Below, piece after piece: positions 1-64,000 of a stretch of DNA of 64,000 nt. The DNA lies in the NCBI GenBank assembly GCA_050013655.1, contig JBEKEV010000011.1, positions 13,703 through 77,702 of the forward strand. Direction: 5' to 3'. A program made the position numbers and the translations under genes. The notes beneath the pieces were generated by a model. It was given only the letters and a program-made list of their open reading frames with translations. It searched no databases and had not been told where the DNA came from. This stretch comes from Bacteroidota bacterium (GTDB lineage: Bacteria; Bacteroidota; Ignavibacteria; UBA10030). The number at the start of each line of letters is the position of its first letter. Positions within the stretch are counted from its first letter, which is position 1.

Positions 1-538
1 AGAGCATATTGTCGACGACTGGTTGATTCATATTCTCACTCATAAACCAGGCATGACCCTGTGCATTAGCTACACAACTCTGATTGACAGCACTTGAATC
101 GTGTACCCAGACAACTCTCCCCGGGAAAATTCCTTTTGCCACGCCTATAGGCTGAATAGGAATAACGGTTATATCTACTGTCGGCTGTCCGGTAGTTTGA
201 TTCGTTAAATATGAACCGCTGATTCCGAACACAACAAAAGCAGCAATGAAAAATATTGGATAATACCGTATTGATTTTTTCGATCTAAAGAAAGCCACAC
301 CAGATAAAGCAAGCATTGCCAGGTAACCAATGAATCCAGAGGCAATAGGCATTGCTGTTCTTACACACGGGTACGTTAAGCGGCTGGGTTTTGGAATTAC
401 TCGAATAAGAATCCACACCATCGCAGCTATACCAATAAGCGGAAACAATAATCGCGATAAACCATTGAGTTTTCCAAAACCGATGAATCTTCCTGTCTTG
501 GGACAGAATTTTGAATATTTAGTAATAAAGTTTTTCAT
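1..538 (-). CDS. Hypothetical membrane-anchored protein; only its N-terminal part lies in the window and the gene continues past the left edge
   Basis: Reverse-strand translation from the ATG at 538 reads MKNFITKYSKFCPKTGRFIGFGKLNG..., followed by two hydrophobic helices. The frame is open to position 1. The 330..581 plus-strand ORF in the track is its antisense shadow. Confidence 0.4.
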   Translation of the reverse strand, partial: MKNFITKYSKFCPKTGRFIGFGKLNGLSRLLFPLIGIAAMVWILIRVIPKPSRLTYPCVRTAMPIASGFIGYLAMLALSGVAFFRSKKSIRYYPIFFIAAFVVFGISGSYLTNQTTGQPTVDITVIPIQPIGVAKGIFPGRVVWVHDSSAVNQSCVANAQGHAWFMSENMNQPVVDNML

Positions 539-826
539 AAGTATCACTTCGGATTGTCGAATCCGCCTTCTTGATGTATGATGAATTACTGTAATATTCG
601 ATTAAATTATTTATCTGATTATCATCTCAATCTTGCAGTTAATACGATTTTTGAAAAGAATCACCTCATATTCATCAATTCAATATACCCTTTTTCTCCT
701 CAAAGAACCGTCTTTGCTTCCCGATGGAAGTTATCAAATTTAATGTGATTCAATTCCTGACTAAAATTCGTGCCTTTGATCACAATGCATACTAGTACTA
801 CTCGCCATCGTACTCTTGCCATTCAT

Positions 827-3265
827 TTAGCTAAGCTCAACTTCTACCGTATGAATTTTTCCGTCATTTAAATCTGGGATACAATTACCGCTTAATAATA
901 GTCCATCTAGATTCAGGCTCTGCACACCTTTACAAACGTTCTTTGGATTATTGACAGTAATATTATAAATACTGTTTCTAAACTTTCGAACCACAGTATA
1001 CTTTTTCCATGAACTTGGGATGCAAGGATCAATAATTAACCCGTTGTAATCCGGACGTATACCGAGAATATACTGGGAAAGAGCTACGAAAGACCACGCT
1101 ACCGTGCCCGTGAGCCAAGAATTTTTGCCTTCACCCGGCGTAGGAGCGTCTTTGCCGGCAGTCATTTGACTATACACATAAGGCTCGGAACGGTAAATAT
1201 CTATTTGATCTTCTTTGGTCGGAGGGCAAATGCTCTTGTAATATTCCATGGCCTGATCACCCCTGCCAATCATGGTTTCAGCAATTTGTATCCAAGTATT
1301 ATTATGAGTGAAAATACCGGCATTTTCTTTATATCCAGGTGGATAGGAACTAACTTCACCTAGGTGCACATAATATTTTTGGAAAGCCGGTTGTTGCAAA
1401 ACAATTCCGTTCGGTGTCGCTAAATGCTTCCGGACACTGTCTAATGCTTTTTTCGCGTAACCATTTTCTAATCCGGCACCACCCAAAATGCACCAGCCCT
1501 GGCTTTCAATAAATATTTTGCCCTCTTCATTTTTTGATGAACCAAGTTTTCTGCTATAAGAATCATAAGCCCTGAGGAACCACTCGCCGTCCCACCCATG
1601 TTCATAAATTGTCTTCCTCATATTTTCAGCTTGCTTCAGGTAATCTTCGGCTTGCTCGGGTTTTCCTGTATTCTTCAGAATTCCCGCCATCTCATCACAA
1701 GCTTTACAAAACAAGCCGGCGATCATGACTGATTCTGCGACTTTATCATTTTCGATATGTCCTGCTAATTGAAAACTTTCGCCTGGTGTCGTAGAGAAAC
1801 AATTCAGATTCAGGCAATCATTCCAGTCAGCATGACCAATGAGCGGCAAACCATGCGGTCCTCGGTGATTTAATGTATACTGGAGAGAGATAAAGAGATG
1901 ATCAAGCAACGCTGCTTCCGAATTCTGAACATCAGCAAAACCGGTCTTTTCGTTTAGGATACTGTAATCACCCGTCTCCTTCAGATAAGCCGCAACGGAT
2001 AGAATCAACCAGAGAGGATCATCATTAAATCCACCACCTATATCAGCATTTCCTTTTTTGGTGAGCGGCTGATATTGATGAAAACAAGTGCCATCGGAAA
2101 GCTGGGTTCCTGCTAAATCCAATATCCGCTGACGTGCTCTGGCAGGTAAGATGTGAACGAATCCTAGAATATCTTGATTACTGTCGCGATATCCCATCCC
2201 TCTGCCAATTCCGGATTCATAGAGAGATGTTGAGCGAGACATGTTAAAGGTAACCATACATTGATATTGGTTCCAGATATTCGCCATACGGTTTACAACC
2301 GTGTCAGGTGCATCGACCCGATACGATGAAAACAAGTTTTCCCAATATTCTTTGTGCGTTTCAAAAGCGGCCAGCACATCCGATGTCTTTGAGTATTTCG
2401 ATTTTACTTCTTCAAATTCATCTTTTCTGATTTTCCCGGTTTCAAGAAATTTCTTTTCAGGCGGGTTTTCTGCGTACCCTAATATGAAATTTATAGATTT
2501 TGATTCACCTGGTTTCAGCTCCAAGTCGATTTGATGAACACCGATAGGCAGCCATCCATATGCAATACTATTTTTACAATTCCCCTGCAATACAGCTTGT
2601 GGAGCATCCAATCCTTGATGCACGCCGACAAATGCATCACGGCTGCTGTCAAAACCGGAGACAGCCTCGCTAGAAGAAAAATATGCATAATGATTTCTTC
2701 GTTCCCTGTATTCCGTAATATGGAAAATAGTTCCATGTTCAACCTCAACCTGTCCGGTAGAATAATTTCTTTGGAAGTTGGTCATATCATCAAGAGCATC
2801 CCAGAGACACCATTCAGCAAAACTCCACAACCGGATTTTCTTTGAAACTTTAGAACGATTTGTTACCTGCACATGCCAGATTTCATTTCTGGAATCCAAA
2901 GGAATAAAAAATAATGTAGAGACCTCCAGCTCATTTTTTTGTCCGGTTATCTTCGTATATCCCAAGCCATGACGACATTCATAGCGATCAAGCGGAACGC
3001 GCATAGGTTTCCACATTGGATTCCAAACTGAATCTCCGTCTTTGATATAGAGGTATCGACCGTTGCCATCCATGGGAATATTATTATACCGGTAGCGTGT
3101 CAAACGGCGAAGTTTTGCATCCTGATAAAAACAATAACCACCTGCTGTATTGGAAATTATCCCGAAAAAATTATTCGTTCCTAGATAATTAATCCATGGA
3201 AGCGGTGTATCGGGACGGGTTATCACATACTCTTTTTGTTTGTCATCAAAATATCCGTAACTCAT
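827..3265 (-). CDS. GH94 cellobiose phosphorylase
   Basis: 812 aa. The N-terminus [29 protein letters not shown] and the overall length are typical of GH94 cellobiose/chitobiose phosphorylases. An AGAGGA Shine-Dalgarno lies upstream. Confidence 0.85.
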   Translation of the reverse strand: MSYGYFDDKQKEYVITRPDTPLPWINYLGTNNFFGIISNTAGGYCFYQDAKLRRLTRYRYNNIPMDGNGRYLYIKDGDSVWNPMWKPMRVPLDRYECRHGLGYTKITGQKNELEVSTLFFIPLDSRNEIWHVQVTNRSKVSKKIRLWSFAEWCLWDALDDMTNFQRNYSTGQVEVEHGTIFHITEYRERRNHYAYFSSSEAVSGFDSSRDAFVGVHQGLDAPQAVLQGNCKNSIAYGWLPIGVHQIDLELKPGESKSINFILGYAENPPEKKFLETGKIRKDEFEEVKSKYSKTSDVLAAFETHKEYWENLFSSYRVDAPDTVVNRMANIWNQYQCMVTFNMSRSTSLYESGIGRGMGYRDSNQDILGFVHILPARARQRILDLAGTQLSDGTCFHQYQPLTKKGNADIGGGFNDDPLWLILSVAAYLKETGDYSILNEKTGFADVQNSEAALLDHLFISLQYTLNHRGPHGLPLIGHADWNDCLNLNCFSTTPGESFQLAGHIENDKVAESVMIAGLFCKACDEMAGILKNTGKPEQAEDYLKQAENMRKTIYEHGWDGEWFLRAYDSYSRKLGSSKNEEGKIFIESQGWCILGGAGLENGYAKKALDSVRKHLATPNGIVLQQPAFQKYYVHLGEVSSYPPGYKENAGIFTHNNTWIQIAETMIGRGDQAMEYYKSICPPTKEDQIDIYRSEPYVYSQMTAGKDAPTPGEGKNSWLTGTVAWSFVALSQYILGIRPDYNGLIIDPCIPSSWKKYTVVRKFRNSIYNITVNNPKNVCKGVQSLNLDGLLLSGNCIPDLNDGKIHTVEVELS

Positions 3266-3305
3266 TAATGTTCCTCTTTTGTTTGTATTGAAGGATACTC
3301 AAGCT

Positions 3306-4619
3306 CTATCGTATGAGCACCAACTTCTGTGTTTTCTCGAATGTCTTTTTACCCTCGGCTTTTATCCTGTAGAAATATATTCCACTGGAAAAGTTGTGCG
3401 CACCCCATCTAACTGTGTGATTGCCTGCAACTTCAACTTCATCAACCAAGGCGGCCACTTTTTGTCCCAATAGATTGTATATATCAATTTTTACTTTGGC
3501 TTCTTCAGGCAATGAGTAGCTGATTATTGTTGATGGATTAAACGGATTAGGATAATTTTGGCGCAATTCATAATTCATCGGTAATTCTTTCGCTGGTGCC
3601 ACACTCGTGAATGTTGGATCTTGCCAAGCGAGTATCATTTTTCTTACAATAACACCGGACTTCGTAAGATCGGATCCCGACCAGCCGCCTGTCGCACTGG
3701 CGCCAGGTACCAACGCTGCCGATGTCTCCACCTTGTCATCAATTGCCCAATTGCACCAGCTCAGCATATTGTTGTTCATAAACTTCGACCAATTTCCAAC
3801 TTCAACGGAATCAAGAATTCCAGTTCCGCTCGATTCACACGTGCCCCATTCTGTGACAAATAATGCGATTCCATTTTTGAGCGCGGTCGTCGCTTTGTCT
3901 CTTAATGGTTGTTTATGCGTTGCAGCATAAAAATGAAGAGTGTACGCCACATTATTGTATGGAAGAGGATCATAGGAAGCTATGTCAACATCCTGCGACC
4001 ACGTTGGTGTGCCTACAATTATAAGATTAACAGAATCGATAGCTCGAATTTGTTTTATAACAGAATCTGCATAGGGTTTGACGACAGTGGTCCACGATAC
4101 TTGTTGCGGTTCATTATATATTTCATAGATGAGATTGGGCGCGTATCCGTATTCACCAGCAATTTCTTCAAAGAAAGAAATTGATTGAGAGATGTGGTTT
4201 TCCGCGTTATCGTCATGCCAGTCAACAATCACATAAATTCCTAAATCGATACATGCATCTATGACAACTTTGACTTTCGCAAGTTCGGTTTGTGGATTGA
4301 CAAGATACCCATCTGTGAAACCATTGATACCACATGCCGCCCGCACAACGGTACAATTCCAATTATCGCGCAGCCATTTAATACAATTGTAGTTATAGTA
4401 TGGCGATCCTTCGCCATATTGACTCCAAAACAGACTCATTCCATGTAAAGCGACGGGATTGCCATTTTGATCTATGATCTTATTCCCTTTAACACTCAGT
4501 TGACCATGCTTATCAACACTTAACGTGTCATCGGAGAAGACTACTGCGCTGCTCAAGTTGGTGAGTGTGATGATGAGAAGCACCATTCGAAATGATACAA
4601 ATATTTTTTGCAGTATCAT
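3306..4619 (-). CDS. GH5 endo-beta-1,4-glucanase (cellulase) with T9SS C-terminal sorting domain
   Basis: Signal peptide; GH5 motifs (HGMSLFWSQYG, IYEIYNEP); C-terminus ELRQNYPNPFNPSTIISYSL...YFYRIKAEGK matches the Por secretion tail. Confidence 0.85.
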   Translation of the reverse strand: MILQKIFVSFRMVLLIITLTNLSSAVVFSDDTLSVDKHGQLSVKGNKIIDQNGNPVALHGMSLFWSQYGEGSPYYNYNCIKWLRDNWNCTVVRAACGINGFTDGYLVNPQTELAKVKVVIDACIDLGIYVIVDWHDDNAENHISQSISFFEEIAGEYGYAPNLIYEIYNEPQQVSWTTVVKPYADSVIKQIRAIDSVNLIIVGTPTWSQDVDIASYDPLPYNNVAYTLHFYAATHKQPLRDKATTALKNGIALFVTEWGTCESSGTGILDSVEVGNWSKFMNNNMLSWCNWAIDDKVETSAALVPGASATGGWSGSDLTKSGVIVRKMILAWQDPTFTSVAPAKELPMNYELRQNYPNPFNPSTIISYSLPEEAKVKIDIYNLLGQKVAALVDEVEVAGNHTVRWGAHNFSSGIYFYRIKAEGKKTFEKTQKLVLIR

Positions 4620-4738
4620 ACGATTACTTTCTTATTTTATTGCTAATGTTTTTGCAATAACATTTTCTCTCATAACGAAATAATGACCCACCTGACTGTA
4701 CCTGATATGAACAGGCGGTCATCTAAAATTAGAACACA

Positions 4739-7660
4739 TTATTTCAACAAGATCATCTTCTTCGTCTCTATAAAACTTCCAGCATGCAAGCGATAGAAAT
4801 ACACACCACTTGACATGGTTGATGCGTCCCATTGTATGCTATAAGTTCCTGATGGTTTTTCTTCATTCACCAAGGAAGCTACTTCGCGCCCTAAAATATC
4901 AAAAATTCTTAGCGTGACTAGGCCGGTTTTGGGAACTTGATATTTGATTGCAGTAGAAGGATTAAACGGGTTGGGATAATTTTGTAATAACTGGAATTCT
5001 TTGACGACTCTAGAATCGTTATCTCGAACTCCTGTGATTGAAGAAAACCGCATCCAATTCAACAGGAATCCCCCCTGTGAAGCAAACATTCTGATAACCT
5101 GCGGTCCTTCAGAAAGCTGAACCACAGCCGAAACACTCTGCCATGTATTCCATGACCCCGTCACCGGAAGGTTTGAGACCGACACGATTGTATCTTTGCT
5201 GCTCATCAATTCAATTCGCCCTGTATCCGTAGCGCTTGCTATACGGTATTCCAATGGGTATGTACCCGATTGAGGAACATCTATATAGTATTCCACCCAA
5301 TCCCCCTTATCAATGCTGGAAAGCGCATTTCCCCCTCCTGCGTCTGAACAAGAAATTGTTGACATTCCCTGCATTTGATAATACTGTTCCGCTTCGATTT
5401 TCTCCGGAATGACATGAATGTACTGGTAGTCGGCTAAAAGATTATGCACAGACACACTATCAAATGCAGCTAACTGTCCTTGATCATGGGACTGAATATT
5501 TCCAGGTGTATAAGAAATGGTATAACTATTTGTTTGTCGTAAGGTGTCTGACAAGGTTAAGATAAATGTGGTCGAGTCAGAATTCTTAAGGCTCACAGAA
5601 ACTATACTGAGCGGAGTACTCCCATTAACATGTACTGAAAATCCCGCTGGAGCATTCGGCGGAGCAGCCATCTTCTTATTAAAAGAAATCTCCATATACT
5701 GATCTGTGATGATGCTCGCCGAATACACTTCGGGAGAAGAACCAGCTGGTGAATCGTTCAAGGAAGTAATGCCATCTCCATATTTGAAAAGAGGATTGTA
5801 TACCGCATCTCCAATGTTGATCGGAATTTGAGATACAGCCCTCGGCCATGTTTGAGAGAGACGTCCAACAGGCGGATAATCGCCAAAGAGCACATCGGTA
5901 ATTCCTTCACCTTCTGTGCCGGGCAGCCAGGCAGCAATGAGCGCATCACAGTGATGAAGAATAGGATCAAGAATGAGGGGACGCCCGGAGATGAGAACTA
6001 CTATCACAGGAATGCCGGAACTCTTTAAATTCCGAACGGCTTCAATATCTGTTGGATTGAGAGTTACGTTTCCATCTCCAACAAATTCAGCATACGGCGT
6101 TTCTCCTATAACAGCAATACCAATATCGGCGCCTTCAGCACCATATCCATCTTCTGAATAGGTAACTTCTGCGTTCGGCGCTGCTTGTTGAATAGCTCCT
6201 TTCATAGTTGTGCCGGGAGTAATATTCCCGCTTGATCCCTGCCAGCTCATCGTCCAACCGCCGCATTGATATCCCATGTTATCGGCATGCCGCCCTGCAA
6301 GATGAATCCGCTTAATGTTTTTTGAAATAGGCAGAAAGCCGTCTTTCTTTTTCAAGACAACCAATGACTGCCGAACACATTCCCGGGCTACTTGCCTGTG
6401 TGCCTGCGAACCTACTTGACTTAAAAGATATCTATCCGCATAAGGGTGTTCAAAAAGACCCAACCGAAACTTTTGTGTGAGAATTCTTTTCACGGCGTCA
6501 TCGATACGGTTAAGCGTAATTGCTCCTTGGCTAATCAGAGTTTTAAGAGTGTCGATGTACGTGCGATGATTATAAATGGAATAGTTAGACATCATTGCCA
6601 TATCAACGCCTGCATTAATGGAATGTTTAATTGCAGCTCCGTATAATATGACAGACGGGAATGGAACAGTTGGATCGCCCGCATATAAAAAGCTATTCGC
6701 ATCTGAAATAACAATACCCTTAAATCCAAGCTCCATTTTCAAGAGCGTGTCCAAGAGATAGGGATTCCCGTGACAATGGATACCGTTCCATTGGTTTTGA
6801 GCTACCATAATAGAACCGACCTTTTGTTCGATAGCTGAGATATATCCCGGCAAATGAATTGCTCGTAACGTCTGTTCATCACATACAGTGTTCCCATTAG
6901 TCACTCCGCCTGTTGTTCCACCATCTCCGATAAAATGTTTTGCACAGGCAAGGATGTTTACGTTTTTGGCTAATGTATCGCCCTGAAAACCACGCACTGC
7001 CGCTCCAGCCATCTCTTTGACCAGGGGAGGATCTTCTCCAAACGATTCGTAGGTGCGGCCCCATCTTTCATCTCGTGCCACTGCGACTACAGGTCCCAAT
7101 GCCCAGTTAATTCCCGTTGCAGACATCTCCTTTGCCGTGATCTGTTCTGCTGTATCGACGAGTTGAGGATTTCGTGTACATCCCAAACCGATATTGTGAG
7201 GAAAAATGGTAGCACCATACACGGCACCTATGCCGTGAACTGCATCAATGGCAAAAATCAGAGGAATTTTTAAGCGAGTTTGCAAAGCATAAGTTTGAAG
7301 TGTGTCGTAGAGATCTGCCCATGCCTGCGGTGTTCTTCCCGCCGGTCCATTATCGGCATAGGCAAGAAGCGACCCGAGATAGTAGGTTTTAATATCGGAC
7401 ATTGAGGGAAGATTGAGATAATTCATTTGTATCATTTGACCAATTTTCTCATCCAATGTCATTTGGCTAAGAAGATCATTTACCCTCGACTCAACTGTCG
7501 CCATGGAGTCCAAATAAATCTGGGCATTGCTCCTACCGGGTAAAGACATAATCACTACCACTATCATTATCAAAAAGTGATGTCTCTTGGTGTTATGATA
7601 TTTATTTTTCATATCCGTTTTTTTATTCCACCTTTTGAATAACATCTCTGTGTCTAACAT
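4739..7660 (-). CDS. GH3 beta-glucosidase with C-terminal accessory domains and T9SS sorting domain (the true start may be the internal Met near 7612)
   Basis: GH3 N-domain motifs (MTLDEKIGQM, KHFIGDGG, GFKGIVISD); the C-terminal 90 aa LLQNYPNPFNPSTAIKYQV...YFYRLHAG is a T9SS tail. Confidence 0.85.
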   Translation of the reverse strand: MLDTEMLFKRWNKKTDMKNKYHNTKRHHFLIMIVVVIMSLPGRSNAQIYLDSMATVESRVNDLLSQMTLDEKIGQMIQMNYLNLPSMSDIKTYYLGSLLAYADNGPAGRTPQAWADLYDTLQTYALQTRLKIPLIFAIDAVHGIGAVYGATIFPHNIGLGCTRNPQLVDTAEQITAKEMSATGINWALGPVVAVARDERWGRTYESFGEDPPLVKEMAGAAVRGFQGDTLAKNVNILACAKHFIGDGGTTGGVTNGNTVCDEQTLRAIHLPGYISAIEQKVGSIMVAQNQWNGIHCHGNPYLLDTLLKMELGFKGIVISDANSFLYAGDPTVPFPSVILYGAAIKHSINAGVDMAMMSNYSIYNHRTYIDTLKTLISQGAITLNRIDDAVKRILTQKFRLGLFEHPYADRYLLSQVGSQAHRQVARECVRQSLVVLKKKDGFLPISKNIKRIHLAGRHADNMGYQCGGWTMSWQGSSGNITPGTTMKGAIQQAAPNAEVTYSEDGYGAEGADIGIAVIGETPYAEFVGDGNVTLNPTDIEAVRNLKSSGIPVIVVLISGRPLILDPILHHCDALIAAWLPGTEGEGITDVLFGDYPPVGRLSQTWPRAVSQIPINIGDAVYNPLFKYGDGITSLNDSPAGSSPEVYSASIITDQYMEISFNKKMAAPPNAPAGFSVHVNGSTPLSIVSVSLKNSDSTTFILTLSDTLRQTNSYTISYTPGNIQSHDQGQLAAFDSVSVHNLLADYQYIHVIPEKIEAEQYYQMQGMSTISCSDAGGGNALSSIDKGDWVEYYIDVPQSGTYPLEYRIASATDTGRIELMSSKDTIVSVSNLPVTGSWNTWQSVSAVVQLSEGPQVIRMFASQGGFLLNWMRFSSITGVRDNDSRVVKEFQLLQNYPNPFNPSTAIKYQVPKTGLVTLRIFDILGREVASLVNEEKPSGTYSIQWDASTMSSGVYFYRLHAGSFIETKKMILLK

Positions 7661-7710
7661 TACAATACTGTTTTAAGTTTATTTTAAACAAATCCGATTT
7701 AATACGATTC

Positions 7711-9933
7711 CTATTTTCCTCCTGCAACTGTTTTCTCAAATAGAGATCTTAATAGTTTAGATTGGGGATGATTTTTCCCTACGAGCCGTGTAAAATCATC
7801 CATCGCTGCTTTAGCTTTAGGAATGTCCCGTTTTATTATATATAAAACACAGAGGCAATATATGAGCGATGGATCGTCCTTGATTTCTCGATGAGCTTTC
7901 TCCATGTAGTGTAAGGCTTCAACATTTTTTTGTGAAAAAAGCAGTTTCCCAATAAGAAGATTGGTGTAGGATAGTTCATGAATAGTATTGGCTTCTTTCA
8001 ACACGGCTAACGCTTCTTCCGTTTGTCCATTCTTCCTCAACGTTTCGGCTTCTTCTAAATATGGTTTTATTTTGTTTGGAATGAGGATGACGAGACTTTT
8101 CCCTTCTCCGGATTCGTTAAAGGATGGATCCATTTTTTTAATATCAGCGAGCGTTTTTTCAGCCTCGGAACTAAGACCTGAATCTTTTAGTACGTTGTAT
8201 TTAAGTTTCTGAACCTGCAAATACCTGTTTTCTTCCGAATGCAATTTTTGCAATCGGTCTATACATAGAAGAGCTTCCTTATTATTTTTTTGAGAATAAT
8301 AAATGGAAGCAAGAGTAAATTGAGCATAAAAACTTGTATCAGCATTGGGCGATTCTTGTAAATATCCGATTGCATTGGTGTACTCTTTTGCTTTATACGC
8401 GAGATCGGCTGCGTAATAATAAGATGAAACGTCTGATGGAGAAATATACGCCAACGATAAATACTCCTTCGAGGCGCGCTTGAGATCTCCAATTGATTCA
8501 TAATAGGCAGCCAGTTCTTTATGAACCATACTCGAGCTTACATCTACATACTTTATACAGGTAAATGCTAACGAATCTATCATCCCCTTCGGTGTGTACG
8601 TAGTGCGAAAATTATTTACCGTAGTCTCGGGTTGAAACGGCCACCCGGCCTTCAAATGCTTTATGCGAATAACTGCGATCATACTGTCAAGTTCGGTAAA
8701 TCCCCAGTTGTTCCTGTAATATGTCCATGGTTTCACTCTCGTCGAATCCCAATAATTTTCGATCATCCCATGGTCTCTCAGCGCATTCAGAAAACCTTCA
8801 GCCATTAGAAAATATCCATCAACGTTCGGATGGAGATGGTCGGTCATCAAGCTGTTTCCAATAATACCTTGGGGAGAATATTTTTCAAAAAGGTATTTTA
8901 ACGAGATATGATACAATCCAAGAGAGTCGGCAAGATTTGCAATTATTTTATTGAAATCTTCCGATGCCCTGAACCGGATGACGTCATAATCCTTTGCCCT
9001 GAAATATTCTTCCTTAGCTTTGTCGAACAAATGATCAGCTTCAAGTCGTTTTGCATCGAAAAATAAAGAATCTGCCCTCGGATAAACTTCATAACGTAAT
9101 GAACGAAAAGGAGGCAAATCTCTTACGTTGCTTACAAGGTCACTGATAATGACAGGTACATGTGCTTCTTTTAATTTTCCCAACAAATCACTCATATTAT
9201 CAGAGAATTGCGCCAATCCTTCCAAATACATTTTTGAATTATACGGGATCAAATTCTTACCAACCATTTTTTCCATCATGGTTGCTTGAGCTTCATCTTT
9301 CGTGGTTGGATGCATGAGTTTATAAATGCTTCCAATTCCTTTTTGAAGCAATTGATATGTCCTTACATGAACGATCTTCAAATGCAGCTTCTTGAGGCAC
9401 CGAGGAATTGACCCGTTTTCCATAGAGGCAACACCCAAAGCACCATAGTATTCGTTGTGGCCGGTATATATGAAGACTACATCCGGCTTTTGTTGTAAAA
9501 GTTCATCTGTAAAATCTAGGAGAGTATAACTATTGACTGCAGTCAGACCGAGATTAACAACCTCAATAATGCGGTTGGGAAAAATATTTTGAAGGCGCCG
9601 CTGCAAAATTCTCGTAAATGCAACATTAGCATCGTACGGAAAACCTTGTACTGATGATTCTCCCAAAACGAAAATTCGATACCCGTTGGCTGGCTTCTCT
9701 TTTAAGAATTTTTCCGAAAGTGGTGTGGTATGCTCATATTTACTAAAAAATCTTTCCCCGACATGTCGATTGATTTCGTAGTACTCTGAATCAGGACTAG
9801 GAATAAAGAGGCTCAAATCATCGCCAAATGAGAACAGCCTTAGTGTAAGTTCTAACAATGCTAAGGCGAGGTAAGGTAAAATTACCATCAATGCATAGAA
9901 AGAAACTTTTTTTCGATTTTTGAGCTTAAACAT
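7711..9933 (-). CDS. Membrane-anchored SGNH/GDSL-type hydrolase domain protein with C-terminal TPR repeats
   Basis: N-terminal TM helix; SGNH blocks (VLGESSV, GHNEYY, DHLHPN = DxxH); the C-terminal half is TPR-like (the AYKAKEY, YYSQKNNKEAL repeats). Confidence 0.55.
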   Translation of the reverse strand: MFKLKNRKKVSFYALMVILPYLALALLELTLRLFSFGDDLSLFIPSPDSEYYEINRHVGERFFSKYEHTTPLSEKFLKEKPANGYRIFVLGESSVQGFPYDANVAFTRILQRRLQNIFPNRIIEVVNLGLTAVNSYTLLDFTDELLQQKPDVVFIYTGHNEYYGALGVASMENGSIPRCLKKLHLKIVHVRTYQLLQKGIGSIYKLMHPTTKDEAQATMMEKMVGKNLIPYNSKMYLEGLAQFSDNMSDLLGKLKEAHVPVIISDLVSNVRDLPPFRSLRYEVYPRADSLFFDAKRLEADHLFDKAKEEYFRAKDYDVIRFRASEDFNKIIANLADSLGLYHISLKYLFEKYSPQGIIGNSLMTDHLHPNVDGYFLMAEGFLNALRDHGMIENYWDSTRVKPWTYYRNNWGFTELDSMIAVIRIKHLKAGWPFQPETTVNNFRTTYTPKGMIDSLAFTCIKYVDVSSSMVHKELAAYYESIGDLKRASKEYLSLAYISPSDVSSYYYAADLAYKAKEYTNAIGYLQESPNADTSFYAQFTLASIYYSQKNNKEALLCIDRLQKLHSEENRYLQVQKLKYNVLKDSGLSSEAEKTLADIKKMDPSFNESGEGKSLVILIPNKIKPYLEEAETLRKNGQTEEALAVLKEANTIHELSYTNLLIGKLLFSQKNVEALHYMEKAHREIKDDPSLIYCLCVLYIIKRDIPKAKAAMDDFTRLVGKNHPQSKLLRSLFEKTVAGGK

Positions 9934-10194
9934 AAAATTTTTTAGTTGAAAGTAATTCTATCAGTCTTCCTTCCTGCAAGTTATATTAAAGTTTAAATCT
10001 ATTCCATACTGAATTGATTAGGACAATTCCTGACGATGTTATGATTCGTTAAGGAACGGAAAAATGGACAAGAGGAAAATAGTCTTTCTTTATAAAGGAT
10101 CAGGAGATGCCTCTGTAGGAAGTGGATGCTTGCTGACAGGAGTATGAGATAAGATTACCCCGGCGTTTAAAAACAGGGGTATCTTTCTTCGCGA

Positions 10195-12186
10195 TCATAC
10201 TTCTAACATTGCATCCTTTTCTGTTATTATTTTTTTCTGCGCTATTGGAGCCCCATTCTCAGACATTGGAAATATGAATTTAGTTTTTTGTTCACCATAC
10301 GAGGCTTCAAGTTTATCCCACCAATTGAACTTTAATATGAGTGAAGTCAGTGCCAACACACCAAGACAGATCATGAACGAATTGAAATCTCGAAGCACTA
10401 AAAATACCGGAGTAGCCATGAGTGTTATCTGCCATATTATTCCGACGAGGATATTTGACATATCACGTTTGAAATTTTTATTCGCTACAAACCCTGGATC
10501 AATTTTCACAACTTTTTCATAGATCGGTTTCCAGAAACCCCAAGGACGAACATTGTGGTAGAACTTCATGAGCACTTCATCACTTTCGGGCTTCGTTAAG
10601 AAGGTAGCAACAAAACATCCAATGATAGAATTGAGGAAGATAAAGGGGAAAGAATTCATACTTGGATTATCGGACAAAGGCCAATGATTCAAGAATGGAA
10701 TGAAACCCAAATTATTCAGTAAAAGCAGAACTAACGAAGTTGCAATACCTGAAACCATTCCCCAAAAATATCCATATCCATTGAAACGCCACCAGTACCA
10801 TTTTAAGACATTGGCTGCTGTATAACCGCCCCATAATGATGCAACAATCCAAAGTGCTGCCTGGTTAATTGATTCGACAAAGAATCCGGTTGTAATTCCG
10901 ACAACAACAACAGCAACAGATGCAATGTAGCTCATCCTGACATATTTTTTGGGATCTGCATGAGGATTGATATAACGCTTATATATATCATTCACAATAT
11001 AAGCAGGTGCAGCATTTACTGTCGCTGCAAAATTACTCATAAATGCTGCTATAAAACCAGCCATGAGCAGACCCAGTAAGCCAACGGGGACATAATTGAC
11101 GAGAACTTCAGATAGAATTCTTTCAAAATCGGGAGTGGTTATTGAGCTTTTATACAGTGTATCAAAATTTGTCAGAGCAAGTACGGTTATACCTGCAACC
11201 ATGAAATAACGAGTTGGATTAAGGACAACACTGACCATGGAATTCATTTTTGCTGCTTCTTTCGGACTTCGGGTTGAAAGAATTCGCTGCATATCATAAT
11301 TAGGTGCAGGACCCGCTGCGGCAACAAAGAACCCTTTGAAAAGCATCATTCCAAAAAATAATCCAAAAACAGAATAGCCATCTGTTTTAATCCACTGATT
11401 AAATGCGACTACCTTTGTGGCAAGACTTGAATGCACTGTCGACCAGTCCAGATTCAAGTTCATACCAAACGCCATACTTTTCCAACCTTCCGGTATGACA
11501 TTATTAATCATGGTGGGGGAAACATGAACCATTGCTATAATACCGATTGCAACCGCCGAAATTGAAAGAATGCAATATTGAATAATTTCCGTTGCAACAA
11601 CGCTCATCATCCCCCCTTTCACAACATACAATGTTGTTATACCCATGAGTATAAGAGCATAAAGATTTGCATTGATTTGAGGGTAGTGAGCCAAAGTTTC
11701 CGGATTAGTTACCAAGGCAGGCAGAAATGCAACAGCAAATTTTCCAATTCCTTTAAACCCATAAGAGAGAAATCCAATAACACTAATGAGAGCAAATATC
11801 ACTACTACGATATGGGAAAGTGTAGCGCCCCTCCCCGTCCCAAAACGGGTCTTCATCCATTCTGCACCCGTCATCACATTTGATCTTCGCAGCCAAGGAG
11901 ATAAATAGACCATTAAAAATATTTGATTAAACACCGGCCATATCCAAGGTATCCAAATACTTTTCATTCCATACACAGAAAGCCAATAGACTAAAAGCAT
12001 CGTGCCGGAAATATCAAACATACCTGAAGCATCAGAAATGCCAAGAACCCACCAAGGGATGCGGTTACCTCCAAGGAAGTAACTATTCATATCCTTGGTA
12101 GCTTTTTTAGAAATATAAAATCCAATAAATATTGTAGAAGTCAAATATAAAAGGATAATTCCGATATCAATGATATGAAGATTCAT
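10195..12186 (-). CDS. Sodium:solute symporter (SSS family)
   Basis: 663 aa with about 13 hydrophobic helices; N-terminal FLGGNRIPWWVLGIS block typical of SSS/SGLT transporters. Confidence 0.75.
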   Translation of the reverse strand: MNLHIIDIGIILLYLTSTIFIGFYISKKATKDMNSYFLGGNRIPWWVLGISDASGMFDISGTMLLVYWLSVYGMKSIWIPWIWPVFNQIFLMVYLSPWLRRSNVMTGAEWMKTRFGTGRGATLSHIVVVIFALISVIGFLSYGFKGIGKFAVAFLPALVTNPETLAHYPQINANLYALILMGITTLYVVKGGMMSVVATEIIQYCILSISAVAIGIIAMVHVSPTMINNVIPEGWKSMAFGMNLNLDWSTVHSSLATKVVAFNQWIKTDGYSVFGLFFGMMLFKGFFVAAAGPAPNYDMQRILSTRSPKEAAKMNSMVSVVLNPTRYFMVAGITVLALTNFDTLYKSSITTPDFERILSEVLVNYVPVGLLGLLMAGFIAAFMSNFAATVNAAPAYIVNDIYKRYINPHADPKKYVRMSYIASVAVVVVGITTGFFVESINQAALWIVASLWGGYTAANVLKWYWWRFNGYGYFWGMVSGIATSLVLLLLNNLGFIPFLNHWPLSDNPSMNSFPFIFLNSIIGCFVATFLTKPESDEVLMKFYHNVRPWGFWKPIYEKVVKIDPGFVANKNFKRDMSNILVGIIWQITLMATPVFLVLRDFNSFMICLGVLALTSLILKFNWWDKLEASYGEQKTKFIFPMSENGAPIAQKKIITEKDAMLEV

Positions 12187-12225
12187 TTTGCGTAACTCCG
12201 ATGGCTACCTATTTTTGGAATTGGT

Positions 12226-12262
12226 AAAAAAAAGCGCCTGTGCAAGGTCTGCCACAGACGCT
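12226..12262 (-). terminator. Rho-independent terminator downstream of the 615-aa T9SS protein gene
   Basis: On the minus strand a GCGTCTGTG/CACAGGCGC stem (one mismatch, 10-nt loop) is followed by T8 (plus strand: A8 + gcgcctgtg...cacagacgc). Confidence 0.6.
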
Positions 12263-12285
12263 TTCCTTGAATCTTACTTTGCTGG

Positions 12286-14133
12286 TTATTTAAGCAACAT
12301 CATCTTCTTTGCTAATACTGTGCTTCCGGCTTCTAATTTATAGAAATAAACACCACTCGAAAGGTTCTTTGCATTAAAAGTAACGGCCTGAGGTCCAGCA
12401 TTCCTCATTCCATTTACCAATACTGCAACTTCCTCTCCTAATAAATTATACACTGCGAGCCTTACTTTCTCACTTTTCACAAGCGTGAAAGAAATTTCGG
12501 TAGACGGGTTGAATGGATTGGGATAGTTCTGATCCAGTTTGTAACTACTGACGACAGACGATGGCTGTTGTTTCACGCCGACAGTAATTGCAGTAGAACT
12601 AAGAATAGCATTGCCCCAATTCGCAGTTACCTGATAATCATTATTGCTTGGAGAATACCACCAATTTGAAGTATGTATACGACTACCTGCAGCAGTAGGT
12701 GTAATATCGTTATCATCCGTTTGCAATTGGAAACTGAATACCTTGGTACCAGATGTTCTATCAGCAGTTGTGAATCCTAAGCTATCCAGATTAAATTTAA
12801 ATGCTACCCGGTAGCCAGACCTGGAATTGAACATAGTATCGTTTTCTAACCCTTGATTGAAAAGTTTCCAATTATATTGGAGTCCCTTTCCGATATGATC
12901 TGCATAGGTTAACACATTCATCACAGAATCACGCGGTTGTGCCGGTCTGAGATTAAATTGATACGCGCGAGATGTAGGTGGATTTGTAGCATCGGCACCT
13001 CTGCCTACTACGGTTGTTGTAGATGTATGAGTATGGTTTGCATCGGTGAAAAACTCGATACCATCCATTTGCCAATCGATAGCGGTTACGGTATCAATAA
13101 CGTCGTCGTAGACTGTGAAAAGACCATAGATATATTGATTATCGTAGAGTCCATAGAATCTCCATCCTTGATCTTGCGGATTAGCACCGCTTGTAACACC
13201 GCTACTATTTGTGATATAATCCATAGTAAGCTGATTTGCTTGTTGCCAAACATTATCAATAGTACCATCCAAGGCAGGCGGCGTCGGAGTTTTTAGGAAC
13301 ACGTAATTTGTATCGATCAAATCACCAAAAACGGCATCGCCCCAACCCACAGTTGCCTGATAATCAGTATTTTGCGTTGAGGAGTTCCAATTCAGAATAT
13401 GGATACGACTACCTGCAGCAGTAGGTGTGACATCGTTATCATCTATTTGCAACTGGAGACTAACCTTTTTTCCAACGGCTACAGACCCAAGGCCTAAACT
13501 ATCCAGGTTAAAAGAAAACTCCACAAAATAACCACTTGGACCGCCATTACTTATAGACGATGTATCCAACATCCATTTATATTGGAGTCCCTTTCCGATA
13601 TGATCTGCATAGGTTAACACATTCATCACAGAATCAATCGGTTGTGCCGGTCTGAGATTGAATTGATACGCGCGAGAGGTAGGTGGATTAGTGGCATCGG
13701 CACCTCTGCCTACTACGGTTGTTTGAGATGTATGTGTATTATTTGCATCGATGTAAAACTCGATACCATCCATTTGCCAATCGATAGTGGTTACGGTATC
13801 AATCACATCATCCTGAACATAAAACAATCCATAGATTTTAGTACCATCATACAAAAATTTAGCCCAGCCGGAACAATCTGACCAGTCGGTTGGATAGCTA
13901 CCATTTTGTGGTAAAACATATTGCATCCATGTAGCATCTACGAGATTCCAAATTTGATCCTTCGTATAGTTGCCGATCGTCGGTGCAAGGCTCGTGCTTA
14001 TCTTCGGAATGATCAAAGCGCCGTCATTTGCGCCGCCTTTTATAATTTTCGCTTGAGCAATACCGACTACCAGAACTAATACAATAACAAAAAGTAAAAT
14101 TCTGTGTAACCTCATGACGTGTTTCTCCTTCAC
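12286..14133 (-). CDS. Secreted T9SS-sorted protein built from two tandem copies of a domain of about 235 aa; probably carbohydrate-binding, and the resemblance to CBM9/DOMON is not certain
   Basis: Signal peptide; two internal repeats (…TIDWQMDGIEF…VVGRGADATNPPTSRAYQFNLRPAQP…LTYADHIGKGLQY…DDNDxTPTAAGSRIH…); C-terminal KLDQNYPNPFNPSTEISF...YFYKLEAG T9SS tail. Confidence 0.6.
   Translation of the reverse strand: MKEKHVMRLHRILLFVIVLVLVVGIAQAKIIKGGANDGALIIPKISTSLAPTIGNYTKDQIWNLVDATWMQYVLPQNGSYPTDWSDCSGWAKFLYDGTKIYGLFYVQDDVIDTVTTIDWQMDGIEFYIDANNTHTSQTTVVGRGADATNPPTSRAYQFNLRPAQPIDSVMNVLTYADHIGKGLQYKWMLDTSSISNGGPSGYFVEFSFNLDSLGLGSVAVGKKVSLQLQIDDNDVTPTAAGSRIHILNWNSSTQNTDYQATVGWGDAVFGDLIDTNYVFLKTPTPPALDGTIDNVWQQANQLTMDYITNSSGVTSGANPQDQGWRFYGLYDNQYIYGLFTVYDDVIDTVTAIDWQMDGIEFFTDANHTHTSTTTVVGRGADATNPPTSRAYQFNLRPAQPRDSVMNVLTYADHIGKGLQYNWKLFNQGLENDTMFNSRSGYRVAFKFNLDSLGFTTADRTSGTKVFSFQLQTDDNDITPTAAGSRIHTSNWWYSPSNNDYQVTANWGNAILSSTAITVGVKQQPSSVVSSYKLDQNYPNPFNPSTEISFTLVKSEKVRLAVYNLLGEEVAVLVNGMRNAGPQAVTFNAKNLSSGVYFYKLEAGSTVLAKKMMLLK
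12874..13805. repeat. Intragenic tandem duplication with a period of about 704 bp; the core copies 12874..13100 and 13578..13805 are about 90% identical at nucleotide level, while the rest of each unit has diverged
   Basis: Direct comparison of the two stretches (tatattggagtccctttccgatatgatctgcataggttaacacattcatcacagaatca...). The plus-strand ORFs 12937..13296 and 13642..13881 are antisense shadows of the repeat. Confidence 0.8.
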
Positions 14134-14292
14134 TTTGGTTATATACTAAATAGTTAACTATTAAATTTACATCTTTCGCCTTTTTTCCACTCACCTCCAT
14201 TTCTTGCAAAAATAGTCCTCATGAAAAATAGTGAATAATTTTAATGATGATACAAGACAACTTTTAAAAATTTGTTACACAACACTGCCAAA

Positions 14293-15570
14293 TTATGGGA
14301 GATTCCGGCCAAGATATGGAGCACCAAGCAACGGTGTATTATCTTCTTTTGCCATTCCTATTTTATATAGGCTAGTTGCCGTAGATGATCTTAGATATAA
14401 ATATCTTCCCCCACCCCAAATAAGTTGACTAATCCCTGTAGGCAAAATATTGTTATAGTAATAAGGTAAAAGGGAACCGTTCTCCAGTATATATAAAGAA
14501 TAGTTTGCATTACCAAGAAGAGAAACTAAAACCGTACCGTCAGAGGCAAAATTAAAAGAACTTACGGTACAACCTCTTAAACTTGTATCAGCTGCTATAT
14601 TGACGACCGGTTGTTTACTTCCAACAGTACCGTCAGGATTGATTGGACTTCTGAATAAGCTTGTCGCATCAGCTGCATAGACGTAACCATTATATATACG
14701 AATTCCTACGAATGTAGTACCAGCATAGTCGGCACTGCCAACAACAACCGGTGTTGTCGATCCTTGTTTTATTAAAATCAATCCACTTTTTGATCCATTA
14801 AAATAGATATCTCCGTTACTATTGAAATCAAATACTGAAGAACTGTAAGCTGCAGAAAATGTTACATAGGCTATAGGCGTAGCACTAGCAGTATCAAGTT
14901 GATAAATTGATTTGGATCCGGCGAATGTAGCATACAAGAATCCATGAGGCCCGAATTTCATGTCAGAAAAGGCTTTGACAAAATCTGTTGCTTTATTATT
15001 AATTTTTGTCTTAAAGTAAGAAGTATCTTTATATGGAATTAAATCAATTCCATTAGGCTTTAACATAGTGATATAACCCGTACTCGCTATCCATAGAGTG
15101 TCACCCCCAGCCGTACCATTTTTGTTTGCTTCCATTACACCAACGATTCCCGTCGGTATGCCGGTCAGGTCAGATGAGCTTATTGGAGATTCCAAGTTAT
15201 ATGAAAACTTACCTACAGAATCTGCTTGAAGAATGACTGCATTAATCGTTAAAGCTCCAGAAATGACCGGCCTGTAGACAACCAAAGTATCGGCAGCAGC
15301 TGACATCCGTTTTATAATCGCTTGTTCTGATCCGAAATAAATCCAATTCGAATCAAGCTTACTGGAGAATTTTCCTATGATTGAAATTTCTCTCACTCCA
15401 GCAAGAGCAGAATTTGCCGGCAATACACCTGTAATAACAGATCCGGTTGCATAAGATCTATTGGGATCCCACATTGTTGGAGGAGTCGAGAAATTGTTGC
15501 ATGCACTCAGGACAACAAGCATGAGAATAAAAAGACCGAAAACAAAATAAAATATAATTTTTCTTTTCAT
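14293..15570 (-). CDS. Hypothetical lipoprotein, beta-propeller-like
   Basis: Signal peptide with lipobox (VVLSAC); repetitive YxxAxD/NGDIYF-type motifs; no recognisable catalytic motif. Confidence 0.45.
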   Translation of the reverse strand: MKRKIIFYFVFGLFILMLVVLSACNNFSTPPTMWDPNRSYATGSVITGVLPANSALAGVREISIIGKFSSKLDSNWIYFGSEQAIIKRMSAAADTLVVYRPVISGALTINAVILQADSVGKFSYNLESPISSSDLTGIPTGIVGVMEANKNGTAGGDTLWIASTGYITMLKPNGIDLIPYKDTSYFKTKINNKATDFVKAFSDMKFGPHGFLYATFAGSKSIYQLDTASATPIAYVTFSAAYSSSVFDFNSNGDIYFNGSKSGLILIKQGSTTPVVVGSADYAGTTFVGIRIYNGYVYAADATSLFRSPINPDGTVGSKQPVVNIAADTSLRGCTVSSFNFASDGTVLVSLLGNANYSLYILENGSLLPYYYNNILPTGISQLIWGGGRYLYLRSSTATSLYKIGMAKEDNTPLLGAPYLGRNLP

Positions 15571-15589
15571 AATGATACCATTCTATATT

Positions 15590-16609
15590 TTACATTGAGA
15601 AAGATACTGTAAATCTTTGGACATTATTAAATACTCCAAAAGGCGTATAGGAATAATCAATCTGAAAATTGGCGGAAGATATACCTAAACCGGAAGATGA
15701 AATTCCTAAACCATACGTAACTCCATCTTCATCATCCCCGGTAATATACCCGCCCCGTAATGCAATTAAATTCATAAATTGATACTCTACACCTATTTTT
15801 ATTTGTTCCGGATGAGACATGGGATGGGTAACATCGCATGAGAGAATCAAAGATTGTTTCGGCCCCTTCAAATCGTAGAAATCAAAAAGATTTGCCGATA
15901 TACCGACAGTAAATATTAATGGAAGCTGGAAACTTTCTTCTTCGTAAGTAACATCATTTGAAAAATTCCTTATCGACATTCCAAAATCAATACTTTTGAT
16001 ACCTGTTTTAAAATTTGTACCGAAGTCATACGCAACCGCACTTGCTACGTTCTGTTTGGTAACTACCGTGTTCGCAGCAGTGGGCACTGCACTTTTTCCC
16101 AACGATTGATAGGCAAATCGAACTTGAGCGCCGACACCAAAACGATCAGAGATCATTTTTGCATACCCGATCCCTATCGCCATTGCAGTTGGGTCCATAG
16201 TACCGGTGTCAATATACCCCTGGCTATTATTCCACACCATTGTTCCCAATACGTCGCCATAATCGACAGATTGAAAACTCAGGCCAAGAACACCGTAATC
16301 TCCAGACCAAGGGGATATGATAGCGCTACAAGATAAATATTTAATATCTGCTATCCATTTATTAACGCTCACATTAGCAGTAAAAAAATTTGGCATTTCA
16401 GCCATCGTTGCCGGATTATGAGTTAATGCCGCCGAACAACCGAAGAGCGAATTCACAGCATCACCCATAGCGCCAGCTCTTGCATCAGATGATATGCTAA
16501 GAAAATCGAAACCGGTCTGCGCTAACTTTTCTTGTTGACCATAGGATAGAGATGCAGACAATCCGATTATCATAATCACTGTCAGGTATGTTATTATTAA
16601 TCGTTTCAC
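15590..16609 (-). CDS. Outer-membrane beta-barrel protein of the FadL-like / PorV-PorQ type; possibly a T9SS-associated outer-membrane protein
   Basis: Signal peptide ending ...SYGQQ; N-terminal FLSISSDARAGAMGDAVNS resembles the FadL/PorV family entry motif; alternating hydrophobic pattern; aromatic C-terminus (FTVSFSM). Confidence 0.4.
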   Translation of the reverse strand: MKRLIITYLTVIMIIGLSASLSYGQQEKLAQTGFDFLSISSDARAGAMGDAVNSLFGCSAALTHNPATMAEMPNFFTANVSVNKWIADIKYLSCSAIISPWSGDYGVLGLSFQSVDYGDVLGTMVWNNSQGYIDTGTMDPTAMAIGIGYAKMISDRFGVGAQVRFAYQSLGKSAVPTAANTVVTKQNVASAVAYDFGTNFKTGIKSIDFGMSIRNFSNDVTYEEESFQLPLIFTVGISANLFDFYDLKGPKQSLILSCDVTHPMSHPEQIKIGVEYQFMNLIALRGGYITGDDEDGVTYGLGISSSGLGISSANFQIDYSYTPFGVFNNVQRFTVSFSM

Positions 16610-16641
16610 CTTCTTATTTCTCCTGTTTAGAATGCCACCTG

Positions 16642-17526
16642 CTAGTACGACAAAATGACGACTTTAAATTGATTGGCTATGCTATTACTTGGACTTGCTG
16701 GTGTTGGATTACTTATTTGCGACGGATTAGTTAATGTGAACCGGACCAAGTAAACACTCCCTTGATCGAGATGAATAGTATAACGTGCACTAATAACTGG
16801 TACAATTTCTATTTTGTTGTTACCCGACAAGATTCTTTCGCTGGAATTATATGCTGATTCTGTCGATATCGTTGACGAAGGGCTTACAACCGACGTATCT
16901 CTTTTCACAAGGTCAATCGAAACATAATCATTAATATTAGAGGTTGCGTTTGTGGCATTATAATAATAAAGCAAACTCGTATAGAAATATATATCCTTCG
17001 CTTGGGCAGATTTCAATACTGCATAGCTTACCTTGCCTGAATAGTTTACGGCTATTAACGAATCTTGATGAAGTTCCGGAAGGACAGCTGCCAATGAGTC
17101 AAATCCTGATAGAATAATCTGATTATCAATTGTATCTCCGAGACTCTGAGAGTGAACAATGGACCAAGTAACAGGTAAAGATCGAAATGAAACAGGAGTA
17201 GGCGGCGTCGAATTGCTTAAACTGATCGGCTGGCCTGAGCCGTCAAGCGGAACATACTGATAAGAGGCTGTAAAACCTTGAACATCATTGAGAGTATCAC
17301 TCGTTAATAAATTACCTGCCTTTAAATCAATATCCGATGGAGTAAAATTTTTGGCTTTGAAGTCAGTTGGTAACAAACTATTACACCCAAGGCATGCGAA
17401 AAATAATGCACTCACCAGAAATAGGAAAATAGAGCGAACATAACTATCTTGATAATGAGGGTACATTTCGTTCTCCAAATAATTTGTATTATCTGATAAT
17501 GATAAATTTCCGGATGATATTCTCAC
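16642..17526 (-). CDS. Hypothetical lipoprotein (the likely start is the internal Met at about 17466)
   Basis: An internal signal peptide with lipobox (FFACLGC) follows a 20-aa leader; Ser/Thr-rich; no known domain recognised. Confidence 0.4.
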   Translation of the reverse strand: MRISSGNLSLSDNTNYLENEMYPHYQDSYVRSIFLFLVSALFFACLGCNSLLPTDFKAKNFTPSDIDLKAGNLLTSDTLNDVQGFTASYQYVPLDGSGQPISLSNSTPPTPVSFRSLPVTWSIVHSQSLGDTIDNQIILSGFDSLAAVLPELHQDSLIAVNYSGKVSYAVLKSAQAKDIYFYTSLLYYYNATNATSNINDYVSIDLVKRDTSVVSPSSTISTESAYNSSERILSGNNKIEIVPVISARYTIHLDQGSVYLVRFTLTNPSQISNPTPASPSNSIANQFKVVILSY

Positions 17527-19783
17527 CCTTTCTCAAAATCAATTGATTACTCGTATCGTCATAAATATCTTGTGTAACTTCGAAATATGCAATATATAAC
17601 CCACTCACTACAATTTGCTTAGAAGAAGTCAGTGAATTCCATGTTTCATCACCGCTTCCATTTGTATGATTGATGGTCTGAATCAAATCCCCTGCTTCAG
17701 TAAATATTTTAATCACACAATATTTTGGCAACCCAAAAAATGCAAGCCGGTTTGCTACCGTTCTATCCGTGCCGAATTGAAGTGATGCTGCTTTGATATT
17801 GTATGGATTAGGAACTACTCGAATATCTGAAAGCTTATTGGCAGCTGGTCGCTGCAATGAAGCAGATATATTGGTCATCGTATAGAACATGTTACTTACC
17901 AAAGGCACGCCGGGTTCAATATCGTTTGTTGTCCCATTATCCTTGGTTTGGATATAATAAAAGTAGTTAAATCCTCGTTTTGCTGATTTATCATCATAGG
18001 AATTCGTTACAGTGCTCTTATCACAAGAAAATATCAACTCGAATTTTGTAGCGGTTGTAGTTTCTGCACGATACAGCCGATACCCGTCAAAAGTAGGCCA
18101 CGATTCTGCACTCTTAGACCATTGCAACGAAATTCTATCACCGCCCGATGTCACTGTAAAATCATCCGGCGGTGGCGGAGGCTGAGGAATATTGTAATGA
18201 CTGTTGTAGTTTGCTCGTGCACGCCGAAATGTTTGGAACAATGAATCCCTTCCACTAAACACCCAGGCATTCTTATAGATATTACCATCTGTAGTCGTGC
18301 CTCCATTCCAGGGATTCCAGGACCCTACAGGAAGTGTAGGGTCAGTAGAAGGAAGAGTAAGAGGTATCGTATTACCACTTTTACCATTTTGATACCAGGG
18401 CCACCAGCTCTTTACTATTTCGATATTTTTTTCACGACTTATTCCTGCAACTGCCTCGGCAATAACAATCCGGATACTATCGCCTGGTGCAAGTGTATAT
18501 GGCCCAAATCCCTGCTGGTTGCCATACCCGCCCGTATTTCCACCCCACGTATTGCCAAAACCTGTGGGCCATCCGTTTGCATCTTTTCCAAGTTGTTCGG
18601 CATGAGTTTTTGCATCATGACCGGATGTCATTGATTGATATTGCTGCGTCATGGTAATTGGATTAAACGGACTTGACTGAGTGATATTTTCTATGACACC
18701 ATCCGAACCCATAAATGTCGTCGTTCGCGGCTGGGTAGGATCATTTGCAGTGTCCTGCGGGGATGTATCTGCATGTAATACCATTTCACCTGTAAATCCG
18801 ATGCCACCCAGAATATGTCCATCCAGAAAATCTGGCGCACCAATATCATCCAACACTCCTGTCGAAGAAGATTGAGGTCCATAATATGCAAAGCTCGCAC
18901 AAAAATTATTCGGAGCAGGAAGTGTATGTGTCGCATCTTGTCCCACTGCATCATTGATAGTGTTATGTCCATAACTGATTTGGGGATATCCCCATGCCTG
19001 CTCATAGCCCTCATTATTATCGGCAAACCGATATCTGAAATCAAATACCACACCGGTCAGTGTTTTTGCCGGCGTGATTTGCCCTCCGGTATTATCGCTC
19101 AAACCCGTATTCTTAAAAACATATTCGTAGATGTAATAATTATCGTGGTACTGTTGCGTAGAGGCGAGGACTTTTCTATAGATTGTTATACCTATCGGTG
19201 TATTCACACTGTTGTAGACCATTCGATCCACAGGCAAATTTGAAACAATTCGATCTTGATCTGCCCCTCCCTCAGTAATAGCTTGATTAAGATCATTCGC
19301 CATAGTAGGTTGAGTAAGATCATTCTGATCAAGATCACTGGCTTTATTGCCATCTACGATAACCGTAGGCGCAGCAGAACGGCCAATCAATTTAAAATTT
19401 ACTGGATAGGAAGCAGAATTGACATACAGTGCCGCTCGTCCAAGAGGAATGACTTTGTAAGGATATGTTACACCATTTGTTGGATCTGTAAAATTCGTTG
19501 TACCAATCCATAATGCTTTTCCCACATTATGATCCGTAGACGGATATTGCGCAGGCCAGCGTAAGCCATCATCCTGATCTGTATTTAAATAACCCCTCCC
19601 CCTTCTGCCGTATTCAACTTCAGCACCAGTGCTGGAAAAATATTGCCGTAAAGAACTCACCCATAACCATTTAACGACCTGCGGTCCAAAAACCTGGGCT
19701 TGTAATTGCTGGGTAGTAATTATTCCATATGCACTATACAGCGAAATTACTATGAGAGCTTTTGCCAGATATTTTTTAATCAT
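17489..19783 (-). CDS. Large secreted protein with poly-Pro linker, FN3-like domain and a variant T9SS C-terminal domain; function unknown
   Basis: Signal peptide; PQPPPPPDDFTVTSGGDRISLQW (FN3-like); C-terminus VVPNPYN...VIKIFTEAGDLIQTI...SGLYIAYFEV...RKFIIIR resembles a Por secretion tail. Confidence 0.5.
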   Translation of the reverse strand: MIKKYLAKALIVISLYSAYGIITTQQLQAQVFGPQVVKWLWVSSLRQYFSSTGAEVEYGRRGRGYLNTDQDDGLRWPAQYPSTDHNVGKALWIGTTNFTDPTNGVTYPYKVIPLGRAALYVNSASYPVNFKLIGRSAAPTVIVDGNKASDLDQNDLTQPTMANDLNQAITEGGADQDRIVSNLPVDRMVYNSVNTPIGITIYRKVLASTQQYHDNYYIYEYVFKNTGLSDNTGGQITPAKTLTGVVFDFRYRFADNNEGYEQAWGYPQISYGHNTINDAVGQDATHTLPAPNNFCASFAYYGPQSSSTGVLDDIGAPDFLDGHILGGIGFTGEMVLHADTSPQDTANDPTQPRTTTFMGSDGVIENITQSSPFNPITMTQQYQSMTSGHDAKTHAEQLGKDANGWPTGFGNTWGGNTGGYGNQQGFGPYTLAPGDSIRIVIAEAVAGISREKNIEIVKSWWPWYQNGKSGNTIPLTLPSTDPTLPVGSWNPWNGGTTTDGNIYKNAWVFSGRDSLFQTFRRARANYNSHYNIPQPPPPPDDFTVTSGGDRISLQWSKSAESWPTFDGYRLYRAETTTATKFELIFSCDKSTVTNSYDDKSAKRGFNYFYYIQTKDNGTTNDIEPGVPLVSNMFYTMTNISASLQRPAANKLSDIRVVPNPYNIKAASLQFGTDRTVANRLAFFGLPKYCVIKIFTEAGDLIQTINHTNGSGDETWNSLTSSKQIVVSGLYIAYFEVTQDIYDDTSNQLILRKGENIIRKFIIIR

Positions 19784-19817
19784 ATGAATAATACCTTTTA
19801 TTATCAGCGTTCTTTAT

Positions 19818-22800
19818 TTATAAATTAAACGATAGATTAATGCCATAGTAAAATTGTCTTGGATTCAGAAAATCAAAGGAACTGTTGTTCGGCATATCGA
19901 TATATTCCTTATTATCTAAAATCTTTTTCATCTTGTTTTGATCTACTACAGACCAGCTACCATTGATATAGTTCATATATCTACCAGTTGGACTATCATA
20001 ATAGATAACAGTAGGATCGAAAGCAGATGATTGTGTATTGATTCCGTTTACGTTTCCGCTAAAAAGAATCGGAGTATATACGCCATCTGTACAATATGCC
20101 CCTACCCGATCATTGCCAGGAATATTTGTATTACTATATGCAGGGCTTTGAGGTAAATGCAGCGATTCCATATAAAAATTGAAGTCGCTCGGATCATAGA
20201 AGCTTTCTCCCGACAACCTCTTCGCATTCAATAAGTTGTTCGTCTCCATGAACACCGTTACTGCAAAATTTTTGAAAGAGAAAGTTTTATTGAGGCGAAT
20301 GTTTACATTGAAATAATCTGTAACCTGAACGTTATTTTGGATAGCGGTGGCTAGCTGCGGATTATATGTAAGCCATTGACCGGCTTTCCAGTTTGCTACG
20401 ATATTAAGAGACCAATCACCCAGAAGATCACCTCCGAGGAAATGAGGCCCAAAATTTATCGGTGTTAAAAACGTAATACTTGCATTAGCACGAGGTTGGG
20501 CAACCGGTGTTTGTCGAACAAGCAGATATAACGGATTCGTCTGACTATTGTCGAGTATTGCTTGTTCGGCTGGATTATCAGCAATGGCTACTTGGCCAAA
20601 TTGACCCGACGTTGCCACTTGGTATATGTAATTAATAAAACCCCGTACCCAGTCACCGGAAGTTTTTCTGAGAGTTAACTCAAGTCCTCGAACATCCGAA
20701 TAGCTATTGTTGTTGGCTGCATAGTAAGCAATACTTTTCTGATCACTCGTATAAAATGTAAATGCCTGCTGAGATGAAATATCATTATAAAAAGCTGCAA
20801 TTTGAATCAAGTATGTATCAAAGAGAGACTGATCAAAACCTAATTCATAAGAGACGGTTTGAGCTTGTGGCAAATTCGGATCACCATAATTGCGCAAATC
20901 GCCTGCTTGTCCACGACCTATTCTGTAAATCTCATCATAGGAAGGCATCTCTTTAAAGTGTCCGTAATTAAAATACAGTTTTGAACTTTCTGTAATCGGA
21001 TGCGAAATACCTAATCGGGGACTGAAAGAAATGTCAGTCTTAACACGTTCTTTCGCATATTGAATAGTATCATTATAGGCAGCGGAGAAAAAGGATTGAT
21101 TAAAAGGATCCGCAGCAGCATCAACCCAATCAGTATTTGGATTGCTTATGTCCATTCTTACGCCGAGATTGGCGATAAATCCATATGCTTCTATCTTATC
21201 CTGTACATACGCAGAGATAAGGTAGGGATTGAAATGCTGTTTCACCCAATCCACATCACTGAAAGCCGGATTCACTGTACCATAATTCATATTAAGATCG
21301 TAATATGAAAATTCAAATCCTGCTTTAAACATATGCTCTTTAGTAGCTTGACTTGTTATATCTCCCTTAATTTTCAGCGTATTCAGCTTGCTGGAATCAC
21401 GTGCAGTAGCACTGTGACCACCAAAGAATAAAGACGCATCTCCAATACCTGATGTCAGCTGAGAACTATATCCGTAAGGTGCTTCATCAACAAAATACCC
21501 CGGAGCTATTTCATAATTTTGGGCAGTATCCCTTGCAGCAATAGGTCCCGTGAGATAGCTACGATGTTCATCTTGTATACTTATTTCATAATACGTCGAT
21601 AAGCTTAACATAGAAGTGATTTTTGCACCTACATTGAAATCACTGACAACTGCCGGACAATACCAAGAATCATCATATACCCTGCTTGACCTTTGTTCAT
21701 ACGTAATACCAGCTATTTGATCTGGTGTTCGCAGATAGTCTGTCGGATTCCAAAATGGGTAAGTCCCTGGAGCCTGTGTGAGCCAAGCCTGATTGTAATA
21801 TCCGTTATCAGTCGCGTTAATAGCGACATTATAGGATTTACCTATCGAGGCATTTAGCAACAGTTTCGTTTTGTTGTTTATATCTGAATTCAACTTAATT
21901 GACCAGTTATAATCCTCATAATCTGGACGGCTGAGAGGAATAAGAAGCATTTCTTTGTTCATAATAAAACTTGTAAAGAACCGAAGATTGCCCAAATCCT
22001 CACCAATGATTGGTATAGGCCCGCCAATACTACCGTCAATATTATAATCGGGTGAGTTCGTAGAAGGAGTTAGTCTATGTTGGTACTCATAGAGACGTTG
22101 ACACGCTGCGGGCGAAAGATCAATACCCTGTTGCAAATATTGTTGAGAAATAGCGTTCCAGCCGACAAACTTAGGATATTGATTCTGAGTATATATGCTC
22201 CATGCCCCGTTATTAGTACCCGTCCAACAAACGGCAGGGTCCATATAGGGGCGGTTCCACATCGAATTAGGATCATACTCAGACATTCCGAAATATTTCT
22301 GTTGTGGAGGACTGTACTTTACATTTATGGAACCAGAATAATGAGAAACATCCCCTTCCTTTTGGACGATATTTACAACACCGGAGCGCGCCTGTCCATA
22401 CTCTGCGGCAAAACCTCCCTTTTCTATCGAAACTTCCTGAATGGAAGTTAAGGCAATATTAGAAATAGGTTTATTGTTTCTGGGATCACGTTGAGTTGTA
22501 CCATCTACATTAAGAAGCATGTCGCTTGCGTTGCCGCCTCTAATGACAAAACCATCTTCCACTCCTGCTTGCAAGCCCACCATATCATTAATCGAAGTTA
22601 CGGGAAGAATTGTCAATTCCTCAGGCTGTACTGTACTGACACTGGAGGATACATCCTTTTTGACGACGTGTCTTTCAGCAACAACTTCAACAATTCCCGA
22701 TTCAATTGCTTGAGTCTCCATTTCAACGTTAACAGTTGCAGTTTGATCTATAAGAACACGTATTCCATTCACAGTGACCGTCGAATAACCAACCATACTT

Positions 22801-23039
22801 GTTATAATATTATGGATACCAGGCGGAACAGATAGAATTGCATAGTACCCATCAATATCTGTGGCCGCGCCCAGAGATGTTCCCTTAACAATGACATTAA
22901 GGCCGACAAGCGGTTCACGAGTTTCTTTGTCCACAACTCTGCCAGCTATTTTTCCTGTCGTCCCTGCTAAAATAATATTTACCGTCAGTGCAAAAAGTAA
23001 GGCAAAATAGATAAGAATTCGGTATTGACCCGATACCAT
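19818..23039 (-). CDS. TonB-dependent outer-membrane receptor, SusC-like, with N-terminal CarboxypepD_reg domain and no SusD partner
   Basis: 1073 aa; GKIAGRVVDKETREPLVGLNVIVKGTSLGAATDIDGYYAI (CarbopepD_reg); a TonB-box-like VEVVAER; plug and long beta-barrel; C-terminal aromatic residue; strong AAGGAG Shine-Dalgarno. Confidence 0.8.
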   Translation of the reverse strand: MVSGQYRILIYFALLFALTVNIILAGTTGKIAGRVVDKETREPLVGLNVIVKGTSLGAATDIDGYYAILSVPPGIHNIITSMVGYSTVTVNGIRVLIDQTATVNVEMETQAIESGIVEVVAERHVVKKDVSSSVSTVQPEELTILPVTSINDMVGLQAGVEDGFVIRGGNASDMLLNVDGTTQRDPRNNKPISNIALTSIQEVSIEKGGFAAEYGQARSGVVNIVQKEGDVSHYSGSINVKYSPPQQKYFGMSEYDPNSMWNRPYMDPAVCWTGTNNGAWSIYTQNQYPKFVGWNAISQQYLQQGIDLSPAACQRLYEYQHRLTPSTNSPDYNIDGSIGGPIPIIGEDLGNLRFFTSFIMNKEMLLIPLSRPDYEDYNWSIKLNSDINNKTKLLLNASIGKSYNVAINATDNGYYNQAWLTQAPGTYPFWNPTDYLRTPDQIAGITYEQRSSRVYDDSWYCPAVVSDFNVGAKITSMLSLSTYYEISIQDEHRSYLTGPIAARDTAQNYEIAPGYFVDEAPYGYSSQLTSGIGDASLFFGGHSATARDSSKLNTLKIKGDITSQATKEHMFKAGFEFSYYDLNMNYGTVNPAFSDVDWVKQHFNPYLISAYVQDKIEAYGFIANLGVRMDISNPNTDWVDAAADPFNQSFFSAAYNDTIQYAKERVKTDISFSPRLGISHPITESSKLYFNYGHFKEMPSYDEIYRIGRGQAGDLRNYGDPNLPQAQTVSYELGFDQSLFDTYLIQIAAFYNDISSQQAFTFYTSDQKSIAYYAANNNSYSDVRGLELTLRKTSGDWVRGFINYIYQVATSGQFGQVAIADNPAEQAILDNSQTNPLYLLVRQTPVAQPRANASITFLTPINFGPHFLGGDLLGDWSLNIVANWKAGQWLTYNPQLATAIQNNVQVTDYFNVNIRLNKTFSFKNFAVTVFMETNNLLNAKRLSGESFYDPSDFNFYMESLHLPQSPAYSNTNIPGNDRVGAYCTDGVYTPILFSGNVNGINTQSSAFDPTVIYYDSPTGRYMNYINGSWSVVDQNKMKKILDNKEYIDMPNNSSFDFLNPRQFYYGINLSFNL

Positions 23040-23392
23040 AGACTTTCTCCTTTAATAAATTCTTTCTAGTCCAACTCTATATTATCTAACAAAATAAATA
23101 ATTGCCTATCTACAATAACTTAAAAATCGACACAATGATTCTTTAATATTCAGATGTTCTATCTTTGTTATGCGAGAATTTATATTTTGGATTCTTTGAA
23201 ATGAATTTACAATATATTGATTTTGTACTCTAATGAAATCGAATGAACTGCTTCTTAACGCGTTTCGATACATCAATGCAAAGAACACTATACTTAAATG
23301 AAGAATATTTCTGATTACGGAACCCGAATTGAGGCAAGCATTACAACCACAATGCCTTTTCAAAATATAACACCTTTCTTCAAATCCTTTTC

Positions 23393-23408
23393 CGCAACAT
23401 CTGTACCA
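23393..23408 (-). promoter_or_regulatory. Candidate sigma54 (-24/-12) promoter for the TonB-receptor operon
   Basis: Minus-strand TGGTACAGATGTTGCG has GG and GC elements at the canonical 12-nt offset (consensus TGGCAC-N5-TTGCW). It lies about 350 nt upstream of the receptor ATG, next to the sigma54-activator gene. Confidence 0.35.
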
Positions 23409-23524
23409 AGTAAAAATCCGGTTTTTTCTGCGAGAGTTAGTAAGTAAGTTAGGAGGGATTATTATGCTAATAATGACTGCATTATCAGCCATGATAATTG
23501 ACCTAAGGGAATAAATATCTAGAG

Positions 23525-23555
23525 AGAACTGCGAATTAGCGTATAAAGCAGTTCT
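23525..23555. promoter_or_regulatory. Inverted repeat AGAACTGC-N15-GCAGTTCT; a possible enhancer (UAS) for the sigma54 activator, or a stem-loop at the 3' end of the response-regulator gene
   Basis: Perfect 8-bp arms, about 130 bp upstream of the candidate sigma54 promoter. No U-tract follows on either strand. Confidence 0.25.
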
Positions 23556-23572
23556 TTAGAAAAATATGCACA

Positions 23573-25036
23573 TTAATTTTTCAATCCAAGTTCTTTGCAC
23601 ATCCTGTGAAAATTCGGGGGAGCGAGACCGAGTTTTCGGGCTGCTTCTGCATCAGACGAAGAATTCTTACGGATAAATGTGAAGTATTTTTTTCTGAAAA
23701 TGTTTTCCATCTCTCGCAACGAAGGAGCATTTTCAGAATCCTGAAAGAATACTGCATTACTATCGGTATATTGATGAGATGATGGATGAAGAGACAATAC
23801 TTCCTTAATAATTTCCGGAGTAATGATGCTTTCTTCTCGAAGAAGAAGTCTTTGAACAACATTCTGGACTTCTCTGACATTGCCGGGCCAATCATATCTT
23901 TTCAAGACATCAAAAGCAGTTTCTTCCGTGGTAGGAGTCGGTCTGATCATTTCGATACTCATTTGACGCATGAAGTGTTCCCAGAGAACCAGGATATCCT
24001 CCGGTCTCTCTTTGAGAGGAGGTGCATAGAGAGGGACAACATGTAAACGATAGAAAAGGTCTTCACGAAACCTCCCGGCAGCAATTTCTTGTTGTAACAC
24101 TTTGTTCGTTGCAGCAAGAATCCGTACATCCACTTTAACTTTCTCTCCTGTTCTCCCAATCTTTTCAATCTCACCATCCTGGATGACCCTCAATAATTTA
24201 ACCTGTGCAATAAGAGGAAGTTCTGCGACTTCATCAAGAAAGATTGTGCCATGATTGGCTTGTTCAAAAAGCCCTCTTTTGTTTGCATTTGCCCCCGTGA
24301 ATGCACCTTTCTCGTAACCGAACAATTCGCTTTCTATCAATTCATCTGGAATACTGCCGCAATTAATGGTAACAAAATTTTCTAATCTTCTTTTACTTTC
24401 ATAATGAATATTGATCGCAACCAGCTCTTTCCCTGTACCAGATGGGCCAGAAATCAGCACAGTCGCATCGGTCACCGCTAACTGTTTGATTTGTGCTCGA
24501 ATCTTTTGGATTTGTTCTGAAACTCCGAGGATTTTTGTGCGAGATAGCATACCTTCGACATTACGCAGCAGCTTCTTTTCTGACCGCGACTTTTCACTCT
24601 CAAGCCTTTTCCTTTGATACGCGTTGAAGATGCTCAGGATGAAGTCGGTTGGTTGGTAAATATAATCTTCAATATCAATAGGATACTTTGTACAGTACCA
24701 AAATGCCCCTGCCTGAAGAATGCGATTCGCAAAATCAAAGTCTGTGATATTGACAGTCATCTTTGTAATAACGATGATTTGATGTGAAGGTGCCATTCGT
24801 TTAATTGCCCTTATCAGCGCTTCCCCCATCGTACCGCCGGCAATCTGGAGGTCCATAATCACGACATCATATTGCTCATTGTGTTGCGCAAGCAGTTCTA
24901 AAGCCGAATCACCATTTGACACAACCTCGCGAATTTCAATTTGATGCTCGAATGGTTTGAGTGTATTTCGTACTCGGCGAACATCAAACTCTTCATCCTC
25001 AATAAGTAAGACTTGTATACGTTCATCAGTTGGCAT
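23573..25036 (-). CDS. Sigma54-dependent two-component response regulator (NtrC family)
   Basis: REC domain (VLLIEDEEFD...IMDLQ), AAA+ sigma54-interaction domain (GPSGTGKE, GAFTGA, the FRED-like box EDLFYRL), C-terminal Fis-type HTH. Confidence 0.9.
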   Translation of the reverse strand: MPTDERIQVLLIEDEEFDVRRVRNTLKPFEHQIEIREVVSNGDSALELLAQHNEQYDVVIMDLQIAGGTMGEALIRAIKRMAPSHQIIVITKMTVNITDFDFANRILQAGAFWYCTKYPIDIEDYIYQPTDFILSIFNAYQRKRLESEKSRSEKKLLRNVEGMLSRTKILGVSEQIQKIRAQIKQLAVTDATVLISGPSGTGKELVAINIHYESKRRLENFVTINCGSIPDELIESELFGYEKGAFTGANANKRGLFEQANHGTIFLDEVAELPLIAQVKLLRVIQDGEIEKIGRTGEKVKVDVRILAATNKVLQQEIAAGRFREDLFYRLHVVPLYAPPLKERPEDILVLWEHFMRQMSIEMIRPTPTTEETAFDVLKRYDWPGNVREVQNVVQRLLLREESIITPEIIKEVLSLHPSSHQYTDSNAVFFQDSENAPSLREMENIFRKKYFTFIRKNSSSDAEAARKLGLAPPNFHRMCKELGLKN

Positions 25037-25057
25037 AATGTCTCTTTTCCTATCTTC

Positions 25058-26560
25058 TCAATGCGGTGCAATAAAGATAAATTTACATCCTCCAGCTGGA
25101 AGGTTCTCTGCATCGATCTTCCAACCGAAGCGTTGCGTCGCAAGTTCATACGCAATATAACAACCATATCCAGAGTGTTCCTTGCCCGCTAAGGTGCCAG
25201 AGGTTACTTGTTCTTGGAATATTTTCTTGATACCGTTCCCATCACTTTCCAAAAGATCTGGGCGAATTCCTGTTCCATTATCCGCAATCGTGATTATCGA
25301 TTGCTTCAGCGTAGGATTGTATTCTGTTTTAATGGTGACGACTTTATTCTCTACTCCAGAATGGTCTACACTGTTCTGGATAATTGGTTCGAGCACTTCC
25401 CAAATAACATATTCATTGATGGCAACTTCAGGCATCATAGGATCAAGCTGAAGTTCAAACTTCGTTATCGGTCGGTTATCCGACACCCGCTGAAAAATGT
25501 TTTCCACAATAAATTGAATACCCTCATTCACGTTCGTTCTAAACAGCGGGCTTCGAATTGTTTGGATAGGCGGATCATACCATTTCATATCATAGATCAC
25601 CCGAGCAATGAAGCTGGCGTATTTGCCGATGCGGTTCTTTATAAAGCCGATGTTTTCAGCCGTTAAACTTCGCAGATCCTCTTTAATAAATCCGACAATT
25701 TTTTCAGCTTTATGATGAGTATGATAGATTCGCTTTGTAAAAAGCATTTCTTTTTGATGATTGATTTGCTCTGCCAAATGCAATTTCTGTTCTTCAAATA
25801 GCAACCGCTGCACCTCGTTCCGCTCGGTAAGGGTCCGTGTCGAGATATAGAACATCGCAAGTAATCCTACAATGATGAGAGCAGAATAAACCAATGCTGT
25901 CTGACTATAGTTCTTCGACATTTCCTCAGTAAGAAATGTCAGATCAGGAATAGTCTTCATGTATACCGCACCGACAAATTCGCCCCGCGGAACGAACGGA
26001 ATAAAGACATGAAATATCTGTTCCCGCTCCACGATAGTGTAGGTTTGCTCTATTTTGCGAAGCGTATCCTGTACCGATTGGAACAATCGAATTGCCTCGG
26101 CATGTATGCTATCCGAACTTTGAATCCTTTTCGTCTCTCCAAACAAATAGTCATACAATTGTTTACCATCGTCGATTGCAATGATTGCGTTCCCGTGTGG
26201 AATAAGTATAGATACACTTTGAACGTTTTTGTCTAACAATTGCTGGCTAAAAATGATGTTAAAATCCTGAATGATTTTCCGTTCTTCGCTGTCAGAAAGT
26301 TTTGCATTCGAACCCTTCGATTCTAAAAGCATTTCAATGGAAGTAGTAGTCAGATTAGCAATACGTTCAGCGGCATCCTGCTGATACCATTGCTGAGATT
26401 TGACAAATACTTTCCGGAGTGAATTTTGATTCATGAAGAGAACAATGAACTGGAAAACAATCAGTACCAGCGCAATGACTGTGATGTGGCGGATTTCAAT
26501 CCGATATTTATGATATCTGTCCCGAAACCGTTGAGGAGTATTTTGTTTCTCTCTTTTCAT
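25058..26560 (-). CDS. Membrane sensor histidine kinase with a periplasmic sensing domain of about 175 aa
   Basis: Two TM segments flank the periplasmic domain; H-box-like region (IYHTHHK); HATPase_c motifs (DNGTGI, GYGCYIAYE); 4-bp overlap (ATGA) with the upstream SBP gene. Confidence 0.8.
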   Translation of the reverse strand: MKREKQNTPQRFRDRYHKYRIEIRHITVIALVLIVFQFIVLFMNQNSLRKVFVKSQQWYQQDAAERIANLTTTSIEMLLESKGSNAKLSDSEERKIIQDFNIIFSQQLLDKNVQSVSILIPHGNAIIAIDDGKQLYDYLFGETKRIQSSDSIHAEAIRLFQSVQDTLRKIEQTYTIVEREQIFHVFIPFVPRGEFVGAVYMKTIPDLTFLTEEMSKNYSQTALVYSALIIVGLLAMFYISTRTLTERNEVQRLLFEEQKLHLAEQINHQKEMLFTKRIYHTHHKAEKIVGFIKEDLRSLTAENIGFIKNRIGKYASFIARVIYDMKWYDPPIQTIRSPLFRTNVNEGIQFIVENIFQRVSDNRPITKFELQLDPMMPEVAINEYVIWEVLEPIIQNSVDHSGVENKVVTIKTEYNPTLKQSIITIADNGTGIRPDLLESDGNGIKKIFQEQVTSGTLAGKEHSGYGCYIAYELATQRFGWKIDAENLPAGGCKFIFIAPH

Positions 26561-27885
26561 TTGATCAGCACTTCGTTTGAACGAATAAGTTCGTCAATAC
26601 GGGCGAGAGCCTGATCGACAGAAATTTCTCGCTTGATTGCGAGATGTGCAAAATGAGAAATTATATCTGAAACCTTTGTATATTCGACAAGGGCAGGTCG
26701 ATGAAATCCACGACGGAGTAATCGATGGAAAAACGACAATTCATTATGAGTACTCAGGAATACACTATCTTCATAGACAGAATTGATAGCCGGCAAATAT
26801 CCCATTCGTTCAAATATCATTCGTTGAATTGCTTCGCTTTGAAAGAACCGAATGAATTCAATGGCTTCTTTTTTCTTTGTGGAAGATTTTGATATCATCA
26901 AATTCCAACCACCGAAGACAGAGGTCGATGGTCTTCCTTTGAAATGAGGAAGAGGTGCTTTGGCAATGTATTCGAGCTTAGACGGATCTGAGTACGAAGA
27001 ACGTAGATTTTGGACAAAATCAGGCCAGCTGCGTACAAAAACACCATCGTGGTCGAGCATGTATTTATTGCACAAGAATTCATCGAAGTCCGTCACCTCT
27101 TGAGGCGTAGTTCCATCTTTCACAAAGTCAACCATCATTTGAAGAGGTTTCGCTGCTGATGGAGAAAGAAAATGGAACTTGTTCGATTTTAAAAAATCCG
27201 GATCATAACCAACTGCTAATTCGAGGTAATTGCATACCAATCCCTCATAATCTTTTGCCGGGAAAAGATAGAATGGTCTCTTCATAAAAGTTAATCGCTT
27301 GCGCAATTGTGCCATTTCTTCCCAGGTCATCGACTCCTGGAGTCGCTTCTCAACAGCATCTGCATCCAGCAATTTTCGAATAATATCACGTCGATAATAC
27401 AAAAGGCCAACATCTAAGTACATCGGCATAGCCACAAGTGCTCCTTCAAATACACATGACTTCAGAGCATCTTTCAATAAACGTTGTTTCTCATCCATGG
27501 AAAAGTAGGAATCCAGCGGTTCACTCCATTTTGCAAAACGCGGGACCCAAATCAAATCGACAGCAAAGATATCGAGTTTTTCGCTCTTGCTGCGAAGCGA
27601 ACGTGTAAGCAACTCTTTCCGTTCGTTCGTACTGAATTTCGAAAAAGGCAGATTAACGGGAATGACTTCAATCTTTCCTGCATACAAGCGATTGAACTCG
27701 TCAATCGCCAGCTGATGTGAGGGAGAAATATTATCCGCGTAGTATAACTTAACAGGCTGGTTTTTTTCTTCCTTATGGAACACACCAAGAATTGTCGTAA
27801 GCCATCCTATACCAATAAATATTGGGACAATAAGGATTGCTAAAATAAGTAAGTACCTCTTATGCATAAGATGATTTCTTCCCAT
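26557..27885 (-). CDS. Membrane-anchored family-1 extracellular solute (sugar)-binding protein, orphan (no ABC permease or ATPase partners); likely a ligand-sensing partner of the kinase
   Basis: N-terminal TM anchor; SBP_bac_1-like sequence throughout; translationally coupled to the kinase gene; no permease genes adjacent. Confidence 0.7.
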   Translation of the reverse strand: MGRNHLMHKRYLLILAILIVPIFIGIGWLTTILGVFHKEEKNQPVKLYYADNISPSHQLAIDEFNRLYAGKIEVIPVNLPFSKFSTNERKELLTRSLRSKSEKLDIFAVDLIWVPRFAKWSEPLDSYFSMDEKQRLLKDALKSCVFEGALVAMPMYLDVGLLYYRRDIIRKLLDADAVEKRLQESMTWEEMAQLRKRLTFMKRPFYLFPAKDYEGLVCNYLELAVGYDPDFLKSNKFHFLSPSAAKPLQMMVDFVKDGTTPQEVTDFDEFLCNKYMLDHDGVFVRSWPDFVQNLRSSYSDPSKLEYIAKAPLPHFKGRPSTSVFGGWNLMISKSSTKKKEAIEFIRFFQSEAIQRMIFERMGYLPAINSVYEDSVFLSTHNELSFFHRLLRRGFHRPALVEYTKVSDIISHFAHLAIKREISVDQALARIDELIRSNEVLIK

Positions 27886-28191
27886 TATGCTACTATTAGT
27901 AGCAATCTAAGATGCAATTAGGAGATTTACAAGTGTGCAGGAATTTTACAAATAGCTCACTGCGAACAAAATTATTCGAGTAAGTTTGACTCGTTTGGAT
28001 ATTTCCTGAAATTTAGAATTTCTGAATGTCAATGCATGCAATAATAAAGGTCCATATCTAAATTATTGTTGTTTCCAAGCTGCGCCATAACGATATTAAA
28101 AAGTATACATATGATTACTTCCACGAATGCTTGTTTATTCCTCGCCAACAACCATTTACCGGCTATTTAACTTCAATTACTTATACTCCCT

Positions 28192-28545
28192 CTAATCGTT
28201 ATCTGTTGTACATTTATCTGACTTTTGAAATGCTTTGTATATTTTCTTCCACAAATGTGTAACATTTTTTTCGTTTCTGCCGGAAAAGAAAATATGTTCT
28301 TCTAAATCTTGCGAGAACTCTTCCCTTTGAGATATTGTACCAACTGATTGACCAATACGTGCGGCGGAACCGATACCATCAGATGAACATGATCTTTGGA
28401 AAGATGCCCTTGGATGATCTCGACATCGTAACTTCGACATATCTCTCTGATCAATTCGCGTGCTCGTGTTGCAATCTCACCTTGCAAGACTGGCTTGCGA
28501 TATTTCGTGATCCATACCAGGTGATACTTACTATCATAGACTCAT
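28192..28545 (-). mobile_element. tnpA: IS200/IS605-family tnpA (Y1 HUH transposase) remnant, a pseudogene with multiple frameshifts
   Basis: Minus-strand translation gives M-S-L (frameshift) YDSKYHLVWITKYRKPVLQGEIATRARELIREICRSYDVEIIQGHLSKDHVHLMVSVPPHVLVNQLVQYLKGKSSRKI(stop). The C-terminal part (…HLWKKIYKAFQ…) is in another frame. HxH and YH..W..KYR are IS200 TnpA hallmarks. Confidence 0.65.
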
Positions 28546-28970
28546 TGACTCGACTTGCAATAATATTTTATGACGCAAGCATACTAAAGTTTTCGCCTAA
28601 AGTCGAGGGTTTCTCTCCCATTTCTCAAGGGGGGCAATAAAAAGGAATAAGTGGGATACAAAAAAATCAAAATGTAACCGTTTCTAGAACCAAGCATCTA
28701 AGTAGTAGTGTTCAATTTAATTGATTTTTCCAAACTCCTCCTTATGCATTACTTTACGTCCACGCTTTCTTGATTATTACCAAAAATCATCGAAATGTGC
28801 ACGAAATTTGCGTATGAGTTTGGAACGGTCTCCTTCCTTCTTGATCCCGACACGATTGCAACGTGGCGGGAGAAATCCCGCTGCTTCCGCGTTTTTCAGT
28901 GTCCCATGTTTTTTACGAGATTAGCGGGACCCCGCGATTTTTGGCAATCACAACTTTATCGCCCCCATTG

Positions 28971-30681
28971 TTATCGAAATATATAATACAAACAAACAAA
29001 TGTTATGAGTACAATGACGGAGAGAATGCGATAATTCCCGAGAGCATGTCCGTGTGCTTCACCTTTTAACGGCTCCCGCCAATTTTTCCACACCAGTAAT
29101 TTTGCTTCTTCTTTGAGCGGTTCAGGAAGGCTGTGAGAAGCAAACACCATGATGGCACTGCAGATAACTAACAGATAAAACGCAGTCATCATAAAGTTTC
29201 CACTATACACTCCATTCCAATCAAGGAGAAACATGACAAATCCGAGAACGGCACCGGAGACCAATGTCATATATGCAGCCCTGCCTGACGCCTTTTTCCA
29301 GAATACACCGAAAAGAAAAACGGTGGTGATAGGCGGGGCGATGTACGAAATCAACTTGTTCAATCCCTCGATAATAGTATTGTAATGACCAAAGATCGGT
29401 GATAAAACAACGGCTAGAATTGTGGCAACAACCGTGGTTATTTTTCCTATCACAACGAGCTGGTGATCGTTGGTCTTCGGACGCCACCTTTTGAATATGT
29501 CATAGGAAAACAACGTCGCTGTAGAATTGAGTGCTGCTGAGCAGGTCTGCATCGCCGCCGCAAGCATCGCAGCGGTGATAAGGCCTTTCAGGCCGATTGG
29601 CAATATATGCATGATCATGAATGTATAGGTGTCAGCCGCCGATTTCGGGGCTTCACCATGAAAGTAATTATTCTGAATAAGGGCTACACAAATAACTCCG
29701 GGCAGTACAAAGAAGAATACCGGAAGAATTTTAAGGAATGCACAAAACAATGGTCCTAAGCGCGCTTGTTTTTCATCCTTCGCTGCAAGAACTCGCTGTA
29801 CAATCGTTTGATCACATGCCCAATACCAAATCCCGAGCACAGGGTATCCCAAGAGAATGGAGTACCATGATAATCCGGAAGGATCGCCGTCAGAACGTAT
29901 CATACTTAAGAAATTGCTTGTATTCCACATAATCCCGGAACCTGCTTTTCCCGCCAGAGGATGCGGTTGTGTGCTCAGCGTCTGGACTAACACGTTCCAT
30001 CCTCCAATTTTAATATACCCAACCACAGTGATACAGATTGCACCGGCCAAAAGCAATATTGTCTGTACGCTTTCTGTTAATACAACCGCGAGCAATCCGC
30101 CAATCATCGTATAAATACAGGTAAGAACACCGAGCACGATGATGAAGAACATCAAAGCATCGATACCAAAAATTTCTGCACCGGGCGGAATATTCATGAT
30201 GCCGCGCAATACCCAAGCCGCAGTATATAAAGCGACTCCGATATGAATAACAACCGCTGATATAATAGAGATTATCGCCAACCAATCACGGCAATGACGA
30301 TTGTATCTTCGTTCTAGATAATCCGGTAATGTAGGTACACGTGAGCGTAAATAGAGCGGTGCAAAGAATAGCGAGAGAAGAATGAGTGTGAATCCCGCCA
30401 TCCATTCGAAGTTGCCGTAAATCAATCCATATTTATATGCCGACTCTGCCAAACTTACTAAATGGACTGTGGAAATATTTGCCGCAAACATAGCCAACCC
30501 GATAACCGGCCACGTCAGTGTATTCCCTGCTAAAAAGTAATGGCTTCCTTCTCCCCCTTTCCGTCTCTTGAAACCCCGACCATATTCCTAATCCGACAAT
30601 TCCAACCAAATACAAAATGATGATCGTATAATCGATGGACGAGACGTTCATGGTGGACACCCTTTTGAATGAATTGCTCAT
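28971..30681 (-). CDS. Sodium:solute symporter (SSS family) carrying an apparent +/-1 frameshift at about 30550-30560 (C5 homopolymer)
   Basis: ORF 30433..30681 encodes the N-terminal TM1 (MNVSSIDYTIIILYLVGIVGLGIWSG...ERGRRK). After a 1-nt frame change the reading continues GEGSHYFLAGNTLTWPVIGLAMFAANISTVHL... into ORF 28971..30497. The joined reading is a canonical SSS N-terminus. Confidence 0.7.
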
Positions 30682-30683
30682 TC

Positions 30684-31830
30684 TTAATCAAGTTTTCTTC
30701 GAATCTTTATTTGCATTGCGCCGGCAATTGGTTTTTCAGAAACAAGTATGAGATATCCGCCACCGCCGGCTCCTGAAAGTTTCCAGCCGTACGCTCTTTC
30801 TTTATACTTGTCAATTGTCTTTAAGATAAAATCATCGATCATACTCGGGAACATTGTTATCTGTGCTTCAAACGACGCTCGAAAATATTTTCCAAAACTT
30901 TCCAGATCATGATTCAGAATTGAATTCCAACACCGTTCCGTTGCGTCAGCCAGATCCTTCGCCAAACGTTCATTGATTCTTGTATGATCCAACACATCAT
31001 ATCCGGAGTCTCTTGGTTCAAGAGTGACAAGGTAGAGGTGCTGTTCAATCCAGGATAATATATTTTCATCATCTACTGTCGTGATGTGTTTTGGCCAGTA
31101 CTCGCCGTCGTACTCAAGCTTATTGAGAGCGGGCATGATTATTCCCAGAGCGTCCTGGGAGCCGGCAATCACTTTACTTCCGGGAGGATTTTCAAAACAA
31201 AAAAGGAGTCGCGCAAGATGTTCTTTGTCTCCCGAAGGTACATCTGTGTGCCAGAGTTTAATTGCTTGTCTTCGCGTGCTCGAAGCCATCCCACTGCGTT
31301 CATTGAATTCAATGGTCGGTTCAATGGAAATAGTCACAACCGACCCTGGGAGAATATTTTCCGACATAGGGCTGATCAAGCCATCCTCCTGCAAGGTCTA
31401 TTCGATAGGGCATCGTACATTCTTCTCTCAACGATGTGGAGGAACGGACTGGTAAATGGTTATGTGGAATCCTTTTGAGTACTAAATACTCAATTCCAAG
31501 TTTCTTGCTTAATTCTTCTTTCGCAAGAGTATTTCCATCTTCATTGACTATAAATATATCCGGTTGTAGTTGTTTGATCTCTTCAATAAAATCGAGGAGT
31601 CCGCTGCCGAAATTGATCTGACAATGATTCACGCATGATAATGCCTGAAGCATATATTTCCGTTCATCCTGGTTGTTCACCGGATAACGGCCTTTGAGGG
31701 CAGAAACAGTACTATCACTGCCAAGTCCGACATAGACATCTCCATATTGAGCTGCCTCTTGCAGAAACGCAATATGTCCGCTGTGGAGCATATCAAAGCA
31801 TCCAGTCACAAAAACTTTTTTCTTGCCCAT
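30684..31830 (-). CDS. Fusion of an HldC/RfaE-domain-II-like nucleotidyltransferase (cytidylyltransferase fold) to a GHMP sugar kinase, split by an apparent frameshift near 31345-31365
   Basis: The N-terminal 140 aa KVFVTGCFDMLHSGHIAFLQ...LGSDSTVSALKG..RYPV is the HIGH-motif nucleotidyltransferase; then RIDLAGGWLDQPYV (GHMP motif 1). The overlapping ORF 30684..31394 continues GSVVTISI... and holds GWKLSGAGGGGYLILV (GHMP motif 3). Confidence 0.6.
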
Positions 31831-31967
31831 TGTTCTTTCCTCATTTATAGTAAGACACCTATTCTCTCCTGTTGCATGATCTCCCTCAAGAATTTCTCAC
31901 GCGCATCGGCTTGAGTTTTTTCTCAGGGATTAGAAAATTTGAGAGTATTTTCAATATAAAGCACCGG

Positions 31968-32069
31968 TTATTGCTTGTCCATCCCTAAATAGTTGATCCA
32001 TGGAAGCGATGTATCCGGCTTCGTAATTATATATTCCCGATTTTTATCATCAAAATATCCGTAGCTCAT
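31968..32069 (-). pseudogene. Remnant of a GH94 phosphorylase N-terminus (33 codons then a stop)
   Basis: Minus-strand [33 protein letters not shown](stop) is about 75% nucleotide-identical to the 5' end of the GH94 gene at 3160-3265. Confidence 0.6.
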
Positions 32070-32101
32070 ATTGTTCCCTTTGATAACTCTTTTTTAAATT
32101 C

Positions 32102-34498
32102 TTACATTTCAACAAGAACTTCATTGTTCTCCATCATTCGATCAAGAGGAATAAGATTGTCGTCGATGACATTACCATTTAAAATGATTTTTTTTACACC
32201 TTTCTGAGCCCCATTCTTATTTTTTATCATAATGTCAAAATTTTTATTTCTGAATCTTCGCGTAATTTTCACTTCTTTCCATTTCGATGGAATACAAGGA
32301 TCGATCCTTAATCCGAAATAATCGGGCTGAATACCAAGAATATATTGTGCGGCAGTATAATATGCCCACGATGCCGTTCCACTCAGCCATGGCAACCGTG
32401 AAGCGCCATAGCGCGGACTGTACTTGCTATGGGTAAACTGACAATACACATATGGTTCAGTTTCGCGCACTTCGGCTTTTTTATTATACGCGGAAGGCAT
32501 AAACTTGCGAAAATATTCGTAAGCGCGATTACCTCTGCCTGTTAATGCCTCTGCCATAACCACCCAGCTTTGAGTATGCTGAAAAATCGAGGCGTTTTCT
32601 TTCATCCCTTTATTGAACAATCTTGCTTTAATCACCTTGTGATCGGTTTTCTCGACAGGCGGATCGCAGATCATAAGTCCATACTCTGTTGATAATCGCT
32701 TCCGAACAACATCCAATAAATTTCCTGATTGTTCCTTGTCTGTATGTCCGCTGATCACTGCCCAAGGCTGCGGTTCTAAGAACATTGATGCCTCTTCATT
32801 TTCTTTCGAACCGAATTTCAGACCATCAGCCCTGTAAGCGCGCAAATACCATTCACCGTCCCACGCATGCTTTTCAAGATTTTCATCAAGAGCATTCAGA
32901 TGACCCTCTGCCCATTTTACCTCTTCAGGTTTATTGAACATCATTGCAATTTCGATGTACGTTTTGAGCGCATAGCGAAGTTGAAAAGCTACAAATGTCG
33001 TCTCGCCATCTTGTCCGAGAACCAAACAATCATTCCAATCAGCCGATAGACCGCAGGGAAAACCATGCTTGCCTGAATGATCAAGATTAAATTGTATTGC
33101 CCGGCGAAGATGCCCGAACACAGTATCTTCTCCCTTATCGGCGTATGGAAGGACTTTTTTGTAGAAAGAAATGTCTCCGCTCTCTTTTACATAGGCCGGA
33201 ATGGTATTAAAGAGCCACATACAATCATCTGAGCGATATTCTTTTTCGTCAGGTGCTTTTTCCTTTCCGGGTGTATGCGCAAACGGCTTGACCACAGGCA
33301 TCGCGCCGCCGCTGGAAACCTGCCCTGTGATCATCAATTCAAGCCGCTCTTTCACATCGTCGGGAATCGAATGAAGAATGCCGAGCAAATCCTGAACCGT
33401 ATCACGGTACCCAAGTCCATCCCGCTCACCTGAATATACCAGACTTGCTGCACGCGACCATGCAAATGTCATTAAATTGTTGTACGGATTCCATGTATTG
33501 AACATACTGTTAAAATCGGCATCTGGAGTTATCGCTGTCATACCGGCAATTCTTGAGTGCCAGTATTCTTTCAGCTTTGCAAATTCCTCACGTACTTTGT
33601 CCGGATTTCCCAATTCTCGAACTGCTTGTTTTCCTTCAACACTGGCAGCACCGATGCCCATTAGCACAACTAACTCTTTCGATTCTCCCGGCTTCAAATC
33701 GATGTCGACTTGCAATGTTCCGCATGCATTATCACCGACTGCTTTTGAGTTTTTGCATTTTCCTTTTTCGACAACAAGAGGATTCGCATATGTGCGGTAC
33801 GGACCGATAAATATTTCTCTATCAGTATCATATCCTTTCACCTTTGCACCGGAAAGAGCAAGAAATGTATGACGCCCTTGTCCATTGTCTTCGAATTTAT
33901 CCGGTAGTGCGGGCATAAAGACATTGGTCCCATGATCGATGATATTTCCAACGACATCCATCTTCATGATGTATTGTGAATACTGTAGATTGATCATATC
34001 TTGCGAGAGATTCCAGTTGTTTGCATACTCGACAAATGTAAAAACACTCAATCTTCTTTTTTTCTTTCCAGTATTTGTTATTTTCATCAGCCAGCATTCG
34101 TACATTTTGCCAAGCGGGACAAAGTATAATGTTTCCGTTTTGATGGAAGAATATTCGGAAGAGATTTTCGTATACGCAGAACCATGACGGCATTCGGATT
34201 TATATTCCTTCAAAGATTTTCCAACGGGCTGCCACGAAGCCGACCAATAATCCTTGCTGTCCTTATCACGCAAGTAAAGATAACGGCCCGGCTGATCCAT
34301 CGGAATAACATTGAATCGGAGGCGCGTGAAGCGGCCCTGTGCAGCAGATTTCACAAAGCTGTATCCGCCAGCATTGTTGGTAATAATTGCACCGTATTCT
34401 GTCGAACCCAAATAATTACTCCATGACTTCGGAGTATCCGGTCGTTTCATCACGTATTCTTTATTCTTATCGTCAAAAAATCCATACTGCATATTCAA
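32102..34498 (-). CDS. GH94 glycoside phosphorylase, cellobiose/cellodextrin/chitobiose-phosphorylase type (second paralog)
   Basis: 798 aa; N-terminus MNMQYGFFDDKNKEYVMKRPDTPKSWSNYLGS; GH94-like throughout; diverged from the gene at 827..3265. Confidence 0.85.
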   Translation of the reverse strand: MNMQYGFFDDKNKEYVMKRPDTPKSWSNYLGSTEYGAIITNNAGGYSFVKSAAQGRFTRLRFNVIPMDQPGRYLYLRDKDSKDYWSASWQPVGKSLKEYKSECRHGSAYTKISSEYSSIKTETLYFVPLGKMYECWLMKITNTGKKKRRLSVFTFVEYANNWNLSQDMINLQYSQYIMKMDVVGNIIDHGTNVFMPALPDKFEDNGQGRHTFLALSGAKVKGYDTDREIFIGPYRTYANPLVVEKGKCKNSKAVGDNACGTLQVDIDLKPGESKELVVLMGIGAASVEGKQAVRELGNPDKVREEFAKLKEYWHSRIAGMTAITPDADFNSMFNTWNPYNNLMTFAWSRAASLVYSGERDGLGYRDTVQDLLGILHSIPDDVKERLELMITGQVSSGGAMPVVKPFAHTPGKEKAPDEKEYRSDDCMWLFNTIPAYVKESGDISFYKKVLPYADKGEDTVFGHLRRAIQFNLDHSGKHGFPCGLSADWNDCLVLGQDGETTFVAFQLRYALKTYIEIAMMFNKPEEVKWAEGHLNALDENLEKHAWDGEWYLRAYRADGLKFGSKENEEASMFLEPQPWAVISGHTDKEQSGNLLDVVRKRLSTEYGLMICDPPVEKTDHKVIKARLFNKGMKENASIFQHTQSWVVMAEALTGRGNRAYEYFRKFMPSAYNKKAEVRETEPYVYCQFTHSKYSPRYGASRLPWLSGTASWAYYTAAQYILGIQPDYFGLRIDPCIPSKWKEVKITRRFRNKNFDIMIKNKNGAQKGVKKIILNGNVIDDNLIPLDRMMENNEVLVEM

Positions 34499-34529
34499 GT
34501 TCTCCGTTAATTATTTTTGAACGAAAGCA

Positions 34530-36029
34530 TTACACAGTTTTTGGTTCCGCATCATTCGCTTTCCGTCTTGCATCCAGTTCCTCTTTCACTTTTTTCATCG
34601 TCGGTTCATCTAATTTATAGAAGAACGCCAAAATGATGAACGCAACCGAACCAATCGCAACGGGAATAATGCTCATCATATTCCTCAAACCGTTCTGGAC
34701 ATCAATGTTTTGAATAACGTTGGCGACAAAACCAGTCTGATCCAAAATAAACGCAGCAATCATACTCCCTACAGCCCAACCAATTTTGTTAGACATAATA
34801 GAAGCCGAGAAGACAAGGCCTGTTGCTCTTCTCCCGGTTTTCCATTCTGAATAGTCGGCTGTATCTGCATACAGAACCCACAGCAGCGCGGAAATCGGTC
34901 CACCTGTTAATGATCCGAAGAATTGGAAAATAAAAATCAACAATAAGTTTTCCGGCTTGAAGAAATAGAATGCCCCCGTGCAAACCAATGCCACAACGAA
35001 AAGAATGAGGACACCGCCCTTCCTTCCGAATATTTTTGCGAACCAAGGAACCAAAAGAACACCTACGAGCGATAATCCCTGACCAAGAGTGTTAAAAACG
35101 GATGTCAACACTTCAAAACCAAATTTATGAGTCACATCCAATATTGCAATCTGTTCTTTTCCAAAAATGCCATAGAGAGGATTAAGAATACATTGGATGA
35201 AGAAATTAGAGATGTGTGCGAGCAACGGGCTGGCCTGTTCTCCGATATAATATTTAAAATAGTGCGTCGTCACACTGAGTCGGATACAGACAAAGAGGAT
35301 AAAGAGAATCGTCACAATGAACAATAACATCCATGGAACGTTCTTGGACAAATCCTTCAAATCATTTTTGACGGAAGTTTTTTCTTTTGCAATGGGCTGA
35401 ATGCGTTCACGCGTTGAAAGGAACGTAATCAAGAAGAAAATAATTGCCGCAATCCCATAGAAGCCCATGGTCATTTGCCACCCTTTTGCTGCATTGCCAC
35501 CTCCGAAATGCGCCGCCAATGGAAGAACCGTCGCAGAGACGATAAACCCACCGAGATATGCTCCAACGAATTTAAACGATGAGGCGCTCGTTCTTTCGAC
35601 CGGATCTCCGCTAATAACACCCAGCAACGCTGTATACGGAATATTGACGGCTGAATAGAGGAACATAAAAAGAATAAAGGTACCATAGGCGTAGACAAGT
35701 TTGCCTGCTTCGCTAAACTCAGGTGTTGAAAATGCCAAGAATGCAGACACAGCCAACGGGACAGCTCCCCATAAAATATATGGCCTGAATTTTCCCCACC
35801 GGCTCTTTGTCCGATCCGCAGTCATTCCTATCACGACATCAAAAAAAGCGTCCAATATTCTTGAAATAAAAAACATTAAGCCCGCTGCTTTCCCGGTCAG
35901 ACCAAAAATATCTGTATAAAAGAAAAGGAGCTGCGACATGATCGTTGCCCAGAAAAGACATGATGCTAAATCGCCAAATCCGTACCCGATCTTTTCTTTT
36001 ATCGAAAGCTTCTGAGTGATATTATCCAT
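34530..36029 (-). CDS. Major facilitator superfamily transporter of the glycoside-pentoside-hexuronide (GPH) family, a glycoside:cation symporter (MelB/LacS-like)
   Basis: KIGYGFGDLASCLFW...LLFFYTDIFGL...DAFFDVVIGMTADRTKSRWGKFRPYIL is the GPH family signature; 12 predicted TM helices. Confidence 0.85.
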   Translation of the reverse strand: MDNITQKLSIKEKIGYGFGDLASCLFWATIMSQLLFFYTDIFGLTGKAAGLMFFISRILDAFFDVVIGMTADRTKSRWGKFRPYILWGAVPLAVSAFLAFSTPEFSEAGKLVYAYGTFILFMFLYSAVNIPYTALLGVISGDPVERTSASSFKFVGAYLGGFIVSATVLPLAAHFGGGNAAKGWQMTMGFYGIAAIIFFLITFLSTRERIQPIAKEKTSVKNDLKDLSKNVPWMLLFIVTILFILFVCIRLSVTTHYFKYYIGEQASPLLAHISNFFIQCILNPLYGIFGKEQIAILDVTHKFGFEVLTSVFNTLGQGLSLVGVLLVPWFAKIFGRKGGVLILFVVALVCTGAFYFFKPENLLLIFIFQFFGSLTGGPISALLWVLYADTADYSEWKTGRRATGLVFSASIMSNKIGWAVGSMIAAFILDQTGFVANVIQNIDVQNGLRNMMSIIPVAIGSVAFIILAFFYKLDEPTMKKVKEELDARRKANDAEPKTV

Positions 36030-36092
36030 AAAAATCTCCTAACCTTGATACACCGATGAGTTTGTAATTATTATAAATTCTTATTAAAGATG

Positions 36093-38219
36093 TTATTGCA
36101 ATTCTATAGATCTCTGCAATTTTATGTCTTGAGAAGAAGACCCAACAAAAATATTAAACCTTCCTTTTTCTGCAAACCAATCCTTCGTAGCCGGATTCCA
36201 GAAGGAAAAATCCTTCATAGTTAATTGTATCTGTACATTCATACTTTGTCCGGCTTCGATTTCTACTTTTTTAAATCCTTTCAGTTCTTTTACCGGCCTG
36301 GGAACAGAACACTCAACATCTTGCACATACAATTGTGCAATTTCCAGACCATTGTGCTTTCCAATATTTCTTACCGTAAAGCTTACTTGAATGGTATCTT
36401 GGTCATGAAAGGTATCCTTAGAAACTTTTAAATCACTGTATTCAAAAGTAGTGTAAGAAAGTCCATGACCAAATGGATACAGCGGTTCAATATTGTTCTT
36501 TTCATACCAGCGATAACCCGAAAATATTCCTTCTGTATAGCGGACATCATACACTGGATGGTCTTTTTCGCTTTTATCATTCCACTTCTTATACAATGTT
36601 TCTCCTTCCGGAACGTAACCATAACCCGGCGAATCTTTGAAATCTTTTTCGATGGTTATGGGAAGTTTTCCGGACGGGTTTATTTTTCCCGAAAGGATTT
36701 CTGCTAATGCAGTATTCCCATTTTGACCAACATACCATGCATAGATAATCGCTTTCGCTTTATCATTCAAATCTGTCATTCTGATTCCGCTGCCGGAAGT
36801 GACAATGACGATGGTATTTGGATTATTATTCACACATTCTTGCACTTTACTCTCTTGATCTTCCGGAAGTTCAAATAGACGATCCCATCCTTCACTATCT
36901 TGCGTGCCGACGTTACACAGGACGACATTGGCTGATTTAATTTGCTCGAGACTCGGATTGTTCACATAGACGATTCTTTTACTAAATTCTTTTCTTAATT
37001 CGTCAATCATCAATCGCTGATGATATCCTATCACTTCTGCAGACCCTCCGCCCCTTGCAATTTTTTTTACATAAGCACCTGTCACTAATATGGTTTTTGA
37101 ATTGTTTTTCAAGGGAAGAATATCATTTTCATTCTTCAGAAGTACTATTCCTTCGCGGGCTGATCGGAGAGCAATCAGCTCATGATTTTCATACATCGCA
37201 TCATCCGGTGGAAGTTTTTTCTGATCATGAAATTTCATGGAAAAATATGTCCGTAAGATGCTTTTTACCATTCGATCGATATCTTCGATCTTCACTTTTC
37301 CATCTTGAAGAAGCTGGTGAGCATCTTTGAGAGCAACGGTAAACGGCATCTCCAAATCCTGACCGGATCTTGCCAGCTTTTCACCGTCATACACAGACCA
37401 CCAGTCTGTCATCACCAACCATTTGAAACCCAGCTGCTTTCGTAAAATAGTATTAATCGCGTATTCGCTTTGTCCGCACCATTCGCCATTTAACAAATTA
37501 TACGAGGTCATGACCGCTCTCGCACCGGCATCTATTCCCGCTTTAAACGGCGGCAAATAGATCTCGTGCAATGTTCTTTCGTCAATAATTGAATTGCTCT
37601 TTCTTCTGAAATATTCCGTATTGTTCGCCAAAAAATGTTTTAATGTTGCTACCGTTCCTGTGCTCTGTACTCCCTGCACATACTTTTCAATCAATCGTGC
37701 TCGAAGAAACGGATCTTCACCGAAATATTCGAAATTGCGGCCGCATTGTGAGTGCCGGTAACTATTCAAACCCGGCCCAAGTAAAATGCCAATTCCACCA
37801 TGGCGACATTCTTCACCGACAGCTTCTGCAAATTTGTAGGTAAGTTCTGGATTCCAGGTTGTAGCCAGTAACAGCGGACATGGGAAAGCTGTAGATTTTT
37901 TCAATTGATATTTCGTTAAGTCATAGTCTTTAAATTTTCCTCTGATATGTACACCTTGCGTCGCATCGGTCATATAGACCTCAGAAAGATTCAGCCTGGG
38001 AATCGGCCTGAGAAAAAACGATCGATCACCACCGATGTATGCAATTTTTTCATCCAACGTCATCAATGCCAAAACCGAGTCAGCTATTTCATCAGCCTGC
38101 TCATACGAGAGCGGTTGAAATTGTTCCTTCTCCTTTTTTATAGATTGGGCTTTCGTGTGATTATAAAGAAGAAAGACAACAATCAACAATGACACTAAAA
38201 CGATTAATTCTTTATTCAT
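36093..38219 (-). CDS. GH3 beta-glucosidase/beta-xylosidase (BglX-like), secreted; the start is taken at the internal Met (the track ORF extends to 38258 and overlaps the AKR gene)
   Basis: Signal peptide MNKELIVLVSLLIVVF; GH3 motifs (KHFLANNTE, SYNLLNGEW, GFKWLVMTDW); C-terminal FnIII-like domain. Confidence 0.85.
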   Translation of the reverse strand: MNKELIVLVSLLIVVFLLYNHTKAQSIKKEKEQFQPLSYEQADEIADSVLALMTLDEKIAYIGGDRSFFLRPIPRLNLSEVYMTDATQGVHIRGKFKDYDLTKYQLKKSTAFPCPLLLATTWNPELTYKFAEAVGEECRHGGIGILLGPGLNSYRHSQCGRNFEYFGEDPFLRARLIEKYVQGVQSTGTVATLKHFLANNTEYFRRKSNSIIDERTLHEIYLPPFKAGIDAGARAVMTSYNLLNGEWCGQSEYAINTILRKQLGFKWLVMTDWWSVYDGEKLARSGQDLEMPFTVALKDAHQLLQDGKVKIEDIDRMVKSILRTYFSMKFHDQKKLPPDDAMYENHELIALRSAREGIVLLKNENDILPLKNNSKTILVTGAYVKKIARGGGSAEVIGYHQRLMIDELRKEFSKRIVYVNNPSLEQIKSANVVLCNVGTQDSEGWDRLFELPEDQESKVQECVNNNPNTIVIVTSGSGIRMTDLNDKAKAIIYAWYVGQNGNTALAEILSGKINPSGKLPITIEKDFKDSPGYGYVPEGETLYKKWNDKSEKDHPVYDVRYTEGIFSGYRWYEKNNIEPLYPFGHGLSYTTFEYSDLKVSKDTFHDQDTIQVSFTVRNIGKHNGLEIAQLYVQDVECSVPRPVKELKGFKKVEIEAGQSMNVQIQLTMKDFSFWNPATKDWFAEKGRFNIFVGSSSQDIKLQRSIELQ

Positions 38220-38235
38220 ACATCCACCTGAGTTA

Positions 38236-39207
38236 CTACGATTGTGATGGTTTACCATCTAATATTTTATCTATCATTTTTAATTCTTCAGATGAAAATT
38301 TCATATTCTTCAACGCTCCCACAGCATTCTCAATTTGAGGAACACGGCTGGCGCCGATGAGTACAGATGTCATTTCGGGATGGCGCAGCACCCAGGCAAG
38401 TGCCATTTGCGCCATTGACTGTGAACGCTGCCGCGCAATTTCATTCAGTCGACGTACTTTTGAGATTTTTTCCTCGGACACCTCTTCGACCTTTAAAAAT
38501 CCATGCGGCTTTGCGGCACGTGAATCCGCCGGAATACCATCTAGATATTTTTCGGTCAGCAATCCTTGTGCTAAAGGAGAGAATGCAATACATCCGATTC
38601 CTTCTTTTTTTAAAACTCTCAACAAATCTTTTTCAATCCATCGGTTGAACATGCTGTATTTCGGCTGATGGATGAGACAAGGGGTGCCAAGCGAACGAAG
38701 AATCTTTGAAGCTTTCGCAGTCAACCCCGGCGAATAATTAGAGACTCCAACATAGAGGGCTTTGCCGCTGCGGACAATCTGATCAAGCGCATACATCGTT
38801 TCTTCCAATGGTGTCTCAGGGTCCGGGCGGTGATGGTAAAAAATATCGACGTAATTCAATCCCAAGCGACTCAGACTTTGATCCAGACTCGCAATTAAAT
38901 ACTTCCTCGATCCCCAATCCCCATACGGACCTGGCCACATCTGGTATCCGGCTTTTGTTGAGATAATCAATTCGTCTCGATGCGATGAAAAATCCTTTCT
39001 CAATATTTTCTCGAAATTTTCTTCGGCTGATCCTGGAGAAGGGCCATAATTATTTGCCAGATCGAAATGCGTTATTCCCAGATCGAATGCGCATCGAATC
39101 ATTGCGCGTGCATTGCTAAATCTATCGATGCTTCCAAAATTATGCCACAATCCCAACGAAATGGCAGGTAATTTCAGTCCGCTTCGTCCGCATCGGTTAT
39201 ATTTCAT
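38236..39207 (-). CDS. gpr: Aldo-keto reductase, L-glyceraldehyde-3-phosphate reductase (YghZ/Gpr-like)
   Basis: The 323-aa sequence is near-collinear with E. coli YghZ (CGRSGLKLPAISLGLWHNFG, DLANNYGP, IISTKAGY, HRPDPETP). Confidence 0.85.
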   Translation of the reverse strand: MKYNRCGRSGLKLPAISLGLWHNFGSIDRFSNARAMIRCAFDLGITHFDLANNYGPSPGSAEENFEKILRKDFSSHRDELIISTKAGYQMWPGPYGDWGSRKYLIASLDQSLSRLGLNYVDIFYHHRPDPETPLEETMYALDQIVRSGKALYVGVSNYSPGLTAKASKILRSLGTPCLIHQPKYSMFNRWIEKDLLRVLKKEGIGCIAFSPLAQGLLTEKYLDGIPADSRAAKPHGFLKVEEVSEEKISKVRRLNEIARQRSQSMAQMALAWVLRHPEMTSVLIGASRVPQIENAVGALKNMKFSSEELKMIDKILDGKPSQS

Positions 39208-39303
39208 TTCATCGTATCTATCTATCGCTGGAGAATAGAACCCCGTGTGTCACCTGTTTCATAGAAAAGAGTGCGTACTGGAAAAATACTATTCATCTAA
39301 AAA

Positions 39304-42225
39304 TTATTCAGGAACAGATGGCCGCAATACTGACTTCTGAGACTGAATCTGTATGATGTCAGGATCCAAGTCTTTTGAAACAGCTTTCAGGACGATAACA
39401 CCCTGTTCTTTTGAAGATTGTATGATGACTTGTGCTAATCCATTAAACACTTTGCGCTTCCAAGGATCTGCAGGATTATAGACCTGAACGATACCAGGAT
39501 CAGTGTTAAGATTGTCATATTGGAATCTTTTTATCAATGGTTTCCCAACGACTGCATAAATATTTTTTCCATCATGGAGAAAAGAATGATCAAGTTTATA
39601 TTCACGAACCGGATCATCGCGCTTGATTCGTGAAGCAACAAGATTTCCATTGATATAGATTGCCTGCTCTTCGCCCAAACTTCTTGGCCAGAGTGAGACG
39701 CTTGTATTTTCTGTAAGAGGGGGCAAATTAAACTCACCTCGAATGATCGCAACATCGAGACTGTCTCTTAATGTAACAACATATTCACCCTTCCCAATGA
39801 CTGCCCAATGCCAGGCCGAGTCATTATATTCCGATTTCACTTCCGGATAATTTTCTTTCTGAGTCGTTGTATGTGCTTTTAGATGATCAATATTGGCATG
39901 ACGAATACGTTCAAAATACCTGTCCGGCTCGTGCGATGATGGATCTCCATTTCCTACACCAATAATCATTCCAGGACCTTGTATGGAAAAAGTGATTTCA
40001 TTTCCGGACGTAGGGACAATTCTTCCTTTCGAATCAAGAACCTGTACTGTCACAACCGCAACATCTTCACCATTTGCTTGTATGGTCGATCGATCGGGAA
40101 TCACTTTCACAGAGGATGGTTCTCCTGTTGTCTCGATTTTCTCGGCGAGAATCTGCCGACCATTTTTATATCCTTGTGCAGTTAAAGCTCCAGGTTCATA
40201 ATCAATCATCCATTCGAGATGAGAATTCTTGTGAACAGGTTTTTTTCCTAAGCTTTTTTTGTCGAGAAATAATTCCACTTCGTCACAATTGCTGTAGCCC
40301 CAAACGTTGATCGGCTGGCATTCCTTCCCTTTCCAATTCCAATGTGGAAAAATATGCAGCACCGGCTCATCGCTCCACCATGATTTGAGATAATAGAACA
40401 TATCTTTGGGAAAACCACAGAGGTCGACAATGCCGGATTGAGATGTCACCTGCGGCCAGCCGAATGGACTGGCTTCACCGCGATAGTCAAACCCTGTCCA
40501 GAAAAAAATCCCGGAAAGGAATGGCCGTGCTGCATAGAACTTCAATCCTTCTTCCACGCCATGTCCCGGAAGCTTTCTATCTATTGGAGCCAGGTGTGCA
40601 TGCAATGAATCATCAAAATAAATTCCACGTGTGCTTCTTGAAGTCGTCTCTTCCGTTCCCATACTCGGTTGTTGAGGAAAATCGGCATGCTGTTTGTCGA
40701 TATTTCCGTTAAAAATGTAATTAAAACCCATCACATCCTGAACGGTCGATATTCCATTTCCCCATCCACCGCTATTGGCATACGTAATACGGCGAGTCGG
40801 GTCAAGCTTCTGCGCAAACGTTTGCATTGTCGTAGCCAATCGCGCGCCGGTACTATTGCCTTCTGCTGCCCATTCCTCGTTGGCAATCGACCAAACAAAA
40901 ACACTCGGATGATTCCTATCGCGTACAATCATTCGTTTGAGGAGATCAAGATGTTCAGTGTTTGTTCCAAGCAACCGATTCTCATCGATCACAAGCATAC
41001 CTAATCGATCACAAGCATCGAGAAGTTCGGGCGTAGCCGGATTATGCGAACAGCGGTAAGCATTCATTCCCATCTCTTTCAATCGCTTAACGCGAAACTC
41101 CTGAAGCGCATCTGGAATGGCTGTACCAACCCCTGCATGATCTTGATGATTATTACTTCCTTTGAGATACACATGTTTACCATTGAGAAAAAATCCTTCC
41201 TTGGAATCAAATCGGAGAGTGCGAATTCCAAATGGAGTTTCATACTGATCGATAAGAGAATCTGCTGAAGTGACAGTTGTTATAAGCTTGTACAAATACG
41301 GTGTTTCAATTGACCATACTCTGGGATTGACGACGTTTATCAGATTTACATATTCATTTGACTCGCCCGAATGAAGTACACACTGGTTCAATTCTCCCTG
41401 CACAACAGTTTTACCGTCTGCATCAATGACGGTATGTTTTATTTCAAACGACGCATTCTTCGCTCCTTCATTGATCAGCGTAACACGAGCGGTAATGTCA
41501 GCAGAATTTTCTTTCACGTCAGATGAAACGAATGTACCGAATGGTGCAATATGAAGTGGAGCTGTTTTATTCAACCACACATGTCGATAGATGCCCGCAC
41601 CCTCGTAATACCATCCTTCTTCCATAGTCGCATCGACACGGACAGCAACAACATTTTCACCTCCGTAATTCAAATAATCGGTGATGTCGTATTGAAAACT
41701 GTAATAACCACAATGTTCTTCACCAAGATAAAATCCATTGACCCAAACAACCGAGTTGCGATGGACGCCATCGAACTGTATGCTGATGCGCTTACCTAGA
41801 TCCGAATCAGGAATGGTGAACGTTTTTCGATACCAGCCAATACTCGTTGCCGGATAGTTACGCCCGATAGCTTTGTATCCATGACTATAACTTGCCAGTG
41901 AATCAAACGGCAGCTCAACTGCCCAATCGTGAGGAAGATTCAACGTACGCCAAGGACGATCATCAAAGTTTTTCGATGCCGGGCCATCACCGTACCCGGC
42001 TTTCGCAAAATAAGAGAAATATCCTGTAGCATGATTGAAATCTTTTTTTACATCAGTGGCATGTCCAAGAGCAAATTTCCAACCAAAATCCATGAGCAAC
42101 CGTTCACGTACACTTGTCTTCACAGGTGATGAAAATTTGTTCTCTGCTGCTGACAGTGAATCTGATCCAATTAGAATTACCGCATAGAAAAGTGCTGCAT
42201 ATTTTATCCAAGGTTTCTGTTTCAT
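39304..42225 (-). CDS. GH2 family glycoside hydrolase (beta-galactosidase-like), secreted
   Basis: Signal peptide; GH2 sugar-binding and TIM-barrel blocks (RNHPSVFVWSIANEEW with the acid/base Glu, CSHNP); 973 aa with an extra C-terminal domain. Confidence 0.75.
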   Translation of the reverse strand: MKQKPWIKYAALFYAVILIGSDSLSAAENKFSSPVKTSVRERLLMDFGWKFALGHATDVKKDFNHATGYFSYFAKAGYGDGPASKNFDDRPWRTLNLPHDWAVELPFDSLASYSHGYKAIGRNYPATSIGWYRKTFTIPDSDLGKRISIQFDGVHRNSVVWVNGFYLGEEHCGYYSFQYDITDYLNYGGENVVAVRVDATMEEGWYYEGAGIYRHVWLNKTAPLHIAPFGTFVSSDVKENSADITARVTLINEGAKNASFEIKHTVIDADGKTVVQGELNQCVLHSGESNEYVNLINVVNPRVWSIETPYLYKLITTVTSADSLIDQYETPFGIRTLRFDSKEGFFLNGKHVYLKGSNNHQDHAGVGTAIPDALQEFRVKRLKEMGMNAYRCSHNPATPELLDACDRLGMLVIDENRLLGTNTEHLDLLKRMIVRDRNHPSVFVWSIANEEWAAEGNSTGARLATTMQTFAQKLDPTRRITYANSGGWGNGISTVQDVMGFNYIFNGNIDKQHADFPQQPSMGTEETTSRSTRGIYFDDSLHAHLAPIDRKLPGHGVEEGLKFYAARPFLSGIFFWTGFDYRGEASPFGWPQVTSQSGIVDLCGFPKDMFYYLKSWWSDEPVLHIFPHWNWKGKECQPINVWGYSNCDEVELFLDKKSLGKKPVHKNSHLEWMIDYEPGALTAQGYKNGRQILAEKIETTGEPSSVKVIPDRSTIQANGEDVAVVTVQVLDSKGRIVPTSGNEITFSIQGPGMIIGVGNGDPSSHEPDRYFERIRHANIDHLKAHTTTQKENYPEVKSEYNDSAWHWAVIGKGEYVVTLRDSLDVAIIRGEFNLPPLTENTSVSLWPRSLGEEQAIYINGNLVASRIKRDDPVREYKLDHSFLHDGKNIYAVVGKPLIKRFQYDNLNTDPGIVQVYNPADPWKRKVFNGLAQVIIQSSKEQGVIVLKAVSKDLDPDIIQIQSQKSVLRPSVPE

Positions 42226-42246
42226 ATTTTTACCTTGCTCAAATTA

Positions 42247-43332
42247 CTACTTTTCAATTTCACGCCGAAGAGCTTTTCTAAAGAATTCACCGCTTTCAGT
42301 AAGTTTAAACGTATCCCAAGATTCTATTAATGTTGGTTTCCAGAGTGGATCATAAATCCAGCACACCCAACTGATTCCTTTACCTTCAAGATATTGGACT
42401 ATTTCCTTCCCGTACTCGCCATTTTCTGCCAACCCTTGTTTTCCCTTACTGAATCCAAATTCTGTTACAACCATGGGATAACGGCCAGCCGCGAATCCAA
42501 AATCTTCCTCCCACTTTGGGACATATGGTTTATCACGCTTATGCGGATATGGATGCGCGACATATCCGATTCCTTCAGCTTCTATCGGCTCGTTACGGAG
42601 CGGAGTCAAGTCATATGCCCAATCCAAACCTGCCACGAGCGGAATCCGTTCATCATCATACGCGCGGATGAGAGCAATGATATCCTCATTTATTTTTTTC
42701 CACTCACTCCAGGACATCCTTCCCAATTTGCCATGAAATACTGTCGGTTCATTGAAGAGCTCGTAAAACGCGACGGTGTTATTTCCTTGAAAATGCAGGG
42801 CAATCGTTCGCCAGAATTCGTAGGTCTCTTTGCGCGTGGTAACATACTCCGGACTTTGAAATAGCTCCATTTCGAGATTACCTATCGAATGCCAATCGAT
42901 GATGACATACATCCCAAGTTCTGTACACCACTCGACTGCTTGATCAAGCAATTGAAGGAATTTTTCCGGCGTGCGCATCCGCCATGGGACAGGATGAACG
43001 GGGAGACGGACAAGCGTGGCACCATACTCTTTAATTTTCACAAAGAGATTTCTATTCCACCGGCCCTGTTGTTCGATTTTATCCGGATCAGCAATGGATA
43101 CGCCACGAAACAAGATTGTATCCCCTCGTTCATCGACAAACTTATTCCCGTGTACCTTCACAAGCGGAAGCTTCTTTGCATTGGGATTTTTGACAGGCTG
43201 GCTTATATCTTTATTGTTCAGCCAATCGAAATATTTCGTTCCTTCTTTATCGTGTTGAGCTAAAAGAATATTGGACGAGCAAGCTGCGATGCACACAAAA
43301 ACAAGAAGATGTATTTGTTCTTTCATCACCAA
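42247..43332 (-). CDS. GH5 family glycoside hydrolase (endoglucanase/cellulase-like), likely a lipoprotein
   Basis: Signal/lipobox (CIAACSS); GH5 catalytic blocks YELFNEPT (acid/base) and VVTEFG (nucleophile). Confidence 0.75.
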   Translation of the reverse strand: MVMKEQIHLLVFVCIAACSSNILLAQHDKEGTKYFDWLNNKDISQPVKNPNAKKLPLVKVHGNKFVDERGDTILFRGVSIADPDKIEQQGRWNRNLFVKIKEYGATLVRLPVHPVPWRMRTPEKFLQLLDQAVEWCTELGMYVIIDWHSIGNLEMELFQSPEYVTTRKETYEFWRTIALHFQGNNTVAFYELFNEPTVFHGKLGRMSWSEWKKINEDIIALIRAYDDERIPLVAGLDWAYDLTPLRNEPIEAEGIGYVAHPYPHKRDKPYVPKWEEDFGFAAGRYPMVVTEFGFSKGKQGLAENGEYGKEIVQYLEGKGISWVCWIYDPLWKPTLIESWDTFKLTESGEFFRKALRREIEK

Positions 43333-43355
43333 TCCACAAAATCTATTATAAAGGG

Positions 43356-44208
43356 TTATTGTCTCACTAACCTGATCAGCAAGACATCGTGCACTGGGAT
43401 CTCAGCACTCAAGATTTTTGATGTTGTACCGAGAGATTTTTTTGCCCAAAGGTCTCGAATACTATACGTGGCCTCTTTCGCATTTAACGTTTTCTTCGAA
43501 ATATCATCGCCTACAACATTGGCTGCCCAATCAAATTCCAGTTTGTGAACTTGTTCAGTTCGATTGAGAAAACAGATTGCCCAATCGCCCTGGACTAACG
43601 GTTTCGCCCACACTTCAACTCCTTGCGCGCAACTGTTAAATCTGAATCCTTGCACACCAAGAGAATCCTGATCGATGGCAATCACTTCTTTATTGACAAG
43701 AATCTCTCTTATTTCTTTCTTCATACTCCTCAAATCATTCCCTGCCATGAGCGGAGCTGCCATCATACACCACAACGAAAAATGTGCCCGGTCTTCACTC
43801 AATGACATCCCTCGCCCAACCTCCATCATATCGGGATCATTCCAGTGATCAGGTCCTGCATAGGAGCGAATATCTTTTCGCATCTCAACAATTTTCATAA
43901 TACCCCACGACGACCACGTGCCATGGTTCACTTCACAGTCAAAGCAATCTTTTATATCACCCGTAGTTCGCCAGAGGTGCCCGACATCCTTTCCCCATTT
44001 CCAGGGATCGTTATTTCCCCACTCGCATAGACTGAAAACGATCGGTCTACCGGCAGTATGCAGCTATAAATACAGGATTCGATTGACTTTTGCCAACAAG
44101 TCCTATTGTGATATTCTTTTCCTTTTTTTGTGTATTGCCTGCAACGGCTAAAATCACTGACACACCGAGAAGAACAAAACATGTACACAAAATAGATCTG
44201 TAATTCAT
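43356..44208 (-). pseudogene. Truncated GH27 alpha-galactosidase remnant: a signal peptide, then a frameshift at about 44063, then only the C-terminal part of the GH27 domain
   Basis: The frame opening at 44063 reads AGRPIVFSLCEWGNNDPWKWG...DHWNDPDMMEVGRG...AHFSLWCMMAAPLMAGNDLR (GH27 blocks). The preceding roughly 170 aa, including the nucleophile Asp region, are absent. An upstream MNYRSILCTCFVLLGVSVILAVAG signal-peptide ORF lies in another frame. Confidence 0.6.
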
Positions 44209-44458
44209 TTTTATCCCTCTCTATAAGGTTCGATAGTTTTGATTATAAATTTATTTTTCTGTTTGCTAAGAAGACACTTAAACTTTTTCTGTGTTCTGCA
44301 CTTGATGATAATAGTATCAACCTTTCCACTATTGTATTTCTAAAGAATAATGTCACTGGTTGTTACATTATAGATATTGATTGTCAAAATATCAATTGTC
44401 GCACAGTGTTTTACGGAATGAAACAATATACAATCGTTTTTAAGAATAAATATACGAG

Positions 44459-45514
44459 CTACTGTATGGTTTTATAATGTACCAAAGACAGTTCCCTTAA
44501 TACTTGGGCACTGTATTCGGGTGTAATATCTCTTTGCGGTTCAGCCAACATTTCATATCCCACCATAAACTTCTTAATACTTGCGGATCTTAACAGCGGC
44601 GGATAAAAATGCATGTGAAGATGCCATTCGTTGTGCTCTTTGCCATCCGTTGGTGCCTGATGCAGTCCGGCAGAATAGGGAAAAGATGTTTTGAAAAGAT
44701 TATCGTACTTGATAGTTACAACACGTAGCGCTTGAGAGAGATCTTTTTTCTCTTGTATCCTCAATTCGAGAATATTGGCAATCTTTCTTTTGGATAGGAT
44801 CATCGTTTCAAACGGCCAGACAGCCCAGAACGGAATCACAATGGCGAAGGAGGCGTTTTCGAAGACAATCCTTTCTTTCAGCCGCAGTTCCAGCTTCAGG
44901 TAATCCGCTAAGAGGCTGCGCTTCTTCTTGGAATAGTATGATCTGAATTGCTTCAACTCTTTCAGAGGTTCCATCGGAATACTTTCCTGTGCCCAGATTT
45001 GTCCATGGGGATGGGGATTACTATTCCCCATGATCGACCCTTTGTTTTCGAATATTTGCACATAGTTGATATGCGGTTGTTGACCTAATGACTTGAATTC
45101 TTCTTGCCAGATTGTGATAACATCTTCTATTTCGCTCTCGTTCATTTCTGCGAGAGTGAGATCATGCCTGGGTGAAAAATTGACAACTCTGCAAATTCCT
45201 TTTTCGGATTTCGCAATCAACAAACTATTTTTTTCTAAATTTCTTTTGGGGACATCCGGAACCAGCGCTGAGAAATCATTGGTAAAAGCATATGTGCCAG
45301 TATACTGAGGATTTAAATCGCCATTGGCACGTTTATTCCCGGGACATAAATAGCACTCCGGTTCATATGCACGGCTTGGAGCAGTTGCTAAAGCAGAGAT
45401 TTCTCCCTGCCAGGGGCGTTGAGTTCTCTGTGGAGAAACCAATACCCATTCTCCGGTCAAGATGTTTTTCCTTCGATGAGGAGAATGAATGAGTTCAGAC
45501 TGTTGCATGTTCAT
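44459..45514 (-). CDS. galT: Galactose-1-phosphate uridylyltransferase
   Basis: HIT-family GalT motifs: CYLCPGN...HPHGQIWA; about 350 aa. Confidence 0.9.
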   Translation of the reverse strand: MNMQQSELIHSPHRRKNILTGEWVLVSPQRTQRPWQGEISALATAPSRAYEPECYLCPGNKRANGDLNPQYTGTYAFTNDFSALVPDVPKRNLEKNSLLIAKSEKGICRVVNFSPRHDLTLAEMNESEIEDVITIWQEEFKSLGQQPHINYVQIFENKGSIMGNSNPHPHGQIWAQESIPMEPLKELKQFRSYYSKKKRSLLADYLKLELRLKERIVFENASFAIVIPFWAVWPFETMILSKRKIANILELRIQEKKDLSQALRVVTIKYDNLFKTSFPYSAGLHQAPTDGKEHNEWHLHMHFYPPLLRSASIKKFMVGYEMLAEPQRDITPEYSAQVLRELSLVHYKTIQ

Positions 45515-46676
45515 TCACAGCAATAATGTTCGTTCCAGAGCCGATTGAAGTTACATAGGTTTTCAGATCAACATTGAATTCTTGTTTATACTTTTGGGCA
45601 GCATAGATACTGATCTCTTCTATCCCATCATTCTCCATGAGGTTGATTGTGCACCCGCCAAATCCGCCGCCCATCATCCGTGATCCGTATACCTGCGGCT
45701 TGCTCTTGACCAATGTTATCAAGAAATCGAGTTCTTTACAGCTTACTTCATAGTCACGTTTCAATCCTTCGTGTGTCTGATTCATAAATGCGCCAAAGGC
45801 TTTTAAATCACTTTTTTTAAGTTCCTTGCAAGCTTTCAAAACCCGATCATTCTCCTCGACAACATATTTGCATCGCCGATATATCGTTGGATTCATAAAG
45901 GCATTGCTTTTCTCTATCAAATCAATAGAAACGTCCCGCAAAGAGTTCACTTCTGGACAACATCTTTTTAGTATCGCTACTCCCTCACTGCACTCTTCTC
46001 TTCTTCTATTATATTCTGATGATGCCAATGAATGAGAAACGCGTGTATCAAAGAGAACGATGGAAATATTGGGATAAGCAAACGGATAATATTGATATTC
46101 CAGTGAACGACAATCTATGCGAAGCACCTTATCTCGCTCACCAAAAATATTTATGTATTGATCCATAATGCCGCATCGAACACCGACAAATTCATTCTCT
46201 GCTTTCTGGGCAAGTTGCACCATTGCAAGATCATCTATTCGTAATTCGAAGAGTGTCTTCAGGGCAAAAGCCAAACCTGCTTCGATTGCGGCTGAAGATG
46301 ACAATCCTGCACCGATGGGAATATCCCCTCCGAAAACACAGTTAAATCCTCGTAGTCGATAACGCGTCTTTATGAACTGATCAACAACACCCATGAGATA
46401 ATTCGGCCAACCTTTTGGCGTGAATTGGAGATTATCCAGTGTAAATTTATATTCATCGTCCATATCAAGCGCAAAGATATCGCATACTCTATCATTGCGC
46501 GGAGTGATAGCAAAATATATCGCCTTTTCTATTGCCGCAGGGAGAACATATCCTAAATTATAATCCGTATGTTCACCGATGAGGTTCACTCTCCCGGGCG
46601 ACCGCACAAGGAGGGGCCGTTCTGCGAAGCGTCCCTTAAATTTTTCTTCCACTCTATGAACAGTATTCATAAGCAA
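45495..46676 (-). CDS. galK: Galactokinase
   Basis: GHMP kinase; galactokinase signature SPGRVNLIGEHTDYNLGYVLPAAI; GLSSSAA; overlaps galT by 20 nt. Confidence 0.9.
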   Translation of the reverse strand: MLMNTVHRVEEKFKGRFAERPLLVRSPGRVNLIGEHTDYNLGYVLPAAIEKAIYFAITPRNDRVCDIFALDMDDEYKFTLDNLQFTPKGWPNYLMGVVDQFIKTRYRLRGFNCVFGGDIPIGAGLSSSAAIEAGLAFALKTLFELRIDDLAMVQLAQKAENEFVGVRCGIMDQYINIFGERDKVLRIDCRSLEYQYYPFAYPNISIVLFDTRVSHSLASSEYNRRREECSEGVAILKRCCPEVNSLRDVSIDLIEKSNAFMNPTIYRRCKYVVEENDRVLKACKELKKSDLKAFGAFMNQTHEGLKRDYEVSCKELDFLITLVKSKPQVYGSRMMGGGFGGCTINLMENDGIEEISIYAAQKYKQEFNVDLKTYVTSIGSGTNIIAVNEHATV

Positions 46677-46677
46677 C

Positions 46678-46923
46678 TCAATTCGTCTGCTTTCGTGTCT
46701 TTAAATACATCACTCCGCCAAAAGCGACCATGAGTGCTCCCCACCAGAGATTGGGATGGGTTTCTGCAAGTACTGTTTTTATTAATGGGGGATTGATGAT
46801 TTGATATAATCCGCTTAAAAATATAAGCCCTCCCATGACCAACAATATCAAGCCAACAAAATACCAGATGGGTTTCATTTTATGTTCTGACATAATCTTC
46901 TTCTCCTTGTTTACCAAAACCAA
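46678..46923 (-). CDS. Small two-TM membrane protein overlapping the symporter gene by 13 nt
   Basis: 81 aa with two hydrophobic helices; 13-nt overlap with the symporter gene; no homolog recognised. Confidence 0.35.
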   Translation of the reverse strand: MVLVNKEKKIMSEHKMKPIWYFVGLILLVMGGLIFLSGLYQIINPPLIKTVLAETHPNLWWGALMVAFGGVMYLKTRKQTN

Positions 46924-48587
46924 AGATTCAATATGATGAATACGATTAAAGAAATAATTGCATAGAATTCCGGACGCTTCACGAAAGGAATATGTTGATC
47001 ATGATTCTCTTGTGTCAATCCCTTTACCAAACCAACTAATTCTTCTTTTGCCCTCTTCTTCGTAAAGAGGCTGACAGCGACAGTCACAAGCGCACAAATC
47101 AGCCAAGCCCACCACGCACGCCAAAAATTTGCAGCCATATCACTTTGAACGCTTGACATCGTGATGATACTTTCTGCAAACCAGTGAAACTTGACGGCTA
47201 AATACATAAGAAACGATGAAAGCATCCCCGTTACGAGTCCCCAAAACGCCCCGTTCGGTGTTATCCACCAGACAAACATACCGACCAGCATGGTCGCAAA
47301 CAACGGTGCATTGACCCAGGAAAAGATTGCCTGCATATAATCCATAATGCTGGGGAAACTTTTTGCCCAGTATGCAGTAACAAGAGAAAGGACAACTCCA
47401 ACGATCGTCGAGACCCGTCCCATCCAAAGCAGATGAGCATCCGATGCGTTTCTATTCAAAACAGATTTATAGATATCATATGTCCACACGGTATTGAATG
47501 CACTCACATTTCCCGCTTGTCCCGCCATAAATCCTGCGAGCAGCGCTGTTACCCCCAAACCGACCAATCCGGGAGGATAGTATCGTGCAATGAGCAGTGG
47601 AAGTGCAGAATCATAATTTGTTTGTGCTCCGTCATGAAGCAATTTGAATCCGCTCTTCGGATCAATGGAAAGAGCAATGGCTATCAATCCCGCAAGGATG
47701 ACAATGAACGGCAAAGCCATTTTGAAAAATGATGCAAGGATGGGAGTCATGCGAGCGGAACGCAAATCTTTTGCCGAAAATGCGCGTTGCACGACAAGAA
47801 AGTCCGTCGTCCAGTACCCAAAAGATAAAACAAATCCAAGTCCTAAGACAATCCCGCCCCAATGGACGAACATGCCATTGCGCATAGGATCTGAGGATGA
47901 TGACCATAATGTTGTAAATGAAATATGTGAATTGAATTCATTAATACGGGCCATAATGTCATGCACACTCCCGATTTCAAAAATTCCGAGAATCGAAACC
48001 AGAAACAATCCAAACCAGATCAAGAAGAACTGTATGATTTCCGTAAAGATAGCCGACATCAATCCGCTCAAAGATACATAGACGGCAACGGTAATAGCGG
48101 ACGCCCACATACTGTAATCCCAGTTCCAACCAAGGAATGTATGAAGAACAAGGGCCATTGCATATAAATTTATTCCCGACACAAGGAGTGTCATGATCGC
48201 AAAAGAAATTCCATTGAGGACTCGAGTCTTTTCATCGAACCGGAGTTTAAGATATCCCGGGATGGAATTAATTTTACTGCTGTAGTAGAACGGCATCATA
48301 TAGATGCCAAGGAAAAGCATCGCGGGAACTGCACCTATCCAATAGAAATGTGCGACATACATTCCATACTTGAACGTATTGCCCGTCATCCCCATAAGCT
48401 CAAGGGCACCAAGATTTGCAGACAAGAACGCGAGTCCGGCGACCCATGAAGAATTTTTCCTTCCGGCAAGAAAAAAATCCTCTTGGCTCTTTGTATATTT
48501 TCGAAGATACATCCCTATGCCGAGAATAAAGATGAAATAGACAACGATGATAACCCAATCAATTAATGATAGTCCGATTGCTTCCAT
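46911..48587 (-). CDS. Sodium:solute symporter (SGLT-like; likely Na+/galactose or galactoside)
   Basis: N-terminus DWVIIVVYFIFILGIGMYLRKY...DFFLAGRKNSSWVAGLAFLSANLGA is the SSS signature; 13-14 TM helices; sits in the gal operon. Confidence 0.85.
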   Translation of the reverse strand: MEAIGLSLIDWVIIVVYFIFILGIGMYLRKYTKSQEDFFLAGRKNSSWVAGLAFLSANLGALELMGMTGNTFKYGMYVAHFYWIGAVPAMLFLGIYMMPFYYSSKINSIPGYLKLRFDEKTRVLNGISFAIMTLLVSGINLYAMALVLHTFLGWNWDYSMWASAITVAVYVSLSGLMSAIFTEIIQFFLIWFGLFLVSILGIFEIGSVHDIMARINEFNSHISFTTLWSSSSDPMRNGMFVHWGGIVLGLGFVLSFGYWTTDFLVVQRAFSAKDLRSARMTPILASFFKMALPFIVILAGLIAIALSIDPKSGFKLLHDGAQTNYDSALPLLIARYYPPGLVGLGVTALLAGFMAGQAGNVSAFNTVWTYDIYKSVLNRNASDAHLLWMGRVSTIVGVVLSLVTAYWAKSFPSIMDYMQAIFSWVNAPLFATMLVGMFVWWITPNGAFWGLVTGMLSSFLMYLAVKFHWFAESIITMSSVQSDMAANFWRAWWAWLICALVTVAVSLFTKKRAKEELVGLVKGLTQENHDQHIPFVKRPEFYAIISLIVFIILNLWFW

Positions 48588-48723
48588 AGAGTATTCCTTT
48601 TTTCGTTTTGTGTGTGTGGAGACGAATACAGTTTTGCACCTGATAACGAATGTCTATTCATTTCTTCAGCCCATAGTGTCACGTTCCGTGGTTCAAAGTT
48701 CAATGCAATGGTTCAATACTATT

Positions 48724-48739
48724 CTGCAAACGTTTGCAG
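48724..48739. promoter_or_regulatory. Perfect 16-bp palindrome CTGCAAACGTTTGCAG, a LacI-family operator, in the promoter region of the symporter-galK-galT operon
   Basis: It matches the LacI/CcpA-family consensus TGnAAnCGnTTnCA exactly. It sits between the LacI-gene stop (48754) and the symporter start (48587). Confidence 0.55.
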
Positions 48740-48753
48740 GAACATAAAAAAAA

Positions 48754-49767
48754 TTAGGTCGACCTGCGAACAATTAATTTTGTTTCAAGAATCATTGTTT
48801 CCGGCTTCATCAGTTTGTCTTCGATTGTATGGACGAGTATTTCCGCAGCCCTTCTCCCCATCTCAAAAGAAGGTTGTTCGACTGTCGTAATAGGCGGATC
48901 AACCAAACTTGTAATCTTGTTATTCGAAAATCCCATAATAGCAATATCATCGGGAATTTTTAATTTTGCTTCTTTGATTCTTTGGAAAGCTCCGATGGCA
49001 ACAGGATCGTTCACAGCAAAAATCGCGTCCGGAAGCATATTTTCTTTCAGCAGAGCATCCATGGAATTATATCCATTTTGTTCATGCAGTCCCCCGAACC
49101 GAATAAATCCATTATGTGAAACAATATGAACTTTTTTCAGCGCATCTTCATAACCGTTTAATCTGTCTTTACAGATACCCAATTCCTTGGGTCCAGCAAA
49201 GTGTGCTATCCTTTTATATCCTTTATTCACCAGATACGTAACTGCTTCGGAAGCGCTTTGATAATCGTCAATGACAACTTTGCTTGCGTTCACATCATCG
49301 CATACACGATCAAAAAACACTAAAGGAATTTTCCATCTCAGGAGATCCTGAAAGTGCTCTCCATTCTTTGTGTTCTGCGAGATTGAAACGATAACTCCAG
49401 CGACCCGATGATGCATCAGCATATTCGTATGGAGGACTTCCCTTTCATAACTTTCATTCGATTGGCAAAGAATGATCGTATACCCAGACTGGTATGCTAC
49501 TTCCTCTATTCCACTGATCGCTGAAGAAAAGAAATCGTGTTTAATTTCCGGGACGATAACACCTATAGTCGTTGTGCGATTACTTTTTAAACTTTGTGCA
49601 ATGGGGTTGGGAGAGTACCGTAATTCTTTCGCAACTTTTCTTACAAGCTCTTTTGTTTTACTCTTTATATCCGGGTGGTCACTTAATGCACGCGATACCG
49701 TTGATGGAGATATTCTTAATCTTTTCGCGATATCAATAATTGTGGCATGTTTCGTTATATGCTTCAT
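48754..49767 (-). CDS. LacI-family transcriptional regulator (GalR-like); start taken at the Met of MKHITKHATIIDIAKR (the track ORF extends to 49824)
   Basis: N-terminal HTH IIDIAKRLRISPSTVSRAL followed by a periplasmic-binding-fold domain; adjacent to the gal operon. Confidence 0.85.
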   Translation of the reverse strand: MKHITKHATIIDIAKRLRISPSTVSRALSDHPDIKSKTKELVRKVAKELRYSPNPIAQSLKSNRTTTIGVIVPEIKHDFFSSAISGIEEVAYQSGYTIILCQSNESYEREVLHTNMLMHHRVAGVIVSISQNTKNGEHFQDLLRWKIPLVFFDRVCDDVNASKVVIDDYQSASEAVTYLVNKGYKRIAHFAGPKELGICKDRLNGYEDALKKVHIVSHNGFIRFGGLHEQNGYNSMDALLKENMLPDAIFAVNDPVAIGAFQRIKEAKLKIPDDIAIMGFSNNKITSLVDPPITTVEQPSFEMGRRAAEILVHTIEDKLMKPETMILETKLIVRRST

Positions 49768-49782
49768 CTCTCTCGTCGTTTC

Positions 49783-49796
49783 CGCAAACGTTTGAA
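49783..49796. promoter_or_regulatory. Second, imperfect LacI-type operator cGCAAACGTTTGaa, about 16 nt upstream of the preferred regulator start; possible autoregulation
   Basis: It shares the 10-bp palindromic core CAAACGTTTG with the 48724 site; the half-sites deviate at two positions. Confidence 0.35.
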
Positions 49797-50060
49797 GTGT
49801 ATCAATAATTGTTTTTTTTATCAAGCACTATTTTTCTTTTTTTCATTCTGCTACCTTCTAAGAGTCGACGACAATTTCCGCTGTTACGATGTACCAGATT
49901 AAAAATCGCCGACAGAAGTTCGATCTTTGCGTATGAGCATTAAACAGTTCCCTCCCATTCGCCAAAAAGCATAGCCTCGGTTCTTTTGCTCGCCCTGCAA
50001 TCGGAAAGAAACATTTTCATAGCTGAAGCGTCTTATCTTGTGTCCATTAAATTGAAGCAC

Positions 50061-50516
50061 ATGAAGTTTATTAAATCCTCCATAGTTCTTTCGGTCGTGT
50101 TCATCCTGAGTTCCGTTGGTTGGAATGGTTGTTACGTTCAATTTGCGACCAACTCGGACGTATCCGAGGAACCAGATGATTCGAACCAACCGCCTCCATT
50201 GGGCCCTATTATTGCCGACCCTATGCCCTATCCGGTATATCCGCATCCCGGGGGACCATATTATCCTCATCCGGTTGAGCCTCCATACATTCCACCAAGC
50301 CATATAGGAGCTCTTCCACCGAAATCCGGAACAGAACCCACCGCCGATCCTCATCGTCAATCAGGAGACCAGCGGCCATCCAATCCCGGTCAAAGCACTG
50401 GTGGACGTACTGAATCGCCGCCGTCAAGAACTTCCTGGAGTCCTGCTCCGGCGCCGCAAAATCCACCCGCGAGCTCGACTTCAAATACTCGCACAAGCGG
50501 TTCAACGCGCAGATGA
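50061..50516 (+). CDS. Small secreted proline-rich protein (hypothetical)
   Basis: Signal peptide MKFIKSSIVLSVVFILSS; the mature part is about 25% Pro (PYPVYPHPGGPYYPHPVEPPYIPP); it lies at the start of the high-GC segment. Confidence 0.4.
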   Translation: MKFIKSSIVLSVVFILSSVGWNGCYVQFATNSDVSEEPDDSNQPPPLGPIIADPMPYPVYPHPGGPYYPHPVEPPYIPPSHIGALPPKSGTEPTADPHRQSGDQRPSNPGQSTGGRTESPPSRTSWSPAPAPQNPPASSTSNTRTSGSTRR

Positions 50517-50615
50517 AGGGACTATACCGCATGTTTCTCTTGTCTGAATTCCCTGTACAAGATTTTTTTTTGAAGAATCTTCCGATATGAACACAATTGC
50601 ATTGGAGCAAACAAC

Positions 50616-52091
50616 ATGACGACAATTCTCAACAGAGCGTGGAAAGGAGCCATTCTCCTTTTCACTATTTCACTCGAAGTAGCTTTCGCTCAGCACGACA
50701 CTTCACAACAACTACCGGCACGCATTGCGGGATCGATTCTTGTCAACGGGCATTCACTCGACTATCTGCAAGAGTTGACCGACGGATTTGGCGGACGTGT
50801 CTCCGGCTCAGCTGCTTATCAACGGGCATCGGAATGGGCTGCCGATCAGTTTCGCGCAGTCGGAGTGAAGGATGTAAAACTCGAGACCTTTACGCTGCCG
50901 AACGGCTGGGAGCGCATTTCTGCCCGCGCCCGTATGATCGCTCCGCTGGACCGTCCGCTTCAGGTGCATTCGTACGGTTGGGCTCCATCGACTTCTCTAG
51001 AAGGCATAAAAGCGGAGGTCGTCTATGTGCGCCACATCTTATCGCAGGACGAAATCAAGCTGCAGGCAAGCAAGATCAAAGGCCGCATTGCTCTTATCAA
51101 CGGCGAAAGTTTTTATCAGGATGAACAATTTCTGGACAGCAAGTATATCGCTTCAAAGCGTCTTCTCAAAGAACTGGGTGCGCTCGCGATGCTCGTGCGC
51201 GGCTCGGCGGATAATAATGTAACCTCAAGTTGGGACGATGTGTGGGGAGGCATGATCGAGCCGCTTCCAATACTGGAGATCGGGATGGAAGACGGAAAAC
51301 TCATCGAGCGTTCCTTAAGGAAAGGTCCCGTGACCATTGAGCTTCAATGTGCAAATAAAGTGACCGGACCCGTCAAGGTGAATAATGTCGTCGCCGAAAT
51401 CCGCGGGCGCGAAAAGCCGGACGAATGGATTCTCGTAAGTGCACATCTCGACTCCTGGGATCAAGGAACCGGGGCGCAGGATGACGGCAGCGGTTGCGCA
51501 ATGGTTCTGGATGCTGCCCGCGCCATCGCTCAGTTGAATACTGCTCCGCGCCGTTCCATCCGATTTGTGCTGTGGGGTGGAGAAGAACAGGGCTTGCTTG
51601 GATCGATGGACTATGTTCGTTTGCACGCTTCAGAAATGGGCAAGTGCATAGCGGCTATCGCTACAGGTCTGGGTGCCGGTTTTCCGCAAGGGTGGATCGT
51701 CAGAGGGAACGACGAACTGAGGAAAGCGGTGCGGCCTCTAGATCAGTCCCTGATCGGTCTGGGCGGTGATGGGTTAAAAACAGAAGTAAAATTCGAGGAA
51801 TTGTCAAGCTGGGAAACATTCTTTCTTTCAGGCATTCCAACCTTGGACCTCTGGACGAATGCGACGTATTACTGGGATATTCACAACAAACCAGGGGATA
51901 CGTTTGACAAAGTCGATTCTCATAATCTTGCCGCCGGAACAGCTATTGTAGCTATCACCGCCTACTGGATTGCCGAACAACCTTCAGTGATTGCATCGCA
52001 TCTTAATCAAGCGGCGGTGGAAAAGATTCTTAAGAGCGCGGGAGTCTACGACCGAATCAAGGATCTGCGGGAACTGGGGATTGTAAAATAG
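50616..52091 (+). CDS. M28-family zinc aminopeptidase with PA domain, secreted
   Basis: Signal peptide; M28 metal-ligand blocks (VSAHLDSWDQGTGAQDDGSGCA; the ..GGEEQGLLGS motif with the EE); GGAG Shine-Dalgarno. Confidence 0.85.
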   Translation: MTTILNRAWKGAILLFTISLEVAFAQHDTSQQLPARIAGSILVNGHSLDYLQELTDGFGGRVSGSAAYQRASEWAADQFRAVGVKDVKLETFTLPNGWERISARARMIAPLDRPLQVHSYGWAPSTSLEGIKAEVVYVRHILSQDEIKLQASKIKGRIALINGESFYQDEQFLDSKYIASKRLLKELGALAMLVRGSADNNVTSSWDDVWGGMIEPLPILEIGMEDGKLIERSLRKGPVTIELQCANKVTGPVKVNNVVAEIRGREKPDEWILVSAHLDSWDQGTGAQDDGSGCAMVLDAARAIAQLNTAPRRSIRFVLWGGEEQGLLGSMDYVRLHASEMGKCIAAIATGLGAGFPQGWIVRGNDELRKAVRPLDQSLIGLGGDGLKTEVKFEELSSWETFFLSGIPTLDLWTNATYYWDIHNKPGDTFDKVDSHNLAAGTAIVAITAYWIAEQPSVIASHLNQAAVEKILKSAGVYDRIKDLRELGIVK

Positions 52092-52891
52092 TGCCGACGA
52101 TCCTGACCGTTACAAACCTTACCAAACGATTCGACGACTTCACTGCCGTCGACGCCATCTCGTTCAGCGTCGAGCGTGGTGAAATCTTCGCGTTCCTCGG
52201 GCCAAACGGCGCCGGAAAGACAACAACCATCAGGATGCTGATCACTCTGCTTGCGCCGACGAGCGGAGAAGCAAGGATTGAAGGATACGATGTAGTGCGT
52301 CATCCCGCCGAAGTCCGGAGGCTTATCGGATACGTGCCGCAGATGATTTCCGTCGACGGAATGTTGACGGCATATGAAAACCTGATGCTCATGGCCCGGC
52401 TTTATGATATTCCTTTCCGCGAGCGCGAGGAGCGCATACAGGAAATTTTGAAATTCCTGGACTTGGAGAGCCATGCACATGCTCTGGTACGAACATATTC
52501 GGGAGGGATGATCAGGAAACTGGAGATCGGGCAAACGATGCTTCATCATCCTCGGATTTTATTTCTTGACGAACCCACCACCGGTCTTGACCCAGTCGCG
52601 AAACAAAATGTCTGGGATCACCTGCTGGAGCTTCACGATAAGTTCGGGACGACGATTTTTTTCTCGACGCACAACATGGACGAAGCGGAAGACGTCTGTA
52701 CCAGAGTCGCAATTATGAACACCGGCAAGATTGCAATTATCGGCACTACTTCCGAGCTAAAAGAAAAGACCGGCAACTCCGAAGCGACTCTTGAAGATTC
52801 TTTCGTTTTCTTCACGGGAAATTCTCTTCGCGAGACGACTAATTTCCGCGAAGTGCGAAGTGCAAGACGGGCAGAACGAAGACTAGGATGA
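52091..52891 (+). CDS. ABC transporter ATP-binding protein (ABC-2/DrrA-like exporter ATPase), GTG start overlapping the upstream stop
   Basis: Walker A GPNGAGKTT; signature YSGGMIRKL; Walker B ILFLDEPTTGLD; H-loop. Confidence 0.9.
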   Translation: MPTILTVTNLTKRFDDFTAVDAISFSVERGEIFAFLGPNGAGKTTTIRMLITLLAPTSGEARIEGYDVVRHPAEVRRLIGYVPQMISVDGMLTAYENLMLMARLYDIPFREREERIQEILKFLDLESHAHALVRTYSGGMIRKLEIGQTMLHHPRILFLDEPTTGLDPVAKQNVWDHLLELHDKFGTTIFFSTHNMDEAEDVCTRVAIMNTGKIAIIGTTSELKEKTGNSEATLEDSFVFFTGNSLRETTNFREVRSARRAERRLG

Positions 52892-53673
52892 ACCCCGTGC
52901 CAAAATATATTTCACAAGTTCTCACAAAGTCGTATGTGATGGCCGAAATGGAAGTGCGCAAACTTCTCCACGACCCCACGGAACTCGCGACGCGCGCGGT
53001 ACAACCGATTCTCTGGCTCGGTATCTTCGGAGAAGCAATGAGCAAGGCGCGGGCGATCCCCACGCAAGGATTCACGTACCTGCAGTTTATTACACCCGGC
53101 ATCCTGACTCAATCGGTAACGTTCGTTGCGATTTTTTACGGCATCTCGATCATCTGGGAAAGGGATATGGGGCTGCTTCAGAAAATCCTCGTAACACCGA
53201 CCCCTCGTCTTGCGCTGGTGTGGGGAAAAATGATCTCGGCAGGCGTGCGTGGGTTGAGCCAGGCGGTCATCGTCTTTCTCTTTGCCCTGATTCTGCAAAT
53301 CCACCTTCAGCTTACATTCTTCTCCATGACGGGTGTCATCATTATCACTATGCTTGGAGCAGGATTTTTCACCGGGCTGTCTATGATTATTGCGGCTCTC
53401 GTCAAAACGCGCGAACGGTTCATGGGCATAGGCCAGGTAATCACACTTCCTCTCTTTTTCGCTTCGAACGCGATCTACCCCATCAACATCATGCCGGAAT
53501 GGCTGCAAATAGTCGCAAACGTCAATCCACTCAGCTATATGGTGGATGGCCTGCGCGCGTTACTGGTGACTGGCGATTTCTCTCAACTTCCTCTAGACAT
53601 CGTCGTTCTCTTCACCGCCACTCTCGGCATATCATTCGCTAGTGCCTACTTGTATCCGAAAGTTATCGAATGA
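52888..53673 (+). CDS. ABC-2 type transporter permease
   Basis: 6 predicted TM helices; 4-nt overlap with the ATPase gene; typical ABC-2 membrane-domain size. Confidence 0.8.
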   Translation: MNPVPKYISQVLTKSYVMAEMEVRKLLHDPTELATRAVQPILWLGIFGEAMSKARAIPTQGFTYLQFITPGILTQSVTFVAIFYGISIIWERDMGLLQKILVTPTPRLALVWGKMISAGVRGLSQAVIVFLFALILQIHLQLTFFSMTGVIIITMLGAGFFTGLSMIIAALVKTRERFMGIGQVITLPLFFASNAIYPINIMPEWLQIVANVNPLSYMVDGLRALLVTGDFSQLPLDIVVLFTATLGISFASAYLYPKVIE

Positions 53674-53877
53674 TTCTCTTTGCACTCTTGTCTTCGGGAG
53701 TGAAGCTTCCGCCACGAAATTACAATACAACCTGATTCTTATTATGAAATGATGTTGCGAAGATTTATGGAGTTGAGAAGAAATGTTTTTCAATAGGCAA
53801 ACTTTATCTTAAACTTTACACGTACATATTGCATCTAACACGAAATTGGTCCATTGTACTAATAAAGAGGGTTTCAT

Positions 53878-54723
53878 ATGTCAAGATGGAAATTCAGAAT
53901 GTGTGTAAAAGCGGCGGCTTTTTCATTTTCATTGCTCCAGACAGTGATCATTTCTGGGTGTTCCTCGACAAAAGAATTGAACAGCGAATCGTTAAGCGGG
54001 ACATATATTGTCGACGGCCGTGCCGATAAATGGAACGGAAAGAAAATGCTGGATCTAAAAGACACGGGATTATTGGTCGGCGTTCAAAACAACGCGAGCA
54101 ATGTTTATGTCTGCATCATGTCCACCGATAGAACGACAGAACGGCGGATGACTGGAGCTGGAATGATTGTTTGGATCGAACCTGAAAATGGAAAGAAATT
54201 TGGAATTCATTACCCTCTCCAAATGGACAGGTCCTCAGTTGCCGAAGGGGCCAGCTCTTCCGGTTATCGTACCGAAATGGAGATATTGGGGCCTGAAAAA
54301 GATGCGGTAACCCAGAGCTCAATACTGACATCCGAAAGCGATTACGGTATTGCTGCTGCATTCCGTGATTCGTCCGGGCTTGCTGTTCTTGAATTGAAAA
54401 TTCCGCGCAAAGCAAAACAAGAACCTTATGGAGCCGGCACCGACAACACTTTAAGTATGAGTATCGAATCGGGGAAAATCGAAGGACCCTCCGGTGGAAA
54501 ACGTCAAGGTGAAAGCATGGGCGGCGGTGGTAGGCGAAGGCACGGCGGCAGCACGCCGAACGGTGAAACGCCACCGGCAGGCGGCAGTATGCCGGGTAAC
54601 GAAGGGACACACGGCGGCGGTTACTCCGGCGGTGGAGGAGGGAATTCTGGAGGACGCAGTGGCGAAGGAAGAACTTCACCCGAGCCAATTTCTCTCAGTC
54701 TTCGTGTCCATCTTGCGCAATAG
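53878..54723 (+). CDS. Hypothetical lipoprotein with a C-terminal Gly/Arg-rich low-complexity tail
   Basis: Lipobox (IISGCSS); C-terminal GGGGRRRHGGSTPNGE...GGGYSGGGGGNSGGRSGEG; AAGAGGG Shine-Dalgarno. Confidence 0.45.
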   Translation: MSRWKFRMCVKAAAFSFSLLQTVIISGCSSTKELNSESLSGTYIVDGRADKWNGKKMLDLKDTGLLVGVQNNASNVYVCIMSTDRTTERRMTGAGMIVWIEPENGKKFGIHYPLQMDRSSVAEGASSSGYRTEMEILGPEKDAVTQSSILTSESDYGIAAAFRDSSGLAVLELKIPRKAKQEPYGAGTDNTLSMSIESGKIEGPSGGKRQGESMGGGGRRRHGGSTPNGETPPAGGSMPGNEGTHGGGYSGGGGGNSGGRSGEGRTSPEPISLSLRVHLAQ

Positions 54724-54778
54724 CACATAACACATTGAACCTCATCCTCGATCAGCGAATAGCCGGTGCATTGTCGCA

Positions 54779-57607
54779 ATGAAGAAGAGTGTTGCGATAT
54801 TTCTTTTCTTCCTTATTCCAGCAGCACAAGCACAAAACATCTTGGTGCATGGAATCATTCATGACTCAAAAAGGTCACCGCTCTTTGCCGTCGATATTCG
54901 CCTTATCAACCTTCAGGATACTACAAAAATCCTTTTTACTACAACCGACCAGAGGGGATATTTCCTTTTCACGCCGGCCGAATTACGTCAATATCGTCTG
55001 GAAGCAACATACATCGGCTACCAAAAAATCGTGAAAACAATTTCTGTTGATAAACACATTATGGACTTAGGTACGTTTACGATGACGGAAACTCCCATAT
55101 CAGAAAGAGAAGTCGTTATCGAAGGCAATATTCCGGCTGCCGTTCAGAACGGTGACACAACCGAATACATCGCACGTGCTTTCAAAACTAATCCTGATGC
55201 GGTTGTAGAAGACCTTGTAACTAAAATGCCGGGCATTACAGTGAGTAGTTCAGGTACCGTGAGTGTCGGAGGCGAGACGGTACAGCGTGTTCTCGTAGAC
55301 GGTAAACCTTTCTTTGGTGATGATCCCACACTGGCATTGCGCAATTTACCCGCTGAAGTAGTTGAGAAAATTCAGGTGTTCGATCAAATGAGTGATCAGG
55401 CACAGTTTACAGGATTCGATGATGGTCAATCCGTGAAAGCAATGAATGTTATTACCCGCTCTGCAAATGCACATTCAGAATTCGGAAGATTCTCCGCCGG
55501 ATACGGAGATGATGATGGCCGTTATATAGTCGGCGCGGCGCTCAATAAATTTGACGGTGATTCCAGGCTTTCTCTTGTTGGATTAACGAACAATGTGAAC
55601 CAACAAAACTTTACTGCGCAGGATGTTCTCGGCACCGGGCCAGGTTCGAATACATCGCAGAGGCTTCCTGGGGGACGGCGATCTTCATCGACGGGCGGCG
55701 GGGGACAGGGTGGACGTTCCCCGGGCAGTCAGTTCTCTTTCGGTGGAGGGGGCGGGAGCGCCAATAGCTTTTCCGCCGCACAAGCACAAGGAATCAATAC
55801 AACAAATATGATCGGCGGAAATTATATCGACAGTCTCTCTTCTCAAGTATTTGCGCAGGGGAGTTATTTCTTCAATCAGGTGAACAATGTGAATGATCAG
55901 ACAACGAACAGGCAATATTATAATGCGGGAAGTTCCGGTAGTCTTTATGATCAGCAGACAGATGCCGACAGCAAGAATTATAACCACCGGGCGAACGCAC
56001 GCATTGTATATACCATTGACTCTTCGAATTCCATCATTGTCACACCGCAGCTTCTTTTTCAACAAAATCAAATATCCAACGTCTTGGATGCGACAAGTTC
56101 TCTTGCAACGAACGTCCCTCTCAGCGAATCGCAAACCAATAATCAGACAGATGCGTCCGGACACAATCTTACGGGACATATTACTTTACGCCACAAATTT
56201 GAACTTCCCGGAAGAACACTGTCCCTAGATTTTTCTCTATCGCATAATCAAAAACTGACAACAACACATTTTGATGCCATGACGCAGCAAACGGGGGATT
56301 CAACTGCCGCCGATACTTCGAACGACCAAGCACATTCGATAACACTCGGTTACAGCATTTCTCCAACACTCACCTACACAGAGCCGGTAACTTTCAATAG
56401 TCAATTGCAACTGACATACAACGCCTCGTATTCAAGAAATACCGCAGATATAAGAACATATAATTTCAATGCACTGCGGCAACAATATTCGGATTTCGAT
56501 ACGCTGCTCTCCAATGTGTATGAAAATGAATATATCACGCAGAGTGCGGGCATGGGTTATCGAATTCGGGAAGATGGACTGAATGCGATGGCTGGATTCT
56601 CCGTCCAATCTGCAGAATTGAAAAACGATCAAACATTTCCATTTACAGGAAACATTTCAAAATCATTTATCGATTACCTTCCCAATGCACTCCTCAGCCT
56701 TGCGCTGGGTGCGCATGAAAATTTGCGTGTGATGTACCGCGCGTCCACACGGCCGCCGAACATTACACAATTACAAAATGTTATCAACAATTCAAATCCG
56801 TTGCTGCTTACATCCGGTAATCTTGATTTACAGGAATCGTATACTAATTCTCTTAATGTTCGGTATTCGATTACGACCCCCCAAAAAGCCAGAAGCATGT
56901 TCCTCCTGCTCTCTGCAACATTTACAAATGAGTACATCGGCAACGCGACAACTCTTGCGACGCGTGACACCGTGCTTTCTGATGGAACAAAATTAGCACA
57001 GGGCTCTCAGTTAACTATTCCCATCAATCTCAACGGATATGCAAACGTTCGTTCATTCTTTACCTACGGTTTTCCAGTAAATTTTCTCAGCAGTATGTTG
57101 AACTTGAGTACGGGTTTAACGTATACTCACACACCGGCTGAAATAAATTCTCTTTTAGATATGACAAACACATATGCCATCACTCAGGGATTCACGCTTG
57201 GAAGCAACGTTAGTCCTGAAGTCGATTTCACTCTTGCATACTCAGGCAGCTACAATATCAGCCGCACGAAGCTGCAGCCGGATCAAAACAGCAATTATTA
57301 TTCACATACGGCGAGCTTCAAGTTCAATTGGATTTTTTGGAATGGGATCGTGTTCAGAAACGAACTGAACAGCACGGTCACGAATGGTCTTTCCAACGGA
57401 TACGACCAGAATATTCTCTTGTGGAATATGAGTTTTGGAAAGAAATTCTTTTCGAACCAGCGCGGAGAATTGAAATTAGGCGTGTCCGATATGCTCGGTC
57501 AAAATAAAAGCATCACCCGCAACATTACCGATACCTATACAGAAGATGTAAGGAATACTGCTTTGACACGATATGTCATGCTTACATTTACATACACTTT
57601 AAGATAA
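54779..57607 (+). CDS. TonB-dependent outer-membrane receptor / beta-barrel protein with N-terminal CarboxypepD_reg domain
   Basis: Signal peptide; VHGIIHDSKRSPLFAVDIRLINLQDTTKILFTTTDQRGYFLF (CarbopepD_reg); a TonB-box-like EVVIEGN; plug and barrel; internal Gly-rich linker; ends LTFTYTLR. Confidence 0.7.
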   Translation: MKKSVAIFLFFLIPAAQAQNILVHGIIHDSKRSPLFAVDIRLINLQDTTKILFTTTDQRGYFLFTPAELRQYRLEATYIGYQKIVKTISVDKHIMDLGTFTMTETPISEREVVIEGNIPAAVQNGDTTEYIARAFKTNPDAVVEDLVTKMPGITVSSSGTVSVGGETVQRVLVDGKPFFGDDPTLALRNLPAEVVEKIQVFDQMSDQAQFTGFDDGQSVKAMNVITRSANAHSEFGRFSAGYGDDDGRYIVGAALNKFDGDSRLSLVGLTNNVNQQNFTAQDVLGTGPGSNTSQRLPGGRRSSSTGGGGQGGRSPGSQFSFGGGGGSANSFSAAQAQGINTTNMIGGNYIDSLSSQVFAQGSYFFNQVNNVNDQTTNRQYYNAGSSGSLYDQQTDADSKNYNHRANARIVYTIDSSNSIIVTPQLLFQQNQISNVLDATSSLATNVPLSESQTNNQTDASGHNLTGHITLRHKFELPGRTLSLDFSLSHNQKLTTTHFDAMTQQTGDSTAADTSNDQAHSITLGYSISPTLTYTEPVTFNSQLQLTYNASYSRNTADIRTYNFNALRQQYSDFDTLLSNVYENEYITQSAGMGYRIREDGLNAMAGFSVQSAELKNDQTFPFTGNISKSFIDYLPNALLSLALGAHENLRVMYRASTRPPNITQLQNVINNSNPLLLTSGNLDLQESYTNSLNVRYSITTPQKARSMFLLLSATFTNEYIGNATTLATRDTVLSDGTKLAQGSQLTIPINLNGYANVRSFFTYGFPVNFLSSMLNLSTGLTYTHTPAEINSLLDMTNTYAITQGFTLGSNVSPEVDFTLAYSGSYNISRTKLQPDQNSNYYSHTASFKFNWIFWNGIVFRNELNSTVTNGLSNGYDQNILLWNMSFGKKFFSNQRGELKLGVSDMLGQNKSITRNITDTYTEDVRNTALTRYVMLTFTYTLR

Positions 57608-57901
57608 TCCCTCCAACAAAGAGACAGGCACAACGAATTAATTCCTGAAGATTTGAACAAAATGTATAATTACGGCGGACAAGGTCTTCGCCTGCCTCGA
57701 TATCAACACCAGAGTTTTTGCATGTAGCCATGTGAGTTTTATCATCTGAGATTAAGATTGGGATAGGACAGCTGATTTTTTAACGTTGAACAAGGAAAGA
57801 ACGATTCTTCAGTACGAAAAAAGCGCATAGATTTACTTGTTCTTTTTTTACAGCTTCCCTATATTGTAGAAAGACTATTATGATACTCATAGAGAGGGGC
57901 A

Positions 57902-58276
57902 ATGATCATAAATCGATTTCCTGTGGCGATAATATTGTCCTCAGTTCTCACTCTACACTGTTCATCAACAAAACCTCTTTCAGAAGCAGAAAAAGCCAAA
58001 TTGGACCAACCGTTGCTGCATTTGCTCACCGGTAAACCTATACAAGAAAACCGACTTGATATTTTAACACGGTCGGATGGAACAAAAGAGTATGCAGTCA
58101 TTGTTCAATCAGAACACCCAGAAGCTATTCGCGCACTAGGGATCACCGTAAGCAGTGTTTTTGGAGATGTCATTGTGGTTCACGTCACTCTTGAAGAGTT
58201 AAAAAATATCGTATCATTACCTACAGTTCGGGCTGTACGAACCGGATCAAGAAGAACTATCCAGCAACATCATTAA
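57902..58276 (+). CDS. Small secreted protein paralogous to the N-terminal propeptide region of the adjacent S8 protease; a candidate trans-acting propeptide, inhibitor or chaperone
   Basis: Signal peptide; ...EKAKLDQPLLHLLTGKP...DGTKEYAVIVQSEHPEAIRALGITVSSVFGDVIVVHVTLEELKNIVSLPTVRAVRTG aligns with S8 residues about 25-125 (...EKQRSKLHPLFRSLITKSSQP...DGTVRYGAIVYTRNVEEIRSMGIHVNSVLPEFVTAQLTPSDMVRLADLESVKFLDPG). AGAGGGG Shine-Dalgarno. Confidence 0.55.
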   Translation: MIINRFPVAIILSSVLTLHCSSTKPLSEAEKAKLDQPLLHLLTGKPIQENRLDILTRSDGTKEYAVIVQSEHPEAIRALGITVSSVFGDVIVVHVTLEELKNIVSLPTVRAVRTGSRRTIQQHH

Positions 58277-58286
58277 AAAGGCTCTT

Positions 58287-61067
58287 ATGACAACTTTAAC
58301 ACGACATACCAGAACATTCATCCTCCTGTTGATTGTTGTTTATGCAGCATTCGGTGCAGATCTCACGGAAAAGCAAAGGTCAAAACTGCATCCATTGTTT
58401 CGATCTTTGATAACAAAATCGTCGCAGCCATTGTTAAAGACGTCAAGCAGGTCACATCGCATCGCATCAACAGTTTCCAGCGATGGCACTGTTCGTTATG
58501 GTGCCATTGTGTACACTCGCAATGTTGAAGAGATTCGCTCAATGGGAATACATGTCAATTCTGTTCTTCCGGAATTTGTCACGGCACAGCTCACTCCATC
58601 GGATATGGTAAGGCTCGCCGATCTTGAAAGCGTGAAGTTCCTTGATCCCGGCAAAGTGCATCATCCACTTCTTGATGTCAGTGTTCCCGAAACCGGCGCA
58701 GCACTGGTACATTCAGGATTCATCAACAATACACCGTATAAAGGAAAAGGTGCTATTGTTCTTATTTTTGATACGGGAATCGATTGGAAGCATTTTGATT
58801 TTCGCAATCCAACAGATACAACCAAGTCGCGCATACTTTTTATTTGGGATCAAACTCTCACTGCGGGTGTTGACGGATCCGCACCTTCTGGTTTCTCCTA
58901 CGGTGTTGAGTACACACAAGCTCAAATCGAAAACGAACTCAAGGGCAATCCGCCAGGTGTTGTGCATGAAAAAGATATTATTGGGCACGGAACGCATGTG
59001 GCAAGCACCGCCGCTGGAAATGGTCAAGCGTTTAATAATAAATATGTCGGAATGGCACCAGAAGCAGATATCATCATCGTGAAAGGCGGAGATGGTACTT
59101 TCTCATCAGCCGGAGAGATGGATGGCTTGACATATGCACAAAATAAAGCAACAGCGCTCGGTGAACCGATCGTTGTCAATATGAGTCTCGGAGGACAAGA
59201 AGGCTCGCACGATGGAACAGATCCTGATGAAGTTGCAGTGGACAATTTTGTTAAGAAAGCCGGACGTGTGGTGTGTATTGCAGCAGGTAACGACGGATCG
59301 GACATGATACATGCCAATGGAACTGTCAGCAATGGATCATCAAGTGTAATCACAGTAAATGTGCCACAGGGGTATACACCAAATACTGGAACAGATAATG
59401 CTTTTTTCATTCTCGATATTTGGCTGCCCAACTCAAATGCAGTAAACATGACTCTTACATCACCAACGGGCGGCAATCCATACTCTACTCCTGCAAATTC
59501 GGAGTTAGATAGTGTGAACCGTCCAGAAGGCACAATAGACACATGGAACTATATTGAAGCTCAAAACAATCATCGTCACATACAGGTATGGATCCACGAT
59601 GCAGCTTCCCCAGTGCCTCAATCTGGACCATGGATCATTACACTGAGCACAACAGGCGCATTGACTACATACGACGCCTGGCTCGATAGCGAGCTGGGCG
59701 ATTTATCTGCAACCATCAATGGCGGCAATAACAATAAAACTGTTGCGATGCCTGGCACAGCAGATGGTGCAATTACAGTTGGTTCATATGTCACCAAATG
59801 GAATTGGACTGATTACACTGGAGGGAGTTGGTACTATGGCGATCCTGATAGAACAGGAAATATTTCGACATTCAGCAGTATCGGACCGACAGCGGATGGG
59901 AGGAATAAACCGGATATTGCAGCACCCGGCCAGGGAATTGTTGCTGCATTCTCCAGCACTGATATTGATGAATCGACATCAGACATTATTGTTAGCAATA
60001 AATATCTTCTTATGCAGGGTACCAGCATGGCAACTCCCCATGTGACGGGAGGTGTAGCATTGCTGCTCAGTGCAAAACCATCATTGACTATTGCGCAAAC
60101 AAAAAATTACTTGCTCTCGACAGCTCGAACTGATAATTTTACTACTTCTTCCGTCTGGAATGCAACATGGGGTAATGGAAAGATGGATATCTATAAAGCT
60201 ATGGCGGGTGCAGTCGGTGCATCGGGAGCAAACCGTGTAACACTTTCTTATAATAGTGACACAACAATTGGCTACACTCCGTTAACAAGCAGTGGCAACC
60301 AGAAACTTGCTATGCGTTTTACACCTACGATTAGCGGAAATCTTTCCAGCGTCGCAATAACGTTAAGCAGCGGAGCAACTGGAATCAAAGGAACTGGAAA
60401 TCTGAAAGTTACCGCAACCCAGAGTATTGCAGGAAGTGTCGCTGGCATCCCCGGCACACAGATTGGTAACAGCGTTCTCGTTCCATTCAGTTCATTGAGC
60501 CCCGGAGTGATCAATGTGATTGATCTTTCATCTGCTGGAGTTTTTGTAACTTCGGGAACAGATTTTCAGATTGTCTTGGAAACAACAACTAGTGGCGATA
60601 CTCTCCAACCTCTTCTGGATAATGGATCATTGAAAATTGTTCGTACTTCGTCGTACCGTAATGGTAACAATGGACTTGGCTGGTACAACAGGGCCGATCC
60701 TAATTATGGATCTGGTAAACAGCCGGACGACTTAAATCTTCTTATCGCAGCAGATATTGCAGTGCCAGTAACAGAAGTCGAACATATTACTACTGAATTG
60801 CCGACATCGTTTATGCTTAGGCAGAACTATCCCAATCCATTTAATCCGACAACAAAGATCGCATATACAATTCCCATCGCGAGCAAAGTTACGTTGAAGA
60901 TATTTAACCTGCTCGGACAACTCGTTGCGACATTGGTTGATGAACAACAGGAAGCAAATACCTACGTAAAGGAATTTGATGCTTCCCGCTTGGCTTCCGG
61001 AACCTATTTCTATCAAATCAATGCCGGGAACTTTAACTCCACAAAGAAAATGACTCTGATGAAATAA
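58287..61067 (+). CDS. Subtilisin-like serine protease (peptidase S8) with N-terminal propeptide and T9SS C-terminal sorting domain
   Basis: Catalytic triad blocks (IFDTGID, HGTHVASTAAGNG, GTSMATPHVTGG); C-terminus FMLRQNYPNPFNPTTKIAYTI...YFYQINAGNF is a Por tail. Confidence 0.9.
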   Translation: MTTLTRHTRTFILLLIVVYAAFGADLTEKQRSKLHPLFRSLITKSSQPLLKTSSRSHRIASTVSSDGTVRYGAIVYTRNVEEIRSMGIHVNSVLPEFVTAQLTPSDMVRLADLESVKFLDPGKVHHPLLDVSVPETGAALVHSGFINNTPYKGKGAIVLIFDTGIDWKHFDFRNPTDTTKSRILFIWDQTLTAGVDGSAPSGFSYGVEYTQAQIENELKGNPPGVVHEKDIIGHGTHVASTAAGNGQAFNNKYVGMAPEADIIIVKGGDGTFSSAGEMDGLTYAQNKATALGEPIVVNMSLGGQEGSHDGTDPDEVAVDNFVKKAGRVVCIAAGNDGSDMIHANGTVSNGSSSVITVNVPQGYTPNTGTDNAFFILDIWLPNSNAVNMTLTSPTGGNPYSTPANSELDSVNRPEGTIDTWNYIEAQNNHRHIQVWIHDAASPVPQSGPWIITLSTTGALTTYDAWLDSELGDLSATINGGNNNKTVAMPGTADGAITVGSYVTKWNWTDYTGGSWYYGDPDRTGNISTFSSIGPTADGRNKPDIAAPGQGIVAAFSSTDIDESTSDIIVSNKYLLMQGTSMATPHVTGGVALLLSAKPSLTIAQTKNYLLSTARTDNFTTSSVWNATWGNGKMDIYKAMAGAVGASGANRVTLSYNSDTTIGYTPLTSSGNQKLAMRFTPTISGNLSSVAITLSSGATGIKGTGNLKVTATQSIAGSVAGIPGTQIGNSVLVPFSSLSPGVINVIDLSSAGVFVTSGTDFQIVLETTTSGDTLQPLLDNGSLKIVRTSSYRNGNNGLGWYNRADPNYGSGKQPDDLNLLIAADIAVPVTEVEHITTELPTSFMLRQNYPNPFNPTTKIAYTIPIASKVTLKIFNLLGQLVATLVDEQQEANTYVKEFDASRLASGTYFYQINAGNFNSTKKMTLMK

Positions 61068-61089
61068 CAGGCGGTGTTGTTCATTCAAA

Positions 61090-61125
61090 CGAAAGCCCTC
61101 TCACAGAAATGCGTTAGGGCTTTCG
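61090..61125 (+). terminator. Rho-independent terminator after the S8 protease gene
   Basis: Perfect 10-bp stem CGAAAGCCCT/AGGGCTTTCG with a 16-nt loop, followed by a T-rich run (tgtttcat), 23 nt past the stop. Confidence 0.55.
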
Positions 61126-61403
61126 TGTTTCATCATGCATCAACATGCGCACATCTATTAAGAATGATGGAGACAGGAACCACTATACTAGAGTCTTCGT
61201 TCATAGAAAGAGCGAAGATATCGACAATCATCGGCTTATACGGAACAATTTATTCGAATGACGGAAATTTGAGTGTTATGGTAACTCACAGAAGTAATAA
61301 TTTAGTATATTTTCATGAAGCATCATGTGATGCTTATTGTATGAGAACATAACTCCAAACAAAGGAACGCTGTTTCGACAGAGAAATCACAACAGGCTGA
61401 AAA

Positions 61404-61874
61404 ATGCTCATATTGAAATTTTGGCGGGATACCTGTTCTCTGAAAATATTTTGTGTTTTCTTCATAATGGCGTTTTTTTGTATTCTCAATATTTCTTGTT
61501 CTTCAAGCAAGAAAGAAACCCGCAGCGAACAAAACAATACTGCGAGCGCGCCATTATCGCCAACGACACAAGAGAAAACGGCGATCAAAGACACCGTACC
61601 TTCAGTGGCATCTCTGGACTTTGCCTCGACCGTGAATGATACTGTAACCGGTGTACTGTACGTTACGGGCAACGAGCCGTTCACAAAACTTGGATTGCAG
61701 ACTCCGAACGGGACAATGTATATTTTAAAATGCACAAAAGAGATCGAATCAGATTTACGTACCATGCAAGGAAAGATTGTAAACGTTCACTATGATAGCA
61801 TGGAACAAATTCCAGAGGGACAAGCTCTGAAGGTTGTAAAGATTGAATATCTGCACCAACGTACAGTCAAATAA
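61404..61874 (+). CDS. Hypothetical small lipoprotein (the likely start is the internal Met before ...FFCILNISCSS)
   Basis: Lipobox-like NISCSS after a hydrophobic stretch; about 130-aa mature domain; no family recognised. Confidence 0.4.
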   Translation: MLILKFWRDTCSLKIFCVFFIMAFFCILNISCSSSKKETRSEQNNTASAPLSPTTQEKTAIKDTVPSVASLDFASTVNDTVTGVLYVTGNEPFTKLGLQTPNGTMYILKCTKEIESDLRTMQGKIVNVHYDSMEQIPEGQALKVVKIEYLHQRTVK

Positions 61875-61905
61875 TGATTATCTCACACAGAGTGGAAGAT
61901 ATCGT

Positions 61906-64000
61906 ATGCAGCATTATTTCGTTCGGCAATTCATAGTTTTTATTTTGGGTTTTCTAGTTTGCACAACGCTTCATGCACAGCCCTTGGAACAGATAGCGAT
62001 AGAGAAGAGCATGCCTCCTAAGAGCTATCCGATTCATGGATCAGATCTGCTCTGGAAACAGGAGCTTGAAGTACGAAAATTTGTGGCAGAACATCCAGAA
62101 GCTCTCAAATCGAACACATTACGCAAAACCGCATGGACATTCACAGTGGGCTCTACAAAATCATGGTACGCAGATAACTTGATTACCCATAACAACAGCG
62201 ACAGGTACCAAGTACCTTCGACATGCCGTGCTGTAGGCATCAACTGCTATATTTTTGTGGAAGATTCAAGCTGGAACACTCATGTAAATCAAGCAGCCGT
62301 TGATTCCATACGTATATATTTTGATTCCAAAACACCCGCGAATCCTTCCAAGGGTATTTTTGCTACCGATACTTCTGCCTTCGGTAATCCACCCGATGTC
62401 GATCACGATCCGAAGATCATAATTCTGCTCCTCAATATTAAAGACGGCTACAGCGGCAGCGGCGGTTTTGTCGAAGGGTACTTCTATTCATTCAATGAAG
62501 TTAATCCCTCGCAACCGGGATATAGCACAAGTAATTTTGCAGAAATGTTTTATATTGATACGAATCCGCTTAACCTTGCGACACCGGGAGGATTAGCATC
62601 CGGAATTTCGACACTCGCACATGAATTCCAACATATGATCCATTTTAACTATGCGTCACTCATCAACGGAAAATCTGGCGGAGATTTGACATTCATCGAT
62701 GAAGGTTGTTCGGTGCTCGCTGAAGTGAACTGCGGTTTCCCTATCTATAATCCAGTACTCTATGCAAACGAACCCAACCATTATCTCCTTGACTGGCGGC
62801 CTGATGATATGACCGCCGTCCTTAATGACTATTCCCGTGCTGCAAGGTTCTTTGTGTATATGCGGGATCAAGTTGGTATGAGTCTCTTTAAGAATATCGT
62901 CGCAAGTCCACTCTATGGCGTACCACAAATCGATGCAGGTTTCCAGGCAATCGCATCTAGTTTTCGGTTTGCTGACATCTTAAAGAATTGGTTTGTCGCC
63001 AACATCTTAGATGATAGATCGATCAATCCATTATATGGTTATATTTATCCAGGCCTTCCAAAATCGCATGGACGTTTATATTTCAATCCTACTGTTACAC
63101 TCACAACCGATACTGTACAGAATTATGCAGTTCAGTATCTTGACTTCAAGAGTGGTTCTCAACTGAGGACAACTATCACATGCAGCAATTCTGCTTTACT
63201 GGTGAAGGCAGTTGAGATCGGTCCTTCATCTAAAAGAGTTTTAGATGTAACCAATGGAGTAGAATTTTACGAACCTGAATTTGGAACTACCTATAGCGAA
63301 GTTCATTTTGTCATAATGAACACAAGTCCTAATACACAATACACCTATACATATGCAGCATCTGGAATTAGTAGTGGTGTTGTAGAATTAAAATACGACT
63401 TAACTGAACCAACCGGTTATCTGTCTGGTGCGATAGGCGATACGGTATGTGTATGGTTCAATGGTGTTACCGGTGGAAAACTTGATTCGGTACGAGTGGC
63501 ACTTCGAAGGGCTGGAATGATGACTGGCGGCGTTTGGACTTACACTGGAGTAGTACAGCCCTCACCGTTAGGCGCACCGCTTGCTGTACCGGTAACCGCA
63601 ACAGTTACTCAAACTCCAAGTTATCCATATCCCGTACCGTGGCCAAACTGGGGCACAATCGATTTACGAACAAAGAATATCGATGCGAGTAAAGCGTTTG
63701 CCGTTGCTTTTATTGATCAAGGCGATTATACCACACAACCACGTGTTATGATTACGGAATCCTCATTGCCAAGTGAGATTACCAGTCTTACATACTCTAA
63801 TGCTTCATCTTCACCAAACTGGTATTACCCCACTTCGAATGACGCTGGAGACTCTGTCTTTACTTATCTTATCCGGGCATATGTAAGTATTGATACATCG
63901 GGAGAAAAACAAAACATCGAATTGACTCCAGCCTCTTTCATATTAGCGCAAAACTATCCTAATCCGTTCAATCCTTCTACCACCATCAAGTTCCAAATAC
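61906..64000 (+). CDS. Secreted zinc metallopeptidase (HExxH; possibly M30/hyicolysin-like) with a T9SS C-terminal domain; the 3' end is truncated by the window edge
   Basis: Signal peptide MQHYFVRQFIVFILGFLVCTTLHAQ; zinc motif ISTLAHEFQHMIHFN plus a downstream DEGCS; the last residues ILAQNYPNPFNPSTTIKFQI begin a Por tail. The ATG at 61906 is in-frame with GGAAG upstream. Confidence 0.6.
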   Translation, partial: MQHYFVRQFIVFILGFLVCTTLHAQPLEQIAIEKSMPPKSYPIHGSDLLWKQELEVRKFVAEHPEALKSNTLRKTAWTFTVGSTKSWYADNLITHNNSDRYQVPSTCRAVGINCYIFVEDSSWNTHVNQAAVDSIRIYFDSKTPANPSKGIFATDTSAFGNPPDVDHDPKIIILLLNIKDGYSGSGGFVEGYFYSFNEVNPSQPGYSTSNFAEMFYIDTNPLNLATPGGLASGISTLAHEFQHMIHFNYASLINGKSGGDLTFIDEGCSVLAEVNCGFPIYNPVLYANEPNHYLLDWRPDDMTAVLNDYSRAARFFVYMRDQVGMSLFKNIVASPLYGVPQIDAGFQAIASSFRFADILKNWFVANILDDRSINPLYGYIYPGLPKSHGRLYFNPTVTLTTDTVQNYAVQYLDFKSGSQLRTTITCSNSALLVKAVEIGPSSKRVLDVTNGVEFYEPEFGTTYSEVHFVIMNTSPNTQYTYTYAASGISSGVVELKYDLTEPTGYLSGAIGDTVCVWFNGVTGGKLDSVRVALRRAGMMTGGVWTYTGVVQPSPLGAPLAVPVTATVTQTPSYPYPVPWPNWGTIDLRTKNIDASKAFAVAFIDQGDYTTQPRVMITESSLPSEITSLTYSNASSSPNWYYPTSNDAGDSVFTYLIRAYVSIDTSGEKQNIELTPASFILAQNYPNPFNPSTTIKFQI

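Follow-up and report, generated by a model that had tools for sequence, protein, structure and literature searches.

Residency and origin of a GC-rich peptidase and ABC-2 exporter segment in an Ignavibacteria-type chromosome

A segment at 49950-54750 of the window, which is the whole 64,000-nucleotide stretch of Bacteroidota DNA analysed here, stands out by its GC content and begins at a change of coding strand. The initial annotation regarded it as a sign of horizontal acquisition or, alternatively, of a chimeric join. The question raised by this locus is whether a genomic island, an assembly artefact or native heterogeneity accounts for it.

Genes of the segment and its neighbours

The strand switch at the start of the segment was confirmed, as each of the 30 long ORFs as far as 49767 is encoded on the minus strand and each of the 10 beyond, beginning at 50061, on the plus strand. 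The gene content also agrees with the initial annotation: an M28 peptidase (PF04389), an ABC ATPase (PF00005), a permease (PF01061), and a Pro-rich and a Gly-rich ORF. The features are as follows.

48754..49824, minus strand: LacI-family regulator (Pfam LacI plus Peripla_BP_1/3/4)
49825..50060, no strand: divergent intergenic region, holding the left synteny breakpoint 49990-49997
50061..50516, plus strand: Pro-rich small lipoprotein, 151 aa, 20% Pro, signal peptide ending ...GWNGC
50616..52091, plus strand: secreted M28 metallopeptidase of the 'carboxypeptidase Q' type with a PA-like insert (PF04389, 102.8 bits)
52091..52891, plus strand: ABC-2 (DrrA-type) ATPase (PF00005; TIGR01188 drrA, 314.6 bits against a cut-off of 312.45)
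52888..53673, plus strand: ABC-2 permease (PF01061, 120.7 bits; TIGR01247 drrB, 140 bits, under the cut-off of 223)
53878..54723, plus strand: lipoprotein with a predicted DOMON/CBM9-like beta-sandwich (lipobox ...IISGC; AF2 model)
54779..57607, plus strand: OMP_b-brl_3 / CarboxypepD_reg outer-membrane barrel (Pfam), right neighbour of the block

On its left the block adjoins the LacI gene, with which a minus-strand galactose/glycan-utilisation cluster ends. This regulator is 93% identical in the sister population L130, and the L129 orthologue adjoins sodC/omp85/tamB instead. The intergenic region 49825..50060 is without an Rfam match. The Pro-rich gene, left uncalled by the JGI and ENA pipelines, encodes the motifs PHRQSGxQR, SWSPAP and TRTSGSTRR. 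Its homologue lies directly 5' of M28 in L004, L084, L085, L086, L089, L092, L096 and L130, and no such gene precedes M28 in Acidobacteriota; in the clade of the window the peptidase gene always follows it.

The M28 protein matches PDB 3iib over residues 28-453 (E=6e-47), and in an alignment of 21 homologues H277, D279, D289, E324 and H436 are invariant and E323 nearly so. The full-length PF04389 domain, the HxD...D...EE...H residues and the N-terminal signal peptide resemble the 3iib 'Peptidase M28', carboxypeptidase Q or plasma glutamate carboxypeptidase type (JGI naming), although the protein falls below every NCBIfam equivalog, the best of which, LapA, scores 36.7 bits where 600 is required.

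Translational coupling of the exporter genes, as annotated, is evident in the junctions: the M28 stop TAG overlaps the GTG start of the ATPase gene (read directly from the junction sequence), and the ATPase gene ends in a TGA that shares the sequence ATGA with the ATG start of the permease gene. An ATPase gene and an ABC-2 permease gene with a stop/start overlap are also found in DrrAB-type (daunorubicin-resistance-like) exporters, and the ATPase is barely over the drrA cut-off. Unlike DrrAB, the permease is under the drrB cut-off (140 vs 223), the partner to which the cassette is coupled is a peptidase gene and not an antibiotic biosynthesis cluster, and the permease family is unusually conserved. 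It is 76-86% identical to many metagenome proteins, labelled Patescibacteria, Omnitrophota or Bacteroidota, and 49-55% identical to proteobacterial, actinobacterial and cyanobacterial plasmid copies (Burkholderia, Streptomyces, cyanobacteria).

The Gly-rich lipoprotein belongs to a family of 1590 representatives, and no Pfam model matched the 47 family members searched. Its AF2 model (pLDDT 80.7, 47-sequence alignment) has CBM9 1i82/7nwo, NxrC 7b04_C and EbdC 2ivf_C as top Foldseek matches (E=4e-4 to 2e-3). The predicted globular fold thus resembles the DOMON/CBM9 superfamily, including the ethylbenzene dehydrogenase gamma subunit 2ivf_C and the DOMON domain of dopamine beta-hydroxylase 4zel (E=4e-4 to 2e-2 and probability 0.97-1.00 over these matches), but TM-scores reach only 0.31-0.47, at a sequence identity of 6-12%. 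It also differs by a roughly 50-residue disordered Gly/Arg loop before the last strand, within a Gly/Arg-rich region at aa 203-270 (34% Gly).

The downstream gene, annotated as a TonB receptor, matches OMP_b-brl_3 and CarboxypepD_reg, and a plug domain was not detected in the Pfam search. It has a Gly-rich insert at 55664-55768, a GC of 0.44 and a GC3 of 0.44. Farther downstream, S8 and M30 peptidases with T9SS tails are encoded. The view that the segment is unrelated to its flanking genes holds for the upstream side only, since the downstream flank encodes these peptidases and the outer-membrane protein gene stays beside the block in relatives.

Base composition and codon usage

The segment has 50.5% GC compared to 41.4% in the rest of the window (z=6.3; the 248 other 4.8-kb windows have a mean of 41.2%, an sd of 1.5 and a maximum of 44.2). 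The reported rise is real, but the reported 55-60% is reached only in sub-windows of 300-1000 bp (maxima 0.59, 0.56 and 0.55), and the GC of single genes in the segment is 0.50-0.53. When codon and tetranucleotide usage were checked, GC3 and codon usage proved to be shifted solely in 50616-53673, and the GC-normalised tetranucleotide usage of the segment showed nothing unusual. GC3 is 0.54 for M28, 0.58 for the ATPase and 0.62 for the permease, while the 35 genes beyond the segment range from 0.27 to 0.46, and the Karlin B of the three genes is 0.39-0.50 compared to 0.20-0.30 for genes of equal length. The two lipoprotein genes owe their high GC mainly to Pro, Gly and Arg codons (Pro-rich: GC3 0.42 and GC2 0.61; Gly-rich: GC3 0.47 and GC2 0.53). 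The segment is not one compositional unit, and its GC bump has mixed causes. Three additive ones were shown: GC3-rich codons in M28, ATPase and permease, an M28 family that is GC-rich at codon positions 1 and 2 in every host, and Pro/Gly/Arg-rich low-complexity tracts in the two lipoprotein genes. The GC step itself is poor evidence for horizontal acquisition.

A purely native explanation would place a GC3-rich gene class and GC-rich amino acids beside an AT-rich accessory glycan-utilisation cluster, with no relevant transfer. Native GC3-rich genes do exist on the same contig (valS, 12 kb downstream of the block, 0.528; a ParA/Mrp gene, 0.49) and in a relative (tamB and omp85, 0.53). The Karlin B to this valS/tamB/omp85-type class is 0.24 for M28, 0.34 for the ATPase and 0.31 for the permease, lower than the 0.39, 0.49 and 0.50 to the bulk of the window; therefore, the codon shift alone is no proof of foreign origin. 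The normal tetranucleotide distance, the high M28 GC1 and GC2 in all hosts, the tracts that account for the two lipoprotein genes, and the generally higher GC of core genes relative to accessory genes (PMC5303225) are in line with this explanation. However, the GC3 of the ATPase and permease is above that of every native gene sampled, and the history of the M28 gene, described below, also speaks against it. It is considered unlikely as the full account.

Phylogeny and base drift of the M28 gene

The M28 homologues form a clade at 64-96% identity, after which identity drops to 56% or less, and the named matches below the drop are all Blastocatellia, Pyrinomonadaceae or Acidobacteriota, the taxon labels being the MAG names of the submitters. 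In species-representative genomes, the best match is a 'Bacteroidota bacterium' MAG at 67%, and among the next 17 matches that cover about 390 or more of the 491 query residues, 16 are Acidobacteriota at 43-55% (L005-L020); identity to the M28 proteins of other Bacteroidota lies at just 26-29%. For the host lineage, galK gave an Ignavibacteria-type result: the identity of its homologues declines without a jump from 87% to 64%, and every one of them bears the name Ignavibacteriales, Ignavibacteriaceae, Melioribacter or Bacteroidota MAG. In the M28 trees, all of which are neighbour-joining trees, an Ignavibacteria-type clade (bootstrap 100) lies inside an otherwise acidobacterial clade (bootstrap 99), and monophyly of all Acidobacteriota M28 receives 2% support. 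No donor was identified among the sampled subclades.

Polarised substitutions in M28 comprise 39 GC-to-AT compared to 18 AT-to-GC changes (p=0.0075), and deeper branches give 72:37 (p=0.001). The flanking genes, at 109:107, do not share this excess (Fisher's test of M28 against flanks, p=0.017); the ABC pair, at 8:6, has too few sites. Elsewhere in the clade, M28 GC3 tracks the host, being 0.52-0.60 in mid-GC hosts and 0.31-0.41 in low-GC hosts, indicating that M28 is not intrinsically GC3-rich. Together, the acidobacterial nesting and the GC-to-AT excess point to an old transfer that is still ameliorating, and an older horizontal origin of the M28 gene from Acidobacteriota is supported by these comparisons. 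Horizontal acquisition thus survives in a weak, ancient sense and not as a recent island.

The array in related populations

The 234-kb L130 contig of a sister population (92.8% nt) is collinear with 44471-56665 of the window across both edges, from galT to the outer-membrane protein gene. The block is 92-98% identical to it at the aa level and the flanks 93-98%, and sliding identity shows no step at 49990 or 54761 (93-98% nt throughout). With nt identities of 85-88%, the block is also present in L089, L084 and L090, so that it is found in four sister lineages. Homology with L084, L090, L091 and L089 begins at 49990-49997, left of which these relatives have comM and not lacI, with an additional 4-kb insertion in L084; 49990 is therefore a synteny breakpoint. 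Collinearity of the block with the outer-membrane protein gene extends to L130 (93% aa) and L089 (83% aa). The L084 protein shares just 50% identity, and 54761 is thus a breakpoint in the L084 lineage alone.

One stretch inside the block is missing in some of these lineages.

52120..53688, plus strand: stretch with the ABC pair, missing in sister lineages (comparison with L084, L090 and L089)

In L084 and L090 the first 28 nt of the ATPase gene survive, and homology resumes at 53689; L089 retains 97 nt, and homology resumes at 53722. In L109 the ATPase is frameshifted. An insertion of the pair in the window was rejected in view of the two deletions with different end points and the pseudogene, and the pair was lost independently through these three events. 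L004 and L086, whose M28 copies have 67-70% identity, share the order M28-(isochorismatase)-ABC-permease, and the pair is ancestral. The homologous array of L086 contains an IS element.

Acquisition of the block shortly before sampling, with the GC step as insertion borders, would fit the GC difference (50.5% vs 41.4%, z=6.3), the top GC3 of M28, ATPase and permease in the window, the left edge at 49990 as a breakpoint against L084 and L089, the sharp similarity drop against L084 right of 54761 (OMP 50% aa, block 85% nt) and the IS element in L086. As in a classical genomic island, GC deviates locally, the start lies at a synteny breakpoint and the phylogeny of one gene conflicts with the host. 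Unlike such an island, the block has codon usage within the native range of valS, tamB and omp85, is common to sister populations (L089, L084 and L090 at 85-88% nt) and in L130 is as diverged as its flanks, with the right-hand OMP collinear in L130 and L089. The search for mobility features found no tRNA, integrase, transposase or flanking direct repeat at the block, and block identity of >99% across hosts with <90% core-gene identity was not seen. A recent island is very improbable.

A metagenome-assembly error that joined DNA from two organisms near 49,900, near 54,750 or at both, supported solely by the coincidence of GC step and strand switch, is refuted: the left junction recurs in L003 from sample 3300044904 (100% identical over SSF-LacI-ProRich-M28-ABC) and in L113 from Ga0116120 (99.95% over LacI-ProRich-M28), JGI and ENA data each yield the same ~101.6-kb contig, and L130 across both edges and L089 across the right edge are collinear yet different sequences, which rules out one shared mis-joined read set.

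The segment is ordinary: it represents neither a newly arrived genomic island nor an artefact of assembly. The favoured reading, given a probability of roughly 0.6, is that the segment is an operon-like array which is resident in an Ignavibacteria-type (FCB-group) chromosome and has been passed on vertically, M28 being an old acquisition from Acidobacteriota. The M28 gene would have entered the Ignavibacteria-type clade long ago and next acquired its Pro-rich partner and isochorismatase/ABC-2 neighbour. The copy of the window lineage may last have resided in a GC-richer genome, with drift towards AT still under way, and would have been in place before the window, L130, L089 and L084 populations split (7-15% nt divergence). 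Against this reading stand a GC3 of 0.53-0.54 inside the native range, the unremarkable tetranucleotide usage, and the grouping of the window's M28 subclade with low-GC-host subclades (bootstrap 0.99) rather than with the mid-GC subclades in the sample. The abrupt left boundary and the change of strand probably reflect a breakpoint left by rearrangement together with a divergent promoter region rather than an insertion site. In order, the array comprises the Pro-rich lipoprotein, the M28 zinc peptidase, the coupled DrrAB-type ABC-2 exporter, a 204-nt spacer and the DOMON/CBM9-like lipoprotein, followed by the OMP_b-brl_3 barrel and the putatively T9SS-secreted S8 and M30 proteases. Judged from these domains, its likely role would be envelope-associated protein and peptide processing.

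Gene content and annotation of the segment

The initial annotation described a single strand switch in the window, and this was confirmed: up to 49767 the minus strand carries all 30 of the long ORFs, and from 50061 onwards the plus strand carries all 10. Its gene content for the segment at 49950-54750, namely an M28 peptidase, a coupled ABC-2 pair and two low-complexity genes, was also borne out by profile matches and reading of the sequence.

Genes of the segment and its right neighbour (window coordinates), with the permease homologues compared
50061-50516, plus strand: Pro-rich ORF, 20% Pro
50616-52091, plus strand: M28 peptidase, PF04389
52091-52891, plus strand: ABC ATPase, PF00005; GTG start overlaps the M28 stop codon TAG
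52888-53673, plus strand: ABC-2 permease, PF01061; ATGA overlap with the ATPase gene
53878-54723, plus strand: Gly-rich ORF, tail 34% Gly
54779-57607, plus strand: OMP_b-brl_3/CarboxypepD_reg barrel, PF14905 and CarboxypepD_reg profiles
L087 8001-8774: permease homologue
L088 8001-8777: permease homologue

The M28 protein carries a signal peptide, scores 102.8 bits against PF04389 (cut-off 21.3) with profile positions 1-189 of 193 covered, and matches PDB entry 3iib along its whole length (E=6e-47). In an alignment of 21 homologues, H277, D279, D289, E324 and H436 are invariant and E323 is nearly so, with the pattern HxD...D...EE...H kept; the fourth acidic ligand was not located in this alignment. 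These residues are the putative co-catalytic zinc ligands and catalytic Glu. The ABC-2 pair can be likened to DrrAB-type exporters: PF00005 and PF01061 are both reached and the ATPase scores 314.6 against drrA, just over the cut-off of 312.45, whereas the permease, at 140.4, stays under the drrB cut-off of 223.05. The downstream gene had been called a TonB receptor, a label that is not established, as only OMP_b-brl_3 (PF14905) and CarboxypepD_reg were matched in 54779-57607, and neither Plug nor TonB_dep_Rec of Pfam, nor any NCBIfam model, was found there.

Both low-complexity proteins are lipoproteins by their signals. The Pro-rich protein (lipoprotein-type signal ...GWNGC) has motifs conserved across the clade, and a homologue sharing them was found upstream of M28 in at least 8 related loci. 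The JGI and ENA gene callers miss this gene and place antisense ORFs of 80-103 aa, or nothing, in its position; a Pfam search at E up to 1 returned only a sub-threshold match to DUF4884. The Gly-rich protein (...IISGC) belongs to a family of 1590 representative sequences that has no Pfam model and gave no match in a Pfam search at E up to 1, while PDB sequence and profile searches returned low-complexity Gly tracts only. A single-sequence AlphaFold model was useless (pLDDT 37); the model built on 47 sequences (pLDDT 80.7) is a beta-sandwich with a disordered Gly/Arg loop in front of its last strand. Foldseek matched this model to CBM9 modules and DOMON-like haem subunits (E=4e-4 to 2e-3, TM 0.33-0.47).

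The Gly-rich family shows no general linkage to M28 or the outer-membrane protein gene, as the distant member P0367 adjoins neither. At L133 196-6888, a 41%-identical DOMON/CBM9-like family member is divergent from adjacent genes with profile matches to Pro_racemase, aldehyde dehydrogenase, DHDPS and DAO, a set that resembles hydroxyproline catabolism; it, too, has neither an M28 nor an outer-membrane protein gene beside it. In 49600-55000, an Rfam scan at E up to 1 gave no match, and a sigma-70 promoter and terminator scan, a method unsuited to Bacteroidota-type promoters, found fewer sites than in shuffled sequence. Judged from the domains, the block looks like part of an envelope neighbourhood for protein and peptide processing, to which the barrel downstream and the S8 and M30 peptidases secreted by the T9SS would also belong.

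Composition of the segment

The GC content of 49950-54750 is 50.5%, compared to 41.4% in the rest of the window and 42.1% in the whole window. In 248 other 4.8-kb windows the mean was 41.2% (sd 1.5, maximum 44.2), which places the segment at z=6.3, so that the rise is genuine and chance does not account for it. Values of 55-60%, as described initially, are seen only at a window size of 300-1000 bp, with maxima of 0.59, 0.56 and 0.55, and gene by gene the block has a GC of 0.50-0.53.

The segment is heterogeneous and not a single compositional unit. The M28, ATPase and permease genes have a GC3 of 0.54, 0.58 and 0.62, against 0.27-0.46 in 35 other genes of the window, and their Karlin codon-bias distances to the window bulk are 0.39, 0.49 and 0.50, against 0.20-0.30 for genes of similar length. 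Codon usage is ordinary for gene length in the other two genes, the Pro-rich one (GC3 0.42, GC2 0.61) and the Gly-rich one (GC3 0.47, GC2 0.53), which owe their high GC to the prolines of the former and the Gly tail, with Arg, of the latter. Positions 1 and 2 of the M28 gene are GC-rich as well (0.60 and 0.43), a trait of the family in every host examined. GC-normalised tetranucleotide distances were unremarkable for the segment (0.172 vs 0.160 +/- 0.022) and for its core (0.220 vs 0.194 +/- 0.024), this measure being not discriminating at such lengths. Additionally, residues 296-330 of the outer-membrane protein (window 55664-55768) form a Gly/Arg/Ser low-complexity insert, LPGGRRSSSTGGGGQGGRSPGSQFSFGGGGGSANS, which is similar to the lipoprotein tail encoded by the adjacent gene and gives a secondary GC bump of 0.50-0.53.

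Third-position values close to that of M28 occur in native genes. GC3 is 0.528 in valS, 12 kb downstream on the same contig, 0.49 in a ParA/Mrp gene, and 0.53 in tamB and omp85 of L129, a related contig. The Karlin distances to this valS-type class are 0.24 for M28, 0.34 for the ATPase and 0.31 for the permease, closer than to the glycan-utilisation genes of which the window is largely made up. Core genes that are GC-richer than accessory genes are a general pattern (PMC5303225). Three contributions make up the GC excess of the block: codon usage of a kind shared with native core genes, the amino acids typical of the protein families, and low-complexity tracts that code for Pro, Gly and Arg.

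Ancestry of the M28 peptidase

The host is of Ignavibacteria type, within the FCB group, since galK homologues form an even gradient of identity from 87% to 64%, those with names belonging to Ignavibacteriales, Ignavibacteriaceae, Melioribacter and 'Bacteroidota' MAGs, and T9SS sorting domains are common across the window. The phylogeny of M28 conflicts with this host, and within the block such a conflict was found for M28 only; the family of the ABC-2 pair is very conserved everywhere, which blurs a phylogenetic test of transfer. M28 homologues form a tight clade at 64-96% identity, beyond which identity drops at once to 56% or less, and every named match beneath this drop belongs to Blastocatellia, Pyrinomonadaceae or Acidobacteriota. 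Among species-representative genomes, a single 'Bacteroidota bacterium' MAG comes first, at 67% (L004, with the same gene order). Of the next 17 matches that cover at least about 390 of the query's 491 residues, 16 (L005-L020) are Acidobacteriota, at 43-55% identity and from genomes of 56-69% GC, and the remaining Bacteroidota M28 proteins reach only 26-29%. Neighbour-joining put the Ignavibacteria-type clade (bootstrap 100) inside an otherwise acidobacterial one (bootstrap 99), and monophyly of all Acidobacteriota sequences received 2%. The Pro-rich gene stands upstream of M28 at every Ignavibacteria-type locus and at no acidobacterial one; the ABC-2 pair, likewise, is not linked to M28 in Acidobacteriota. 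We infer that M28 probably passed from Acidobacteriota to an Ignavibacteria-type lineage long ago, and that the operon was then elaborated locally.

The substitution pattern of M28 was examined with L089 and L084, contigs of more distant sister populations, for polarisation. Elsewhere in the clade the GC3 of M28 is 0.31-0.41 in low-GC hosts and 0.52-0.60 in mid-GC hosts, and this tracking indicates that the gene normally equilibrates with its host. On the branches of the window and of L130, a 234-kb contig of a sister population, 39 GC-to-AT changes stand against 18 AT-to-GC (p=0.0075; third positions 27:10), and on deeper branches the ratio is 72:37 (p=0.001), whereas SSF, galT, lacI and the outer-membrane protein gene together gave 109:107 (Fisher vs M28, p=0.017). 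Since mis-polarisation would work against the excess, it is not a parsimony artefact, and because the substitutions are out of equilibrium, M28 is still ameliorating from a GC-richer past. The ABC pair, with 8:6, has too few changes for power. A derivation of the window's M28-ABC copy from the sampled mid-GC relatives (L004, L085, L092) was rejected: grouping with mid-GC subclades occurred in 0% of replicates, and the window M28 subclade groups with subclades of low-GC hosts (bootstrap 0.99). What speaks for the putative old transfer of M28 is its phylogeny and its substitution bias; the GC plot does not. The Gly-rich gene (53878-54723) changed in the opposite direction to M28 on the window and L130 branches, with 19 AT-to-GC and 8 GC-to-AT substitutions, which may reflect turnover of its Gly/Arg tract.

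The permease is more conserved than the ATPase (75-86% vs 68-70% identity). Matches of the window permease (52888-53673) labelled Patescibacteria or Omnitrophota are 76-78% identical, and a protein on a contig labelled Candidatus Nealsonbacteria is 78% identical. Even the copies on plasmids of Burkholderia, Streptomyces and cyanobacteria keep 49-55% identity; the family therefore probably evolves slowly, and the cross-phylum identity of 76-86% was downgraded as proof of promiscuous transfer. It may be due to slow evolution, transfer or mis-binning. If the parts acted jointly, a module would comprise the Pro-rich lipoprotein, M28, the (isochorismatase-)ABC-2 exporter, the DOMON/CBM9-like lipoprotein and the OMP_b-brl_3 barrel, in which the Pro-rich lipoprotein, always directly upstream, would serve as tether, partner or substrate. 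That an Ignavibacteria-type clade turned a captured acidobacterial peptidase gene into a lineage-specific envelope module, with the ABC-2 pair as an unusually mobile inter-phylum cassette, is considered distinctly unlikely. Nothing in the block goes beyond known kinds of system.

History of the locus in sister populations

Horizontal acquisition of the whole segment had been proposed initially. What stands of this proposal is the old transfer of M28, suggested by phylogeny and substitutions; a recent genomic island is not supported. No tRNA was found in the 64-kb window by tRNA scan, the search for flanking repeats gave only chance-level pairs of 14-17 nt, and no integrase or transposase domain occurs within or beside the block. 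Moreover, the block was found in four sister lineages. In L130 it occupies the same locus with the ABC pair intact (GC3 0.56, 0.58 and 0.61), and block and flanks are equally diverged, both at 93-98% nucleotide identity. L089, L084 and L090 hold it at another locus (85-88% nt). In L089 (87%), comM is followed by ProRich-M28-GlyRich-OMP, with the outer-membrane protein 83% identical in amino acids; in L084 and L090 (85%) the order is the same except that a 4-kb low-GC insertion follows comM, and identity of the outer-membrane protein is only 50%. This insertion (L084 5440-8504, GC 0.31-0.38) separates comM from the block and holds genes for a PqqD-like protein and an NTP_transf_5 protein as well as two unannotated ORFs; it, rather than the flagged segment, has the look of an inserted cassette.

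Nucleotide homology with L084 and L089 starts at window 49990-49997, and in L129, whose gal cluster is 86% identical in nucleotides, lacI borders sodC, omp85 and tamB. The left edge is therefore a rearrangement breakpoint joining two conserved neighbourhoods, and does not mark where DNA was inserted. Because L084 (90% identical) lacks the ABC pair, a recent insertion of the pair was considered. However, the ATPase 5' end has left a remnant of 28 nt in L084 and one of 97 nt in L089, and the pair is present in L130 and in the distant clade members L004 and L086, which have the order M28-isochorismatase-ABC-permease. Since homology resumes at 53689 in one and 53722 in the other, the losses in L084 and L089 are two independent deletions. 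By this sequence comparison, the ABC pair is ancestral and was not inserted.

Damage to the operon was seen in L109, which is one of the four sister lineages, and in the distant L086. At L109 4254-11100, M28 is cut to residues 344-491 and the ATPase is frameshifted; these remnants directly follow a 1338-aa Eco57I-like restriction-modification gene and two paralogous small genes, and the operon appears to have been destroyed by insertion of defence genes. At L086 6450-14573, the OMP_b-brl_3 gene upstream of ProRich-M28 is split into three ORFs, and a DDE_Tnp_1 insertion sequence lies between M28 and the isochorismatase-ABC-permease unit.

A chimeric join, the other explanation offered initially, is refuted. 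The exact M28 protein lies on a contig of ~101.6 kb in both JGI and ENA data. The left junction recurs in contigs of other samples, the 4.4-kb L003 (100% identical across SSF-LacI-ProRich-M28-ABC) and L113 (99.95% identical over the LacI/Pro-rich/M28 junction), and the right junction recurs in L089. L130 is collinear with window 44471-56665 at 92.8% nucleotide identity and spans both junctions, with no step in sliding identity at 49990 or 54761.

Several features elsewhere in the window were also observed. Compared to L130, galK (45271-46870) falls to 75-82% nucleotide and 78% amino-acid identity, against 91-98% for SSF, galT and lacI, which looks like allelic replacement by recombination; L129 displays another combination (galK 87%, SSF 94%, LacI 75%). 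The 1.1 kb at 27886-28970 is without a long ORF, and the minus-strand ORF 28302-28487 in it is a 61-aa fragment (…DHVHLMVSVPP…LKGKSSRKI), which is presumably IS200/IS605-type (Y1) transposase-like; it is probably the remnant of a decayed insertion sequence or REP-associated transposase. A further minus-strand ORF, of 180 aa, lies at 43356-43898 and leaves a gap to 44459. Its similarity to alpha-galactosidase is confined to the C-terminal part (Melibiase_2 profile positions 211-284 and the C-terminal sandwich), so that a GH27 gene within the glycan cluster has likely been truncated or become a pseudogene here.

Two modest by-products result from this analysis: a conserved Pro-rich lipoprotein gene that is left uncalled, and a predicted DOMON/CBM9-like fold for a family of at least 1590 representatives. 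A 9-point GC step coinciding with a strand switch resembles an island or a mis-join; here it marks a long-resident operon, a case that calls for caution. The real historical signal would be an old, still-ameliorating transfer of M28, read from phylogeny and polarised substitutions.

What the first reader, a model, noticed from the sequence alone, without database searches (positions are those of the whole stretch)
57902..61067. Stand-alone paralog of the subtilase propeptide encoded immediately upstream of the T9SS-sorted S8 protease
The 124-aa secreted protein aligns along its length with residues about 25-125 of the protease N-terminal region (…DGTxxYxxIV…EIRxxGIxVxSV…V…T…). It is therefore a duplicated, detached prodomain. 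Free prodomain paralogs can act as dedicated inhibitors or folding chaperones in trans, or as an immunity/regulatory partner for the secreted protease. I am not aware of this being a standard feature of T9SS subtilase loci.
Basis: seen in the sequence. Interest (0 to 1): 0.6.

Follow-up and report, generated by a model that had tools for sequence, protein, structure and literature searches.

The report
Lipoprotein copy of a protease prodomain
A small, probably membrane-anchored lipoprotein that is an ancient detached copy of the neighbouring secreted protease's own prodomain sits just upstream of that protease in 18 of 19 related loci checked, and most likely acts as its dedicated tethered inhibitor; this has not been tested by experiment.

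Summary
The 124-aa ORF (57902-58276) aligns with residues 23-129 of the adjacent 926-aa T9SS-sorted S8 protease (58287-61067). BLASTP gives E = 2e-10, shuffle controls give z = 14, and the family profile-profile comparison gives E = 5e-33.

The "detached prodomain paralogue" reading is supported. [quoted passage not shown] Some members give weak, sub-threshold hits to Pfam CspB_prodomain. The protease itself is a Csp-like subtilase.

- The small protein is a probable lipoprotein. The Cys is present in about 90% of the family, and distant members have canonical lipoboxes.
- It belongs to an unannotated family of at least 205 clusters at 50% identity, found in Ignavibacteriota, Calditrichota and "Bacteroidota" MAGs.
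- In 18 of 19 informative loci the gene sits directly upstream of an orthologous protease.
- It ends where the prodomain is inferred to be cleaved.

The gene is under purifying selection (dN/dS 0.2-0.4).

The best explanation is a membrane-tethered, product-like cognate inhibitor. This would work like the potempins of Tannerella and like eukaryotic stand-alone I9 inhibitors, but with an independent origin by prodomain duplication. Inhibition itself is inferred and not shown. I rate it a new variant of a known kind, of moderate interest.

The parts
57701..57901 (+). Conserved 5' region of the two-gene module (putative promoter and leader), with a purine-rich Shine-Dalgarno-like stretch AGAGAGGGG at 57891-57899
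   Evidence: Nucleotide identity to L007 and L008 begins at about 57701, while the flank further upstream is not homologous. Sequence read. Sigma-70-like matches are no more frequent than in shuffles, so the promoter is not identified.
57902..57961 (+). Signal peptide (residues 1-19) ending in the lipobox-like L-T-L-H-C, with Cys20 at 57959-57961
   Evidence: Cys20 is invariant in A1 and at least 90% conserved in A2. 160 of 178 N-complete members have a Cys within 14 residues upstream of the conserved motif, and distant members show canonical L-x-[GAS]-C. The His at -1 in the window's clade is non-canonical.
57977..58030 (+). N-terminal helical motif L-S-E-A-E-K-A-K-L-D-Q-P-L-L-H-L-L-T (residues 26-43), shared with the start of the mature protease prodomain (D-L-T-E-K-Q-R-S-K-L-H-P-L-F)
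   Evidence: K31, A32, K33, L34 and D35 are invariant in A1. This stretch aligns to protease residues 25-42 in hhalign. Helices 28-31 and 36-43 appear in both models.
58085..58243 (+). [quoted passage not shown]
   Evidence: AF2 block pLDDT is 84-94. Foldseek against PDB returns subtilase prodomains with probability 0.82-1.00; core-only matches have rmsd 1.4-2.6 A over about 60 residues.
58244..58276 (+). C-terminal tail G-S-R-R-T-I-Q-Q-H-H (residues 115-124) plus stop codon; homologous to the protease's pro-catalytic junction
   Evidence: hhalign aligns the family tail consensus G-S-x-N-Y-P-Q to the protease's P-G-S-x-N-Y-P-x-L. The tails partly co-vary with the cognate junction. About 80% of members end within 0-4 residues of the profile end.
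58287..58355 (+). Protease signal peptide (residues 1-23, signal peptidase I type, ...A-F-G|A-D-L)
   Evidence: Read from the sequence. Helix 2-21 in the model. [quoted passage not shown]
58356..58673 (+). Cis prodomain of the protease (residues 24-129), paralogous to the small protein
   Evidence: The small-family HMM scores it at 73 bits. Same order of secondary-structure elements. PF18425 gives E = 0.037.
58650..58697 (+). Pro-catalytic junction G-K-V-H-H-P-L-L|D-V-S-V-P-E-T-G; autoprocessing site inferred between L129 and V133
   Evidence: Lowest pLDDT in the model at residues 125-128. The mature CspB and Csp chains begin opposite residues 131-133. P-G-S-x-N-Y-P-x-L-D-V-S-V-P-E-T-G is the family consensus. 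The cleavage itself is not shown.
58674..60251 (+). Csp-like subtilase domain with catalytic D162 (58770-58772), H234 (58986-58988), oxyanion N335 (59289-59291) and S580 (60024-60026), plus a beta-rich insertion at about residues 340-480 (59304-59726)
   Evidence: Pfam S8. The triad and Asn are invariant in 54 homologues. The best PDB matches by sequence and by fold are CspA, CspB and CspC (4i0w_D TM 0.82, rmsd 3.9 A) and Tk-SP.
60252..60827 (+). C-terminal beta-rich middle region (residues 656-847); most of it (from about residue 605 to 855) is hypervariable between close relatives
   Evidence: Nucleotide identity to L007 is 0.37-0.57 at 60101-60850, compared with 0.85-0.99 in the flanking parts.
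60828..61067 (+). T9SS type A C-terminal sorting domain (residues 848-926) plus stop codon
   Evidence: PF18962 at 47.6 bits and TIGR04183 at 47.5 bits, both above their cut-offs.

Best explanation
The 124-aa gene encodes a probable lipoprotein that is an ancient, free-standing paralogue of the Csp-type prodomain of the T9SS-secreted subtilase encoded 10 nt downstream. The two genes form a conserved module.

Proposed mechanism (inferred, not shown):
1. The protease folds in the periplasm with the help of its own cis prodomain.
2. It cuts itself at the conserved ...N-Y-P-x-L|D-V-S-V-P-E-T-G junction (H-H-P-L-L|D-V-S in this window).
3. It is exported by the T9SS.
4. Once the cis prodomain has been lost, the membrane-tethered paralogue can occupy the same docking surface. 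Its homologous C-terminal tail, which ends at about the position of the cleaved prodomain's new C-terminus, would lie in the non-primed substrate subsites like a bound product.

The result would be a 1:1, non-cleavable, membrane-confined inhibitor. It would protect the producer's own envelope, or hold a latent pool of enzyme at the cell, while enzyme that has diffused away stays active.

What is shown: the homology, the predicted fold, the lipoprotein signal, the conserved gene pairing, purifying selection, and the position of the C-terminus. What is inferred: lipidation, cellular location, binding and inhibition.
For: - Homology of the small protein to the cis prodomain over its whole length.
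- Propeptide fold, with the CspB prodomain as top structural hit. Recurrent sub-threshold PF18425 hits.
- The protease is structurally Csp-like. In CspB the cleaved prodomain stays bound, works in trans with high specificity, and its C-terminal P3-P1 residues occlude the active site (PMC3567191).
- The small proteins end within about -1 to +2 residues of the conserved hydrophobic residue before the invariant D-V-S-V-P-E-T-G, and their tails resemble the cognate junction. Examples: L005 T-I-N-L-P-Q-L against S-T-N-Y-P-Q-L; L014 S-K-N-Y-P-H against S-I-N-Y-P-Q-I. The position of the C-terminus is constrained across the family.
- Lipoprotein signal in about 90% of members.
- Pairing with an orthologous S8 protease in 18 of 19 informative loci, including three sampled from the protease side and members only 25% identical.
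- dN/dS of 0.21-0.41, and co-divergence with the catalytic domain (Spearman rho 0.87).
- The catalytic triad is intact and invariant, so there is an activity to control.
- Precedents: potempins are 98-132-aa outer-membrane lipoproteins encoded 5 bp or less upstream of T9SS peptidases and inhibit them 1:1, including the S8 enzyme mirolase (PMC9890683). Stand-alone propeptide-like proteins POIA1, PBI2, SPI-1, TgMIC5 and SUB1-ProM are potent subtilase inhibitors (PMC6993865).
Against: - No binding, inhibition, lipidation or expression data exist.
- No complex could be modelled. In the single-chain protease model, the placement of the cis prodomain against the catalytic domain could not be verified: PDB chains that include a prodomain superpose with rmsd of about 24 A.
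- The window clade's lipobox has His, Gln or Tyr at position -1, which is unusual for signal peptidase II.
- In the window clade the tail (R-R-T-I-Q-Q-H-H) resembles the cognate junction (K-V-H-H-P-L-L) much less than in other clades.
- Pfam Inhibitor_I9 does not match, and PF18425 stays below its gathering score.
- The protease keeps its own prodomain, so the need for a second inhibitor is argued only by analogy.
- One locus (L018) shows a convergent unrelated gene instead of a protease.
Confidence: 0.55

Rival explanations
1. Trans-acting folding chaperone or maturation factor. The lipoprotein assists folding or re-folding of the subtilase domain at the membrane, as prodomains supplied in trans do. 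It would be needed for production of active enzyme, not for inhibition.
For: Subtilase prodomains are intramolecular chaperones, and the CspB prodomain restores folding when co-expressed in trans, in a highly cognate-specific way (PMC3567191). The small protein shares the complete prodomain layout, including the N-terminal helices. Tight operon linkage and co-divergence fit any obligate partner.
Against: Every protease in the family retains its own full-length, well-conserved cis prodomain, so a second foldase looks redundant. All characterised stand-alone propeptide-like proteins act as inhibitors independent of any chaperone role (PMC6993865). The conserved, positionally constrained C-terminal tail is the inhibitory element of prodomains and not the one needed for folding.
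Confidence: 0.15
2. Non-inhibitory surface tether or receptor. The lipoprotein uses the prodomain-binding surface only to hold the released protease, or its prodomain-bound complex, at the cell envelope. This would control localisation without blocking catalysis.
For: Probable membrane anchor. Some orthologous proteases lack a recognisable T9SS tail and so lack the usual surface-attachment route: L001/L013 at 801 aa, and P0279 and P0292. A partner could supply retention in those cases.
Against: Prodomain-type docking places the C-terminal tail in or next to the active-site cleft in all solved complexes (PMC6993865, PMC3567191). The tail is conserved and homologous to the cleavage junction, so binding without inhibition is unlikely.
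Confidence: 0.1
3. Non-functional remnant or mis-called ORF. The small ORF would be a decaying leftover of a tandem protease duplication, with no function of its own.
For: It is derived by duplication of the 5' part of the protease gene. One relative (L021) carries a frameshift.
Against: There are at least 205 clusters at 50% identity with near-constant length. The gene has its own distinct signal peptide with a conserved Cys. dN/dS is 0.21-0.41. The pairing is kept between members only 25% identical. The L021 frameshift lies at a homopolymer run and may be an assembly error.
Confidence: 0.02

Closest known systems
Potempins (PotA-E) of Tannerella forsythia, especially PotC, the inhibitor of the S8 subtilase mirolase (PMC9890683)
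   Same: Small size (98-132 aa against 124 aa). Lipoprotein signal. Encoded immediately upstream of, and on the same strand as, a T9SS-sorted peptidase that has its own prodomain. One partner per peptidase. A self-protection logic that has been demonstrated for potempins.
   Different: No sequence or fold relationship. The profile search of PDB does not find PotC (8ehe), and no potempin appears in the 50 Foldseek matches listed. PotC inhibits through a reactive-centre loop by the standard mechanism. Here the protein is a paralogue of the enzyme's own prodomain and would bind like a product. Potempins were described as unrelated to any known protein and confined to T. forsythia; this family spans Ignavibacteriota, Calditrichota and related MAGs.
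Stand-alone subtilisin propeptide-like inhibitors (MEROPS I9 type): Pleurotus POIA1, yeast PBI2, Arabidopsis SPI-1, Toxoplasma MIC5, Plasmodium SUB1-ProM (PMC6993865)
   Same: [quoted passage not shown] SUB1-ProM is also encoded next to subtilase genes and is selective for its cognate enzyme.
   Different: All characterised examples are eukaryotic and soluble. None is a lipoprotein or part of a bacterial operon with a T9SS enzyme. Pfam Inhibitor_I9 does not match here. Here the paralogy to the cognate prodomain is directly detectable by sequence (E = 5e-33), whereas the cited paper suggests that such stand-alone proteins may reflect convergent evolution.
CspB/CspBA/CspC germination subtilases of clostridia and their retained prodomain (PMC3567191; Pfam PF18425)
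   Same: Closest solved relatives of both the catalytic domain (TM 0.82) and the small protein's fold (4i0w_A is the top hit). A beta-rich insertion lies inside the subtilase domain. In CspB the prodomain acts as a tightly bound inhibitor whose C-terminal residues gate the active site, and it can function in trans.
   Different: Csp proteases are intracellular spore proteins of Firmicutes with no separate prodomain gene, no lipoprotein partner and no T9SS tail. NCBIfam CspBA and CspC scores are far below their cut-offs (146 against 1250; 93 against 675). PF18425 hits are below the gathering score.
SpeB-Spi of Streptococcus pyogenes (recalled from memory: Kagawa et al. 2005, Mol Microbiol; only cited indirectly, as reference 34 of PMC9890683)
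   Same: A bacterial protease gene with an adjacent small gene whose product resembles the protease's own propeptide and inhibits it. It is the nearest bacterial precedent for the idea of a prodomain paralogue acting as cognate inhibitor.
   Different: It involves a cysteine protease (family C10), an unrelated fold, a cytoplasmic inhibitor that is not a lipoprotein, and no T9SS. I could not read this paper here, so the comparison rests on memory.

Membership tests
Subtilase propeptide / MEROPS I9 (Pfam PF05922 Inhibitor_I9) | Match to the Inhibitor_I9 profile | tested here: not met
   No PF05922 hit at E <= 1 for the small protein, for 59 family members, or for the protease. None at E <= 10 for 9 isolated cis prodomains.
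Subtilase propeptide / MEROPS I9 (Pfam PF05922 Inhibitor_I9) | [quoted passage not shown] | tested here: met
   AF2 model with core pLDDT above 90: E62-70, H73-77, E83-87, E90-95, H97-104, E109-114. Foldseek matches to the prosegments of subtilisin E, BPN', Tk-subtilisin, cucumisin and PCSK9 have probability 0.82-1.00, although E-values are only 0.01-0.4. This is a predicted structure, not a solved one.
Subtilase propeptide / MEROPS I9 (Pfam PF05922 Inhibitor_I9) | C-terminal tail binds the S4-S1 subsites and the protein inhibits a subtilase | not testable with these tools
   Only indirect evidence: the tail is homologous to the cognate pro-catalytic junction and ends at about the inferred cleavage position.
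Csp protease B prodomain (Pfam PF18425) | Profile match above the gathering score (25 bits) | tested here: not met
   8 of 59 small-family members match (best E = 8.3e-4), but the window protein itself does not match at E <= 1. 4 of 9 cis prodomains match at 11.6-17.2 bits. The hits are recurrent and it is the only family matched by more than two members, but all are sub-threshold.
Csp protease B prodomain (Pfam PF18425) | Structural similarity to the CspB prodomain and attachment to a Csp-like subtilase domain with an internal beta-rich insertion | tested here: met
   4i0w_A is the top Foldseek hit for the small protein (probability 1.00). The protease model's best matches are CspA, CspB and CspC (4i0w_D TMt 0.82, rmsd 3.9 A). 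The sequence aligns across the insertion.
Potempins (T. forsythia) | Small lipoprotein encoded immediately upstream of a T9SS peptidase gene | tested here: met
   124 aa, conserved Cys20, a 10-nt gap to a gene with Por_Secre_tail. Co-transcription was not tested.
Potempins (T. forsythia) | Sequence or structural homology to PotA-E | tested here: not met
   The profile of A1 against all PDB chains, which include PotC (8ehe), finds no potempin at E <= 10. No potempin is among the 50 Foldseek matches listed.
Potempins (T. forsythia) | Specific 1:1 inhibition of the co-transcribed peptidase; outer-membrane location | not testable with these tools
   Needs biochemistry and cell fractionation.
Bacterial lipoproteins (signal peptidase II substrates) | Signal peptide ending in a lipobox with an invariant Cys at +1 | tested here: inconclusive
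   The Cys is invariant in A1 and at least 90% conserved in A2; 160 of 178 N-complete members have it; distant clades show canonical L-x-[GAS]-C. The window clade has L-[ST]-[LF]-[HQ]-C, with a non-canonical residue at -1. No dedicated predictor was available and lipidation was not shown.
T9SS type A cargo | C-terminal sorting domain above the curated thresholds | tested here: met
   PF18962 at 47.6 bits (cut-off 27) and TIGR04183 at 47.5 bits (cut-off 23), at residues 848-922.
Active S8 subtilase | Asp-His-Ser triad and oxyanion Asn present | tested here: met
   D162, H234, N335 and S580 sit in the canonical motifs and are invariant in 54 homologues.

The most novel reading that the evidence does not exclude
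A whole, previously unannotated family of bacterial lipoproteins arose by duplication of a subtilase prodomain and serves as membrane-tethered 'second prodomains'. These would recapture the mature T9SS-secreted protease at the producer's own envelope. If so, potempin-type self-protection is not a peculiarity of Tannerella forsythia but a recurrent solution across the FCB superphylum, and this would be a clear case in which the evolutionary origin of a cognate protease inhibitor (the enzyme's own prodomain) can be read directly from sequence. The adjacent small lipoprotein plus M30 peptidase pair (61404-63999) would be a second, independently derived example in the same locus.
Probability: 0.4. 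Interest if true: 0.65.

Novelty: new variant of a known kind. Interest (0 to 1): 0.5.

Why it matters
Secreted proteases are dangerous to the cell that makes them. How bacteria that use the type IX secretion system protect their own envelope has been worked out for a single organism, through the potempins of Tannerella forsythia.

This locus suggests an independent and much more widespread solution in environmental Ignavibacteriota and their relatives: copy the enzyme's own prodomain, give it a lipid anchor, and encode it in front of the protease gene.

If confirmed, three things follow:
- It would be the first bacterial lipoprotein member of the class of propeptide-like subtilase inhibitors. 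In the literature I could search, the characterised members are eukaryotic and soluble.
- It would give a sequence-traceable origin for a cognate inhibitor.
- It would provide ready-made, highly specific inhibitor and protease pairs for a family of Csp-like subtilases. That could be useful for enzyme control in biotechnology, and as a comparison for how the retained prodomain regulates clostridial Csp germination proteases.

It would also justify a new family model, since every member is currently annotated as 'hypothetical protein'.

Tried and rejected
- Pfam and NCBIfam scans of the small protein gave no hit, and Inhibitor_I9 did not match either protein.
- A profile search of PDB sequences with the small family gave only chance-level hits (E >= 0.4) and no potempin.
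- The search for related loci with the broad alignment A2 failed because no stretch was conserved enough. With A1 it reached only close relatives (10 Ignavibacteriota or 'Bacteroidota' MAG loci).
- I tried to confirm docking of the cis prodomain from the single-chain protease model. 
- Promoter and terminator scans of 57400-61500 gave no more matches than shuffled sequence.
- I tested whether the downstream 156-aa lipoprotein is a paralogue of its M30 peptidase neighbour. It is not (BLASTP E > 1).
- I searched the window for further copies of the domain and found only these two.
- Literature searches for SpeB-Spi and for a bacterial propeptide-like lipoprotein found nothing in the held library. 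SpeB-Spi is therefore cited from memory only.
- The pseudogene or remnant reading was considered and rejected on conservation and dN/dS.


Full report
**1. The observation**

The window carries two + strand ORFs 10 nt apart: 57902-58276 (124 aa) and 58287-61067 (926 aa). The large protein has Pfam Peptidase_S8 (161 bits) and a T9SS type A sorting domain. The sorting domain scores 47.6 bits on PF18962 and 47.5 bits on TIGR04183, both above their cut-offs.

BLASTP aligns small-protein residues 21-115 with protease residues 32-122, at 29% identity and E = 2e-10. In Smith-Waterman shuffle controls the observed score is 106, against a mean of about 30 with sd about 5. That is z = 14, and none of 2000 shuffles reach the observed score. 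Removing both signal peptides does not change this.

**2. The small ORF is a real, conserved gene and a member of a sizeable family**

A word-indexed search found 61 cluster representatives. All are stand-alone proteins of about 80-155 aa, down to 51% identity. An exhaustive profile search of 1.84 billion representatives found 205 clusters at 50% identity with E <= 1e-3. Of the 150 listed, almost all are 65-266 aa.

All members that carry a name are called "hypothetical protein", apart from one evident mis-annotation. None has a precomputed Pfam domain. Named sources are MAGs of Ignavibacteriota or Ignavibacteriae, "Bacteroidota bacterium" from fen and peat, and one Calditrichaeota MAG.

dN/dS of the small gene against three close relatives is 0.21-0.41. 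That is purifying selection, so the remnant or mis-call reading is rejected.

**3.

Cys20 ends the hydrophobic signal segment. It is invariant in the close family (A1) and at least 90% conserved in the broad alignment (A2). Of 178 N-terminally complete members, 160 have a Cys within 14 residues upstream of the conserved motif L-[TS]-x-x-E-x-x-K-L-D-P-x-L. Distant members show textbook lipoboxes such as LAAC, LSGC and MAGC.

In the window's clade the box is L-[ST]-[LF]-[HQ]-C. The residue at -1 is non-canonical, so I call lipidation probable and not shown. Cys20 is the only Cys in the mature protein. The protease, by contrast, has an ordinary signal-peptidase-I type signal (A-F-G|A-D-L).

**4. 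It is a paralogue of the protease's prodomain**

*(a) Sequence.* Profile-profile comparison of the small family against the N-terminal 150 residues of 54 protease homologues gives probability 99.9% and E = 5e-33. The alignment runs from just after the signal peptides to the last residues of the small protein (small 23-122 against protease 23-129). A small-family HMM scores the N-termini of all full-length neighbouring proteases at 41-81 bits; the truncated L017 fragment scores 22 bits. The window contains only these two copies of the domain.

*(b) Fold.* The AlphaFold2 model of the small protein has mean pLDDT 79, with the core above 90. [quoted passage not shown] This is the topology described for subtilase propeptides (PMC6993865).

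*(c) Pfam.* Inhibitor_I9 matches neither protein. PF18425 "CspB_prodomain" is hit by 8 of 59 small-family members (best E = 8e-4), though not by the window protein itself, and by 4 of 9 isolated cis prodomains. All hits are below the gathering score, but no other family is matched by more than two members.

*(d) The protease's own N-terminal domain.* The model of protease residues 1-660 (pLDDT 83.5) shows the same order of elements in its N-terminal domain. It has a low-confidence linker at residues 125-128.

*(e) Age of the duplication.* Similarity between a small protein and its own protease is no higher than between loci. The two families also separate cleanly by HMM score. The duplication therefore happened once, before these lineages diverged.

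**5. The protease is a Csp-like subtilase**

By sequence and by fold, its closest solved relatives are the clostridial germination proteases CspA, CspB and CspC (4i0w_D: TM 0.82, rmsd 3.9 A) and the archaeal Tk-SP. The match includes a beta-rich insertion inside the subtilase domain.

NCBIfam Csp scores are far below their cut-offs, so this is a structural relative and not an orthologue. D162, H234, N335 and S580 are invariant in 54 homologues, so the enzyme should be active.

For CspB it has been shown that:
- the cleaved prodomain stays bound;
- it can act in trans with high cognate specificity;
- its C-terminal P3-P1 residues occlude the active site (PMC3567191).

**6. The C-terminus**

The small family's C-terminal consensus G-S-x-N-Y-P-Q-stop aligns onto the proteases' conserved P-G-S-x-N-Y-P-x-L followed by the invariant D-V-S-V-P-E-T-G. 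Mature Csp chains begin opposite protease residues 131-133. The autoprocessing site is therefore inferred to lie between L129 and V133. Cleavage itself is not shown.

The small proteins end within about -1 to +2 residues of the conserved hydrophobic residue before D-V-S. About 80% of family members end within 0-4 residues of the last profile position.

The tails partly track the cognate junction:
- L005: T-I-N-L-P-Q-L-HH against S-T-N-Y-P-Q-L|DV
- L014: S-K-N-Y-P-H against S-I-N-Y-P-Q-I|DL
- L020: L-N-Y-E-Q-S against Q-N-Y-L-Y-T

In the window's clade the resemblance is weak: R-R-T-I-Q-Q-H-H against K-V-H-H-P-L-L. This evidence is suggestive but anecdotal.

**7. The pairing is a conserved module**

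Of 19 loci in which the neighbourhood could be read, 18 have an orthologous S8 protease downstream on the same strand. In 17 of them the protease gene is intact and starts between an overlap of 17 nt and a gap of 86 nt.

| Loci | How sampled |
|---|---|
| L001, L003, L005 | from close small-protein homologues |
| L006-L015 | genome scan (three of these come from the same contigs as other listed loci: L008 with L003, L013 with L001, and L007 carries the protease P0219) |
| L016, L017, L019, L020, L024 | distant members, down to 25% identity |
| L021-L023 | from the protease side, chosen without regard to the small gene |

In L021 the small gene is split by one frameshift at a homopolymer run. 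The exception is L018, a 954-nt contig with a convergent unrelated gene.

Upstream neighbours differ between genomes. They are an outer-membrane beta-barrel protein here and AIRS/DUF2721 genes elsewhere. Homology to L007 and L008 begins only at about 57701, so the pair moves as a unit. Pairwise identities of the small proteins and of the catalytic domains are correlated (Spearman rho 0.87 over 55 non-independent pairs).

**8. Mechanism**

The best-supported reading (confidence 0.55) is a membrane-tethered cognate inhibitor that binds as the cleaved prodomain does, with its tail in the non-primed subsites like a bound product. This rests on the shown features above plus two sets of precedents.

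- Potempins are 98-132-aa outer-membrane lipoproteins encoded 5 bp or less upstream of T9SS peptidases that carry their own prodomains. They inhibit the downstream peptidase 1:1 and protect the outer membrane. PotC inhibits the S8 enzyme mirolase (PMC9890683).
- Stand-alone propeptide-like proteins (POIA1, PBI2, SPI-1, TgMIC5, SUB1-ProM) are potent subtilase inhibitors. [quoted passage not shown]

Binding, inhibition, lipidation and cellular location are all inferred. The rivals are a trans-acting chaperone (0.15), a non-inhibitory tether (0.10) and a remnant ORF (0.02). The remainder is left for functions I have not thought of.

**9. Comparison and novelty**

The thing works like a potempin and like an I9-type stand-alone inhibitor, but it is a formal member of neither. 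It has no homology to potempins, no Inhibitor_I9 profile match, and only sub-threshold matches to PF18425.

Four things appear to be new:
- a bacterial, lipid-anchored, stand-alone prodomain homologue;
- direct, sequence-detectable paralogy to the cognate enzyme's prodomain;
- a family of at least 205 clusters tightly linked to Csp-like T9SS subtilases in Ignavibacteriota and their relatives;
- the family is unannotated, and in the searchable library I found no paper describing it.

That library omits most subscription journals. The SpeB-Spi pair, which I recall as a bacterial propeptide-like cognate inhibitor of a cysteine protease, could not be read here.

I rate this a new variant of a known kind, with interest 0.5. 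It is a clean, testable hypothesis that would generalise a mechanism so far thought to be unique to one organism. The concept itself is not new, and no functional evidence exists.

**10. Side observations**

See the list of things noticed in passing. The most notable is a second small lipoprotein plus T9SS peptidase pair (family M30) immediately downstream. The other is the mosaic divergence of the protease gene.

Noticed in passing
window 61404-61874 (+) and 61907-63999 (+, runs off the window end): A second 'small lipoprotein followed by a T9SS peptidase' pair lies directly downstream. The first gene encodes a 156-aa protein with a lipobox-like ...F-C-I-L-N-I-S-C|S-S-S-K-K-E and no Pfam hit. 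After 32 nt comes a Peptidase_M30 gene (PF10460, E = 3.5e-7) whose end runs into a T9SS tail motif (N-Y-P-N-P-F-N-P-S-T-T-I). The two proteins share no sequence similarity (BLASTP E > 1), so this is not a prodomain paralogue. The pair is conserved in L003/L008 and L007. L020 has a 107-aa ORF in front of its M30 gene that shares the motifs GNEPFT and LQG+xVxV by eye. It may be a second, independently derived cognate partner.
   Followed up: partly
window 57701-61450 compared with L007, L008, L006 and L010: The protease locus diverges in a mosaic pattern. Against L007, the small gene, prodomain and T9SS tail are mostly 0.86-0.99 identical at nucleotide level, with a dip to 0.73 at 58001-58150. 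The catalytic domain is 0.75-0.86 identical. The segment 60101-60850 (residues about 605-855) is only 0.37-0.57 identical. Synonymous divergence is 0.17-0.41 in the small gene and prodomain but about 1.0 in the catalytic domain. This suggests recombinational replacement of the middle and C-terminal part, while both ends and the partner gene are kept.
   Followed up: partly
L021 2560-2965: In one complete Ignavibacteriota-type chromosome the small gene is split by a single frameshift at a homopolymer run (…GAGAAAGGCAAAAC…), directly upstream of an intact protease. This is either an assembly error or a recent pseudogene.
   Followed up: partly
L001/L013 (protease 801 aa); P0279, P0292, P0328: Some orthologous proteases have no recognisable Por_Secre_tail although L001/L013 keeps the small partner gene. 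The pairing therefore does not strictly depend on T9SS sorting.
   Followed up: no
P0195 (611 aa): One profile hit is a 611-aa protein with 10 matched stretches and an internally repeated sequence (…MKHLINISSLNSPKKYLND… recurs). It is probably a low-complexity or repeat artefact and not a true relative.
   Followed up: no
window 54779-57607 (+) and 50616-53673 (+): Upstream of the pair lie a 942-aa CarboxypepD_reg plus OMP_b-brl_3 outer-membrane protein with a Gly/Ser-rich low-complexity stretch, a 281-aa protein with no Pfam hit, an ABC-2 transporter pair and an M28 peptidase. Together with the S8 and M30 enzymes, this end of the window is rich in secreted and envelope peptidases.
   Followed up: no
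window 57902-58276 family, distant members (P0125, P0140-P0142, P0157): A distant subclade of the small-protein family carries two extra conserved Cys residues (…D-G/R-C… in the variable loop and …I-E/R-C-G-S… just before the tail). These could form a disulfide that fixes the tail. The window protein lacks them.
   Followed up: no
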